From Eledone cirrhosa (Eukaryota): a stretch of DNA of 64,000 nucleotides. The translations under genes and the position numbers were made by a program. Of the stretch, positions 1 through 64,000 are shown piece after piece. The DNA is taken from assembly GCA_964016885.1 (NCBI GenBank), contig OZ024742.1, forward strand, positions 185,380,001-185,444,000, given 5' to 3'. The notes beneath the pieces are model-generated. The model did not search any database. It was not told the DNA's origin and saw only the letters and a list, made by a program, of their open reading frames with translations. How positions within the stretch are numbered: position 1 is the first letter of the stretch; every line of letters starts with the position of its first letter.

Positions 1-57
<57 letters not shown>

Positions 58-60
58 GTA

Positions 61-299
<239 letters not shown>

Positions 300-318
300 A
301 CTATATATATATATATAT

Positions 319-520
319 AGTGAAGGCGTGTGGCTGAGTGGTGAGAGAGTTGGATTCACAATCGTGAGGTTATGAGTTCGATTCCCGGACCGGGCAATGC
401 GTTATGTCCTTGAGCAAGATACTTTATTTCACGTTGTTCTTTCTACCCGGAGTTGCGACCGATAGATAGTATTAGCAATTGGAAAGACCAATGGAAACAT
501 TGTTTCCTCGGTCCGATTTG
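319..520 (+). mobile_element. tRNA-derived CORE-SINE (degenerate)
   Basis: A-box TGGCTGAGTGG, B-box GAGTTCGATTCC, then CORE-like GTCCTTGAGCAAGATACTTTATTTCAC. Related copies at ~18279, 56578 and 59174. Confidence 0.75.
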
Positions 521-684
521 ACGAAAGTCGATCGTAAAATATTATATATATATATGCAAAAATATATATAATTAGAAGTTAGTAAATTCGAAGTTGGGGC
601 GGTCGGCCAACATCCACGAAAAAACAAATCGGAGCTTGCACAAACCACTCAATAAAATGTATCGATAAATCGATATATATATAC

Positions 685-745
<61 letters not shown>

Positions 746-749
746 GAGA

Positions 750-802
750 GAGATTCCTGATGATTTCTAATGAATGAAACAGTTCTAGTCCTGTAGAATC
801 TC
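750..802 (+). ncRNA. Minimal type I hammerhead ribozyme (family HH1) at the start of a ~135-bp insert (750-885) in (TA)n
   Basis: GAGAUUC-CUGAUGA-uuucuaaugaau-GAAA-CAG(uucuaguc)CUG-UA-GAAUCUC: stems I and III pair, GUA cleavage triplet, CUAG palindrome in loop III. Confidence 0.85.
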
Positions 803-884
803 TTCTATATTAAAAACTGTTATACTCTGCTATGTATTGAGTACCTTACTTACTGTGGTTACCTCCGATTCAACCCGGAATAAC

Positions 885-913
<29 letters not shown>

Positions 914-917
<4 letters not shown>

Positions 918-1696
918 AAAATGGAGTGCTGCGTGGTTGCAAATGGGTTACATATGAATAAAATTAGTCCTTCATCAGTGATCTTCCAACTTTCATTGGT
1001 ATTTCATCGCTTTAAAAAATCATATACCTTTGGTTGGTGCGAGCAATAACTAAATAAAGCTATTGGGACAAGTAAAATAGGGTCAAACGAGCGAGACATG
1101 TAAACAAACAACGATGGTATTGCAACGGAAATATAGGAAGAGACAAGTACATGATATCTGTAAGCTTAAGCTTGATGAATTCATGGACGAGAGATACAGA
1201 CCATCCGATATGGGTGATATGTGAGCGAGAAAAGGATTTCACACAGGTCAAAACGGGAGGAAGTGAGAGAGGGGGAGAAGCAGTGAGTGTGTGGAAGTGT
1301 GAGGAAGAGGCAGAGGGGGTAAAAAGAAGGTGAGAGATACACAGAGAGGGGAAGCAGTAAGAAAGAAACAGGCAATCGCAGCTGAGGATATATATATATA
1401 GTCCATTCGTGTTCGTTAAATGGTAGTTGTTTCCCAATTGTCAACTAACACTGTGTACCTAGGTTTTAACACTCATCATAGTAGGTTTATGTACGACAGA
1501 GTTTTTGTATAAGAATGAAGAATAAGGAGGCATTCTGGAATCTTGTATCATTTTATCATTTACGTCATTGCTATTATACGCAAAGGTAATTGCTGGAGAG
1601 TCAAGTTTGATTGACGTGGTGGTGGTGAGGGGTGCTACCACAGACTATAGGGTATATAGTTACGAATTTCCTTGTGGTTATGTAAAAGGTGACAAC
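914..1696 (-). mobile_element. 5'-truncated (TA)n-inserted element, family B (probable PLE 3' region)
   Basis: 914-1125 is homologous to both arms of 31657-32062; it ends in (TA)n and has no intact ORF. Confidence 0.5.
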
Positions 1697-1739
1697 GTCG
1701 AAACGGCTTGAGCTCTGCCGTCGGGGTCATACTTGTTCC
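1697..1739 (+). mobile_element. Family C fragment: hammerhead 3' half
   Basis: GAAACGGC(uugagcucu)GCCGUC-GGGGUCAU followed by (TA)n. Confidence 0.7.
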
Positions 1740-1814
1740 ATATATATATATTTATATATTATAAAATAACAGGAGGCTGGACTGGTGTAAATCCTTAAAA
1801 GATTTATTATACTA

Positions 1815-1888
1815 TGGGTGGTCAAGTATGAAATTTGTAGAAAATTTTTTTCTACAAATTTCTACAAATTTCATACTTGACTACTCAA
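1815..1888. mobile_element. ~75-bp palindromic mariner-type MITE
   Basis: TIR TGGGTGGTCAAGTATGAAATTTGTAG / CTACAAATTTCATACTTGACTACTCAA with TA flanks; same family at 13968 and 15950. Confidence 0.75.
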
Positions 1889-1966
1889 TATGTATGTATA
1901 TATATATATATATATACTATATATATATATATACATATATATATACATATATATATACACACACAC

Positions 1967-2163
<197 letters not shown>

Positions 2164-2184
2164 CACACATATATATATATATAC

Positions 2185-2269
<85 letters not shown>

Positions 2270-2324
2270 TACACAAATAATGAATAAAACAATGAAACAG
2301 TTCCTTATATTAAACAAAAAAACT

Positions 2325-2473
2325 TCATTATTTAACGATCGTTTCTAGGATATATATGTGTTAGAATTGGCATGCATATTCAACAGATCTATGTACAAAA
2401 TTATACAAAATTATACAAACTATCAAGATTAAATATACATACCAAACACATATGCCGTCTTCAGAAATAATGA
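2325..2473 (-). ncRNA. Hammerhead ribozyme in the inverted pLTR
   Basis: Reverse complement of 8456-8608. Confidence 0.8.
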
Positions 2474-2572
2474 AATATATTTATTGATAATAACAACAAT
2501 TCAAAATTTCAGGTCCGTTTGGGAACGGAGTTCAAAATTGACCAATGAAAATACAAAAAGTTTTATACAAGC

Positions 2573-4868
2573 AGATCGGAAATATATGTATGATTTCAAT
2601 ACTTACAAGAATCCACCACACAACTTTTTACTTGAAGACTTCGAGAAAGACCTTTTTAATTTAATTAAACACCTCAAATTTAAAAAGTATAAATCCGTCT
2701 TTCAAAAGGACCTTGATTCTACCCTATTGGACCTAAAAAAGTCTAAAAAAATCCATGTCCACTCGGACAAAACTGGTAACTTGTATCACATGGATATTGA
2801 ACATTATAATGAGTTCATATATAAAGAACTCAGAAAAAATTATAAAAAATCTAATAATGCGTCACTCACCAACATCAACAACAAAACACACAACATAGTA
2901 AAAAAACTAAACATTGAAGATAGAACTGAACCTTTGGCATTGAAAAGACCACACTTCAACCTGAAGGATCATAAATCAAACTTTAACTCAAATCCTTCTA
3001 TAAGACTTATATGTCCCTCCAAATCAGATATTGGAATAATTAGCAAAAACATTTTGGATAGAGTCATCCCACAAATAAGAAAACACGTTATTTTACCACT
3101 CTGGGAAAACACCTCCCAGGTAATTAACTGGTTTAAAAATATTAGATGTAAATCTTCTGCTTCATTTCTACAATTTGATATAGATAATTACTATTCTTCT
3201 ATATCACCTATACTCCTGAACAAAGCATTGATATTTGCTAAAAATAGATCTAACTTAACTTTGGATGACATTAATATTATTACACATGCTAGACTAACAC
3301 TTATTGAATTTCAGAATGAATACTGGACCAGAAACACATATAGTAATCTATTTGATATTACTATGGGTTCAAGCGATTCCGCCCAAATTACTGATCTTGT
3401 GGGCCTCTTTCTCCTTTTCAACATAAATGCCTCCTTTCCCCACCTTAAAGGTGGTTTATATCGTGATGACTGTCTTCTTCTTTCTAACAACCTTAGCCTT
3501 TCAGAAATAGAAAAAAACAAAAAAACATATTAGAACTTTCCTTAAAGACTATTATAATCTTCATATTACTTTTGAAAAAACAAGTAGAGTAGTAAATTTC
3601 CTAGATATAACTTTAGATTTAGCTACGGGTATCTACCAACCTTACCATAAACCAAACCAAAACTTACATTACATACACTCACAATCTAATCACCCTAAAT
3701 CTATCCTTAAAAACCTTGCATATAATATATCACTTAGAATTTCTAAACCTTTCTTCTAACCAAGATGTATTTGATAAAAATGCGACCTTCTATAACGAAG
3801 CTCTAGATAGAAGTGGCCACAAAAATAGATTAGAATATATACCTTCTACTAAAAATACTAAAAGCATACAACCTAATATTACCAACAAACACCAAATGAA
3901 AAGTACACACCTAAATGCCACCCACACTATACCCCAAAATACCAAATCTTCTAATATAAAAATATAGTAACTCTCAAAAAACTACTCATCATACAACTCT
4001 AATAAATATTAATAATAAAACTCCTAATAAAAAAGATAAAACACCTAAATCTACAAATATAACTAAAAATGGTTGTGGTGAGATCATTAACATTAATCCT
4101 CCTAGTAAACATCACGATACAACCTATAAAAATAATAAAAATAATAAACAACATAGAAACCGTAATAGACGGGTTACTTGGTATAATGCTCCATTTAATT
4201 TACAAATTAAGGATAATATTGCTAAAAAATTTTTTTATATCCTAGAGAAAAACTTCCCGCCAAACCACAAATACCATCAAATCTTAAATAGGTCTACAGT
4301 TAAATTCTCATACTCAACAATAAATAACATAAAACAAAATATAAGTGCCTATAATGCATATAAATGTAAGAAAACCATAAGTATACCACCAATACATCAA
4401 ATTAACCATAATATCTCCTCAAATACAGAATTAACGAAAGGTTGTAACTGTAGAAACAAAGCAAACTGCCCATTAAAAGGGAATTGTCTTGTTAACAACA
4501 TAGTCTATAAATGTAATGTTAAAACTAAAGATTCTATTTGCTCATATATAGGAGCTACTTCTAACAATTTTAAGACAAGGTTTAATACCCACAAGCATAG
4601 TTTTAAAAATGCCGCACTGGCTAATACAACATCTCTAGCAGAAAAAATCAATAGTTATAAAAATAAGAATATAGAATATGATTTGACCTGGAGTGTGCTC
4701 AAAAGAGCCACCCCTTATCAAAATAATAGAAATGAATGTAGATTATGTTCCCAAGAACTATTTGAAATAATGAAATCTAAGGATATCCTATTAAATAAAC
4801 GACAGGAATTAATTATATCGTGTAATCATAAACTAAAAAAAACATTTAAATATTATAAACCTAATTAA
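2573..4868 (+). pseudogene. PLE RT-GIY-YIG polyprotein with frameshifts (~3520, ~3748, ~3958)
   Basis: Motifs FLQFDIDNYY, ITMGSSDSAQ, GLYRDD, VNFLDITLDL, VTWYNAPFN, CNCRNKANCPLKGNCL, IVYKC..SYIG, CRLCSQE, LLNKRQE..SCNH. The first ~30 aa of the listed ORF 2484 come from the inverted pLTR. Confidence 0.92.
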
Positions 4869-5370
4869 TAACATTATTTTAGAAATTAATATATAATTTA
4901 ATTTAAATGTTAGTTAACCTATAAATTTAATTTAATTAAAATTCTACTACAGATGAGAATATAAAATATTGTGTAATCATAAATTGTGAAAAACCTTTAA
5001 ATATTACTAATATATACTTAGTAATTTAATTTATAGATTAATTTTAATTTATTTAACCCTTTATTAAAATTCCTTTACAGATAAAATATAACAAAATATC
5101 GTGTATCCAATGACAGAGAAATAATTTTTAGTATTATAGACCTAATTAATATACATTTTAGAAATATATTTATAATTTGGTTTTAAATTTAGTCAACCTA
5201 AAAATTTAATTTAATTGGCTTAAAATTAGTATCCTAATACAGACGGATTGCAGAGTGTCATGTAATCATAGAATGGGATGTGTTTTGGATGTATACCTAG
5301 TTAATATATTCTTTGCAATTTTTGAAAAAATATGTATATGTATGTATGTATATGTATGTGTATGTATGTA

Positions 5371-5401
<31 letters not shown>

Positions 5402-7037
5402 GTGTATGTATATGTATATGTATATGTATTAATTTTGATTTCTATTTGCATATAATTATATTCTGCTATTGATAAAATACAATATCTGTTTTATTTATTA
5501 TATACCTAATTAACATATACTATAGAAATTAATATATAATTTTTAATTTAGTTAACCTATAATTTATATTCTACTACCGATGTAATACTTTATTTGTTTT
5601 TTCCCTATTACTAAATTCATTTCCTAATATTGATACCATAACGTTAATAACTTTAATTTAGTTATACTATAATTAATACTCTACTACTATTTAACTTCAA
5701 AATTCTGCTTCAAATATTATAAACCTAACTAATTTACACCTTAGAAATCAATATGTTAACTATCTTTAGTTTAGTTAACATATAATTAATGGTATACTTA
5801 TTTTGAAATGCATAATTTTGCCTTATTTCTTGCATTTCCTAACACTGAAACTATGTAAAAACATATATTGAGATCCAAATACAGATTAATATTCTATGTT
5901 TCTTGAAACATATATTTACTATAATCCCCTTCTCCACCACCCCCCTTTCCCCCATACTATTATCATCTGTGTTTGTAAGCGTGTATGTATGAATATATAT
6001 GTAGGTAGGTGTATACTCAGATATAAACACCCAAACATATGTTTGGGTGTTTATATCTGAGTATAAAAATACATATATGCGCATGCAAATAAGAATGTAT
6101 GATTGTGTGTATATATATATGTATATATATATATATGTGTATGTATGCATGTGTATATATATGTGTATATATATATATATATATATGTGTATATGTGTAT
6201 ATGTGTGTGGGCGTGTATGTGTGTATATATATATATATATGTGTGTATGTATGTGTATGTATATATGTGTATGTATATGTATGTCTCTCTATATATATGT
6301 CTATCTTCGTATCTATGTGGGTATATGTGTGTATGTACATGTATGCACATGTATATGTTTATGTGTATATGTGTGTATGTGTATATATGTACGTGTGCGC
6401 ACATATATATGTGAGTGTGTGTGTGTGTGTGTATATATATATATGTATATCTATGTGTGTATATATATATATTCGTATGTGTATATATATATATTATTTA
6501 TTATTATAATATAACTTATGTGTATATGTATATATGTGAAGGTGTGTATGTGTATATATATGTATATATATGTGTAAAAATATATATGTGTATGTGTGTT
6601 TTTGTGTGTGTGTATATATATGTATATATGTGTGTATGTATGTGTCTGTATGTGTGTTTATGGTTGTATGTGTGTGTGGGTATATATATAAATGTATGTG
6701 TATATATATATATATATGTGTATATGTATCTCTATTAATGTGTGTATATATGTATATGTATATACCTTTTTCTTTGTATGTCTGAGTTGTGTGAGAGTGT
6801 AGTGGTGTTTGTATGTATATACGCATATATGGATGCGTATGTATTTGTATATATGCGTATATGTAAGTGCGTATGTGTGTATGAATATATATCTATGTCT
6901 ATGTATGAGTATGTATGTGTGTGTATGTATGTGTGTGTGTATGTATGTATGTGTGTATGTGTGTATATATATATATATATGTGTGTATATGTATGTATGT
7001 ATGTGTATGTATGTACATATATGTGTATGTATATGTG

Positions 7038-7069
<32 letters not shown>

Positions 7070-7266
7070 TATATGTTTATTTTTTATATATATGTGTGTG
7101 TGTGTATGTGTGTGTATATATATCTTTATATATGTGTATGTGTATGTTTGTGTAGGTGTGTGTGTGTGTGTGACTATATATGTATGTGTGTATGTGTGTA
7201 TGTATGTATGTGTATGTGTGTGTACATGTATGTATGTGTATGTATGTATGTGTGTATATGTGTATG

Positions 7267-7301
<35 letters not shown>

Positions 7302-7664
7302 GTATATGTATCTCTATTTGTATGTGTATATGTGTATATGTATATACCTTTTTCTTTGTATGTCTGAGTTGTGTGAGAGTGTAGTGGTGTTTGTATGTAT
7401 ATACCGATATATGGATGCGTAAGTATTTGTATATATGCGTATATATAAGTACGTATGTGTGGGTGAATATATATCTATGTCTATGTATGAGTATGTATGT
7501 GTGTGTATGTATGTGTGTATGTGTGTATGTATATATGTATGTCTGTATGTATATGTGCGTATATATATGTATGTATGTGTATGTCTGTATGTATATAAGT
7601 ATGTATATGTGCGTGTATGTGTATATATATGTGTGTCTATATATTGTGTGTGTATATATGTGTA

Positions 7665-7707
<43 letters not shown>

Positions 7708-8455
7708 ATATGTGTGTATATATATATATGTATATGTTTATATATGTGTGTGTGCGTGTGTTGTATGTGTAGATGAGTGTAATATATATATATGTATAAT
7801 CTATATATATATATATACTTATATATATATATATATCTTTTCTTGATATATTTCTTTTTTCCTTTTTTCTTTTTCTTTTCTTTGTCTTTTATTTCTAAGT
7901 TTATAGATACATCTATAAATAAGCAGTCTGCCCAAACAGTTGAATACTGACCTCTCCCCCCCTCCCACCTAATTTCTGTATCTTGATCTAAATGTGTGTG
8001 GCAGTGTTTATGTGAGTGAATTAATATCCATGTGCTTATGATAATATTATATCCACATATATATGTGTGTGAGGGTGTGTGTGTGTATGTATGTTCGTAA
8101 TTATGTGTATGTTTATGCATATACGCGCGCGTGTGTGTGAGTGTATGGATATGTGTGAGTATGAGAATATGTGTATACACTTATTTCATATTTATGTGTC
8201 TGTACGCATTTTATCTGTGGATTATAAGCTTACAGAGACATTAGCCTTGAATTTTTGTATTTGCATACATCTTTTTGGCATGCGTATGCATGTTGAGCAT
8301 ATATCTTTGTATAAAAATATGTGTACGGGGTTAGTTACATGTATATACACACACCAAACTGCATAAAACTTTTTGTATTTTCATTGGTCAATTTTGAACT
8401 CCGTTCCCAAACGGACCTGAAATTTTGAATTGTTGTTATTATCAATAAATATATT

Positions 8456-8608
8456 TCATTATTTCTGAAGACGGCATATATGTGTGTTTGGTATGTATAT
8501 TTAATCTTGATAGTTTGTATAATTTTGTATAATTTTGTACATAGATCTGTTGAATATGCATGCCAATTCTAACACATATATATCCTAGAAACGATCGTTA
8601 AATAATGA
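8456..8608 (+). ncRNA. Type I hammerhead with ~115-nt stem II (Naiad pLTR)
   Basis: UCAUUAUUU-CUGAAGA-[long hairpin]-GAAA-CGAUCG-UU-AAAUAAUGA; 9-bp stem I; palindromic ACGAUCGU stem III. Confidence 0.85.
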
Positions 8609-8803
8609 ACTTTTTTTGTTTAATATAAGGAACTGTTTCATTGTTTTATTCATTATTTGTTTAATATTTTATCTTGACTCTGTATTCCGTTTATCTTTCA
8701 CCGAAAGTGATTTTTCATTACATCTCTTCTTTCCATGATATCCGAAATACATTGAGTTCTTCATACGGATTGGACACTACCGTAAACTCTTGGTAGATTT
8801 ATC

Positions 8804-8880
<77 letters not shown>

Positions 8881-9024
8881 TGTATATAAGCACCTCAGTT
8901 ACATATTTCTTTGTGGTTGTGTAGAAGATATACATACTTTAGATGAGAGCGGTTCGTGAATCAATTCAAGATATTTTCCATGTTTTCAATATATATATGT
9001 GTGTACATATATATATATATATAT

Positions 9025-10668
9025 ATTTAATACAATAACAGAGATAGTTTAAAGCTAAACTCTGACTGGTAACCATCTCACTCAACAAACATTAGGTTAT
9101 ATTAAAATATAAACCCTATTTAAGTGTTTGGGGTGCTAACAATATGTATAATGTGGAAAAACCAGTTGTATTATTTTATGAGATATAATTAAAGTTAAAG
9201 TATATCTCTCTTTCCAAACAATTGTTTCATTATAAGTTTTCTACAAGTTTGGGAGAATGTTTCCAGTTTATGTAGAAGCCTAATATATATTCATGTAAGA
9301 GTATATTTAGGTGGGCACTTATAAATCATCAGTGGAAGCCCATTAAACATTGAAATAAGAAAACAATTTCTTACCGCTGTCAAAAATCATGTCCGTAAAG
9401 TTGCTCTCTCTCACCTCGAATGACCGCCAAATTTGAAATTCCAGCAGTTTTTGACTGAGGAAGTATCATAGCGACACGAAGCGGGAAGGGGAGACAACCC
9501 ACGATCCACGAAAGGAGGAAAAAAAATAATATACACGCGGGTTAATTAGTTTTTTTGAAAACATTATCAATCCAACGTGTTTAAGAACTCAATTGAAAAT
9601 AAAAAAATAAGTATATGCTTGTATAAATTACACATGCATATAGATATTTTCTTAGGCTAAATCAGAAGTTGTACCCGAATAAGAACCGCTTCTCATAACC
9701 GCAGTAAATGCAGAAAGTTATGCTATAAAGGGCAAATGGGAATATAATTCTCCGGCCGAATTATTAAGAGTAAAATATAAAACACACGCGGGTTACTTAG
9801 TTATTTCAAAACCAATATTAATTCCTCGTGTAAAGAACTCAATTAATAAAAGAAAATAAATACATATATGCATGTAATTATATACGTAGGCATATATATA
9901 TATTTTCCTAGACTAAAAAGCAGAGAAGTTACAACCAAAAAAAGCCACAATATTTCACAACAGTAATAAATACGGAAAGTCAAATTCATAAGGTACCTGG
10001 AAATAAACACCTCTGGCCAATCAAGAGTAAATATTTAATACAATAACAGAGATAGTTTAAAGCTAAACTCTGACTGGTAACCATCTCACTCAACAAACAT
10101 TAGGTTATATTAAAATATAAACCCAATTTAAGTGTTTGGGGTGCTAACAATATGTATAATGTGGAAAAACCAGTTGTATTATTTTATGAGATATAATTAA
10201 AGTTAAAGTATATCTCTCTTTCCAAACAATTGTTTCATTATAAGTTTTCTACAAGTTTGGGAGAATGTTTCCAGTTTATGTAGAAGCCTAATATATATTC
10301 ATGTAAGAGTATATTTAGGTGGGCACTTATAAATCATCAGTGGAAGCCCATTAAACATTGAAATAAGAAAACAATTTCTTACCGCTGTCAAAAATCATGT
10401 CCGTAAAGTTGCTCTCTCTCACCTCGAATGATCGCCAAATTTGAAATTCCAGCAGTTTTTGACTGAGGAAGTATCATAGCGACACGAAGCGGGAAGGGGA
10501 GACAACCCACGATCCACGAAATGAGGAAAAAAAATATAATATACACGCGGGTTAATTAGTTTTTTTGAAAACATTATCAATCCAACGTGTTTAAGAACTC
10601 AATTGAAAATAAAAAAATAAATATATGCTTGTATAAATTACACACGCATATAGATATTTTCTTAGGCT
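9025..10668 (-). mobile_element. Tandem copies (1008-bp period) of a (TA)n-inserted HHR-bearing element
   Basis: 9025-9658 is nearly identical to 10033-10668; internal degenerate ~250-bp repeat (9531-9780 / 9781-10036); homologous to 15010-15535 and 28491-28880. Confidence 0.85.
9212..9337 (-). ncRNA. Hammerhead with branched stem II (second copy at 10220-10345)
   Basis: UUCCA-CUGAUGA-UUUAUAAGU...ACUUAUAAU-GAAA-CAAUUG-UU-UGGAA. Confidence 0.85.
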
Positions 10669-10671
10669 ATA

Positions 10672-10712
<41 letters not shown>

Positions 10713-11055
10713 GCATGTGCATATCACACAAAGGAGCTCTATACACTTTTCCTGTCTCCGGGGGAACTCGAAACTCTTATTTTAATGATTGATTATTATT
10801 ATACTCATTTACATTGGGATGCACACAAACGAATTTATCCTAATGCTTCTTAAGTCAACTGTTGTGTGTTTGTGTACCTGTGTGTACCTGTGTGTGCAGG
10901 GGTGGTGGAAGCATTTCTGAATTGGGGTGGGGGGGAGCGACAAATTTGGTCAATTTAGTTGTAGTGATTAGTTTAGCTGTTGTTATCAAATACCAACCCA
11001 AGATATAAAAAGTAATTCGATATGCCATAAACATAACATCTACATAACTGCTGGG

Positions 11056-11274
11056 CAGGCATGTCAAATTCAGGGCCCCCCGAGGGGCACATGGGTGACA
11101 TGTGTGTTATTTGAGGGCCACACATGACAACTAATTGCGCACATTATAGCATATTTTTTTAATTTTATATTACGAAGATAAAACATGCTCGCTCTGTAAA
11201 AACTGTTGTGCGGGCCGCAGGTGTGATAGTAAAACGCCGTGTGCGGCCCGCGGGCCGCATATTTGACATGCCTG
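11056..11274. mobile_element. hAT/Charlie-like MITE
   Basis: TIR CAGGCATGTCAAA / TTTGACATGCCTG and subterminal GCGGCCCGCGGGCCGC; no clear TSD. Confidence 0.7.
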
Positions 11275-11596
11275 CTGTAGTACATATACAAATAGATGTG
11301 TGTTTTGGTTGTTCGGGTAGAAAAATATAATTATTGGGGAGGGGGAATGGCCCCTTCTGGCCCCCGCAGTTCCACAGCCCTTGGTGTCTGTGTGAGTGTG
11401 CACAAAATATCGGAACTAATTTAAATGTTGACAGTCTTTCACATCACTGTAAGCTGCTACCATGCCATGACTATGTCCCCCACTTATCCCTTTCTAAGGG
11501 GGGGGGGGGGCAATTTGTTCCACTATTTTATAATCAAACTTACATTGAAGCAACTTACAATAAGCTAAGGTTTTTTTAAATGTGTGTGTGTGTGTA

Positions 11597-11631
<35 letters not shown>

Positions 11632-11761
11632 ATATATATATATATATATGTATGTATATGTATGTATATATATGTATGTATATGTATATATATATATACA
11701 TATATGTATGTGTATTTATATATATATGTATGTGTATGTAAATATATATGTATATGTATAT

Positions 11762-11812
<51 letters not shown>

Positions 11813-11828
11813 GGTATGGGTATATGTT

Positions 11829-11868
<40 letters not shown>

Positions 11869-11919
11869 CACACACACACATTTATATACATACATACATA
11901 TATATAAAATATATATATA

Positions 11920-11968
<49 letters not shown>

Positions 11969-11997
11969 CACACACACACATTTATATACATACATAC

Positions 11998-12039
<42 letters not shown>

Positions 12040-12041
12040 AC

Positions 12042-12073
<32 letters not shown>

Positions 12074-12075
12074 AA

Positions 12076-12202
<127 letters not shown>

Positions 12203-12436
12203 AACATATACCCATACCCACATGGCATACATTGTAACGATATTAATTAGCGATTAATTAAAAAGAAAAGTAAAGCCAGTGGTAATGATGGCGCAGGATT
12301 GAATGGAAAAAAACGTTTGGTTGTTCTTAATGAAGAAAGCTATGAGTCACGTCAAGTGATTGTCCTTTTCCCGACCTACTGTGATACTGCTGCTTCGACA
12401 CCAGCTGATGTATTCAGCTAGCTCCAGTCTACTTAT

Positions 12437-12467
<31 letters not shown>

Positions 12468-12668
12468 AGCTGGCGGCGGCGGCGAAGTGGCGGAGATGTT
12501 AGAAAGTCGGATAGAATGGTTTGCCGTGTTTCCTTCTAGCTCTCTCCGGCGGCGGCGGCGGCTCTGCGTTCAAATGGCGCCGAGGTAACTTTGCCTTTCA
12601 CCATTCCCAAAATTGTTAAAATACAATCGATGTCCAGTACGTACTGGGGATGGGATCCATTCTCTCTC

Positions 12669-12718
<50 letters not shown>

Positions 12719-12742
12719 TCGCTCTCTCTCTCTCTCTCTCCT

Positions 12743-12809
<67 letters not shown>

Positions 12810-12918
12810 CCGATTGTGGGGAGAAGTACGGGCTCGATCGCGTTTAAATTCTCCCTCGGCTCCACCCGGTGTTTAGGCCCCATGGATGGATGGATGGATC
12901 TTTATTGGGAGATATAAT

Positions 12919-12969
<51 letters not shown>

Positions 12970-13333
12970 TCTCAGAAGAAGAAGAAGAAGAAGAAATCAA
13001 ACATGTTCAGATATGGAGAGGGATAGGTTCTGCTAGGGTTAAATGCCTACGACATGGTCCCTACATGGATTGATGTATACTTTTTCGAGAGAACCCCTAT
13101 GTGTTGTTGCGTGACCTGCTAGATATAACTGTTAAATCTCCCCCATATCATACTCTGCAAGCTTGTAAAAGAAAGGATATATTCGACGCGTGTGTCTGAG
13201 AGAGAGAGAGGGGAGAGAGAGAGAGAGAGAGGGAGAACAATATGGCGATGAAGCTCTACCAAATTAGATGACAACTGATTGCCGTTTCTAATGATGCTGT
13301 GATTTCGATGTTGAACTATATATATGTGTGCGC

Positions 13334-13401
<68 letters not shown>

Positions 13402-13520
13402 ATTTGTATATAATCGATTCTGATAAGCTTATTATAACAAGAATGGAATGTTCCAGTTCTTCTAACGAAACGGTCGTACATCAATTAAATGATTTTAAAT
13501 CCTTATTAATCTTCATTATT

Positions 13521-13705
13521 GTGGATTGGCAGTATCGGTGGAGGGTCGGGCGACATGCTTTCCAGCATAGTTACGTCTCTTTACGGACTGAGTTCAAATT
13601 CCGCCGATGTTAACTTTGTCTTTCATCCTTACGGGGGTTGATAAAATAAAGTACCAGTAATACACTGAGATAATTGCTGGCCTTGTGCCAAAAATAGAAA
13701 TAATT
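13521..13705 (+). mobile_element. Meta-SINE (tRNA head + Meta domain + ATT tail)
   Basis: TGGCAGTATCGG ... GAGTTCAAAT ... CTTTCATCCTTACGGGG.TGATAAAATAAAGTACCAG; roughly 20 full or partial copies in the window. Confidence 0.85.
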
Positions 13706-13895
13706 ATTTTATTACACACACACGAACACACACATACATATATACATAATACATACATATATATATATGCATACACACACATATATATATATATACCGTA
13801 TATATATATAATATATATATATTTTGTATATAATATGTATATTATATATATATATATATAATATATATATATATTTTGTATATAATATACATATA

Positions 13896-13963
<68 letters not shown>

Positions 13964-13967
13964 CATA

Positions 13968-14048
13968 TTGGGTCGTCAAGTATGAATTTTGTATACATTT
14001 GTTTGTTTTTTCTATAAATTTCTACATATTTCATACTTGACGACTCAA
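13968..14048. mobile_element. 81-bp palindromic mariner-type MITE
   Basis: TA|TTGGGTCGTCAAGTATGAA...TTCATACTTGACGACTCAA|TA. Confidence 0.8.
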
Positions 14049-14447
14049 TATATGTGTGTATATATAATCAAAACGTTAGACAATTTAAGGAATTCTGTAC
14101 GAAGCACATGATATAGGGAAAATAATCAAGATTTGAACATGGACGTAAAATATTTTATATAGACGCATGTTTGCAATATACAACGAAAGGAAATTAGTTC
14201 ATACAAAATAAATTATTATTATTATTATTTTGAATATAGGCAGGTTTCAGAACCAGTCATGATTGTGTAATACAGAAAAGCTATATATAAGTTATTTTAT
14301 TAAAATTTATTTTGTATGAACTAATTTCTTTTCAATGTATATTTTAAACATGCATGTATATATAAAAAAAATAAAATTGGGTGCATCTTTAAATCTTTAT
14401 TTTCTACACACAGACAGACAGACAGAGACACACACACACGCGCACAC

Positions 14448-14536
<89 letters not shown>

Positions 14537-14968
14537 CAGTATATAACCAAAGGTTTATATGGTTCGTTGATTATTCAACGAATTCATTTTTACAACAGAT
14601 TAGAAGCACTGGACAGCTTTATCTAGAGTATCCTTAATATTTAAAATATTAATAAATGAGAAATACTTTCACATAACCAAGGTATATATTTTATTATATA
14701 TATTTCAGGGGTACAGTGGTTTTGAGTACGCTTTCATCAGATAAAACACAAGAAATTGGTTTTTCGACATACCTCAACGGTCTTGAACCTTCAATCCCTA
14801 TAGTGGCAGGGTCAAGGAAGGATCAAGACCATATCGGTATGTCGAATAACCAATTTCTTGTGTTTTATCTGATGAAAGCGTACTCCAAAACCACTGTACT
14901 TCTGAAATATATATAATAAAATATATACTTTGGTTATGTGAAAGTATTTCTCATTTATTAATATTTTG

Positions 14969-14973
<5 letters not shown>
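14537..14973. mobile_element. Fold-back PLE terminus with a hammerhead on each strand (+14859-14925, -14685-14750)
   Basis: Inverted arms ~14638-14795 / 14817-14973; UGUGUUUUAU-CUGAUGA-..GUAC..GUAC..-GAAA-UAUAUA-UA-AUAAAAUAUA. Confidence 0.82.
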
Positions 14974-15009
<36 letters not shown>

Positions 15010-15171
15010 CATTATCGGAGAAAGCTTTTAGCGATACTCCGGCCAAATTCCAGCTCACTCAACAAACATTAGGAAATAAGTGAGTATATTCCTGTTCGGG
15101 GTGCTAACTAAATGTATTATGTGGAAAATTGGCCGTATTATTTCATATGAGACATATCGAATATATCTCTT

Positions 15172-15297
15172 CCCAGACGGACGTCTCGTTTCATTATAAG
15201 ATTCCTACAATTTGGGTGAAATTATACCAATTTATGTAGGAGCTTGTATAGGATCAACAGATAATATTCATGTGGGCTCTTATAATTCATCAGTGGG
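15172..15297 (-). ncRNA. Hammerhead with branched stem II (in element ~15010-15535)
   Basis: CCCA-CUGAUGA-AUUAUAAGA...UCUUAUAAU-GAAA-CG(agacguc)CG-UC-UGGG. Confidence 0.85.
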
Positions 15298-15544
15298 TGC
15301 CCAATAATACTAATATTGATAATCTAACCAATATCAGTATTTAGCGATAATCACCATCAGTGCTTGAGGTATCTGTTAGGTTGCTACTCCAGCAGTTCTA
15401 AAGAAATACTCAAACTGATTCAAAAGTGAGGAAGTAAATTACCGCCAAAAAAACAATACATGCGCAGGACAATGAATTCTAAAAGGAATTCAGGCCACGT
15501 GCTAGAACTCAATTGTAATTTGAAAAAATATCCATATATATATA

Positions 15545-15916
15545 TAACGATATTAAACAAATGGAAACTACATTTATAAAACCATATTTATTTCATTATA
15601 TATATTTCAGGGATATCATATTAAAAATATGGTATGCCCTCTTCAGACAAAATACAATATATAAACAGTTTTATAAATAAATTTGACATACCTTGAAAAA
15701 AAAACTGTTTATATATTGTATTTTGTCTGAAGAGGGCATACCATATTTTTAATATGATATCCCTGAAATATATATAATGAAATAAATATGGTTTTATAAA
15801 TGTAGTTTCCATTTGTTTAATATCGTAAAATACTCCAAAATCTGTTGAGTGCTTTTATATCAGTTATAAAATATTTACTCGTTGTAACCCAACAATTTTA
15901 AATAAAATGTTTGCAC

Positions 15917-15917
<1 letters not shown>
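15545..15917. mobile_element. Fold-back PLE terminus with two hammerheads (+15719-15784, -15589-15655)
   Basis: Arms 15545-15672 / 15701-15827; UAUUUUGU-CUGAAGA-GGG..CAUAUU(uuu)AAUAUG..CCCU-GAAA-UAUAUA-UA-AUGAAAUA. A further inverted 3' end lies at 16041-16140. Confidence 0.85.
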
Positions 15918-15949
<32 letters not shown>

Positions 15950-15950
<1 letters not shown>

Positions 15951-16025
15951 GATCGTCAAGTATGAAATTTGTAGAAATTTGTAGAAAAAAATAAATTTGT
16001 ACAAATTTCATACTTGACGACCCAA
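15950..16025. mobile_element. Palindromic mariner-type MITE, third copy
   Basis: Same TIR as 13968-14048. Confidence 0.75.
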
Positions 16026-16138
16026 TATATATATATATATGCAAAGTTTTATTTAAATTGTTGGGTCACAACGAATAAATATTTATAACTGATATAAAAG
16101 CACTCAACAAGTAAATACTTGTTGAGTGATTTAATATC

Positions 16139-16222
<84 letters not shown>

Positions 16223-16352
16223 TAAGAGTGGTATGCTCACGCGCGGAGATCCTATAAAATAACTTTAAAATAGGGTGGAAACTCTTAAAGACGGAAACAG
16301 AAGTTGTCATTGGCCGCTACAAGGAATCGATCGCCTTAACTCCCAGATATCG

Positions 16353-16392
<40 letters not shown>

Positions 16393-16959
16393 TTAAAAAC
16401 AGCTCCCACAATCCGAAGTCCGAGTAATCCGCTAGTGATCCGGGACTCGTTGGGATTGTTGGAAGGCAGCAGTCCCAAGTGCCAGGTCCGAATTACGAGA
16501 AACGCTGCGTAAACGTGGATAATATGATAGAAAATGACACACACATGGATACAAAAACAATTAGAGTTATTAGGTTCATGCTTTGGATGTAGGAGAGAAA
16601 AGAACTTCAACATGTCGGACGATAGTCCTTCGTCAGTAGAGTAAAAGTTGATAAATTAGAAAATGAAAAAAATAGAAAAAGGTGTGTATCACCGTATATA
16701 TTGGTGGAATGGTCAATACATTGTTTGTGATGGTGACTCAATGTGCCTGGCTATATCAACATTGTATATGTGTGTATTTTGTCAGAGTATGTATCAAATA
16801 TAGAAGAAATTATTAGTGACAAGTATGTATCTGTTCATTATGTATCCGTTCATTAAAAACAAACAAAATTCAACTTTGATTGTGTGTGTGTGTGTGTGTG
16901 TAGAAAACAAAGCAGGCCCTTCAAGACATAGTTGATGTCTGTAGAGGAAGACCAGGCTC

Positions 16960-17365
16960 CTATAAAGAAGGAAAAAAGAAAGAAAGAAAAAAAAGAAAGT
17001 ATAAAAGAAAGAAGAAAAAAAAGAAAAAAAGAGGAAAAAAGAAAAAAGAAAAAAGAAAAGAAGGAAAAAGAAAAGAAAGAAAAAGGAAAAAGGAAGAAAG
17101 AAGGAAAAAGGAAAAGAAGAAAGAAAAAGAAAAAAGAAAGAAAAAAAGAAAAAGGAAAAGAATAAAAATAAAAACATAAACAAAAATATAAAAAAAATAA
17201 AAAATGGGAAAAAGAAAAGAAAAAGAAAAAGAAGAAAAAGAAAAAAAAAAAAGAAAAAAAGAAAAAAAGAAAAAAAAGAAAAAAAGAAAAAAAAGAAAAA
17301 AAAGAAAAAAAGAAAAAAAGAAAAAAAAGAAAAAAAGAAAAAAAGAAAAAAAAGGAAAATAAAAG
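16960..17365. repeat. Purine-rich (A)nG low-complexity tract
   Basis: Almost only A and G. Confidence 0.95.
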
Positions 17366-17862
17366 TAGATATTTCTGCCAGCCACCAATAAATTAACTCA
17401 ACAAGGCAAGAATGTCACATAGAAAAGTAAGAATCTTGCATATGGCTGCGATAATAATTTCAGGTTTTATTCTGTTTCATGTTATTATTTGGCTTTTCCT
17501 TTTACTTTAATTCACTTTCTTTATATTCGGTGCCATTTTATATACCTAAAGCGAAACATCCCCTCATGAATGAAAGGCAAAGCTAGCGATGAATTTGGAA
17601 TGAATTGGAAAATAATAATTTGCATATCAATATAACGACATTGATAACAATCTATAAATTTGTAGATATAGTCAACTGTATTTACATCGATATTTCACCG
17701 GAACTTATTCCATTGCCCAAAGGCGAATGAAAAGCAAAGTAAACTAAAGCAGGATTATATCTCACAATAACGACCCATCTATGAACCTGAAACACTTGAC
17801 GGAGCCATTGGAGAATTTAAACGCGGCGGAGCCCATACCTCTCTAAGTCTGAACACAATCGG

Positions 17863-17967
<105 letters not shown>

Positions 17968-19346
17968 GATCCCAATACAGGACTGGTATTTTATTTATCG
18001 TAAAGCAATGTTGACCTCGGCGAGGTTTGAAATCAAGTAGAAGGAAGCCGGACCGAATACCTCAAAGCCTTCGATCCGACTTTCTAACGGCTATGCCTAT
18101 TTGACACTTCAACAACAATAAAGATATATCCAACTAACAGCATTATGTCTTGTGCCCTATTGTTTCTAAACTCACATATAAATCAATATACATATTTTGA
18201 CGTCAGTTTTTCAAATTTAATTGACACAAAATATTTATTACTATTGTGGATATTTTTTCAAATCTATTGCCTAAACAGTGAAGGTGCGTTGCTTATAGGT
18301 TAGTGTTCGGTTCACGTGAGTTCGATACTCGACGACACATTGTGTCCTTAAGTAAGACACTTTATTTTACGTTGCTCTAATCATTCTCTTTTTTTATTTT
18401 TTTTTTATTTTTGCTCTTGCTCAACGAGGTCGGAGTATTCTTAAGCCAGCGATCCCAAAGCATCGTCGTGCGTAGAGCTGCGTGAACTGCTCTAATCCGC
18501 CTAAAATGAATTTTACCTGTAATTTAAAGGCTCAACCTTGTTACACTATGTGTCACGCTGAATCCCCTTGAACTATCCGTTAAGGGTGCACGTATTTTTG
18601 GAATGCTCAAACATTCACTTACACGTTGATTCCACGAGCAAGCTGTTACGTTGTTTGAACAACTAGAGCATTGGTGTGTTGAAAATAACAAACTGACCCA
18701 GTGGGGATTACAAGAATTCTAGCAATTGTTAGATATTAACAAGCGTTAATTGTCAGCAAACTAATCAGTTGTCAGCTGTTGTCGGTCATTGTAAATTAAT
18801 CGTATGTCTCAGCACGTTTGACCAGCTGTTATCAGCTCTTATTGTCACCTGTTATTGTTTGCCATTTACACCGTTTAACGAACTAAAGCAACCAACTGTT
18901 ACTTCTGTTTCCATTTTGTCAATAATTATGCATAGTTTAGCCCGGTTAGGACGTTAGAACGTTGGAAAGAACACTTTGCGATATTCATTTTGACTTTCTA
19001 CTCTCTTAGTTCAATTCCAGCCGAGGTCAACTTTGCCATTCAAAGTCGATAAAAAACATACCAGTCAAGTACAGGAATGAATTTCTTCTCTGTATCTCTT
19101 TCTCACATCCATTCTCCAGCTCTCTATCTTTCTCTGGAAGTAATCTGCTGTAATCAGACCTAGAAAGAATTGAGCACCGCCAGGTTTTAAAATGCCCTAT
19201 GAACGCCGTATATTAATACGGTGCCTCAACGATTCCTTCAGAAGTGACGGGAACATGCATGCCTTCCTTATTGCTTTCTGTCATTTGACTGCGACCATGC
19301 TGAGTCACTGCCAAGAAGAGATTTAGTCATTCATATCGATCCAGTA

Positions 19347-19408
<62 letters not shown>

Positions 19409-19630
19409 GGTGATGTGGATAGACCCGTTTTTCTCAGGAAATTTTTTTTCGTGCCTGCCACAGCCAGTTCTCATCTATCTATTTATTTCTTTAATTTCTC
19501 ATTCTATTTTCTAATGAAGGACTCGCGTCCGAAAAGTTAAGACTGCTTTCCTGCTATATCGAGCATAAAACTAATAATATATTTATTTATTGTACTGTAT
19601 CGTTTGCTTTGTTGTTTCTGTTTGCCTTTT

Positions 19631-19807
<177 letters not shown>

Positions 19808-20210
19808 CATGAATAGCTATGCGTATATATCTATATGCATGCGTGTGTGTGTGTGTGCATATATATATGCGAGTATATGTGTATTAGAATGTATGTATTC
19901 AAGCTCGATAAAAAAGTACTACTCTAGTACTGGAATCAACTCTTCCCCCAAATATCTTGTGCGTATATATGTATACGTGTGTGTGTGTGTGTGTGTGGGT
20001 GTAAATTTCATACACTATATTTTCGTTAATGCATGCATCCACACCGATCAGCGCATACTTATGTATGAGCCTAAATCGGAAAACATTACTATTAATGTTT
20101 TCATTATTATTATTCTTGTGCCAATAGTAGAAATAATAATTATTATTATCAATAATTTTACATACCTACACATAATTACACATGTATAAACACGCTATAT
20201 ATATATATAT

Positions 20211-20247
<37 letters not shown>

Positions 20248-20264
20248 TTATATATATATATATT

Positions 20265-20830
20265 ATATCGAGTCACACTTGAATGCTACTGGTAACATGT
20301 ATCCCAGTACAACCTGTCGCATGGTCGGGTCGTCGGCGACTAAACCGGCAACTACACCAAGTTTACTTGGTGAGGAGGGGGATTTTGAACACCCTGCAGG
20401 ACAAAAAATAAAACCTGACAGAGGGCGGAAGAACACATAAGAGTCAACGGCCATCCAAAGGTGTGTAAATATGTACATGTACATATGTATGTATATGTAT
20501 ATGTGGTGCATGTGAATGTATATATACATGGGTGCATGTGTATATATATGCGCGGGGACATAGAAATAGTCGGGCTGGACACCCGATCGCGCAGTTAAAC
20601 CACTGGGAGTGAAGGACCCCTAGCCTTTGTCAGGGCATTCTTCGAGGAGAAGGCAACTCAGGAAACTGGGATAACTCCGATATAAAACCTGCGGCTCAGT
20701 AGTTACCGATGAAGTTGATCTTTTCTTCTTTTCGGGTTATAGCTACTGTCGCTCAGAGAGTGGGATTGGCTCAGTGCACAGTCTTTCCTCTCTTTAAAAA
20801 ATATCTTCACGTACAGGCATTGCACGATAG
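20265..20830 (+). mobile_element. Probable RTE-LINE 5'-UTR-like repeat
   Basis: Homologous to 46630-46820 (+) and 60790-61079 (-); the last is fused to an RTE 3' end. Confidence 0.5.
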
Positions 20831-20837
20831 AATTAAT

Positions 20838-21025
20838 TAATTGTTTCTACTTCTGGCACAAGGCCAGAAATTATCCCAGTTTATTACTGGTACATTATAT
20901 TATCGACCCCGTAAGGATGAAAGGCAAAGTTAACCTCGGCGGGATTTGAACTCAGTCCGTAAAGGGACGTAACTGTGCTACAAAGCATGGCGTCCGACCC
21001 TCTACCGATACTGGCAATCCACCGC
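20838..21025 (-). mobile_element. Meta-SINE (also minus at 23092-23280, 32555-32710, 38885-39070, 63398-63580)
   Basis: Reverse complement of the Meta-SINE consensus seen at 34250. Confidence 0.85.
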
Positions 21026-21027
21026 AC

Positions 21028-21063
<36 letters not shown>

Positions 21064-21076
21064 GTGTATACATGTG

Positions 21077-21258
<182 letters not shown>

Positions 21259-21339
21259 TGTTCGTGTATACATGTGTAATTATGTATATAAATATGTATG
21301 TGTATATGTATAAATATGTATGTATATATGTACATGTCT

Positions 21340-21370
<31 letters not shown>

Positions 21371-21419
21371 GGTATGTAAAATGACTGATAATAATAATAA
21401 TGTAAACATTAATAGTAAT

Positions 21420-21470
<51 letters not shown>

Positions 21471-21568
21471 TATATATATAAATGAAAAGTATAGAAATTG
21501 TTGTAGCGAGAAGCTAACTGTATTCCATAACATATATAAATATATATATGTATATATATATATATTTA

Positions 21569-22212
21569 CTAGCAGTGGTACCCGGCGTTGCACGGGGTAA
21601 AGTATTTTGGAACGCGGGCCGCCAACAGACTTAATCGTGGAAAAACTGCATTCCTGGACAATATGTAAAGAAAATAAACCGAATACTCTGATGGCTGGAT
21701 AATCTTTAAGATTTTCCTCGATGAAGCAGGAAAAAGCAGGTTTTCACCTAATGCGGGCCCTAGGGGATCAAGGAAATGAATTTTTTTTATGTGCATAATA
21801 TGCCTTGAAATTTCGGGAAAATCGGCTGGACGAAACGCCTCAAAGGGACCCTAAAAAGCTGAAAAAATGAAGTTTTTCAACTAATGCGGGCCTTAGGCCA
21901 TAAAAAAAGTTTGATTTTCTTTGCTCACGGTATGAAGAAGAGACTGACTAATACATAGTTACAATTTCAAGGAAATCAGTCTGACGTAACGCCTCAAAAT
22001 ACCCCTAAAAAGATTGAAAAACGCAGTTTTTCTCCTAATGCGGGCCCTAGGGGATCAAAAAGTTAAATTTTATGTGCATAACACTCCCTGAAACATAAGT
22101 AATACACATGTAAAGTTTGAAAAATATCGGTTGGGTACTTCTGGAGTTTAGGGATTGAAACTCACAGACGCACACACACACAGACAGACATCCTCAGTTT
22201 TATATATATAGA
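21569..22212 (-). mobile_element. Non-autonomous Helitron
   Basis: Minus strand starts TCTATATATATAAAA and ends with hairpin CCCGTGCAACGCCGGG + CTAG|T; three internal ~135-bp repeats. Confidence 0.8.
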
Positions 22213-22715
22213 CTAGCAGAAAACCCCCGGTGAGCGGTTTTCTGCTAGCAAATCTAGTGTATATACTGATATTGTCGAGATGTGGATGAGAAATTTTTCG
22301 GCACCACATGTCCACCGTCTCTCGGTGTGTCTTTTATGCATGTATAAATATATATGTTATCTACACGGTGAAATCTTTGAAATAAATATATGTTAAAACG
22401 AAAAAGGAGAAAAAGAGATTAGTGACGGAAATATAAACGTTATGATACATAAACGTTATGATATAACGATGGAAATATATCTTCAAATGGTCCTTGGCAT
22501 GGTGTCAAGTCAGAACCGCGTCGAACTGGTTACTTCTGGCTTGTGCAAGGTGTCTCTATAGCAACCAGCGATTCCCTCGGCCTCAGTGACCAAAGTCAGT
22601 GGAGAGGGGAAGGTAATGTTTCTAGAGCGACAGTGTTTCTCTTGGTAGTACCAAAGTGGAGAAAGTAAGAGGAAGGTAATATTTCTGTATCACCTACATT
22701 TGAGTTTTAGGGAAG

Positions 22716-22749
<34 letters not shown>

Positions 22750-22767
22750 GAAATGCCCATATATTTC

Positions 22768-22818
<51 letters not shown>

Positions 22819-24518
22819 CACACACAAAAATGTATATATATTTCTGTGTGTGTATATATATATATATATTACACACACAGAAATGTATATATATTTCTGT
22901 GTGTATATATATATATTTCTGTGTGTGTATATATATATATATTACACACACAGAAATGTATATATATTTCTTAGAACAAAATTTTTATTAATGTTTTGCT
23001 GTTCATAACAATTGGAATTGAAAAATTACTTTTGAAATTATTAGTTATTTTACTCATGCTTAGATATGTAAAAATGAAGCAATGTTTCTAATAATTGTTT
23101 CTACTTTTGGCACAAGGCCAGCAATTACCCAGTACATTACTGGTACTTTATTTTATCGACCCCGTGAGGATGAAAGGCAAAGTTAACCTCGGCGGTATTT
23201 GAACTCAGACCGTAAAGGGACGTAACTCCATGCTATGAAGCATGGTGTCCGACTCTACAGATTCTGCCAATCCACCGCCCTAATGTCTGTACGTAATGAG
23301 GGGGTGAGATGGGAGAGAAAGAAAGGCAGAAGTGAAGTGACGAAGTGACTCTCTCCTCCTCCTCCATCTCCCCATTCGTCACAGCGATAGAGGGGAGGAA
23401 TGTTAGTGTGTTACAAAGAGAAAGAGTGAGAGTGAGAGAAACAGACAGACTAAAAAAGAGGGATAGCTGGAGAGAGAGAGAGAGATAGCAACCACGTGTT
23501 TCCACTGTCGGACAGACAGACAGATAAATTGCTGGTTATATATTATAAGGAGACTAGCAGAAAACCACCCGGTGGGCGGTTTTCTGCTAGCAAATCTAGT
23601 GTATATACTGATATTGTGAGATTTGGATGAGAAATGTTTTCGGCACCACATGTTCATCGTCTCTCGGTGTGTCTTTTATGCATGTATAAATATATATGTT
23701 ATCTATACGGTGAAATCTTTGAAATAAATATATGTTAAAACAAAAAAAGGAGAAAATAAATAACTGGCGGTTAGAAAAAAATATTCCTATGAAATTTTAA
23801 TCATACCATTAGGTGTGAATAAGGAAATATTTTTTTATTGTCAAAACAAATGTTCAAAAGTTAAACTTCAATTTTTTGAATTATTTCCAATTTTTTCATG
23901 AAATTGAACACTGGACATTGGCTGCTGGAAATGGAAATTAAATCGTATTTAATTGTATTTAAATTTCTAACCTTATTTTATTATTTATATTTTTTCAATA
24001 AGAAATAAAAAAAAAACAACAAAAAAATTGAAGAAAAAAATTGAACAAATCAAACGTAGGTTATGGAACTGCGCAATCTGATTAATAAATTACCTCATCA
24101 GCAGCAACCTTCTTCAAATGGTCCTTATTTTCAGCAGCAACAACCACAAATTCAATGGCAACCTTCTTCAAACCACAAATTCAATGGCAACCTTCTTCGC
24201 ATGGTGTCAAGTCAGAACCGCCTCGAACTGGTTACTTCTGGCTTGTGCAAGGTGTCTCTATAGCAACCAGCGATTCCCTCGGCCTCAGTGACCAAAGTCA
24301 GTGGAGAGGGGAAGGTAATGTTTCTATAAAGGAAGGGGAAGGTAATATTTCTGTAGCACGTGTTTTAGCGTCTATTCACCCTCTCTCTCTCTCTCTCTCC
24401 CTCCCGCTATCCCCCTCTCGTAGTCTGTCTCTTTCTTTCACTCTCACTCTCTCTCTACGCACGTGTTTCACTGTCGGACAGACAGACAGAGAAATTGCTG
24501 GTTATATATATAAGTAGA
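22213..24518 (-). mobile_element. Two tandem non-autonomous Helitrons (22213-23552, 23553-24518)
   Basis: Each has 5'-TC, (CTGT)n near the 5' end and a 3' hairpin + CTAG; they share internal sequence (22213-22400 / 23553-23750; 22480-22695 / 24110-24355). Confidence 0.75.
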
Positions 24519-25120
24519 TATAAAGTTCTATTTCTGTCTCTTTGTTTGTTCACGAACTCCTCCTATGGTTTTGGAGATAGACCCCCGTAACCTTATATAT
24601 TCTGGGTACTAAGTATATTTCATTTTAATCTAACTGTTCCCCGGGAGCACAAACCCGGTGAAGACTCCCGCTGAAAATGTTTTCGCTTCGATTTATATGA
24701 AATTTTAACCATAGGTAAATGACAAGATATGATGCCGATTCGCAAAATTTCAGCAAATTTCAATAATATTAAGACACCCTAATGGGGGTTAAACCCCCTA
24801 TTAGAGTTCCCCGAGGCACAAACCCTCGCTGAAAATGTTTTCCGTTCGATTAATATGAAATTTCAACCATAGATATGATGCCTATTCACAAAAGTTTTGA
24901 ATTGTTATTTTGAAATAAATTATTTACAAGAAACAAAATAAGATTTAATAATGTAATTTTGATTTGATATATTACAAAAAATAATGTTTTCCAATTTTTC
25001 ATGCATTACATTTTACATTGAGTAATATTGAAATGCAGAGTTTTTCTCCATAAATTATACCACTGATTTAAAATCAATCATCATTTTCTTACAAAAAAAA
25101 AGCGCGGGTAATTCGGCTAG
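24519..25120 (+). mobile_element. Non-autonomous Helitron-like element
   Basis: Starts TATAAAGTTCTATTTCTGTCTCTTTGTTTGTT and ends GCGCGGGTAATTCGGCTAG|T. Confidence 0.6.
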
Positions 25121-25180
25121 TATATATATATATATATATATAAACATTACTATTAATGTTTTCATTAGTATTGCTATCAG

Positions 25181-25560
25181 TGGCGGTGGATTGGCAGTAT
25201 CGGTAGAGGGTCGGACTCCATGCTTTGCAGCAAAGAGTTACGGCCCTTTATGGTCTAAGTTCAAATCCCGCCGAGGTTAACTTTGCCTTTCATCCTTACG
25301 TGGTCGATAAAATAAAGTACCAGTAATGCATTGGGATAATTGCTGGCCTTGTGCCTAAAGTAGAAACAATTATTATTTGGATTGGCAGTATCGGTAGAGG
25401 GTCGGACGCAATGCTTTAATGCATAGAGTTACGGCCCTTGCCATTCTGAGTTCAAACCCCGCCGAGGTTGACTTTGCTTTCATCCTTACTGGGTCGATAA
25501 AATAAAGTACCAGTAATGTACTGGGTAATTGCTGGCCTTGTGCCAAAAGTAGAAACAATT
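25181..25560 (+). mobile_element. Tandem Meta-SINE pair (similar clusters at 35455-35755, 38340-38745, 45333-45735; single copy at 34250-34440)
   Basis: Two consecutive ~185-bp units joined in the ATT tail. Confidence 0.88.
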
Positions 25561-25629
25561 ATCAGTCATTTTACATACCTATACATATATATAATGATTG
25601 TTTCATCTTATCAGATGATACTTGTCTCA

Positions 25630-27080
25630 ACATATCAATCCCTCCAGCCAGTTTGTACTCTCACATGTGTGCGGAGGTGATTTTTCAATCCAACCATTGA
25701 TTTTCAAAGGTTTTCACACAAGTAATTAATGTATATCAGTATATGTACTGGGTTTATTGGATTAGGATGTGGAATTTCTTGTTGATAAACATTCATATGG
25801 CATTTTAACCTGGAAGTTGTCTAACATATCTTGCTAGAAATTTGACAAGTAGTCACATCGGGAGGTATAGGGAAATTTGCAACATAATCTGCCTGTGTCA
25901 TTGTCAGTTCATGCATTTTCATATGGTTTACCCAAACGATTTTAGAGAGAAGGACGCAATGACAGAATTTGCAATTCCAGTAATCAACATTTTCAAGTTC
26001 TACCAACTCACCCTTTTTTAGTACACGTTTTAGCTTTGCTTTATTTATTATTATTATTTTTTTCTGTTTCATGCAATAGTTTACATCCTGATTTAATTGT
26101 CTTTCTCCATTTGTTTCGATTAAGTGCTTGCTTTTCCCATTGATTTATAGCTAAACCAAGACATTTTACATTTTCCTTAATACAATCTTTATACCTTTTC
26201 TTAGGCGTATACTGTGGTCCTTTTCTTTACACAAACTCACCATAAAAGATTTCCTTTGGAAGCCTTACGTTATTCACTCGAACAAGATGCCCTATCCGGC
26301 GCATCTGGCTCTTAATAATAAGGGAACAGATTGTAAAGCAGCCCGATCTTTTTAAAACTTCAATGTCAGATGTCATGCATCTCCATTTAATACTTAGGAT
26401 CTGCCGATGTCACTTTTGATAGAATCTTTTAAGTATCTTGAAATGCCATTGGTCAGTGGTCCATGCTTTACACCCATACAACAAAACTGTAAGCAAACAC
26501 GCCTCATGCACAGTTATTTTTCTCCTCGATGTTATGACTCTCTCTGACCCTTTTCACTAATTTTCGAAAGTAGCGCTTGTCTTCTGTACTCTAATATGTA
26601 TTTCTGCATCTAACCCCCGCCCCTTGACTGTGTAATACAGAGATACACAAAAACATGCACCACTGCCAACCTAGACCCATTCGCATATATATTATATTTG
26701 GCTCAACATAAGATTCTCCTGATGCTGGGGTGTACATCACCTTGGTCTTAGTTAAGTTTGAACACATGCTTCAGAATTCATCGTGTAATGCATGTCTGCT
26801 TCAGAGTGTGCAACAAAGACCGCATCATTAGCATACAAAACCTTTCGAATTAACACATTCAATGCCACAGATTTATCATTAAACCTTCTTAAATTAAAAA
26901 CTTGCTCAGATGTTCGGAAATACGGGTTTATGTCTCGATTACAGTTTGTGGAATGTATAAGTAAGAAGAACTATTGGAAATAGTGTTGGAGCAGGACTGT
27001 CCCCTTGCTTAACACCACGGCCCACAGCAATTTGTTCCAAGAGTTTTCCAATAAATACAACCCTGGCCTTCATGTTTCGA
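25630..27080 (-). pseudogene. Highly degenerate RTE-BovB-like LINE 3' half
   Basis: Remnants GRGVKQG..PAPTLF, YAD, LLYGCKAWT, C-terminal CKFCHCVLLSK...NHMKMH; colinear with 54255-56095. Confidence 0.75.
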
Positions 27081-27139
27081 TGTAGTTATTTAGTTATTTG
27101 AAGATATATTTATATATATATACATGTATAAATAAATAA

Positions 27140-27211
<72 letters not shown>

Positions 27212-27213
<2 letters not shown>

Positions 27214-27407
27214 GTTATTCCGGGTTGAATCGGAGGTAACCACAGTAAGTAAGGTACTCAATACATTGCAGAGTATAAAAGTTTTAATATAGATAAGATT
27301 CTACAGGACTAGAACTGTTTCATTCTTTAGAAATCATCAGGAATCTGATACCTGAGATTCCTGATGATTTCTAAAGAATGAAACAGTTCTAGTCCTGTAG
27401 AATCTCA

Positions 27408-27411
<4 letters not shown>
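27212..27411. mobile_element. Fold-back HH1 insert with two hammerheads (-27295-27346, +27354-27406)
   Basis: Inverted copies of the 750-885 unit separated by a 7-nt spacer, in (TA)n. Confidence 0.88.
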
Positions 27412-27459
<48 letters not shown>

Positions 27460-27498
27460 AAATATAAAACAATAAAATCTTAGTTTAATACATTTAAT

Positions 27499-27545
27499 TG
27501 CTGACAATTGTTTCTTCCAGGCGGATGTCTGGGATCATCGGAGCA
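27499..27545 (-). ncRNA. Hammerhead-like motif with CCGAUGA core
   Basis: UGCU-CCGAUGA-UCCCAG(acauccgc)CUGGAA-GAAA-CAAUUG-UC-AGCA. Confidence 0.7.
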
Positions 27546-28593
27546 TAGAGAATGTTTAAACAGGTAATTAAAATCCTAGTCTTCAGAACATTTATATACA
27601 TACATAACTATTGCCAGTGTCATTGACATCATATAGAAAAGCAGGAGTTTCAAAGGAATGTTATGCTACAGAAAACACAGTATAAGGAGCAATGGTGAAA
27701 AGTGAAATATTGAGCATATTATATATAAAGATATTGTTTAAGGTAATACATGTGCAAAAGATACAAGCAAAAAAGATGTAAGATAAGATAGATAAAAGAT
27801 ATAGCATTGAAAAGCAGGTAATGTTAAGGGTATATAATGCAAAAGTTAATAAAATTAATAAAGGCATGCATGAGGTAAAAGTTATATAATAAGTGAAACA
27901 AGCATATTTCATATAGAATGTTAAAGCATGTTAAAAGTGTAAGAAATGTTTAACATTTTTTTAAATGGCATGCAATATCGTAGAGAGATATGTGGTGATA
28001 AAATGGATAGAAGTTATGTAAAGTATAATGCAGAAAACGTAATTAAATTAGAATGGTAATTGTCATACAAGAATTTTTATATTGGATTTCGTATATAGAT
28101 GTATATATTGGGCGTAACACAAATGAATTAACCATGGAATTTTCTTAATTTTAGATGTAATGTGTTTGAGATGTGTATAGTTTTAAAATATGTGTTTGGT
28201 AACGATAAATTCCACTGTATTACTGGCCATGTTATTATAGGAAATATATTATACAATGCATTCCTATCCTTAAATTTTCTATTAAGAAATATTAGTTTGC
28301 TTTATGTGCGAGTTCTATTAATAGTTATTGGGCGAAGTCGGAAGTTGAGAAGTCGTTAAATTCTTTTTAACTGGCTAGTACTACCCTCCATATTTATAAT
28401 TATATATAAACCATATATAAGTATAAATATTATTATTATTACTATATATATATATATATATATATACAGATATATATACACATATATACATAGAACTGCT
28501 GGACTAACAACCTAGCAGCTCCCTCAAGCACTGATGGTGATTATCGCTAAATAGTGATGTTTATTTGGTTATCAATATTAATATTATTGGGCA

Positions 28594-28713
28594 CCCACTG
28601 AAGAATTATAAGAGCCCACTTGTATAAGTATCTGTTGATCTTATACAAGCTTCTACATTTGGTATAATTTCACCCAACTTGTAGAAATCTTATAATGAAA
28701 CGAGTCGTCTGGG
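28594..28713 (+). ncRNA. Hammerhead with 92-nt branched stem II (second copy at 30219-30338)
   Basis: CCCA-CUGAAGA-AUUAUAAGA-gccca-[CUUGUAUAAG..CUUAUACAAG]-[UUCUACA..UGUAGAA]-UCUUAUAAU-GAAA-CG(agu)CG-UC-UGGG. Confidence 0.88.
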
Positions 28714-28936
28714 AAGTGATATATTTGATATATCTCATATGAAATAATACAGCCAATTTTCCACACAATACAATTAGTTAGCACCCCGAACGTTTAATTA
28801 GGAATATACTCAGATATTTCCTAATGTTTCTTGAGTAAGTTGGAATTTGGCCGGAGTATCGCTATTAGCTTTCTCCGTTTATGTATTTATATATTTATAT
28901 ATATATACACGCATGGATATATACACTCACATGTAT

Positions 28937-28973
<37 letters not shown>

Positions 28974-29129
28974 CTGAAGTAAAAGTTAGGTGGAAATATC
29001 CTAGAGTAAGAACACTCAGTCCATAGGACGAGTTTAGTATAAAACAGGTACTCAAGTTTAATTGGATTCTGGGCCCCAATTTCTTCAGCCTGTCATGAAA
29101 TGGCCATCTTGGTTTTCCATTTTTCGCAT

Positions 29130-29181
29130 GGCAGGCTGAAGAAATTGGGGCCCAGAACCCAACGAAACTTGAGTACCTGTT
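29130..29181 (+). ncRNA. Type I hammerhead in fold-back insert 28974-29203 (mirror copy -29043-29094 has UAAA; duplicated at ~30.6-30.8 kb)
   Basis: GGCAGG-CUGAAGA-aaUUGGG(gcccagaa)CCCAAc-GAAA-C(uuga)G-UA-CCUGUU. Confidence 0.8.
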
Positions 29182-29298
29182 TATGTCACTGTTGTAATTA
29201 TTTACATATAAATACACACATATATATACACACACACATGCACACACACACACATATATACATATATATATATATAATATATATATATATACATACAG

Positions 29299-29349
<51 letters not shown>

Positions 29350-29379
29350 TACACACATGAATATATATTCACATACACA

Positions 29380-29447
<68 letters not shown>

Positions 29448-29940
29448 TATATAATATACATATACATAGATATACACACATATATTCCCACACACACATA
29501 CATATATCCTTGGAATAAATGAGGGGGGCGGGCGGTAGTTTTCCGTTGAATTTTTAAAAACCAGAATTAGTCGTTTAGTTTTCATATTGAGACTCCAATG
29601 CATTCTATTCATTTTATAATATGGGATTTCTTTTTTGTTATGTATAAGTTTTTTAATGTCTAATGTCTAAAGAAAATGAATTGTCGGGAATGCTACAACA
29701 TAATATAAAATAAAATTTCGCTGGGGATAGAGTAGCAAAATTTAATAAGCGGGGGGCTTGGAATAAGAGCCGGGGGCGAGGGTTGGAAAAAATTCGAAAA
29801 ATTAATAAGCGGGATGGGGTGAGGGGATCGATTGTTCGAGACCCGAGAGTATATACACACAAACATATATATACATGTATGTATACACACACACATATAT
29901 ATAAATATATATACACATATATATATATATATACATATAT

Positions 29941-30093
29941 AAGGAACCAGATGGACCATAACGCACCAGAGTACTCAATACTTAGGGTAGTAGAGTGGGT
30001 AATAGGAAAATGTTTAACCCCGACGGCAGAGCTCAAGCCGTTTCGACGGCTATAAACGGCTTGAGCCCTGCCGTCGGGATTAAACATTTTCCT
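29941..30093. mobile_element. Family C fold-back insert (others: 31224-31423, 31481-31584, 34693-34863, 36689-36876, 59658-59864, diverged 62617-62707)
   Basis: Hammerhead 3' half GAAACGGC..GCCGUC|GGGG, mirrored around the stem II hairpin in most copies; in (TA)n. Confidence 0.8.
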
Positions 30094-30561
30094 ATATATA
30101 TATTGAGATTTTTTTTAGAACTGCTGGACTAACAACCTAGCAGCTCCCTCAAGCACTGATGGTGATTATCGCTAAATAGTGATGTTTATTTGGTTATCAA
30201 TATTAATATTATTGGGCACCCACTGAAGAATTATAAGAGCCCACTTGTATAAGTATCTGTTGATCTTATACAAGCTTCTACATTTGGTATAATTTCACCC
30301 AACTTGTAGAAATCTTATAATGAAACGAGTCGTCTGGGAAGTGATATATTTGATATATCTCATATGAAATAATACAGCCAATTTTCCACACAATACAATT
30401 AGTTAGCACCCCGAACGTTTAATTAGGAATATACTCAGATATTTCCTAATGTTTCTTGAGTAAGTTGGAATTTGGCCGGAGTATCGCTATTAGCTTTCTC
30501 CGTTTATGTATTTATATATTTATATATATATACACGCATGGATATATACACTCACATGTAT

Positions 30562-30592
<31 letters not shown>

Positions 30593-30917
30593 CTGAAGTA
30601 AAAGTTAGGTGGAAATATCCTAGAGTAAGAACACTCAGTCCATAGGACGAGTTTAGTATAAAACAGGTACTCAAGTTTAATTGGATTCTGGGCCCCAATT
30701 TCTTCAGCCTGTCATGAAATGGCCATCTTGGTTTTCCATTTTTCGCATGGCAGGCTGAAGAAATTGGGGCCCAGAACCCAACGAAACTTGAGTACCTGTT
30801 TATGTCACTGTTGTAATTATTTACATATAAATACACACATATATATACACACACACATGCACACACACACACATATATACATATATATATATATAATATA
30901 TATATATATACATACAG

Positions 30918-31010
<93 letters not shown>

Positions 31011-31124
31011 ACGCCAGTGGTGGATGATACTTTATTTATCGACCTCGAAAGGATTAAAGACACCATTGGCCATGACGGGATGTTTATTTCAAAGCGCAGA
31101 GAACCGGAACGAATACCGCGAAAC

Positions 31125-31226
<102 letters not shown>

Positions 31227-31419
31227 AGGAGGTGTGGTAAGGAACCAGATGGACCATAACACACCAGAGTACTCAATACTTAGAGTAGTAGAGTGGGTAA
31301 TAGGAAAATGTTTAACCCCGACGGCAGAGCTCAAGCCGTTTCTACGGCTATTTCTGGACATTTATAGCTCCAGAAATAGCCGTCGAAACGGCTTGAGCTC
31401 TGCCGTCGAGGTTAAACAT

Positions 31420-31483
<64 letters not shown>

Positions 31484-31582
31484 CAAAGGAATTGTGGTAA
31501 GGAACCAGATGGACCATAACGCACCAGAGGACTCAATAGCCGTCGAGACGGCTTGAACTCTGCCGTCGGGGTCATACTTTTT

Positions 31583-31656
<74 letters not shown>

Positions 31657-31661
<5 letters not shown>

Positions 31662-32056
31662 ATAAACGTACTGCGTGGTTGCTAATGGGTTACATATGAA
31701 TAAAGTTAGTTCTTCATCAGTGATCTTCCAACCATCATTGGTATTTCATCGCTTTAAAGACCATATACCTCCGGTTGGTGGGAGCAACGGCTAAAAAAGT
31801 CGTTGGGACACGTAAATAAAGGGGACACGAGAGTGTTAACAAACAAAGATCGTGAAATTCATGGAAATTTGGGACTTGACTCTTTCTTCCTCACTTTTCG
31901 TTGCTTCACCATCTTTGTTTGTTTACACTCTCGTGTTCCCTTTATTTACGTGTCCCAACGACTTTTTTTTAGCCGTTGCTCGCACCAACCGGAGGTATAT
32001 GGTCTTTAAAGCGATGAAATACCAATGAAGCTTGGAAGATCGCTGATGAAGGACTA

Positions 32057-32062
<6 letters not shown>
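31657..32062. mobile_element. Inverted pair of family B termini
   Basis: Arms ~31701-31855 / 31905-32062, flanked by (TA)n. Confidence 0.75.
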
Positions 32063-32101
<39 letters not shown>

Positions 32102-33177
32102 TTTCTTTAATACCTTATTTTTCACTCGTTTGTTAATTTGTGTTTGAGATAAGTTGGCTGAGTCCTGATGGCGGGAGCAGAACTATTTGAATTTCATCTC
32201 CTGCTGTCACGTACATTTCTGAAACGGTAGACAATCAGTTGACGGCCTTGTGAGGACGTGAAAGGATTTCAGTTTAATAAGCGGTTTTACTGTGTTGACC
32301 GTCACATTCACTGTCATAGCCGACACGGACTGGAATCGATTTCTGTCGATCGATTGGTTATTGATTTGGCGAAAACTGCCGATGAAGCCATATATGCCGA
32401 TTGTGCATTGTTGCATAATATATGCAGACAGTAGATACTGTGGCCTCTATTGCTGTATTCAGTGTGGCTGAAAGTACGGGTAGAGATTGGAGGTAGCCAT
32501 TTACATGTGTTGTATTGAAGCGAATAACCTTGTGTCTACTGTGGGATTTTACATAATTGTTTCTACGTTAGGCACAAGGCCAGCAATTACCCAGTGCATT
32601 ACTGGTACTTTATTTTATCGACCCCGTAAGGATGAAAGGCAAAGTCAACCTCGGCGGGATTTGAACTCAGATCGTAAAGGGACGTAACTATGCTGGAAAG
32701 CATGGCGTCTTTTACATAATATTACCTATTGAGTACGCTGAAATGCAACCGGTACTAACAGTGAAACCCATGCTAGTACTATGCTTATTATTATCATTAT
32801 TATTATTATCTTTTTACACGCATAAATGCCCATTTGTACCGCCCTGTATTGTCCTGTACTCTCCTTAATGTCTACTTTATGTAAACCCTTGTGGTTAATA
32901 AAGAAAGCATCATTATTATTATTATCATTGTTTTAATTGTTTTTTCATTGTTTTTTCATTGTTTCAATTTTTTCATTGTTTCAATTTTTTCATTGTTTCA
33001 ATTTTTTCATTGTTTAAATTTTTTTATATATATATATGTTTTATGTCTTTTTTCTTTTCTTATATAAATAATAAAAATATTTACACGCACAAAACCCACA
33101 TCGTACCGTCCTGTTCCGTCTGTGATGTTTTTCTTGATGTCAGCCCTTGTGGCCAATAAAGAAATCATTATTATTGG

Positions 33178-34135
33178 AGACTGGAATGTCTTCAGGCGCT
33201 CACAGCCCTCGACCAATCGGGCAATGTGATCGGTGGAAACTCCACCTCGGCGTTCTATAGAGGATTAGTGGAGGGGAAGAGCGACGACGTACTTGGGGAA
33301 ACTCTAGGCGTCGACGAAAATCAACTAGCCAATCTCTTCGGAAGAACTTTCGGGCCAAGGCCTATGGACAACTTCCAGAAATCTCTGGCCTGGCAGTGCT
33401 ACCGAGGAGCCTTGCCAGTTCGGGATAAACTCTACAGGCATGGAGGTGCCGTCAGCCGGGCATGTCCGAGATGCGCGCAGGGCGACGAAACCGTCCTGCA
33501 CGCACTCGTCCAGTGTCCGAAAATTGCTGACTTGTGGGTTTATGTCGAACACCTGCTGTCGCGTTTAGGACGGATCCGGCTATCATCTGAGTCCATCGTG
33601 AGGATTGCCCCGCCCTCCTCCTTTAGCCGGGAAGGGCAGGCAGTTTTTATCTGCCTGGTGGCCATGGTGAAAGAGATAGTATGGTGGACACGTTTGAAAG
33701 GGCTGAAGACGAGCACTTACCTCTTCGGTGATGCTCTGATTGACTTTTTCAAATTTCATTTGAAAAGGAAAATCAGAGTAGAGAGGGAAGTGCTCTCTTC
33801 CCAGCATTTTGTTGAAAGATGGGTGAGAGAAGCAAGAATGGCCCGAGTGAATGGGCCTACTCTGAGTATATATCTGTAAATTAAAGTTGGAAAACTGGGA
33901 GAGGGCACTTGCCTTGGTGGTCAGGGTCATTGTGGCTTTTTACTGGGCTTTCTCCACAAATGTCCCTCCGAAGTCTGCCCCCTATTGGGGAATTTTTCAT
34001 TGTTATTTTTTGTTACATCCTCTGTTTTTGTTTTTTACACGCAGAAATGCCCATTTGTACCGTCCTGCATTGTCCTGCACTGTCCTTAATGTCTACTTTA
34101 TGTAAACCCTTGTGGTTAATAAAGAAATCATTATT
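33178..34135 (+). mobile_element. L1/Tx1-like LINE 3' fragment (ORF2 C-terminus 33226-33879 with zf-RVT, 3'UTR, AATAAA, ATT tail)
   Basis: AWQCYRGALPVRDKL..CPRCAQGDETVLHALVQC..W; tail CCTTGTGGTTAATAAAGAAATCATTATT; extra 3' ends at ~32810-32930, 33080-33175 and 34205-34240. Confidence 0.85.
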
Positions 34136-34142
34136 ATTATTA

Positions 34143-34180
<38 letters not shown>

Positions 34181-34456
34181 TATTATTATTATTATATAAA
34201 TACTCGGCCCTTGTGGCCAATAAATGAAATCATTATTATTATCCCGCCGAGGGCGGTGGATTGGCAGTAACGGTAGGGGGTCGGACGCCATGCTTTCCAG
34301 CATAGTTACGTCCCTTTACGATCTGAGTTCAAATCCCGCCGAGGTTGACTTTGCCTTTCATCCTTACGGGGTCGATAAAATAAAGTACCAGTAATGCACT
34401 GGGTAATTGCTGGCCTTGTGCCTAAAGTAGAAACAATTATTATTATCTAAATATAT

Positions 34457-34490
<34 letters not shown>

Positions 34491-34534
34491 ATACACGCGC
34501 ACATATATGTATACATATATATATACATATATAT

Positions 34535-34578
<44 letters not shown>

Positions 34579-34619
34579 ATACGGATTGGACACTACCGTA
34601 AACTCTTGGTAGATTTATC

Positions 34620-34696
<77 letters not shown>

Positions 34697-34861
34697 AAGT
34701 ATGACCCCGACGGCTCTTTCTGGACTCCAGAAATGGCCGTCGAAACGGCTTGAGCTCTGCCGTCGGGGTCATACTTTTTCCTATTTCCCACTCTACTACC
34801 CTAAGTATTGAGTACTCTGGTGCGTTATGGTCTATCTGGTTCCTTACCACCATTCCTTTGT

Positions 34862-34920
<59 letters not shown>

Positions 34921-36571
34921 GATGAACTTCCACACAGTTTCTATTTAACTCACAAGAGGCTATAGTAAAAGACACTTTTCCAAAGTGTCACAAGGTGGGA
35001 CTGAACCTGAACTCACGTGTTTCGAAACGGATTGTTTAACTACACAGCCACACCTAGATTCTAACATATTTTCTATAGCAACACGTAATTCATTATACTA
35101 GATAGAACCCACTGAATGATTGTAGTAACTAAGACAGGTCTTACTACTTGAGGAGATACATGTTTAGTGTGACATATCTTGGTCATAATTGATATCTTGG
35201 TATAAGGAAAATCTCAAGTATTGAGACACTGGAAGATGATACGAAGATAAATTATTAAAAGAAAATCTTTGGTGATGAGAGAAAGCCTAACAATAAAATA
35301 TTATCCTCAACATAAAATATTACGATGGAGAAATGAGTTCTATGACGTTTATGTTCTAATGAATGCAAGTAGAAATATATAGGAGTTATCTGACCTTGTG
35401 TTTTCGTAGGATAGAGTCTATTTTGATGTGAAGAAACATCGGTATTATTGCTAGGATTAAATCCCGTCCAGGTTAACTTTGCTTTTCATCCTTACGGGGT
35501 CGATAAAATAAAGTACCAGTAATGTACTGGGTAATTGCTGGCTTTGTGCCAAATGTAGAAACAATTATTACTAGGATTGGCAGAATCGGTAGAGCGTCGG
35601 ACACCCTGCTTCGCAGCATAGAGTTACGACGTTCTGAGTTCAAATCTCGCCGAGGTTAACTTTGCCTTTCATCCTTAAGGGGTCGATAAAATAAAATACC
35701 TGTAATGTACTGGAATAATTGCTGGCCTTGTGCCAAAAGTAGAAACAATTATTACTATGATTCATTGTTTTTTGTTCTTTATTTATTTATTCATCGGCCT
35801 CTGTTTATTGATACGGTATTTTGGATTTTAGTGTGAATTCCAGCCTCCCGAAAATAGTATCCATGTAATAGTCGAACCCATAAATTTAAACTCAAATTTT
35901 TGTTTAAATTATTCGACTTTTACATGAATATACAATACCTAAATGACAATAAAATGATATCGTAACATTAACATTGACATTTTAGAGGGCAATAGGTTGG
36001 CAGAATCGTTAGTGCGTTGAAGAAAATCCTTTGCATTATTCGTCACAGTTCGTGTTCAAGTCCCGGCGATATAAACTTTGCTTCTCAGAGTTCGATAAAA
36101 TAAAATACCAGTAAATTACTGAGGATCAATACAATCACACACACACACACACACACACACATCATATCCCCACTAAAATTGCTAGCCTTATGTTGAGATT
36201 AGATTCACAAATGTTGATCTGTTTTCCGTTGTGCAAAAGTAGAGTCGAACTTTACACGAGATACATGAGAATTTGGAAAAATCTAAATTCTTTTAGTAAA
36301 GATAGAGGCTTTTACATGAATATATATACTACATTATCTTCGGTATGACGAGTCTAATTTGATGGAGGATAAATGCCTACAGTCCCTACAGTCTCATCCT
36401 CTTTATGATATTTATATAAAGGATAGTGTGAAGTGTTCCAAAGAAAGAGGTAAACACCACTTAGAGCAGGAATGTGACAAGATTCCGATTTTCTATTGTA
36501 ACTTTAAAATATATGCATGGTTATATATATATATATATATATATATATAACCATGCATATATTTTAAAGTT

Positions 36572-36633
<62 letters not shown>

Positions 36634-36655
36634 AGTGTGTGTGTGCGTGTGTGTA

Positions 36656-36691
<36 letters not shown>

Positions 36692-36874
36692 AACCAGTAA
36701 GACCCCGACAGCTGAGCTCAAGCCGTTTCGACGGCTAATTCTGGAATTAGCCGTCGAAACGGCTTGAGCTCAGCTGTCGGGGTCTTACTGGTTCCTATTA
36801 CCCACTCTACTACCTCAAGTATTGAGTACTTTGGTGCGTTATGGTCCACCTGGTTCCTTACCACATTTCCTTCG

Positions 36875-36911
<37 letters not shown>

Positions 36912-37040
36912 TATGTATATATATAAACATATATATATATGTATATAAACATGTATATATATATACATATATATATATAAACATACATAAATATATATAT
37001 ATATAAATATATATATATATACATATATATATAAACATAC

Positions 37041-37081
<41 letters not shown>

Positions 37082-37121
37082 TAAGCATATGCATGTATGT
37101 ATATATATACACATGCATAAA

Positions 37122-37226
<105 letters not shown>

Positions 37227-37314
37227 AACATATATATATATATATATATATACATTTATATGTATATATATATAAACATATATATGATATATATATATAT
37301 ATATATACATATAA

Positions 37315-37353
<39 letters not shown>

Positions 37354-37387
37354 AATATATATAAACATACATAAATATATATACATG

Positions 37388-37455
<68 letters not shown>

Positions 37456-37485
37456 TAGATAAACATATATATATATATAGACATG

Positions 37486-37545
<60 letters not shown>

Positions 37546-37985
37546 CATATATATGTATATATATATATATATGTATATATGTATCAATTTGAAAAGATGT
37601 GCAAAATGAATTTAAAAAATGTAAGCGAAGACAACGGAAAAACCAACGAAACAGGAATATCCTTTCTCATCAGTCGACCGCTGGAGATTCTCATGGTTTC
37701 GGCTATTTAAGGTGACATCATCTACCTCCTGTGTAGAATGGAACTGTATCAAATGGAGACAAGACAGGATGATTGATCTTTCGAATATTTACAAAAAAAG
37801 AGATAGAAATAGAAACAAAGCCCAAAATATTAGCCAAGAAGAAACTATGTACAGAAGGTGAAGTGAGAAAGAGAAGATGGAGGAGACGTAAGTCCTATAT
37901 GGACAAACACAATACAGAAGAAGCAGATATATATATATATATATATATATAGGGGGAGGGATAGTGAGAGAGAGAGAGGGAGAGA

Positions 37986-38049
<64 letters not shown>

Positions 38050-39914
38050 GTGAGTGAGAGAGAGAGAGTGCGAGAGAGAGAGAGAGAATGGAGAAAGAAC
38101 CGAAATCACGAGGAACTCCTGCAGTCGACTGATGAGAAGGGACTGTCCTGTGTTTGTCAGCTTTTCTGTTGTTTTCGCCCTCAGTGATGATAATATTTAA
38201 TATATTATAAATATGTAGGAAATATATTAACTTTATTACCATTTCCTTGATCTGCAAATTATAAAGCTTAGCAAAAAATGAACTATGAAAATGATAACAT
38301 TGATTGTGAAAATTCTGTTAATAACATATTATAAGCCCGATATGCAATATCGGTAAAGCGCCGGACAGCATGCTTTGTGGTATAGAGTTACGGTTCTTTA
38401 CGGTCTGAGTTCAAATCCCGCCGAGGTTAACTTTGCCTTTCATCCTTACGGGGTCGATAAAATAAAGCACCAGTAACGTACTGGAGTTCGAATAAATCGA
38501 CTTACCCTTCCCCCCAAATTACTGGCCTTGTGCCTATACTAGAAATCATTATTGTTATTCGGTGGATTGGCAGTATCCGTAGAGGGTCGGACGCCATGCT
38601 TTCCAGCATAGAGTTACGGCGTTTGCCATTCTGAGTTCAAATCCCGCCGAGGTTAACTTTGCCTTTCATCCTTACGAGGTCGATAAAATAAAGTACCAGT
38701 AATGTACTGGGTAATTGCTGGCCTTGTGCCAAAAGTAGAAATAATTATTATTATTTATCTCTCGGACCAAGGAAACAATGTTTCCAATGGTCTGTGCAGT
38801 GCTAATACTATCTGTCGCTTGCAACTCTTGACAAAAACGCCACAGTTTTTTCAGGAAATTGAGTTTAGGTTAGGAAGATATATTAATTAATTGTTTCTAC
38901 TTTAGGCACAAGGCCAGCAATTACCCAGTGCATTACTGGTACTTTATTTTATCGACCCCGTAAGGATGAAAGGCAAAGTCAACCTCGGCGGGATTTGAAC
39001 TCAGATCGTAAAGGGACGTAACTATGCTGGAAAGCATGGCGTCCGACCCTCTACCGATACTGCCAATCCAATAATAATGAAGCCTTTTCAACTTTCAAAC
39101 CCTGTATAGCTAATTTTATGCATTAATCTTATGGTATTTAATGAAATGACTGACACAATTACAGTTTGGTGTTCCCCACCCCACACACACTCATACACGC
39201 ATTTAACCCCACTCGAATTAGTTTTTCGTAACTTTCTTAATAATGAATTTTTTATTTATTTATATATTTTTATTTTTTTTATTTTTTGTTAACGAAATTC
39301 TACAGAGATACGTTTTCGAAAGTTGTTGATAGCAATTGTGTTATTATAATTAAATAATAATTTTTTTTTTTAATTGAATTTTACAGAGATACGTTTTCGT
39401 AATTCATAGTTGCAGAAATAACATTACGTTCATATATAAAATTTATGACATTATTCTGATTGCTATTTTTAACATAAAATTGGAAGACATGTTGAAAAAA
39501 TTCTGTCTAGTACAAACACATATCGAAAGAATTCAGTCAATAAAATCATTAACAAATAGAATTATTCAATAATGAAAGTATTATATTTCTTCCTTCTTCA
39601 TTTCTAATTAATCATAGAGAGTTTTTAGTAAACTGTTGTTATGCCTACGTAAGTTATTGAAAAAAATACTACTCAAGAAAGCGGTTGACAGAATGCTTAT
39701 GTAGTGTCACAAACAATGATCAAGGGGAAATAACTTATACATGTTTATAAAATACCACTTGCTAAGTGTAACTTACGATAACAAATTGTGTGAAGAAAAA
39801 TAAATTTATTAAAGCAAATAATTGTTAAAGCTAGGACCCCCAGGCTTTCCGATATTTCGAGCCCTCTCTGGTACATCAATATTTCATCCTACCACAGCAA
39901 AAAGCATTTGATGA

Positions 39915-40105
39915 GCTTAGGATTTCGGCGTAGTAAGCCTTATGAATTATACGGCTCTGACACTGACCCCTCGTCTCTTCAGAGCCCCTAGGTTTCAGCC
40001 TAGTAAGTCTTAGGGATAAATACAGTCTTGATGTGGGCCTCTAGTCTCTCTGGGTTCTCTTGGCTACAGTTTAGTTAGCCTTATCAATAATACAGCCCTG
40101 ACTAA
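39915..40105. repeat. Degenerate ~70-bp minisatellite (about 3 units)
   Basis: Recurring TAG(T)AAG(C/T)CTTA...ATAC(A/G)G. Confidence 0.5.
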
Positions 40106-40408
40106 ATCTGAATTTATAACACAGAAATATAATTGTTTCTACGTTTGGCACAAGGCCAGCAATTACCAGTGCATTACTGGTACTTTATTTTATTGACCCC
40201 CGTAAGGATCAAAGGCAGAGTTAACCTCGACAGAAATATAATGCAAATATATTTCAAATATAATACAATAAAATAAATGTACGGTAATTCTCCATTTTTT
40301 AAAATCATTTTAAAATAAATTAATCACAAAATAAGTTCGCGCATGTTATGGTTTTGTTCTTAAAATTGTTACAGTATTTTCAACGTAAATTCAAGTTAAT
40401 TGATGGGT

Positions 40409-40468
<60 letters not shown>

Positions 40469-40471
<3 letters not shown>

Positions 40472-40759
40472 AACAAAAGATGGTTAAAGGAGTTCCATGT
40501 ATTTTATTATGCGCATTTCAAAAACAAACATCATCATGCAATAATATTTGTGTTTTCATCAGATAAAACACAAATGAAAACACAAATATTATTGCATGAT
40601 GATGTTTGTTTTTGAAATGCGCATAATAAAATACATGGAACTCCTTTAACCATCTTTTGTTCTTATATATTATGTATACTCCAGTCCTACAAACTGTAGA
40701 GTGCTTCTTATCCGATATCTGCATTGCTTTATTGTACTACAATAAAACTCACCTCCTAC

Positions 40760-40762
<3 letters not shown>
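40469..40762. mobile_element. Fold-back PLE terminus; complete hammerhead at -40498-40572, truncated mirror on +
   Basis: UGUGUUUUAU-CUGAUGA-AAACACAAAUAUUAU..AUGAUGUUUGUUUUU-GAAA-UGCGCA-UA-AUAAAAUACA. Confidence 0.85.
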
Positions 40763-40796
<34 letters not shown>

Positions 40797-41459
40797 AGTA
40801 AGTATATTTTGAAACAGTGAGCAGGTTTGAAATTAGAAAATAGAATAGCTTTCACCGTATTTTTTACTAAAGGAATTTTAGCCTGATAATGGGGTTTAGA
40901 ACCCTCAGATAAATGGAAAAAGATGAGTATATAAAACAACCTATCAATTAACTTGAATTTACGTTGAAAATACTGTAACAATTTTAAGAACAAAACCACA
41001 ACATGCACGAACTTATTTTGTGATTAATTTATTTTTAAATGATTTTTAAAAAATGGAGAATTACCGTACATTTATTTATATATATATATATATATATAAA
41101 ACGGTTAGTATTTTATAAAGAATTCCATTTTTGAAAAAAGAAAATAATAATAATTTAGTATCTCCCTCGATGATTCGAGAATTTATGTTAGAATTCAGAA
41201 ATATAAATTCAGAAATATAAAAAACAAATATTCTAAAAAATTTAAGTAATGTCTCCTGAGAGTTGTCCTTCACAAAATAACATGCAAATAATTAGAAGTG
41301 TGTCTGTGTGTGTGTGTGTGTGTGTGTCTACACCAATGTACATATATATATGTGTGTGTGTGTGTTTGTATGTTTATGTTTATACACAAATGTATATTTA
41401 TATGTACATGTTCACACAAATGCATCTACATCATATATATATACATCATATATATATGA

Positions 41460-41541
<82 letters not shown>

Positions 41542-41741
41542 TGTGTGTGTATGTGTATGTATATAATGTATGTATATACATATATGTATATGTGTATATA
41601 TAGCTGTATATAGGTATGTATATGTGTATATATGTATATATATATATATACATATATATATATACATGCATATATATATGCATACATATATATATGCATA
41701 CATATATATATATATATACATACAAATATACATGCATATAC

Positions 41742-41796
<55 letters not shown>

Positions 41797-41808
41797 CATA
41801 TATTATAC

Positions 41809-41851
<43 letters not shown>

Positions 41852-42596
41852 TATATTTATGTATGTATGTATGTATATATATATATACACTATATATACA
41901 CCCATTTGGGACTAATTAGTATAATATAAAATTCCAGCACCAGAGAATATATTCTAGAATGTGTCAAAGTAGTATTTTTATGGAGCAGCATTTGAACTTC
42001 TATAAATTCTCATCTTTACCCTCTTTAGAATACCAAACTATACAGTACATATAATTGATTTTTTTATCGAATTACTATTTATTTAATCCATTATTCATGT
42101 TTTAATTATAATTATGAATCCTTTAGTTATTATATTTCTAAAGAAAGATACTGCTTATGATTTCCAAATCATTTTGAAAATGATCAAGAATTTAGAGGAA
42201 TTTAGTAAAGTAACGAACTTGCTAATAATTAAGCTGATGTTCAGAACATAAAGGTTCTTATATAAAATTATGGTGAGATTTTTTTTGATAAATATAAACA
42301 CTTTAAAAGAAACAATTTTGTACCATAGAACAAAAGGCATTTTCAGGCAGCTTCATATATAATGTGTTGAAATGAATAATTTTTTTTTTTCCATCAAATT
42401 TATTCTATTTATTATTTATATATTCTCTATCAGATTATAAGAAGTGACTAAAAGTATTGACACCTAAAAGTATAAAAGTATAAAACATTGCCTCAAAAAA
42501 TACCCTATCATGGGCCTGAATGGTCTATGAGAATAACTCTTGCATTAGTATGGAAAATAAGCTTAAAACACTTGTGGCATATTAAATACACTAAAC

Positions 42597-42895
42597 CAGT
42601 GGTCCCCAACCACTGTGCCACAGACCAGTACCGGACCATGGATCATTTGCTACTGGACCACAAAGAAATTGTTAACTTTTTAAAAATTATATAATAAATA
42701 TATTGAATATTGGACTTTAATTTAAAAAGATTTGTTTAAATATTTAATATTCATCTACTTTAATAAATTGCTCTTTTTAATATTTCTCTCTTTATCGAAA
42801 TGGACTTAAATAACACATATTAGCAAATACCTGTCCGCGGAAAGATTGTCCAACATGAAGCCAGTCCATGGTAAAATAAAGGCTGGAGACAACTG
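42597..42895. mobile_element. hAT (Charlie/MER1-like) MITE
   Basis: TIR CAGTGGTCCCCAACC / GGCTGGAGACAACTG; 8-bp TSD CACTAAAC / CACTAGAC. Confidence 0.8.
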
Positions 42896-45740
42896 CACTA
42901 GACTGCATATATCATGTTTAAAATAGTTACACTGTATCTTTTCATGTGTAAGGCAGTGAATTGCCTGAGTTATTAGAATGTCAGATGGCAAGCTTTGCCC
43001 TATTTGATCCAGTTCTCTGCTCTCTCAGTTCAAATCCTGCTGAGGTAAACTTTGCCATTGATCCATTCAATGTTGATAAAAATACCAGTGTAGTACTGGG
43101 GTCGATTCTTCTTCTATATCACTTTCTCACTTCCTTTCTCTCACACTCTATCCTTCTCTGGAAAAAATCTGTTGTACTCAGGCCTGGAGAGAGAATGGGC
43201 TCTACAAGGTTTTTAAAATGCTCTAAGAAATACCATGTATCAATATGGCACCCCTATGAGTCTATACTATACCATGAGGCTATTAAAAGCGTTGGTGCCA
43301 AGTTGGCTGTAAAACATTGTCTCAAAAAGGACCCTGCAATGAGTATGTAGTTTGTAATAGGGCCCTAGAATATTAACCCTTGCTTTAGCATGGAAAATAC
43401 ACACAAATCATTTGTTGCATATTAATTATACTTATTAAAGAAACATAATTATTAGAAATTCTCTTATATTTTCCTATTTTTGGGGGTGATTGTAAACCAC
43501 CATTTTAAAATTAAAATTATATTGTAATTAAAAAGTAAATCTTTCATTACCAAATTTTTTTAAATAATCAAAAATCTAAAGAGATTTAGTAAAGTAACCA
43601 ACTTCTCGGTGTTTATTCGATGCCTGAAATACTTTCATTTCATTAAGGTGTTGTTCAGAATATAACTGGAGCACTCATCATCGGAAATGTTGGAGATACA
43701 ACAACCTACATATATATATATATTATTAGTTCGGAATATATAAATGACTAAATAGGTGCCTATGGAAAGAGTTTGGGATAAATTCAATAAGTATTAGTAA
43801 GCCTAGCTATCAGTTGGTTTATTGAAATAATTAATTACATAATCTTGTCACCTGATACTCAATAGAGAATAGAAGGAATTAAGTAATTAGAGTTTCTTGC
43901 TAAAATTCCATAAACTAACTTTAATATTTTTTATACCAAACCACCTGAAACTGCCCCCAGTTATGTGAAACGATGCTCTTTAGTTCAAACTGTTTATATT
44001 TCTTTAAAGAAAAAAAATCCTTCCATCCCGACCTGATGTAAGAACATTTCTGAACTTATACTCCTAACACCAAATTAACAATGAGAAAATTAGTTACATT
44101 GCTAAATCATTCCATTTTTTTTTAATCATTTGAAAATTATTGGTAGTGTCTTTCATTAGAAATATGGTAATGAAAGAATTAAGCAATACATCACTAAAGT
44201 TTTACTTTTAAAAAATTACAGCCCTTTGCAGTCTGAGATCAAATCCTGCCAAGATTAACTTTGCCTTTCATCCTTACAGGGTTGATAAAATAAAGTACCA
44301 GTAATGCACTGGGATAATTGCTGGCCTTGTGCCAAAAGTAGAAACAATTATTAGTTATTAACTCCTATATATATATAGAACAGAAATTAATTTCACATCT
44401 AAATATTTCCTATCAACAAACTCCTATACTTTCTTTCTAATGAATCAATGGATACCTATAGTTTCATAGAATATAACTATACTGAAAACAATAAGATGCC
44501 CCACAAATAAAAAAAGTAACCATTTTAACACCAACCCACCAGAGTCTGCCTTAGTGTTATAACAAAATTTCTACTTTTGAAATGTTCATATTTAAATTAA
44601 AATCTCCCATCATATTTTTATCTAAGAAACTTTTAAGTTATACTCTAAACATCATTTTAAAATGAAAAGTTTTATTATTTTATAAAAGTTTTCAAAAGTC
44701 TTCATTATTTTAAACATTAACACTTTTGTTACCATATTTCTAATGAATGACCCTGCCTGTAGTTTCCAAAATCAACTATTTAGAGGAATTTAGTAATATA
44801 ATAAACTTTCTCATTAAGTTGATGTTTTAAACATAACAAAAGTTCATACATGAAATTATGTTGGAAGATTTTCTATATAAATTAAACATGTTTAAAAAAA
44901 TAGATTATTACCATTAAACCAGGAGCAGTTTCAGGCAGTTTAGTAAGAAAAGAGTTAAATGAAACACATATACAATGTATTTCATAAGAAATGTGGACAC
45001 AAAAATTAGTTAAATAACTAATGAAATTGCAACACAGATGATTCAAATGAATCTCTCTGTGAAATTTAATTAGCAGATCAAATTTCTTCTAGTCTCCTGT
45101 GTGTGTGCAGCATTCCACTAATTGCTCAATAAATTTTTATGTTTGCCACTTTAAAATTAAAACAGTTCCTCCCACATTCTCATTTCAGAGAATTAAACAT
45201 CACAAATTTCTTACAAATTTCCTTGTTCAGCGCTTAACATTTTCAGTGTCATATTTCTAATGAAAGTCATTGCACGAGTTTCAAATAATTTTAAAAATAA
45301 GAACTTGAAGGAATTTTTTAATATAACTAACTTGGATTGGCAGTATCGGTAGAGCGTCAGACACCATGCTTTGCAGCATAGACTTATGGCCTTTATGATC
45401 TGAGTTCAAATCCCGCCGAGGTTAACTTTGCCTTTCATCCTTATGGGGTTGATAAAATAAAGCACCAGTAATGCACTGGGGTAATTGCTGATCTTGTGCC
45501 AAAAGTAGAAACAATTATTGAGATGGATTGTCAGTATCGGTAGAGCATCAAACAACATTCTTTGTGGATTAGAGTTACAGCCCTTTACGTTCTGAGTTCA
45601 AATCCTAGAGAAGTTAGTTTTGCCTTTCATCCTTAGGTATCGATAAAATAAAGTACCAGTAATGCACTGGGACCAATTTAATCGACTTTCCCTTCCCCAA
45701 AAATTGTTGACCTTGTCCGTAATTCAGAAACCATTATTAA

Positions 45741-45953
45741 CTCTTTAGCATTTACATTACTCTATATATAGTATTGTATTTTCATGGTAAAATTACATAA
45801 TTATCTCCCATAATATCAAATCTATGAGATTTTGATGTTATTTATTTTGAGAACAATACCTTAACATCAGTGTCAGTGGCCAGTTATAGCTGGTTTGATC
45901 AGAAAGGAGTGAGAGAATTCTGGCCAGATACGGTCGGTTTAAATGCTAAAGGG
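45741..45953. mobile_element. piggyBac-like MITE
   Basis: TTAA|CTCTTTAGCATTTA...TAAATGCTAAAGGG|TTAA. An older ~250-bp family with TTAA-like ends recurs at ~42115, 43915, 44717, 45234 and 48710. Confidence 0.75.
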
Positions 45954-47277
45954 TTAAGATGAGTTTTGGAACGTAATGAAAGTTCTTAATGAAATTATGA
46001 CAGAAAATGTTTTAGATAAATATAAACACTTTAAAACAAATGATTGATCCATGTAGTTTATAGTTAAAAGAGTTAAATAAATGAAGTACAAAAGAATTTA
46101 TCATTGAATCTACAGTGGTGTAGACTTCTGGAGTTCTGGTCCCCCAAACCAGTTTCCTTCTCACTACTATTAAAACAGGGCTGGCCATCTGCAGGAGTGA
46201 GTCTTGCAAGTTAAGATGGCTATTTCAACACATCTCCTTCACTATCTTCTAGGTTCATACTTTCTCTATTCTATCCCCTTTGATCATAAAGTGACATATG
46301 CCTTGGGTTCTGCTTATGGGAGAAGCAGCACAGATGAATGGTGGAACATGACAATCTTTCATTGATTGGTTCGAGCTGGTACTATTGGCCAGAACATACA
46401 CACATGCAGTTAGTAGCTTGATTAGAATACAACATTGGAATAAGTGGTGAAAGGATGATGAAAATATGTTGATTATACTTCAAATAGCAGGTTGATATCT
46501 TACATTCTGGAGCATGACAATTTATTTCATTAGAAACTAGGGGACCCGTGCTCTCAATAATGCCAGCAATAGCATTGAACATATTCAATTTTTGGAGTCC
46601 AAGATTAGTATACCAAATATACCTTGTCAGGCTTCTGCCGGCTACAGGTACCATGTAACCCAGTACAACCTGCTTCATTATTGTGTGTTCAGTGACTAAG
46701 CCTGTTCCCCAACAAGACCCTGGTCTGGTGAGGAGGGTAAGTGAGACTCTAGCAGCACAAATAAACAATAGCTGTTAAAAGGGCAGATGAACTTCTCATA
46801 GTCAATGGTCATCCACCCCAACTATGAGTTAAATAACCTCACCTACCCACAATTGGCCAAGCATGGTGACATGACCAAAACTAAACAGAAATCAATGGAG
46901 GTCAAGCAGGGAGGCGTTCCCCCAACAGGAGTAAAAAGGCCCTGAGTTGGATTGGACTGGATACATGAACAATCACAAAAACTGAGAAATTTGCAATTTC
47001 ATAAATTAATAGTTTTCATAATATTTTGATAATTTATTTCCAGGATATAATTAAATAAATGTTTAGTATATGTGTACAACGATATACAGGATTAAATGTA
47101 GGGTTAAAATCTAGGACCTTGTGATTGGAAAGCAAACTTATTGTAGTAATGTGACTGAGATAGATAATGCATTGTCTATGCATGTAAATTTTAAAGGGTT
47201 AGAGACAGAATTATGTATTTATTAAATTAAAATAAAAATGTTGTAAACATACAATACAACAGGAGGAAACATAATAG

Positions 47278-47321
47278 TACCACTGATGATGTTGCAGATG
47301 TGCAACGAAAGAACTTTGATA
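47278..47321 (+). ncRNA. Minimal, possibly decayed hammerhead
   Basis: UACCA-CUGAUGA-uGUUGCA(gaug)UGCAAC-GAAA-G(aa)C-UU-UGAUA; perfect stem II, weak stems I and III. Confidence 0.55.
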
Positions 47322-47501
47322 GAGTATATATATATATTTATATCTGTATTTTTAACTGCTAGTCAATTAATGATAAATATTGATTGTCAAATAAATTAAC
47401 TATGGAGATATAAAAGATACAATAGCGAAAACCAACCAAACAGTGAGTGTGTTCTGTTATTATTTCTGGCAATATTACAACAATATGACCCTCCTCAAGT
47501 A

Positions 47502-47645
<144 letters not shown>

Positions 47646-47646
47646 A

Positions 47647-47781
47647 GAGATTCCTGATGATTTCTAAAGAATAAAACAGTTCTAGTCCTGTAGAATCTCA
47701 TCTATATTAAAACTTTTATACTCTGCAATGTATTGAGTACCTTACTTACTGTGGTTACCTCCGACTCAACCCGGAACAACG
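47647..47781 (+). mobile_element. HH1 insert (hammerhead with GAAA>AAAA change)
   Basis: Homologous to 750-885 over its full length. Confidence 0.85.
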
Positions 47782-47827
<46 letters not shown>

Positions 47828-47828
<1 letters not shown>

Positions 47829-48135
47829 GTGTGTATAATGGTAGCTATGGTGCTTCCATAGGCGGTATGCCAAAATTAGCACTCAATATTCATTCAGAGC
47901 AGAGTGTGAATAGTATAAAAAAAACGAAAAGTCAGTGATGCATCTGGACTCAGTTTATTGCATGTTACAATTGTTTCGCCGGCAGGTAGCTCGAGACATC
48001 ATCACTGTATGGATCTGTATAAATCAGCCAGATCCATACAGTGATCATGTCTCGAGCTACCTGCCGGCGAAACAATTGTAACATGCAATAAACTGAGTCC
48101 AGATGCATCACTGATTTTTCGTTTTTTTTATACTA
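47828..48135. mobile_element. Fold-back insert; palindrome 47911-48135 centred upstream of a hammerhead 3' half
   Basis: ~107-bp arms with GAAA-CAAUUG-UA at 48069-48080 and its mirror; CUGANGA half is absent. Confidence 0.75.
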
Positions 48136-48166
<31 letters not shown>

Positions 48167-49764
48167 ATATATAGACACAAACACACATCATTGTGTATTA
48201 CTATGGCTGATATGAGAAATTAATCAGTAATTTTTTATTGAAATATATAGTACTTCACTAAGAAGCAGAATACACTGTTTCTGTAAAAGTAGAAGTGGTG
48301 TTTCTACTAATATTTTCTACATTAACACACCACAAACAGAATAAAGTTATTTTTCCTGCTAAAACAAGAGTTAACCTTGTGAACTTAATGACAGGCTTTT
48401 TACTCATAACAGGGCTCTTTTTGAGTCAATATTTTATGCTTGGATGCCCAAGCTTTTGTTTGATGTACCAACACTTTTAGTCACCTTTCATGACATGCAG
48501 GGAAACTGTGTACCTATTGTAAACTGCATACACAGTAAAATATTTTCTACATTACATATATTATATTAGCTTTGTAGCAGGGAGTTACATATCACTTATT
48601 GAATTGCTTCACTTACACTATTAGTAGCTTTAGGAAACAGCATGTTTCCCTGTTTTCATATTCTTTTCAAGTACAAGTTTTTTCTACATATTGCTAGGTA
48701 TCCAACTACATCCCTTTCATGGTTATATTTCTAATAAAATACACTATGTTTCAATTAACTTTGAAAATAACCAAATATTTGGAGGAACTCAATAAAATAA
48801 CTAACTTAGTAAGTTCATATTTAGCATATTACAAACATTTCTAAAATAAAATGATGATGGAAGGTTTTAATATAAGGAAAAACATTTATAAATGAGGAGT
48901 TTTGTATCATTATTTCGAGGTGGTCTCAGATGGTTTGGTATGAAAGGCTATATAAAGTACTGTATCAATTATGGTACTTTTCAGTGTAGAATTGAAATCA
49001 GATTGGACTTAATTTTTGTATTTAATGTGTCTAATATGCATAAATAATAGTTTCTGATATAGGCACAAGGCCAACAACGTTGTTGTAGTAGCAATGTGGC
49101 AACACCCCTAACATATTGTTATTACTCTGAGCTATAATTTATTGATATCACCTCATTGAGGGCTTTGTGCCAGCCTCAGAAGATTGATTTCAAAAAATGC
49201 TAATCGCGGCTGCAACTTTGATTTTACTCACTATTATATATATATATATATATATGTATACATATATATATATATACATATATATCATCATCATCATCAT
49301 CATCATATATATATATATACATATATATCATCATCATCATCATCATATATATATATATATACATATATATCATCATCATCATCATCATATATATATATAT
49401 ATATCATATATATATATGATGATTTTTTTTTTTTTTAATATAAGGAACTGTTTCTTTGTTTATTCATTATTTTATTAATTTATCTTGACTCTGTTTTCCG
49501 TTTATTTTTCACCGAAAGTAGTTTTTGAATGCATCTTCTCTTTTCATGATATCCGGATTACATTGAGTTCTTCTTACGGATTGGACACTACCGTAAACTT
49601 TTGGTAGATTTATCTACATACTTTGCTCCTATTTTCATGGGGATATTCTTATTTTTATATTGTATGTGTATATATATTTATATATATATACATATATGTG
49701 TATAACTTTATAACTCCATATACAAATAGTTGAGCTCTTTTTCTTGTCCATTATCCATATCACA

Positions 49765-52198
49765 ATGGAAAAACAATACTTGGGAACTTCTTTAAAGAAT
49801 ATACCATTACCTTCTAAGGATGATTTCTTACTTCTTATGATACAAAAAACCAACCAATTTATCAGAAGAATCAGATGGAGGGCCTACCACTTCGATAAAA
49901 AAACAAAATGTACTGATAGGAAATATTTGTATGATTTCACTACATATAAAAATCCACCACACAACTCCTTACTTGAAAACTTTGAGAAAGACCTTTTTAA
50001 TTTAATCAAACACCTCAAATTTAAGAGGTATAAATCTAATTTTCAAAAGGACCTTGATTCTACCCTATTGGACCTAAAAAAATCTAAAAAAATCCATGTC
50101 CACTCGGACAAAACTGGAAATCTATATCACATGGATATTGAAAATTACAATGAGTTCATATATAAAGAACTCAGGAAAAATTATAGAAAAACAAATAATG
50201 CGTCACTTACCAACATCAACAACAAAACACACAATATAGTGAATAGACTTAATATTGAAGATAGAACTGAACCTTTGGCATTGAAAAGACCACATTTCAA
50301 CCTGAAAGATCATAAATCTAACTTTAACTCTAATCCTTCCAAATCTGATATTGGAATAATTAGTAAAATAATTTTAGATAGAGTCATCCCACAACTAAGA
50401 AAACATGTTAACTTACCACTCTGGGAAAACACATCCCAGGTAATTAACTGGTTTAATAATATTAGAAATAAATCCTCTGCTTCATTTCTACAATTTGATA
50501 TAGATAATTATTATTATTCTATATCACCTATACTCCTGAACAAAGCCTTGATATTTGCTAAAAATAGATCTAACTTAACTTTGGATGACATTAATATTAT
50601 TACACATGCTAGACTAACACTATTGGAATTTCAGAATGAATACTGGACCAGAAACACATATAGTAATCTATTCGATATTACTATGGGCTCAAGCGATTCT
50701 GCCCAAATTACTGATCTTGTGGGCCTCTTTCTTCTTTTTAACATAAATGCTTCTTTTCCCCACCTTAAATGTGGTTTATATCGTGACGACTGTCTTCTTC
50801 TTTCCAATAACCTTAGCCTCTCAGAGATAGAAAAAAATAAAAAGCTTATTAGAACTTTCCTCAAAGACTATTATAGTCTAGATATTACATTTGAAAACAC
50901 AAGTAAAGTAGTTAATTTCCTAGATATAACATTAGACTTATCTACGGGTATCTACCAACCTTACCATAAACCCAACCAAAATTTACACTACATACACTCA
51001 CAATCTAATCACCCTAAATCTATCCTTAAAAACCTTGCATATAATATATCACTTAGAATTTCTAACCTTTCGTCTAACCAAGATGTATTTGATAAAAATG
51101 CGACCTTTTATAACGAAGCTCTAGCTAGAAGTGGCCACAAAAATAGATTAGTATATATACCTTCTACCAATAACACTAGAGACATACAACCTAATATTAC
51201 CAACAAACACCAAATGAAACATACACACCTAAATGCCACTCACACTATACCCCAAAACACCAACATAAAACCAAATTTCTCTAACTCTTCTAATATACAG
51301 TATAGTAACTCTCAAAAAACTACTCATCCTACAACTCTAATAAATGTTAATAATAAAACTCCTAATAAACAAGCTAAAACACCTAAATCAATAAATCTAA
51401 CTAAAAATGTGTGTGGTGAGGTCATTAACAATAATTCTCTTAATAAACATCAGGATGCATCCTATAAAAACAATAAACAACATCGAAACCGTAATAGACG
51501 AGTTACTTGGTATAATGCTCCATTTAATTTACAAATTAAAGATAATGTACCTAAAAAATTCTTTAATATCCTAGAGAAAAACTTCCCGCCAAACCACAAA
51601 TACCATCAAATCTTAAATAGATCAACGGTTAAATTCTCCTACTCAACAACCAAAAACATAAAACAAAATATAAGTGCCTATAATGCATATACATGTAAAA
51701 AAAACCATGAGTATACCACCAGTACATCAAACTAACCATAATATCTCCTCAGATACAGGATTCACGAAAAGTTGTAACTGTAGAAACAAGGCAAACTGTC
51801 CATTAAAAGGAAATTGCCTTGTTAATAACATAGTATATAAATGTAAAGTTAACACTAAGGACTCAATTTATTCATATATAGGAGCTACCTCTAACAAATT
51901 TAAGGTAAGATTTAATACCCACAAACATAGTTTTTAAAATGCCGCACTAGCTAATACAACATCTCTAGCTGAAATAATAAATAGTTATAGAAAGAGGAAT
52001 ATAGAATATGACCTGACCTGGAGTGTGCTCAAAAGGGCCACCCCTTATCAAAATAGTAGAAATGAATGTAGATTATGTTCCCAAGAACTTTTTGAAATAA
52101 TGAAATCTAAGGATATCCTATTAAATAAGCGACAGGAATTAATAATATCGTGTAATCATAAACTGAGAAAAACCTTTAAATATTATAAACCTAATTAA
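49765..52198 (+). pseudogene. Near-intact PLE RT-GIY-YIG polyprotein (+1 frameshift in A-run ~51697-51703, TAA at 51935, 21-nt deletion ~50340)
   Basis: N-terminal SLKNIPLP..FIRRIRWRAYHF, RT FDID/MGS/GLYRDD, WYNAPF, CNCRNKANCPLKGNC, IVYKC..YIG, CRLC, LLNKRQE. Confidence 0.93.
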
Positions 52199-52628
52199 TA
52201 TACACTTTAGAAATTAATTTATAAATTATTTTTAATTTAGTTAACCTATAATTAATATTCTACTACTGATGAACTACATAATTCTGCTTTAAAAATTATA
52301 AACCTAATTAATATACACTTTAGAAATTAATATAATACTATTTTTAATTTAGTTAACCTATAATTAATATTCTACTACTGATGAACTACATAATTTTGCT
52401 TTCCTTCTTACAAATATCATTTCCTAAAACTGATACCATTAAGTAAACATATATAATGCTTTAACTTCAGGTTATGACTCTATGTTCCTTGAAAACTATA
52501 TATATTTACTATTTCTCACTAATAAATTTAATCCCCCCCCCCAATAATTATATGTATATATAAGTGTATATGTGTGTGTATATATATATGTGTATGTATG
52601 TATGTATGCATGTATGTATCTACGTATA

Positions 52629-52663
<35 letters not shown>

Positions 52664-52669
52664 ATATGT

Positions 52670-52700
<31 letters not shown>

Positions 52701-52707
52701 TATATGT

Positions 52708-52741
<34 letters not shown>

Positions 52742-52764
52742 ATGTGTGTGTGTGTATGTGTATG

Positions 52765-52796
<32 letters not shown>

Positions 52797-52800
52797 AGTG

Positions 52801-52849
<49 letters not shown>

Positions 52850-52884
52850 ATGTGTATATATATGTATATATATATATGTATAAG

Positions 52885-52915
<31 letters not shown>

Positions 52916-53544
52916 TTTATATTCTTTTAATTTCCCCTCATCTTTAACAGCACTTTTCAACTGCATCTAACTCTTATTTATCATATCTATATGTATTAGT
53001 ATAATTTTATCAATATAAATATACCCATCAATTAAATTAATTTATATTCTTTTCATAGATGCATTTTTTTCACTAACATTCTTATCTTAAAACTTTAGTC
53101 ACGTTAGATATTTGTACTGGCATTACTATTTTATAACAGCAACTGCTTGTATACCTTTGACTGACCACCTGACCTATTTCACCCCTAAAATAAGCTTCAA
53201 TTACTACTATTTTACCATTTGGCCAATTATTAACTTTCTATTGGTTAATTCTAAACCTCTTACCAAACAGACAGAATATATTAGATCTTTGTTGGTTTTA
53301 TTCAATGAACAAATAAAATTATTTCTGAGGTCAGCATAAGACCTATTTCTTCCCTAAAATAATCCTTCATTCATAATATTCTTTTCCATCCAAAACTGAA
53401 ATCTACCTTCCTCTACCCATAATTTAAAGTTCTTCTACTACTATATTACTATCCTGACCCTCACTATCTCTCTATTGGTCAATTCAAAACCTGTTCCCAA
53501 ACCGACCTATTGTATTGAATCTTTGTTTTTTTCAATAAACAAAT

Positions 53545-53688
53545 ATCATTATTTCTGAAGACAGCATATATATGTGTAGGTATGTATATTCCCTCTGATA
53601 GTTTGTATAAATATTGTACATAGATCTATAGAATATGCATACCAACTCTAACACATATATATCCTAGAAACGATCGTAAAATGATGAT
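53545..53688 (+). ncRNA. Type I hammerhead with long stem II (Naiad copy 2)
   Basis: AUCAUUAUUU-CUGAAGA-[AUAUAUAUGUGU..GGUAUGUAUAUUC...GAAUAUGCAUACC..ACACAUAUAUAU]-GAAA-CGAUCG-UA-AAAUGAUGAU. Confidence 0.87.
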
Positions 53689-53738
53689 TTTTTTTTTTAT
53701 ATAAGGAACTGTTTCTTTGTTTATTCATTATTTTATTA

Positions 53739-53784
<46 letters not shown>

Positions 53785-53958
53785 GAGTACGTGGATCTGA
53801 TGAACGCCAACCAGCATGAAACAGACTGCCAGCTTCTTTCCCTTCTTTCGCCGAAAAGAAGTAAGTGACATAATGACTACTTTGAAACTGATAGCGTATG
53901 GTCATCTAAATGTTTTTAATTAAACATACGGTATATTGCCAAATATACTATACATACA

Positions 53959-53996
<38 letters not shown>

Positions 53997-54071
53997 GATA
54001 CACACATATATATATTTATTTTTAAAAAATTAATAGATAAATAAAAAAAGAAATAAAAGAAAAAAAAAGAA

Positions 54072-54106
<35 letters not shown>

Positions 54107-54254
54107 TACATATACATATATACATACACACATATACATTAATAACAATAATAATAATAATAATAACAACAATAATAATATACATATACATATATATATG
54201 CACACACACGCGCACACATAAACACATCTATACACACACACGATAGCAACTAAC

Positions 54255-56095
54255 AGCACTGCGATCGAATGTGGCTTTTTAGCCCAGCCAATGATCTAAA
54301 ATGTCTTGCACAGAGTCACCAACCAAAACATTCACTGGGAATAGTCGGCTGTGGTTGGAGTTCATGTACTTTTGCATGTCGCTTGAGCCCTCCTGCTGAT
54401 TTACACTCTCTACCACATGTTTGGCAAGCATGATGAGTAGCATCTCCAACAGCAGCCTGGTAGTCAACCACTGATCTTACTTTATGACTGCGAAGATGAC
54501 TTTCGAGTCCAGCTTTGCTTAGGCAGAGTCTCGCACAGACGCTGCATGTCAGCACCATAGGAGGACCCTCGCCGTCTGGAAGTGCAACAGCAATGCCCTT
54601 CCTCACATCCCGCTTTACTTTCTCGTATGCGATTCGAGATGCATCAAAGGCAACTTTTCCCTCATATACAGTCTTTCTCCATTTATTACGATCAGCAGCA
54701 ACATTTTCCCATGTATCAGCAGAGATGTTAGCGTCTTTCAAAGAGGCTTTCAATGAATCCTTATACCTCTTTTTTGGTTTATGTGGCGGTCGTTTTCCTT
54801 TAACCAACTCTCCATAAAAGAGTTGTTTTGGTATTCTAGAATCCTTCATCCTGGCAAGGTGACCACTCCAACGGAGTCGTTGCTTAAGCACAAGAGCTTC
54901 TATACTTCTATACACATAGAGCTTTCCAAAATCTCGACATCACTGATGTGGTCGCTCCAGTGAACGCCATGGATCCGTCTGAGACACAACTGATGGAAAC
55001 GCTCCAATTGCTTAAGGTGGTGTCGATATGTGACCCAGGTCTCGTAGGCATAAAGAAGACAAGAGAGCACACATGCCGTGTACACCATTACCTTTGTATT
55101 CCTGCATATGTCTCGCCGACCCCAGAGTCGCCTTTCTAGCTTTCCGAAAGCATCACTTGCTTTCCTAATCCTAAGTGAAATTTCACTGTCAAGGTTGCTG
55201 TATCGATTGACAGTGCTTCCCAGATAGACAAACTGATCAACCACTCCAAGTCGTTTACCATACACATAGATATTTGGTTCAGTGTACTGCTTACCAGGGA
55301 CAGGTTGGTACATGACGACGGTTTTCTTGAGACTGACAGTCAATCCTAGGGCACTGCAAGCGTCAGAAAATGCATTCAAAATGTGCTGCATATCAATCTC
55401 TGTGTGCGCTACAAGATCGCAATCATCTGCATACAAGAGGTCTCTTATGATTGATGTAAATACTTTTGTCTTTGCAGCAAAGCGCCTGATCTTAAATATG
55501 CTGCCTGAGGTTCGATATCGGATGTAAACACCATGCTCGCAATTCCTGAATGCAATACAGAAAACCATTGCAAAGTATATAGCAAACAGGGTCGGTGCTG
55601 GAATATCCCCCTGTTTCACTCCATTTTTTACTGAGATAGGCTCCGACATTAACCCAAGCCTTCATATCGTCATGGAAAGACCTAACTAAAGCAAGGAACT
55701 TATCAGGGCAACCAAGTTTCTGGAGAACCTTCCATAATGCGTCTCTGTTAACAGTATCGAAAGCTTTTGTCAGATCGACAAAAACCTGATACAGATCCAA
55801 ACCTTGTTCCATGCACTTCTCCTGGAGCTGTCTAGCTGAGAAGATCATATCAGTAGTGCCGCGTCCAGCACGAAAACCAGATTGACTTTCAGGAAGAACA
55901 CAATCTGCAATGTGTGTCAGCAGACGGTCCAGAAGCACCCTACATAAAACTTTCCCTATGACAGAAAGCAGTGATATACCTCTGTAGTGCCCACAATCAT
56001 TCCTGTTACCCTTTCCCTTGTACAAGACCACCATTACTGCATCTCTCCAGTCCTCAGGTACGGATTCATTAGCCCATATCCTTCCAAACAAAGAG
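54255..56095 (-). pseudogene. RTE-BovB-like LINE, 5'-truncated RT plus C-terminal zinc fingers (frameshifts ~55640, ~54905, ~54320)
   Basis: [53 protein letters not shown]2H2 motifs. Confidence 0.93.
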
Positions 56096-56261
56096 TGATA
56101 TATATATACACACATATGTACACACACATATGTACACACACATATATATACAAATATACATATATATTTATATACATATATGCACATATCTATGTATATA
56201 TGTATATATATATATATATATATACACAAATATACATATATATTATAAACATAAATACATA

Positions 56262-56327
<66 letters not shown>

Positions 56328-56430
56328 CCAATACTCTAACCACTAAGCCATCTATATATGTATGTATATAAATTTATATGTATGTATATATATATATATA
56401 CATATATATATGTATGTATATAAATATATG

Positions 56431-56502
<72 letters not shown>

Positions 56503-56577
56503 CATATATATTTATATACATACATATATGTATATATATATATACATACATATAAATTTATATACATACATATATAC

Positions 56578-56912
56578 ATGGCTTAGTGGTTAGAGTATTG
56601 GCCTTGCAATCGAAAGGTTGTGAGTTCAATTCTCAGACCAGGTGATGTGTTGTTTCCCTGAGCAAGACACTTTATTTCACATTGTTCCCGTTTACTCAGC
56701 TTTAGAAATGAGATGATAGGACTGGGGTCCCTATCATTCCACTGCAAAGTGGTCGTGGAGGTGCCAGGGCAAAAAAGCACCCAACACTCACTGTAAATGA
56801 GGTTGGTGTTAGGAAGGGCATCCAGCTGTAGAAATCAGGCCAGAATCAGTTCTCGTCCCACCATTGCAAGCAGGGAAAAGTGGACGTAAAATGATGATGA
56901 TGATGATGATGA
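56578..56912 (+). mobile_element. CORE-SINE with (GAT)n tail (similar copy 59174-59612; inverted tail fragment ~56990-57185)
   Basis: TGGCTTAGTGG A-box, GAGTTCAATTC B-box, CORE-like TGAGCAAGACACTT, GGTGTTAGGAAGGGCATCCAGC. Confidence 0.82.
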
Positions 56913-57194
56913 TACATTACATAAATTTATATATATATATATATATGTATATATATTTACACACATATACATTTATGTACATATATATCATCATCGTCAT
57001 CGTTTAACGTCCATCTTCCACGCTAGCATGGGTTTGGACGGGAATTTTCCCACTTGAGGCAAGATTGGTTGTCTTGCTCGTATAGGACTGTCTGGCGGGT
57101 TTTCTACGGCTGGATGCCCTTCCTAACACCAACCACGTTTACAGGGTGGACTGGGAGGTTTTTACCGTGTTACCTACACGGCCACATTACATAA

Positions 57195-57233
<39 letters not shown>

Positions 57234-57689
57234 TACAGATATATTTATATACATACACATATATATGTCTATAAACACACACATATACATATGTTTATAT
57301 ACACACACATATTTATTTATATACACACACACATATGTATATATATAGTAATAATAATAAATGTGAAGACTAAAATCCAAAGAGGGCTCGATAAGGATAA
57401 ATATATATCAGATATATAAGAACACTAGAGCAAATATTTATTAAAATAACAGATTAAAGTTTAAGTAAAGAATCGTTGCTTTCACCCTTAACGGGATCTT
57501 ATATATAAGGAAAATAAGAAAAAAAGTAGAAAATGCTAATGGGATTTTCTAGAATAACAGCAAAACATTTTTTAAAAGTAATTTATCGTACTGGTTTCAG
57601 TCGATAGTTGTTTCGGCTTCTTCATGCTACAGGAAATATGATAAAATCAACTCGTGTGTCACTTTTCAACATTCTATATATATATGTGT

Positions 57690-57957
57690 AAATGAAGTAA
57701 TTCCGTCGGAAAAGGAAAAGTCCAGGAAAAAAGAGTGCTCTATGTAGGTAACAGAGCTTAATAGTTATGTAATAAACAACACAAGGCAATTATTCCATTT
57801 ACCAGTGGTTTCTTAAAAGCAAAAGATTTTGCTTTCAATCCTCAGAATGACCAGGATTTTTTTCATTCTGAGGATTGAAAGCAAAATCTTTAGCTTTTAA
57901 GAAACCACTGGTAAATGGAATAATTGCCTTATGTTGTTTATTACATAACTAATTTCT
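57690..57957. mobile_element. Fold-back PLE terminus with two complete hammerheads (+57862-57919, -57794-57850)
   Basis: UUCAUU-CUGAGGA-UUGAAAGC(..)GCUUUUAA-GAAA-CC(acu)GG-UA-AAUGGA. Confidence 0.85.
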
Positions 57958-58415
57958 ATATATATATATATATGTATATAATGTATATATATATATATAT
58001 ATATTATTTATATCATTCCAAAACTAACCTTAGTTTTCTCTTTGCTATCATCCCCTTTTTATCAAAAGACATGTATTTTACACCTCATTACCCCCCCCCC
58101 CCCACACACACACACACACACCAGACATATACCCAAATTCATCTTTAATATAGAAAATTGTAGAAGATGTTTTTAATAAATTTAAGATAGTTGATATTCA
58201 GCTATAAGAAAAGAATTTGAAAACCATCTGGCCATTATATTTTATTCACCAAAAGGTCGTCTATTGAAATGGAACCAGCAGGATCTATTTCAAAGAACTT
58301 ACTAGATCTACAAAACCAAATTGTAAAATTATAATATTATAAAATCAAATTGTTTAGAACTGTAAGTGAAGTCCTTCTTTCCCTTTTTTTCAAATATATA
58401 TGTGTGTGTGTGTGT

Positions 58416-58473
<58 letters not shown>

Positions 58474-59150
58474 CTGTAATAGGTTTTGGCCAGCATTGGC
58501 CCAGGCCGTATCTAACTTTAGAGCCCCACCTGGCGAAGTCTTTCAAATCAGGATTTGGACACCATGGCCCACTCAAGTAGAGTTATTGTTTACGGAGACA
58601 TATCCGTGTGCAGGAGGTTTATCTGGGATTTTTTTGAGGAATTTGCCGAAAAACTTTTTGAATTTTATTGGGTCTTTTTCTGTTTTAATGTGTTTTGGTG
58701 AGAGAGCAAGACCAGTTGGGGTGAAATAATTGTGCCATATGAGATGCTAGTTGGATTTTTGTTGTGAGCAGATAGCACCGGGCAACATCATTTGGGCAAT
58801 GCAAATGGAATATTTTCCACATCATGCAGATAATGTTGAGCTCACGGGGGCGTTGGAGAAAATAGAGTTTGAGCCTTTCTAGTCGACCCCAATAGTCAAG
58901 GAGCTATCATGCCATCTATCTTTTTTGTGATTGACCTTTGAGGTGCTTCAATTCTCATAACACTATATTTCGTGCGAGGACATCCCAGTGAACAGTATTC
59001 AAGGTGGGGTTGGGCAAAATTAAAGAAGAGAAGGACAATGATGTGGATATCTTTCGACTGGGTAGTTCTGAGAATACAGGAACATATTTTACGGGCTATT
59101 TCAACTTTGCTGGTTATATGAGTGGCTCAATTTATGTTGTCACCCCCAAG
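58474..59150 (-). pseudogene. Degenerate CR1-like LINE 3' fragment
   Basis: Manual minus-strand translation: PHLEYCS, IEAPQRSITKKIDGM, DYWGRLERLKLYFLQR, MWKIF, KFLKKIPDKP. Confidence 0.75.
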
Positions 59151-59612
59151 TCTCTAATAATATATATATATATGTGAAGGTGCATGGCTTAGTGGTTAGA
59201 GCATTGGGCTTGCAATCGAAAGGTTGTGAGTTCAATTCTCGGACAGGGTGATGTGTTGTTTCCTTGAGCAAGACACTTTATTTCACATTGCTCCCGTTTA
59301 CTCAGCTGTAGAAATGAGATGATAGGACTGGGGTCCCTATCATTCCACTGCAAAGTGGTCGTGGAGGTGCCACGGCAAAATAGCACCCAGCCCACACTGT
59401 AACGTGGACGTGTAGGCGCCATGTAAAAAAAGCACCAGCACTCACTGTAAATGAGGTTGGTGTTAGGAAGGGCATCCAGCTGTAGAAATCAAGCCAGAAT
59501 CAGTTCCTGTATGAGCAAGACAAGGTCAGCCGACCTGACACGGCCCACAACAGGACAACCCGTCTAACCTATGCTAGCGTGGAAGAACGGACGTAAAACG
59601 GTGATCATGATG

Positions 59613-59658
<46 letters not shown>

Positions 59659-60685
59659 GGAACCAGTAAGACCCCGACGGCTGAGCTCAAGCCGTTCCGA
59701 CGGCTAATTCTGGACTAAAATTTTTAGTCCAGAATTAGCCGTCGAAACGGCTTGAGCTCAGCCGTCGGGGTCTTACTGGTTCCTATTACCCACTCTACTA
59801 CCCCAAGTATTGAGTACTTTGGTGCGTTATGGTCCACCTGGTTCCTTACCACATTTCCTTCGTTATATATATATATATATATATATATACAGTATACCCC
59901 CGGGATTCGCGGAATTTTCCGTAGAACCTAACTAATAATTGTTCGTGGAAACCACCGCATATTCGTGGAATCGTAAATATCTTCTGTGATTTTTTTATGG
60001 CTTTTTTCGTGGCAATATATATTTTTTACGCTTTTTATATATATTTTTAACGCTAAATTATAGATAACAATATACCGTATTTGCCGTTTATATGCATTTT
60101 CATGGATCACGTCCAATATTCACGGTTTACTCTTCGCGGGTAGGAAAGTAACCCCTGCCAATACCGGGGGACAACTGCATATTTACATACGGGGAGTATA
60201 ATAGGTGGAGGTACTAGCGCGCAAGCGTGCACAAAATCCATGCAGCTGGCGCGCATAGTGTGGTTGCGTGTGCAGGCACACGCACGCGCGCATACAAATG
60301 CGCACGCACACACGCACAAACCGACACACGCGGAGGCCAAGGCGCGTATGTAGGGGTAGTGGGGGAGAGTTAATGATGTTAATGGTCTTAGTTGCAGGTG
60401 TTCTGGTCATATTAGTGGGAGTTAATGGGTATAACGCTATTTGTTCCGGCTTTCTGCATTCTGAGTTCGAATCCCGCCGAGGTTAACTCTTCCTTTCTGG
60501 TTCAATAAAAAATGACTAGTCAAGCACTGGTCAATCTATGTTTTTCTCTCGTCCTCCATCTCTCACACACAGGAGCTGTGTTCAGACCTGGTGGCTACAT
60601 ATATATATATACACATACATACGTAAATATATTCATATATTTACGTATATATATTCATATAGGTGCACACACACACACATATATA

Positions 60686-61079
60686 TGATGGCTGCAACTC
60701 GATTTCGATTAATGCCATCGCTTGATACATACGCATGAGCATCACGGACGTGGCTTTTTAGTCCTGCTAGGGACTTGCCTATGGCCAGCAATGCCATGCA
60801 TCGCAAAAAATGTCACATATCAAGCAATGCCTGTGCTTGAAGCTTTTTTTAAGTGAAGAAGGCTTTGCACGGGTTCAATCCCAACCGACTGCATTTACCC
60901 AAAAAGAAGAACTGGTCTACATCATTGGATGCAAACGAAGTCGCAGGTTTTATAACAGAGTGACTTTCTCCTAGAGCGATGTCTTAATGAAGACCAGGGG
61001 TCTCTCACTCTACAAAAATATCTTTATTGGATGGCCATTGACTCTCCTGAGTTCCTCCGCCTTTTGGCGGATTTCGTTT
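60686..61079 (-). mobile_element. Short internally deleted RTE derivative
   Basis: 5'-UTR-like part (matches 20420-20830) joined directly to KSLAGLKSHVR, matching the RTE terminal zinc finger RSLAGLKSHIR at ~54265-54300. Confidence 0.6.
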
Positions 61080-61270
61080 TCAGGCAGTAAGAACTTGAAA
61101 AGGAAAAACAGGAAAACATAATGTTGTAATGGATTTTACCTTGTTAATTCATTGATATGCTCAGACGAAAAGTGTGTTGTTAGTCTTCTAAGGAACTGAA
61201 AGCATATGAATTAACAAGGCAAAATCCATTACAACATTATGTTTTCCTGTTTTTTCTGTTCAAGTTCTTA

Positions 61271-61327
61271 CTGCCTGATGAGGTCATAGCTGTTGAATAA
61301 TGGCTATCACTGAAATATATATAGCAG
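61271..61327 (+). ncRNA. Type I hammerhead in fold-back insert ~61080-61470
   Basis: CUGC-CUGAUGA-ggucAUAGCUGUU(gaau)AAUGGCUAUcacu-GAAA-UAUAUA-UA-GCAG; inverted arms 61080-61153 / 61205-61278. Confidence 0.83.
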
Positions 61328-61465
61328 CGTATATGAATAAACGAAGCTAATTTTACCGTTTTACACTTCTTGTTTTTAAAAGTCTGTAAACAGACTAACC
61401 TGCGCACTTCGTTTGAGTGGTCCAACCTGCATACTGAGGTGTCGGTAAACAACCAACACATACTC

Positions 61466-61512
<47 letters not shown>

Positions 61513-61743
61513 TATATTTAGAGTTATAAACTCAAACAGTCCTTTACAATTAATTAGCTCAAAGAAAGAAGCATTTCTGAGCCGTGAAATACAAGTTAAT
61601 ATAAATTAATATATGATAAACACATAAGTGTTTGTATTGTAAAAGACGAAGTTAGCTAGAATGAAATAAACTAATTCAAATAAATATAGTTTGCCTGTCT
61701 CGATTTAAAATAATAAATCAATAAAAACAAACCCATATTGGCA

Positions 61744-61803
<60 letters not shown>

Positions 61804-62315
61804 GCATAGTGGTTACACTCCCTCTAAAGTTTACTGCCGCCCAAAATCAAAACGTGGAACTGGGTGTAATGTTTAACGAAGTTTTCAGTTTATAAGAAAT
61901 ATGATAAAAATCTGCACTACGCTTTGAGCACCTTTTCTCCTGCTTGTCGACACAATTTTTCATGCTGTAACAAATCATAACGTATTTGTATCATCGTCAT
62001 AAACACCTAACGTCCTTTTCTGAATGTTTGAGGAAAGGGTCATCATCAGCACAACAACGTATTGAGCTCTTTTTCCGCTCTTCTGTAAGGTTCAGTACTT
62101 TTGAGATCCACTCTCACCACTTCTGTCCAGGCTTTCTTCAAGCTTCCTTCCACTGAGATATCCTGGTACTTCTTCCCCCATTGATCATCCTTCTCTCTTG
62201 TGTATATATATAAGAACCTCGCAGTCAGTAGCCCGACTCCCCCAAATATATATATATATATATATACATAGTGACGAAACATAAGTCAATTGCATGAACT
62301 CATAATCCTTTATTT

Positions 62316-62371
62316 ACTGCTATATATATTTCGATGATAGCCATTGAATGGCTATGACCTCATCAGGCAGT
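62316..62371 (-). ncRNA. Type I hammerhead, same family as 61271
   Basis: ACUGC-CUGAUGA-ggucAUAGCCAUU(c)AAUGGCUAUcauc-GAAA-UAUAUA-UA-GCAGU. Confidence 0.85.
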
Positions 62372-62439
62372 TAGTCAGTTCTTAGATATGCCAGCTCTGT
62401 GTTTATAGTGTTGATGGTATCAGAGCCTTGGGACATATG

Positions 62440-62559
<120 letters not shown>

Positions 62560-63248
62560 TGTGCGTGTGTGTGTGTGTGTGATGGTAAACGACAATGATT
62601 ATATATATATATATATGAAAAGATTCAGGACGCCGACGGCTGAGCTCCGGCTGCATCAACAGCTAGATCCAAACACTTCGGATCTAGCTGTCGAAACAGC
62701 CGGAGCAATCAAGAATATTATGGGGGTTGTATTGGTAAAGTATTTTTTATATATATTTGTATGATTTGCGTTTCCTGGATTATGAGAATGGTGGTGTATG
62801 CGAGGACCGTGGCGTTGTTTTGCTTCTCACTTTTAATATTTTTGATATTTCTCTACACACAGGCTTCTATATCATACATATATATATAAAAAATACTTTA
62901 CCAATACAACCCCTATAATACTCTTGATTGCCCGCTTAAACTGCTTGTATTACATATAACACCCTGCCGCACTATATTCTTATATAAATAAGACACACGT
63001 TCATGCCCCACATGTAACTATTGCATACACTAACTACTTCAAACTATCCTCTTGCTTTATCTTCGTAAACTGCCAATGTTGTATTTTAACTTTAATTTTG
63101 TCCTTTAATATGACTTCAATCTTTGTATGTAAATTGCCATGCTATATTGTTATAATGGATGTCAACCCACTGTGCGTCAATATATACATGTTTCTATATG
63201 TCTCTTGTGTTGGAAAGGAGGTCAAGTATGTAAAAAATCATTGAAAAA

Positions 63249-63297
63249 TTGCTCCGAAGACTCCAAACCTCGGTTTGGAAGAAACAATTGTAAGCGA
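63249..63297 (+). ncRNA. Hammerhead-like motif with CCGAAGA core (element ~62706-63390 with inverted 5' part)
   Basis: UUGCU-CCGAAGA-cUCCAAACC(uc)GGUUUGGAa-GAAA-CAAUUG-UA-AGCGA. Confidence 0.72.
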
Positions 63298-64000
63298 ATA
63301 AATGGTTTAAACAGAACTTTGATTCATGTAATTTCTATATATATATATATATTATTCAACGCCCGTTGTAGCTGCATTTATATAATGTAGATATATATAA
63401 TTGTCTCCACTTTTGGCACAAAGCCAGCAATTATCCCAGTGTATTACTGGTACTTTATTTTATCGACCCCGTAAGGATGAAAGGCAAACTTAACCTCAGT
63501 TGAACTCAGAATAGCAAGGGCCGTAACTCTATGCTCCAAAGCATGGCGTCCGACCTCTACCGATACTGCCAATCCACCGCTAATCCCGCCGAGGTTAACT
63601 TTGCCTTTCATCCTTTCGGGGTCGATAAAATAAAGTACCAGTAATGCACTGGAATAATTGCTGGCCTTGTGCCAAAACTAGAAACAATTATTAAGTTGCA
63701 AGTTAGTTATTTCATAAAAATTCTCATAATTCTTGATTACACCGGTAATTAAACTACAAAAGATGTATGTTGTTGTTAGAAATATGGCTACAAAAGGTTA
63801 AATGATGTTTCTTATTCGGGACTAGATGTCAGACTCTGGCAGGTTTTGACATGAAAGATATGATCTCAGAACTACTGACAAATGAAACAGCTTGTTATGT
63901 ACATATTGTACCAGTCATATACACAGTATTTCAGTTATTTGCAATACTAAACCATATTCACTCATACTACCTATTTATAAATTTGTCTATTTTTTATTTA

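Follow-up and report, generated by a model that had tools for sequence, protein, structure and literature searches.

The window (the whole 64,000-nt stretch of Eledone cirrhosa DNA analysed here) carries type I hammerhead motifs in which stem II opens into a three-way junction with two daughter hairpins, and this branch is well supported by covariation among copies of the family. On balance, we favour the prediction that the motif is a type I hammerhead with a branched stem II, belongs to a non-autonomous repeat resembling Penelope-like elements (PLEs), cleaves in pairs and is likely braced by a 4-bp pseudoknot.

The branched hammerhead and its copies

A complete type I hammerhead core was identified at 28594-28713 on the forward strand, with its blocks in the order CUGANGA, GAAA and NUH and with stem II opening into the three-way junction; helices I, II and III surround this core, helix I being open, and each of the three contains pairs that change on both sides. 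The full core, the helices and the compensatory changes bear out the hammerhead identity that had been proposed for this stretch in a first-pass annotation, and the type I assignment is supported. The block order is C-G-S and not the S-G-C order by which the type-SGC (non-circularly permuted) hammerhead is defined (PMC10085705). A branched stem II of 92 nt with two daughter hairpins had also been described, and its coordinates were confirmed at 28605-28696. The features of this copy, which is 5'-truncated and whose second daughter hairpin is 3 nt shorter than that of its family, are as follows (coordinates in the window).

28588-28592 (+): 5' strand of the candidate pseudoknot, UGGGC; GGGC is kept, the first base is U or C
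28594-28597 (+): stem I 5' strand, CCCA
28598-28604 (+): catalytic core, C3 to A9, CUGAAGA
28605-28613 (+): stem II 5' strand, 9 bp; the 10.1-11.1 pair is A-U in this copy, while other subfamilies have U-U or G-C
28614-28618 (+): junction strand GCCCA, the 3' strand of the proposed pseudoknot
28619-28649 (+): daughter hairpin IIa, 10 bp; two-sided changes in 5 pairs
28651-28686 (+): daughter hairpin IIb, 7 bp and an internal loop; 3-nt deletion in this copy
28661-28674 (+): distal 3-bp helix of IIb; A-U/U-A change
28688-28696 (+): stem II 3' strand
28697-28709 (+): GAAA core (28697-28700), palindromic helix III and GUC; predicted cut after 28709
28710-28713 (+): stem I 3' strand, UGGG
28718-28734 (+): hairpin immediately 3' of stem I, predicted in several subfamilies

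When both strands were scanned with a descriptor, seven type I hammerheads were detected in the window, five of which have a stem II interior of 92-97 nt, with core starts at 28598 and 30223 (+) and at 15293, 10340 and 9332 (-). These five oversized copies, among which all of the previously noted three diverged variants (28594/30219 +, 15172 -, 9212/10220 -) were located, represent three independent insertions: the copies at 28598 and 30223 lie inside a local duplication of ~860 bp with 98.8% identity, and those at 9332 and 10340 are consecutive units of one partial tandem with a period of 1008 nt. A covariance model of the family scored the five copies at 133-147 bits, three of them being training rows, and gave no other match above 25 bits in the window. 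The copies of the repeat are listed below.

9024-10664 (-): subfamily C units of 1008 nt in a partial tandem; the two hammerheads span 10350-10220 and 9342-9212
14997-15400 (-): subfamily B copy, truncated; its hammerhead spans 15303-15172
28492-28891 (+): subfamily A copy of the non-coding repeat, 5'-truncated relative to the 695-nt full unit; flanked by (TA)-rich microsatellites
30116-30515 (+): duplicate of the truncated subfamily A copy; a local duplication and no independent insertion

Two other sites in the window are recorded here as separate observations: an inverted, back-to-back pair of type I hammerheads, each with a stem II of 26 nt, lies at 57800-57913, and a small hammerhead-like motif at 63241-63300 (+) has a palindromic helix III and reads CCGAAGA instead of CUGAAGA.

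Across the genome, a pattern combining the core and stem II gave 2,298 exact matches compared with 0 for the reversed control, and a chance origin of the motif is therefore excluded. A pattern scan of metagenomes returned 23 matches, none with stem II and all judged to be chance.

The secondary structure was analyzed in an alignment of 26 intact copies, hand-picked from 145 distinct ones. RNAalifold recovered helices I, II (8 of 9 pairs), IIa, IIb and III unprompted, including the three-way junction. Pairing was found in 95.1% of 1,065 alignment cells, compared with 34-49% in slid controls, and the covariation score was 0.231 versus 0.121 for shuffled and 0.04-0.07 for slid alignments, both covariation controls ignoring the relatedness of the rows; the number of further pair types was not above the shuffle (27 observed, 28.9 shuffled). 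Twelve of the 41 pairs changed on both sides, namely 1/4 in stem I, 3/9 in stem II, 5/10 in IIa, 1/7 in IIb, 1/3 in the distal IIb helix, which the first-pass annotation had not mentioned, and 1/3 in helix III. Every compensatory change listed by the first-pass annotation for stem I, stem II and the daughter helix proved to be real in this alignment, where stem I has U-A in 17 copies and C-G in 9, the last pair of stem II is A-U in 11, U-A in 9 and G-U in 5, and the second daughter has U-A in 23 and C-G in 2. The 10.1-11.1 pair is A-U, G-C, G-U or unpaired (mostly U-U), so that 13 of 26 rows have no standard pair there; U10.1-U11.1 is a known tolerated hammerhead variant. Except for N7 and H17, the core was invariant in all 26 rows, a figure biased by the core patterns with which the rows were found. 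Covariation had been claimed in general terms for the whole architecture; it holds for the stem II branch and the nested helices, but not for the pseudoknot, in which 0 of 5 pairs changed on both sides.

The proposed GGGC:GCCC helix

Each of the five window copies contains both UGGGC and GCCCA. UGGGC had been presented as complementary to an invariant GCCCA in all copies; in the 26-copy alignment the fifth pair varies (U-A in 19 copies, U-G in 2 and unpaired in 5, one of the latter being a misaligned row), and the conserved helix is therefore one of 4 bp. The stem I and stem II regions are complementary over at least 4 bp, with 94.6% of cells paired, and column identity was 0.81-1.0 in both strands compared with 0.46-0.65 in the adjoining flank. 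One subfamily retains GGGC despite a 1-nt insertion in the linker; two recurring variants, GGGU with GCCC and UGGGC with GCCCG, are both G-U compatible; and the fifth pair is C-A in some of the D subfamilies. The matching stretch takes in the junction strand and no more. The probability of a chance 4-bp match to GCCCA in the 12-nt flank is 0.016; that of a 5-bp match to any loop segment is 0.16, and the choice of the partner after the fact thus weakens the former value. An alternative knot between GGG and the CCCA of IIb was rejected, as it comprises 7 bp in one subfamily only and another subfamily has CCG at that site. Judging from the aligned sequences, we consider it likely that the GGGC:GCCC helix forms.

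At least 2,956 genome copies matched an exact pattern with both GGGC and GCCC intact, and the inner C's were changed in just 79 and 73 copies, of which 2/79 and 1/73, counted by eye, were compensated. For 87 GGGU copies, the partner was G in 77, A in 6 and U in 4; the 6/87 with A compare with ~5.5% A in GGGC copies (Fisher p 0.46), a background estimated from slightly different patterns. GGGU accompanied ACCCA in 3 among the first 100 of 195 copies. Covariation of the pseudoknot was thus absent from the 26 copies, and compensated mutants occurred genome-wide at background. Because most pseudoknot mutants arose after insertion, mutant counts can reveal only an amplified compensated subfamily, and the genome-wide mutant patterns contained none with a compensated GGGC:GCCC change.

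A stem II of 9 bp combined with a stem I of 4-5 bp is the reverse of the canonical 6/4 arrangement. In a crude parallel-helix model, calibrated on the canonical 6/4 arrangement independently of crystal coordinates, the pseudoknot needs a reach of 22-36 Å (minimum to median) and 18-36 Å is on offer, so that the modelled geometry appears marginal. In nested folding, the GGGC:GCCC helix and stems I and II were near-equal competitors. The earlier proposal that this pseudoknot replaces the usual stem I-stem II contact is favoured by conservation and complementarity but not by covariation; it is plausible but unproven, and from the sequences we would give an activating pseudoknot an even chance.

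Alternatively, GGGC:GCCC may be a brake that forms first and excludes stems I and II, keeping a monomer or circle off unless it is refolded by a protein or by a second ribozyme. This is possible, although we consider it unlikely. The nested-fold probability of the helix exceeded 0.5 in 12 of 26 copies, two competing folds lay within 4 kcal/mol in 22 of 26, GGGC and GCCC emerge in transcription ~75-95 nt before the 3' strands that complete stem II and stem I, and a true knot is geometrically marginal in the crude helix model. Near-equal energies are, however, no proof of exclusion, since nested programs cannot score pseudoknots, and the helix has no consistent extension into stem I or II across subfamilies. 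A brake would also fit the many insertions that cross two hammerheads, from which it follows that templates are often uncut or circular. A precedent may be the sCYDV-RPV hammerhead, whose pseudoknot slows cleavage. This hammerhead reportedly needs a double hammerhead and an alternative structure (title of Song et al. 1999). Its helix I is 4 bp and its helix II is long (PMC1636495).

It is somewhat more doubtful that GGGC and GCCC stay unpaired, being kept for a protein contact, as a DNA motif or by ancestry, in an ordinary low-activity PLE dimer whose branch is a scaffold. Compensatory change is indeed absent in ~3,000 copies, the IIb internal loop is also near-invariant (0.96-1.0) without a partner, no tertiary contact is known for the minimal hammerheads of PLEs (PMC4209133), and no G-C knot like GGGC:GCCC was seen by eye in the other families with a long stem II (see below). 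Nevertheless, two conserved complementary strings composed of G and C only, in an element of 33% GC and at the sites of known hammerhead pseudoknots, argue for pairing, as do subfamily variants that are mostly wobble-compatible.

The host repeat and predicted cleavage in pairs

The motif resides in a non-coding, structured repeat of head-to-tail units with (TA)n at its end, in a (TA)n-rich genome of 3.0 Gb. Thirteen cut-to-cut units measured 695-1010 nt, with one type I hammerhead each and a GC content of 31-34%; five representative subfamily units showed pairwise identities of 62-89% and, when folded as circles, MFE z values of -4.6 to -9.5 (12 shuffles each). The 3' end of the element is fixed, ~300 nt downstream of the core and ~185 nt beyond the cut site, and is followed by (TA)n; the 5' ends of copies are ragged, and many copies are partial tandems. 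Insertions spanning two hammerheads, together with a 3' end ~185 nt past the cut, would fit priming within a circular or uncut template. For a 20-mer close to the 3' end, 6,937 genome copies were counted, and no upstream ORF was listed for 30/30 of its loci. In the loci scanned, ORF scans of the flanks found no PLE ORF joined to the unit and no placement of the motif in the pLTR of an ORF-bearing PLE; PLE ORFs near repeat copies were beyond microsatellites or differed from locus to locus. A tRNA-derived head was found in 0 of 6 loci, and in contigs from three sequencing runs of one sample the repeat was seen just as DNA-like contigs. The insertion anatomy is PLE-like (partial tandem, fixed 3' end, ragged 5' end and microsatellite target), and the repeat is very probably a non-autonomous Penelope-like element. 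By analogy, its anatomy is that of a non-autonomous PLE or a non-LTR retrozyme (PMC4209133, PMC7229834, bioRxiv 10.64898/2026.07.22.740005).

Some features of single subfamilies were also observed. The ~1000-nt unit of subfamily C (e.g. L066) has an internal duplication of ~250 nt relative to the 743-nt D unit. Subfamilies C and D have a strong splice-donor-like GGTAAGA ~45 nt before the core (window 10384-10376 and 9376-9368, -), which is absent from subfamilies A and B; daughter IIb has a conserved pyrimidine-rich TGTAG, and splicing from GGTAAGA to this TGTAG would delete half of the core. An intron within stem II was rejected, as no GT donor within the stem is conserved in this family.

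Of the 26 copies, 22 have a self-complementary helix III, which is loopless in 17, and the remaining four have 1-3 mismatches or an internal palindrome; the palindrome is kept across AAUU/GAUC/GGCC exchanges. Its trans duplex was estimated at -8.8 to -16.1 kcal/mol, compared with about 0 as a monomer. The first-pass annotation had remarked that loop III differs among the variants (AGU, AGACGUC, AAUU); the sequences do vary, but the main feature, the palindromic helix III, had been overlooked. Because a mostly loopless palindrome cannot fully close within a single molecule, two ribozymes are most likely required for cleavage, and we predict dimer cleavage with good confidence. PLE hammerheads have been described as dimer-acting because of their palindromic helix III (PMC4209133).

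After 3 of 75 rows running off the locus had been dropped, 5' ends were within 3 nt of the cut site in 2/72 copies and within -3 to +20 in 12/72, the excess falling in an AT-rich hairpin that resembles the insertion target; among ribozyme-selected loci, the 5' end was near the cut site in 1/130. That the motif is a non-cutting relic, spread by read-through transcription with a fold kept only for RT binding, would agree with this lack of sharp 5' ends, with the poor in vitro cleavage of PLE hammerheads (PMC4209133) and with the rows having no standard 10.1-11.1 pair, but is highly improbable given that the core outside N7 and H17 is invariant in units diverging by up to 38% (with the bias in row choice stated above) and that the helix III palindrome is upheld by covariation. 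Hammerhead cutting in the source elements is predicted, and we hold it to be very likely.

Two broken Penelope ORFs in the window (49714-52190 and 2433-4865, +) combine an RT with a C-terminal GIY-YIG-type endonuclease and have Hydra-clade-like motifs, the RT motifs resembling Hydra proteins in File S4 of PMC8557442. Pfam gave no match for either ORF, and no full hammerhead was found 3' of them, only CTGATGA in a 112-nt tandem at 52174-52402. Hydra-clade PLEs favour (TA)n targets (PMC8557442). Because of this preference and the Hydra-like RT and endonuclease in the window, a Hydra RT would be the likeliest helper, though unproven, and by analogy the Hydra clade is our best guess for the source of a borrowed RT. 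No autonomous partner of the repeat was found among flank ORFs, by BLAST, with the covariance model or through consensus motifs: the best unrelated score among 33 loci was 23.5 bits, one 77-bit match being a partial family copy, and in the Naiad/Hydra consensus files of Craig et al. six and then two short motifs of the repeat were absent as such.

Other elements were noted around the copies. An abundant non-coding, (TA)n-inserted family with CAGAAGA and GAAA boxes occurs in the flanks of L058, L080, L147 and L154 and in the window (- strand, ~57430-57470); the last 36 nt of the repeat are 81% alike to the end of that family, and a helper RT common to both is possible. Penelope-type RT ORFs, Neptune-like by their motifs, lie just downstream of repeat copies, past (TA)n (L014:428-1546 and L015:1-849, both -), and are likely neighbours with a common target. 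Fragments resembling ORFs of non-LTR retrotransposons are present at 54319-56373 (-) and 33160-33876 (+) in the window.

According to the preferred reading, a braced hammerhead cleaving in pairs, a transcript longer than one unit would bring two motifs together, the palindromic helix III strands would pair across them, and each motif would cut after GUH. The cut monomer would be circularised, and a borrowed Penelope RT/GIY-YIG protein would prime at a nick in (TA)n, ~185 nt beyond the cut, and copy round the circle. At its weakest steps, the scheme supposes that GGGC would pair with GCCC early in transcription and remain paired, and that this helix, standing in for the usual loop-loop contact, would link stem I with the stem II domain. 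The family offers a way into what PLE hammerheads do and why they are poor cleavers, according to whether the helix is a brace or a brake. If the knot were dispensable, the motif would be a structural curiosity within a known class. It is an improbable further idea that the Y-shaped domain and GGGC:GCCC form a gate, probably read by a retroelement protein, that times dimer cleavage in an oversized class overlooked in this lineage; if true, the motif would be a natural, animal, allosterically controlled hammerhead.

Comparison with known hammerheads and retroelements

Hammerhead searches presume a short stem II. As had been claimed, the motif escapes standard descriptors: an Rfam search of 28500-28880 gave no hammerhead match at E up to 10, no hammerhead was among the best 150 of 319 matches over the window, which consisted of microsatellite and hairpin noise, and three loci with G-C or U-U at 10.1 gave 0 matches. 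The core search in PMC8557442 allowed spacers of 7-17 nt, half cores at 35-50 nt being remarked upon, and the PLE motifs in File S2 of that paper have a loop 2 of up to ~35 nt. With a core and a 70-100-nt spacer, we obtained 2,419 genome matches versus 33 for the control, and the counts of animal retroelement ribozymes may therefore be too low. Among the first 30 loci and 20 further ones were sister subfamilies carrying G10.1-C11.1, together with no fewer than five unrelated families, whose stem II domains span 80-100 nt (loci L122-L150 and L292-L311); one of these (L139, L293, L296) folds with three daughter hairpins and others are long irregular hairpins. Three long-stem-II families are located 3' of Penelope ORFs (L130/L150, L299 and L302), the L299 endonuclease sharing 34% identity with the ORF at 3960-4865 in the window (E 3e-40), and local BLAST detected no homology between these ORF-linked families and the present one. 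An extended stem I in L139 and L123 was rejected as the product of an inverted insertion.

Penelope hammerheads and stem I-stem II pseudoknots are already published; the motif with the branched stem II is an architectural variant of the PLE-type hammerhead. A full-text literature search found no three-way stem II in an animal retroelement hammerhead, although survey supplements may hold one. The minimal or atypical type I hammerheads of metazoan PLEs (PMC4209133) resemble the Eledone family in a helix I of 4-5 bp, a longer helix II and a palindromic helix III, all published traits, and in their numerous dispersed truncated copies, dimers being implied. They differ in a helix II of 7-8 bp with a small loop, compared with 9 bp and a three-way domain of ~75 nt here; most Eledone subfamilies lack the extra base between 9 and 10.1; and no tertiary contact is defined for them, whereas the Eledone family has a candidate pseudoknot. 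Hydra-clade PLE hammerheads (Craig et al. 2021, PMC8557442) share the (TA)n preference, a type I motif near the 3' end and a short palindromic helix III, but the Hydra motifs listed there have a stem II of 3-7 bp and loops of 3-10 nt.

Metazoan non-LTR retrozymes (PMC7229834; bioRxiv 10.64898/2026.07.22.740005) likewise consist of non-coding, low-GC, structured tandem units, reaching 972 bp, with one type I hammerhead per unit and a proposed PLE origin. Those tested have canonical-size hammerheads and circular RNA, whereas the Eledone repeat has an oversized hammerhead, is known from DNA alone and forms arrays that are partial tandems ending in (TA)n.

The first-pass annotation knew of no description of the architecture; a stem I-stem II pseudoknot as such is not new, given the precedents in PMC3088659 and PMC7936874. 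A helix between these stems was predicted in ~40% of hammerheads and among all three types (PMC3088659), and a GCCR:YGGC pseudoknot has been described in a hammerhead whose helix I has 5 bp and whose helix II has 6 bp (PMC7936874); among the toad, termite and Drosophila type III motifs of the latter study, GCCR:YGGC occurs in the termite/toad group, as in Eledone. As proposed for the present family, pseudoknot-braced hammerheads (PMC3088659, PMC7936874, PMC11300833) have their stem I and stem II regions joined by Watson-Crick pairing. In the cases compared, however, the partner is a terminal loop II or a helix II substitute with stems of 1-6 bp, whereas here it would be a junction strand above 9 bp. 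The sCYDV-RPV (+) hammerhead (PMC1636495, PMC7936874) resembles the Eledone motif in its 4-bp helix I, atypically long helix II and pseudoknot (a candidate one in Eledone) and in cleaving as a double hammerhead, as is predicted in Eledone, but is of type III, belongs to a plant satellite RNA and has an unbranched helix II (5+4+4 bp).
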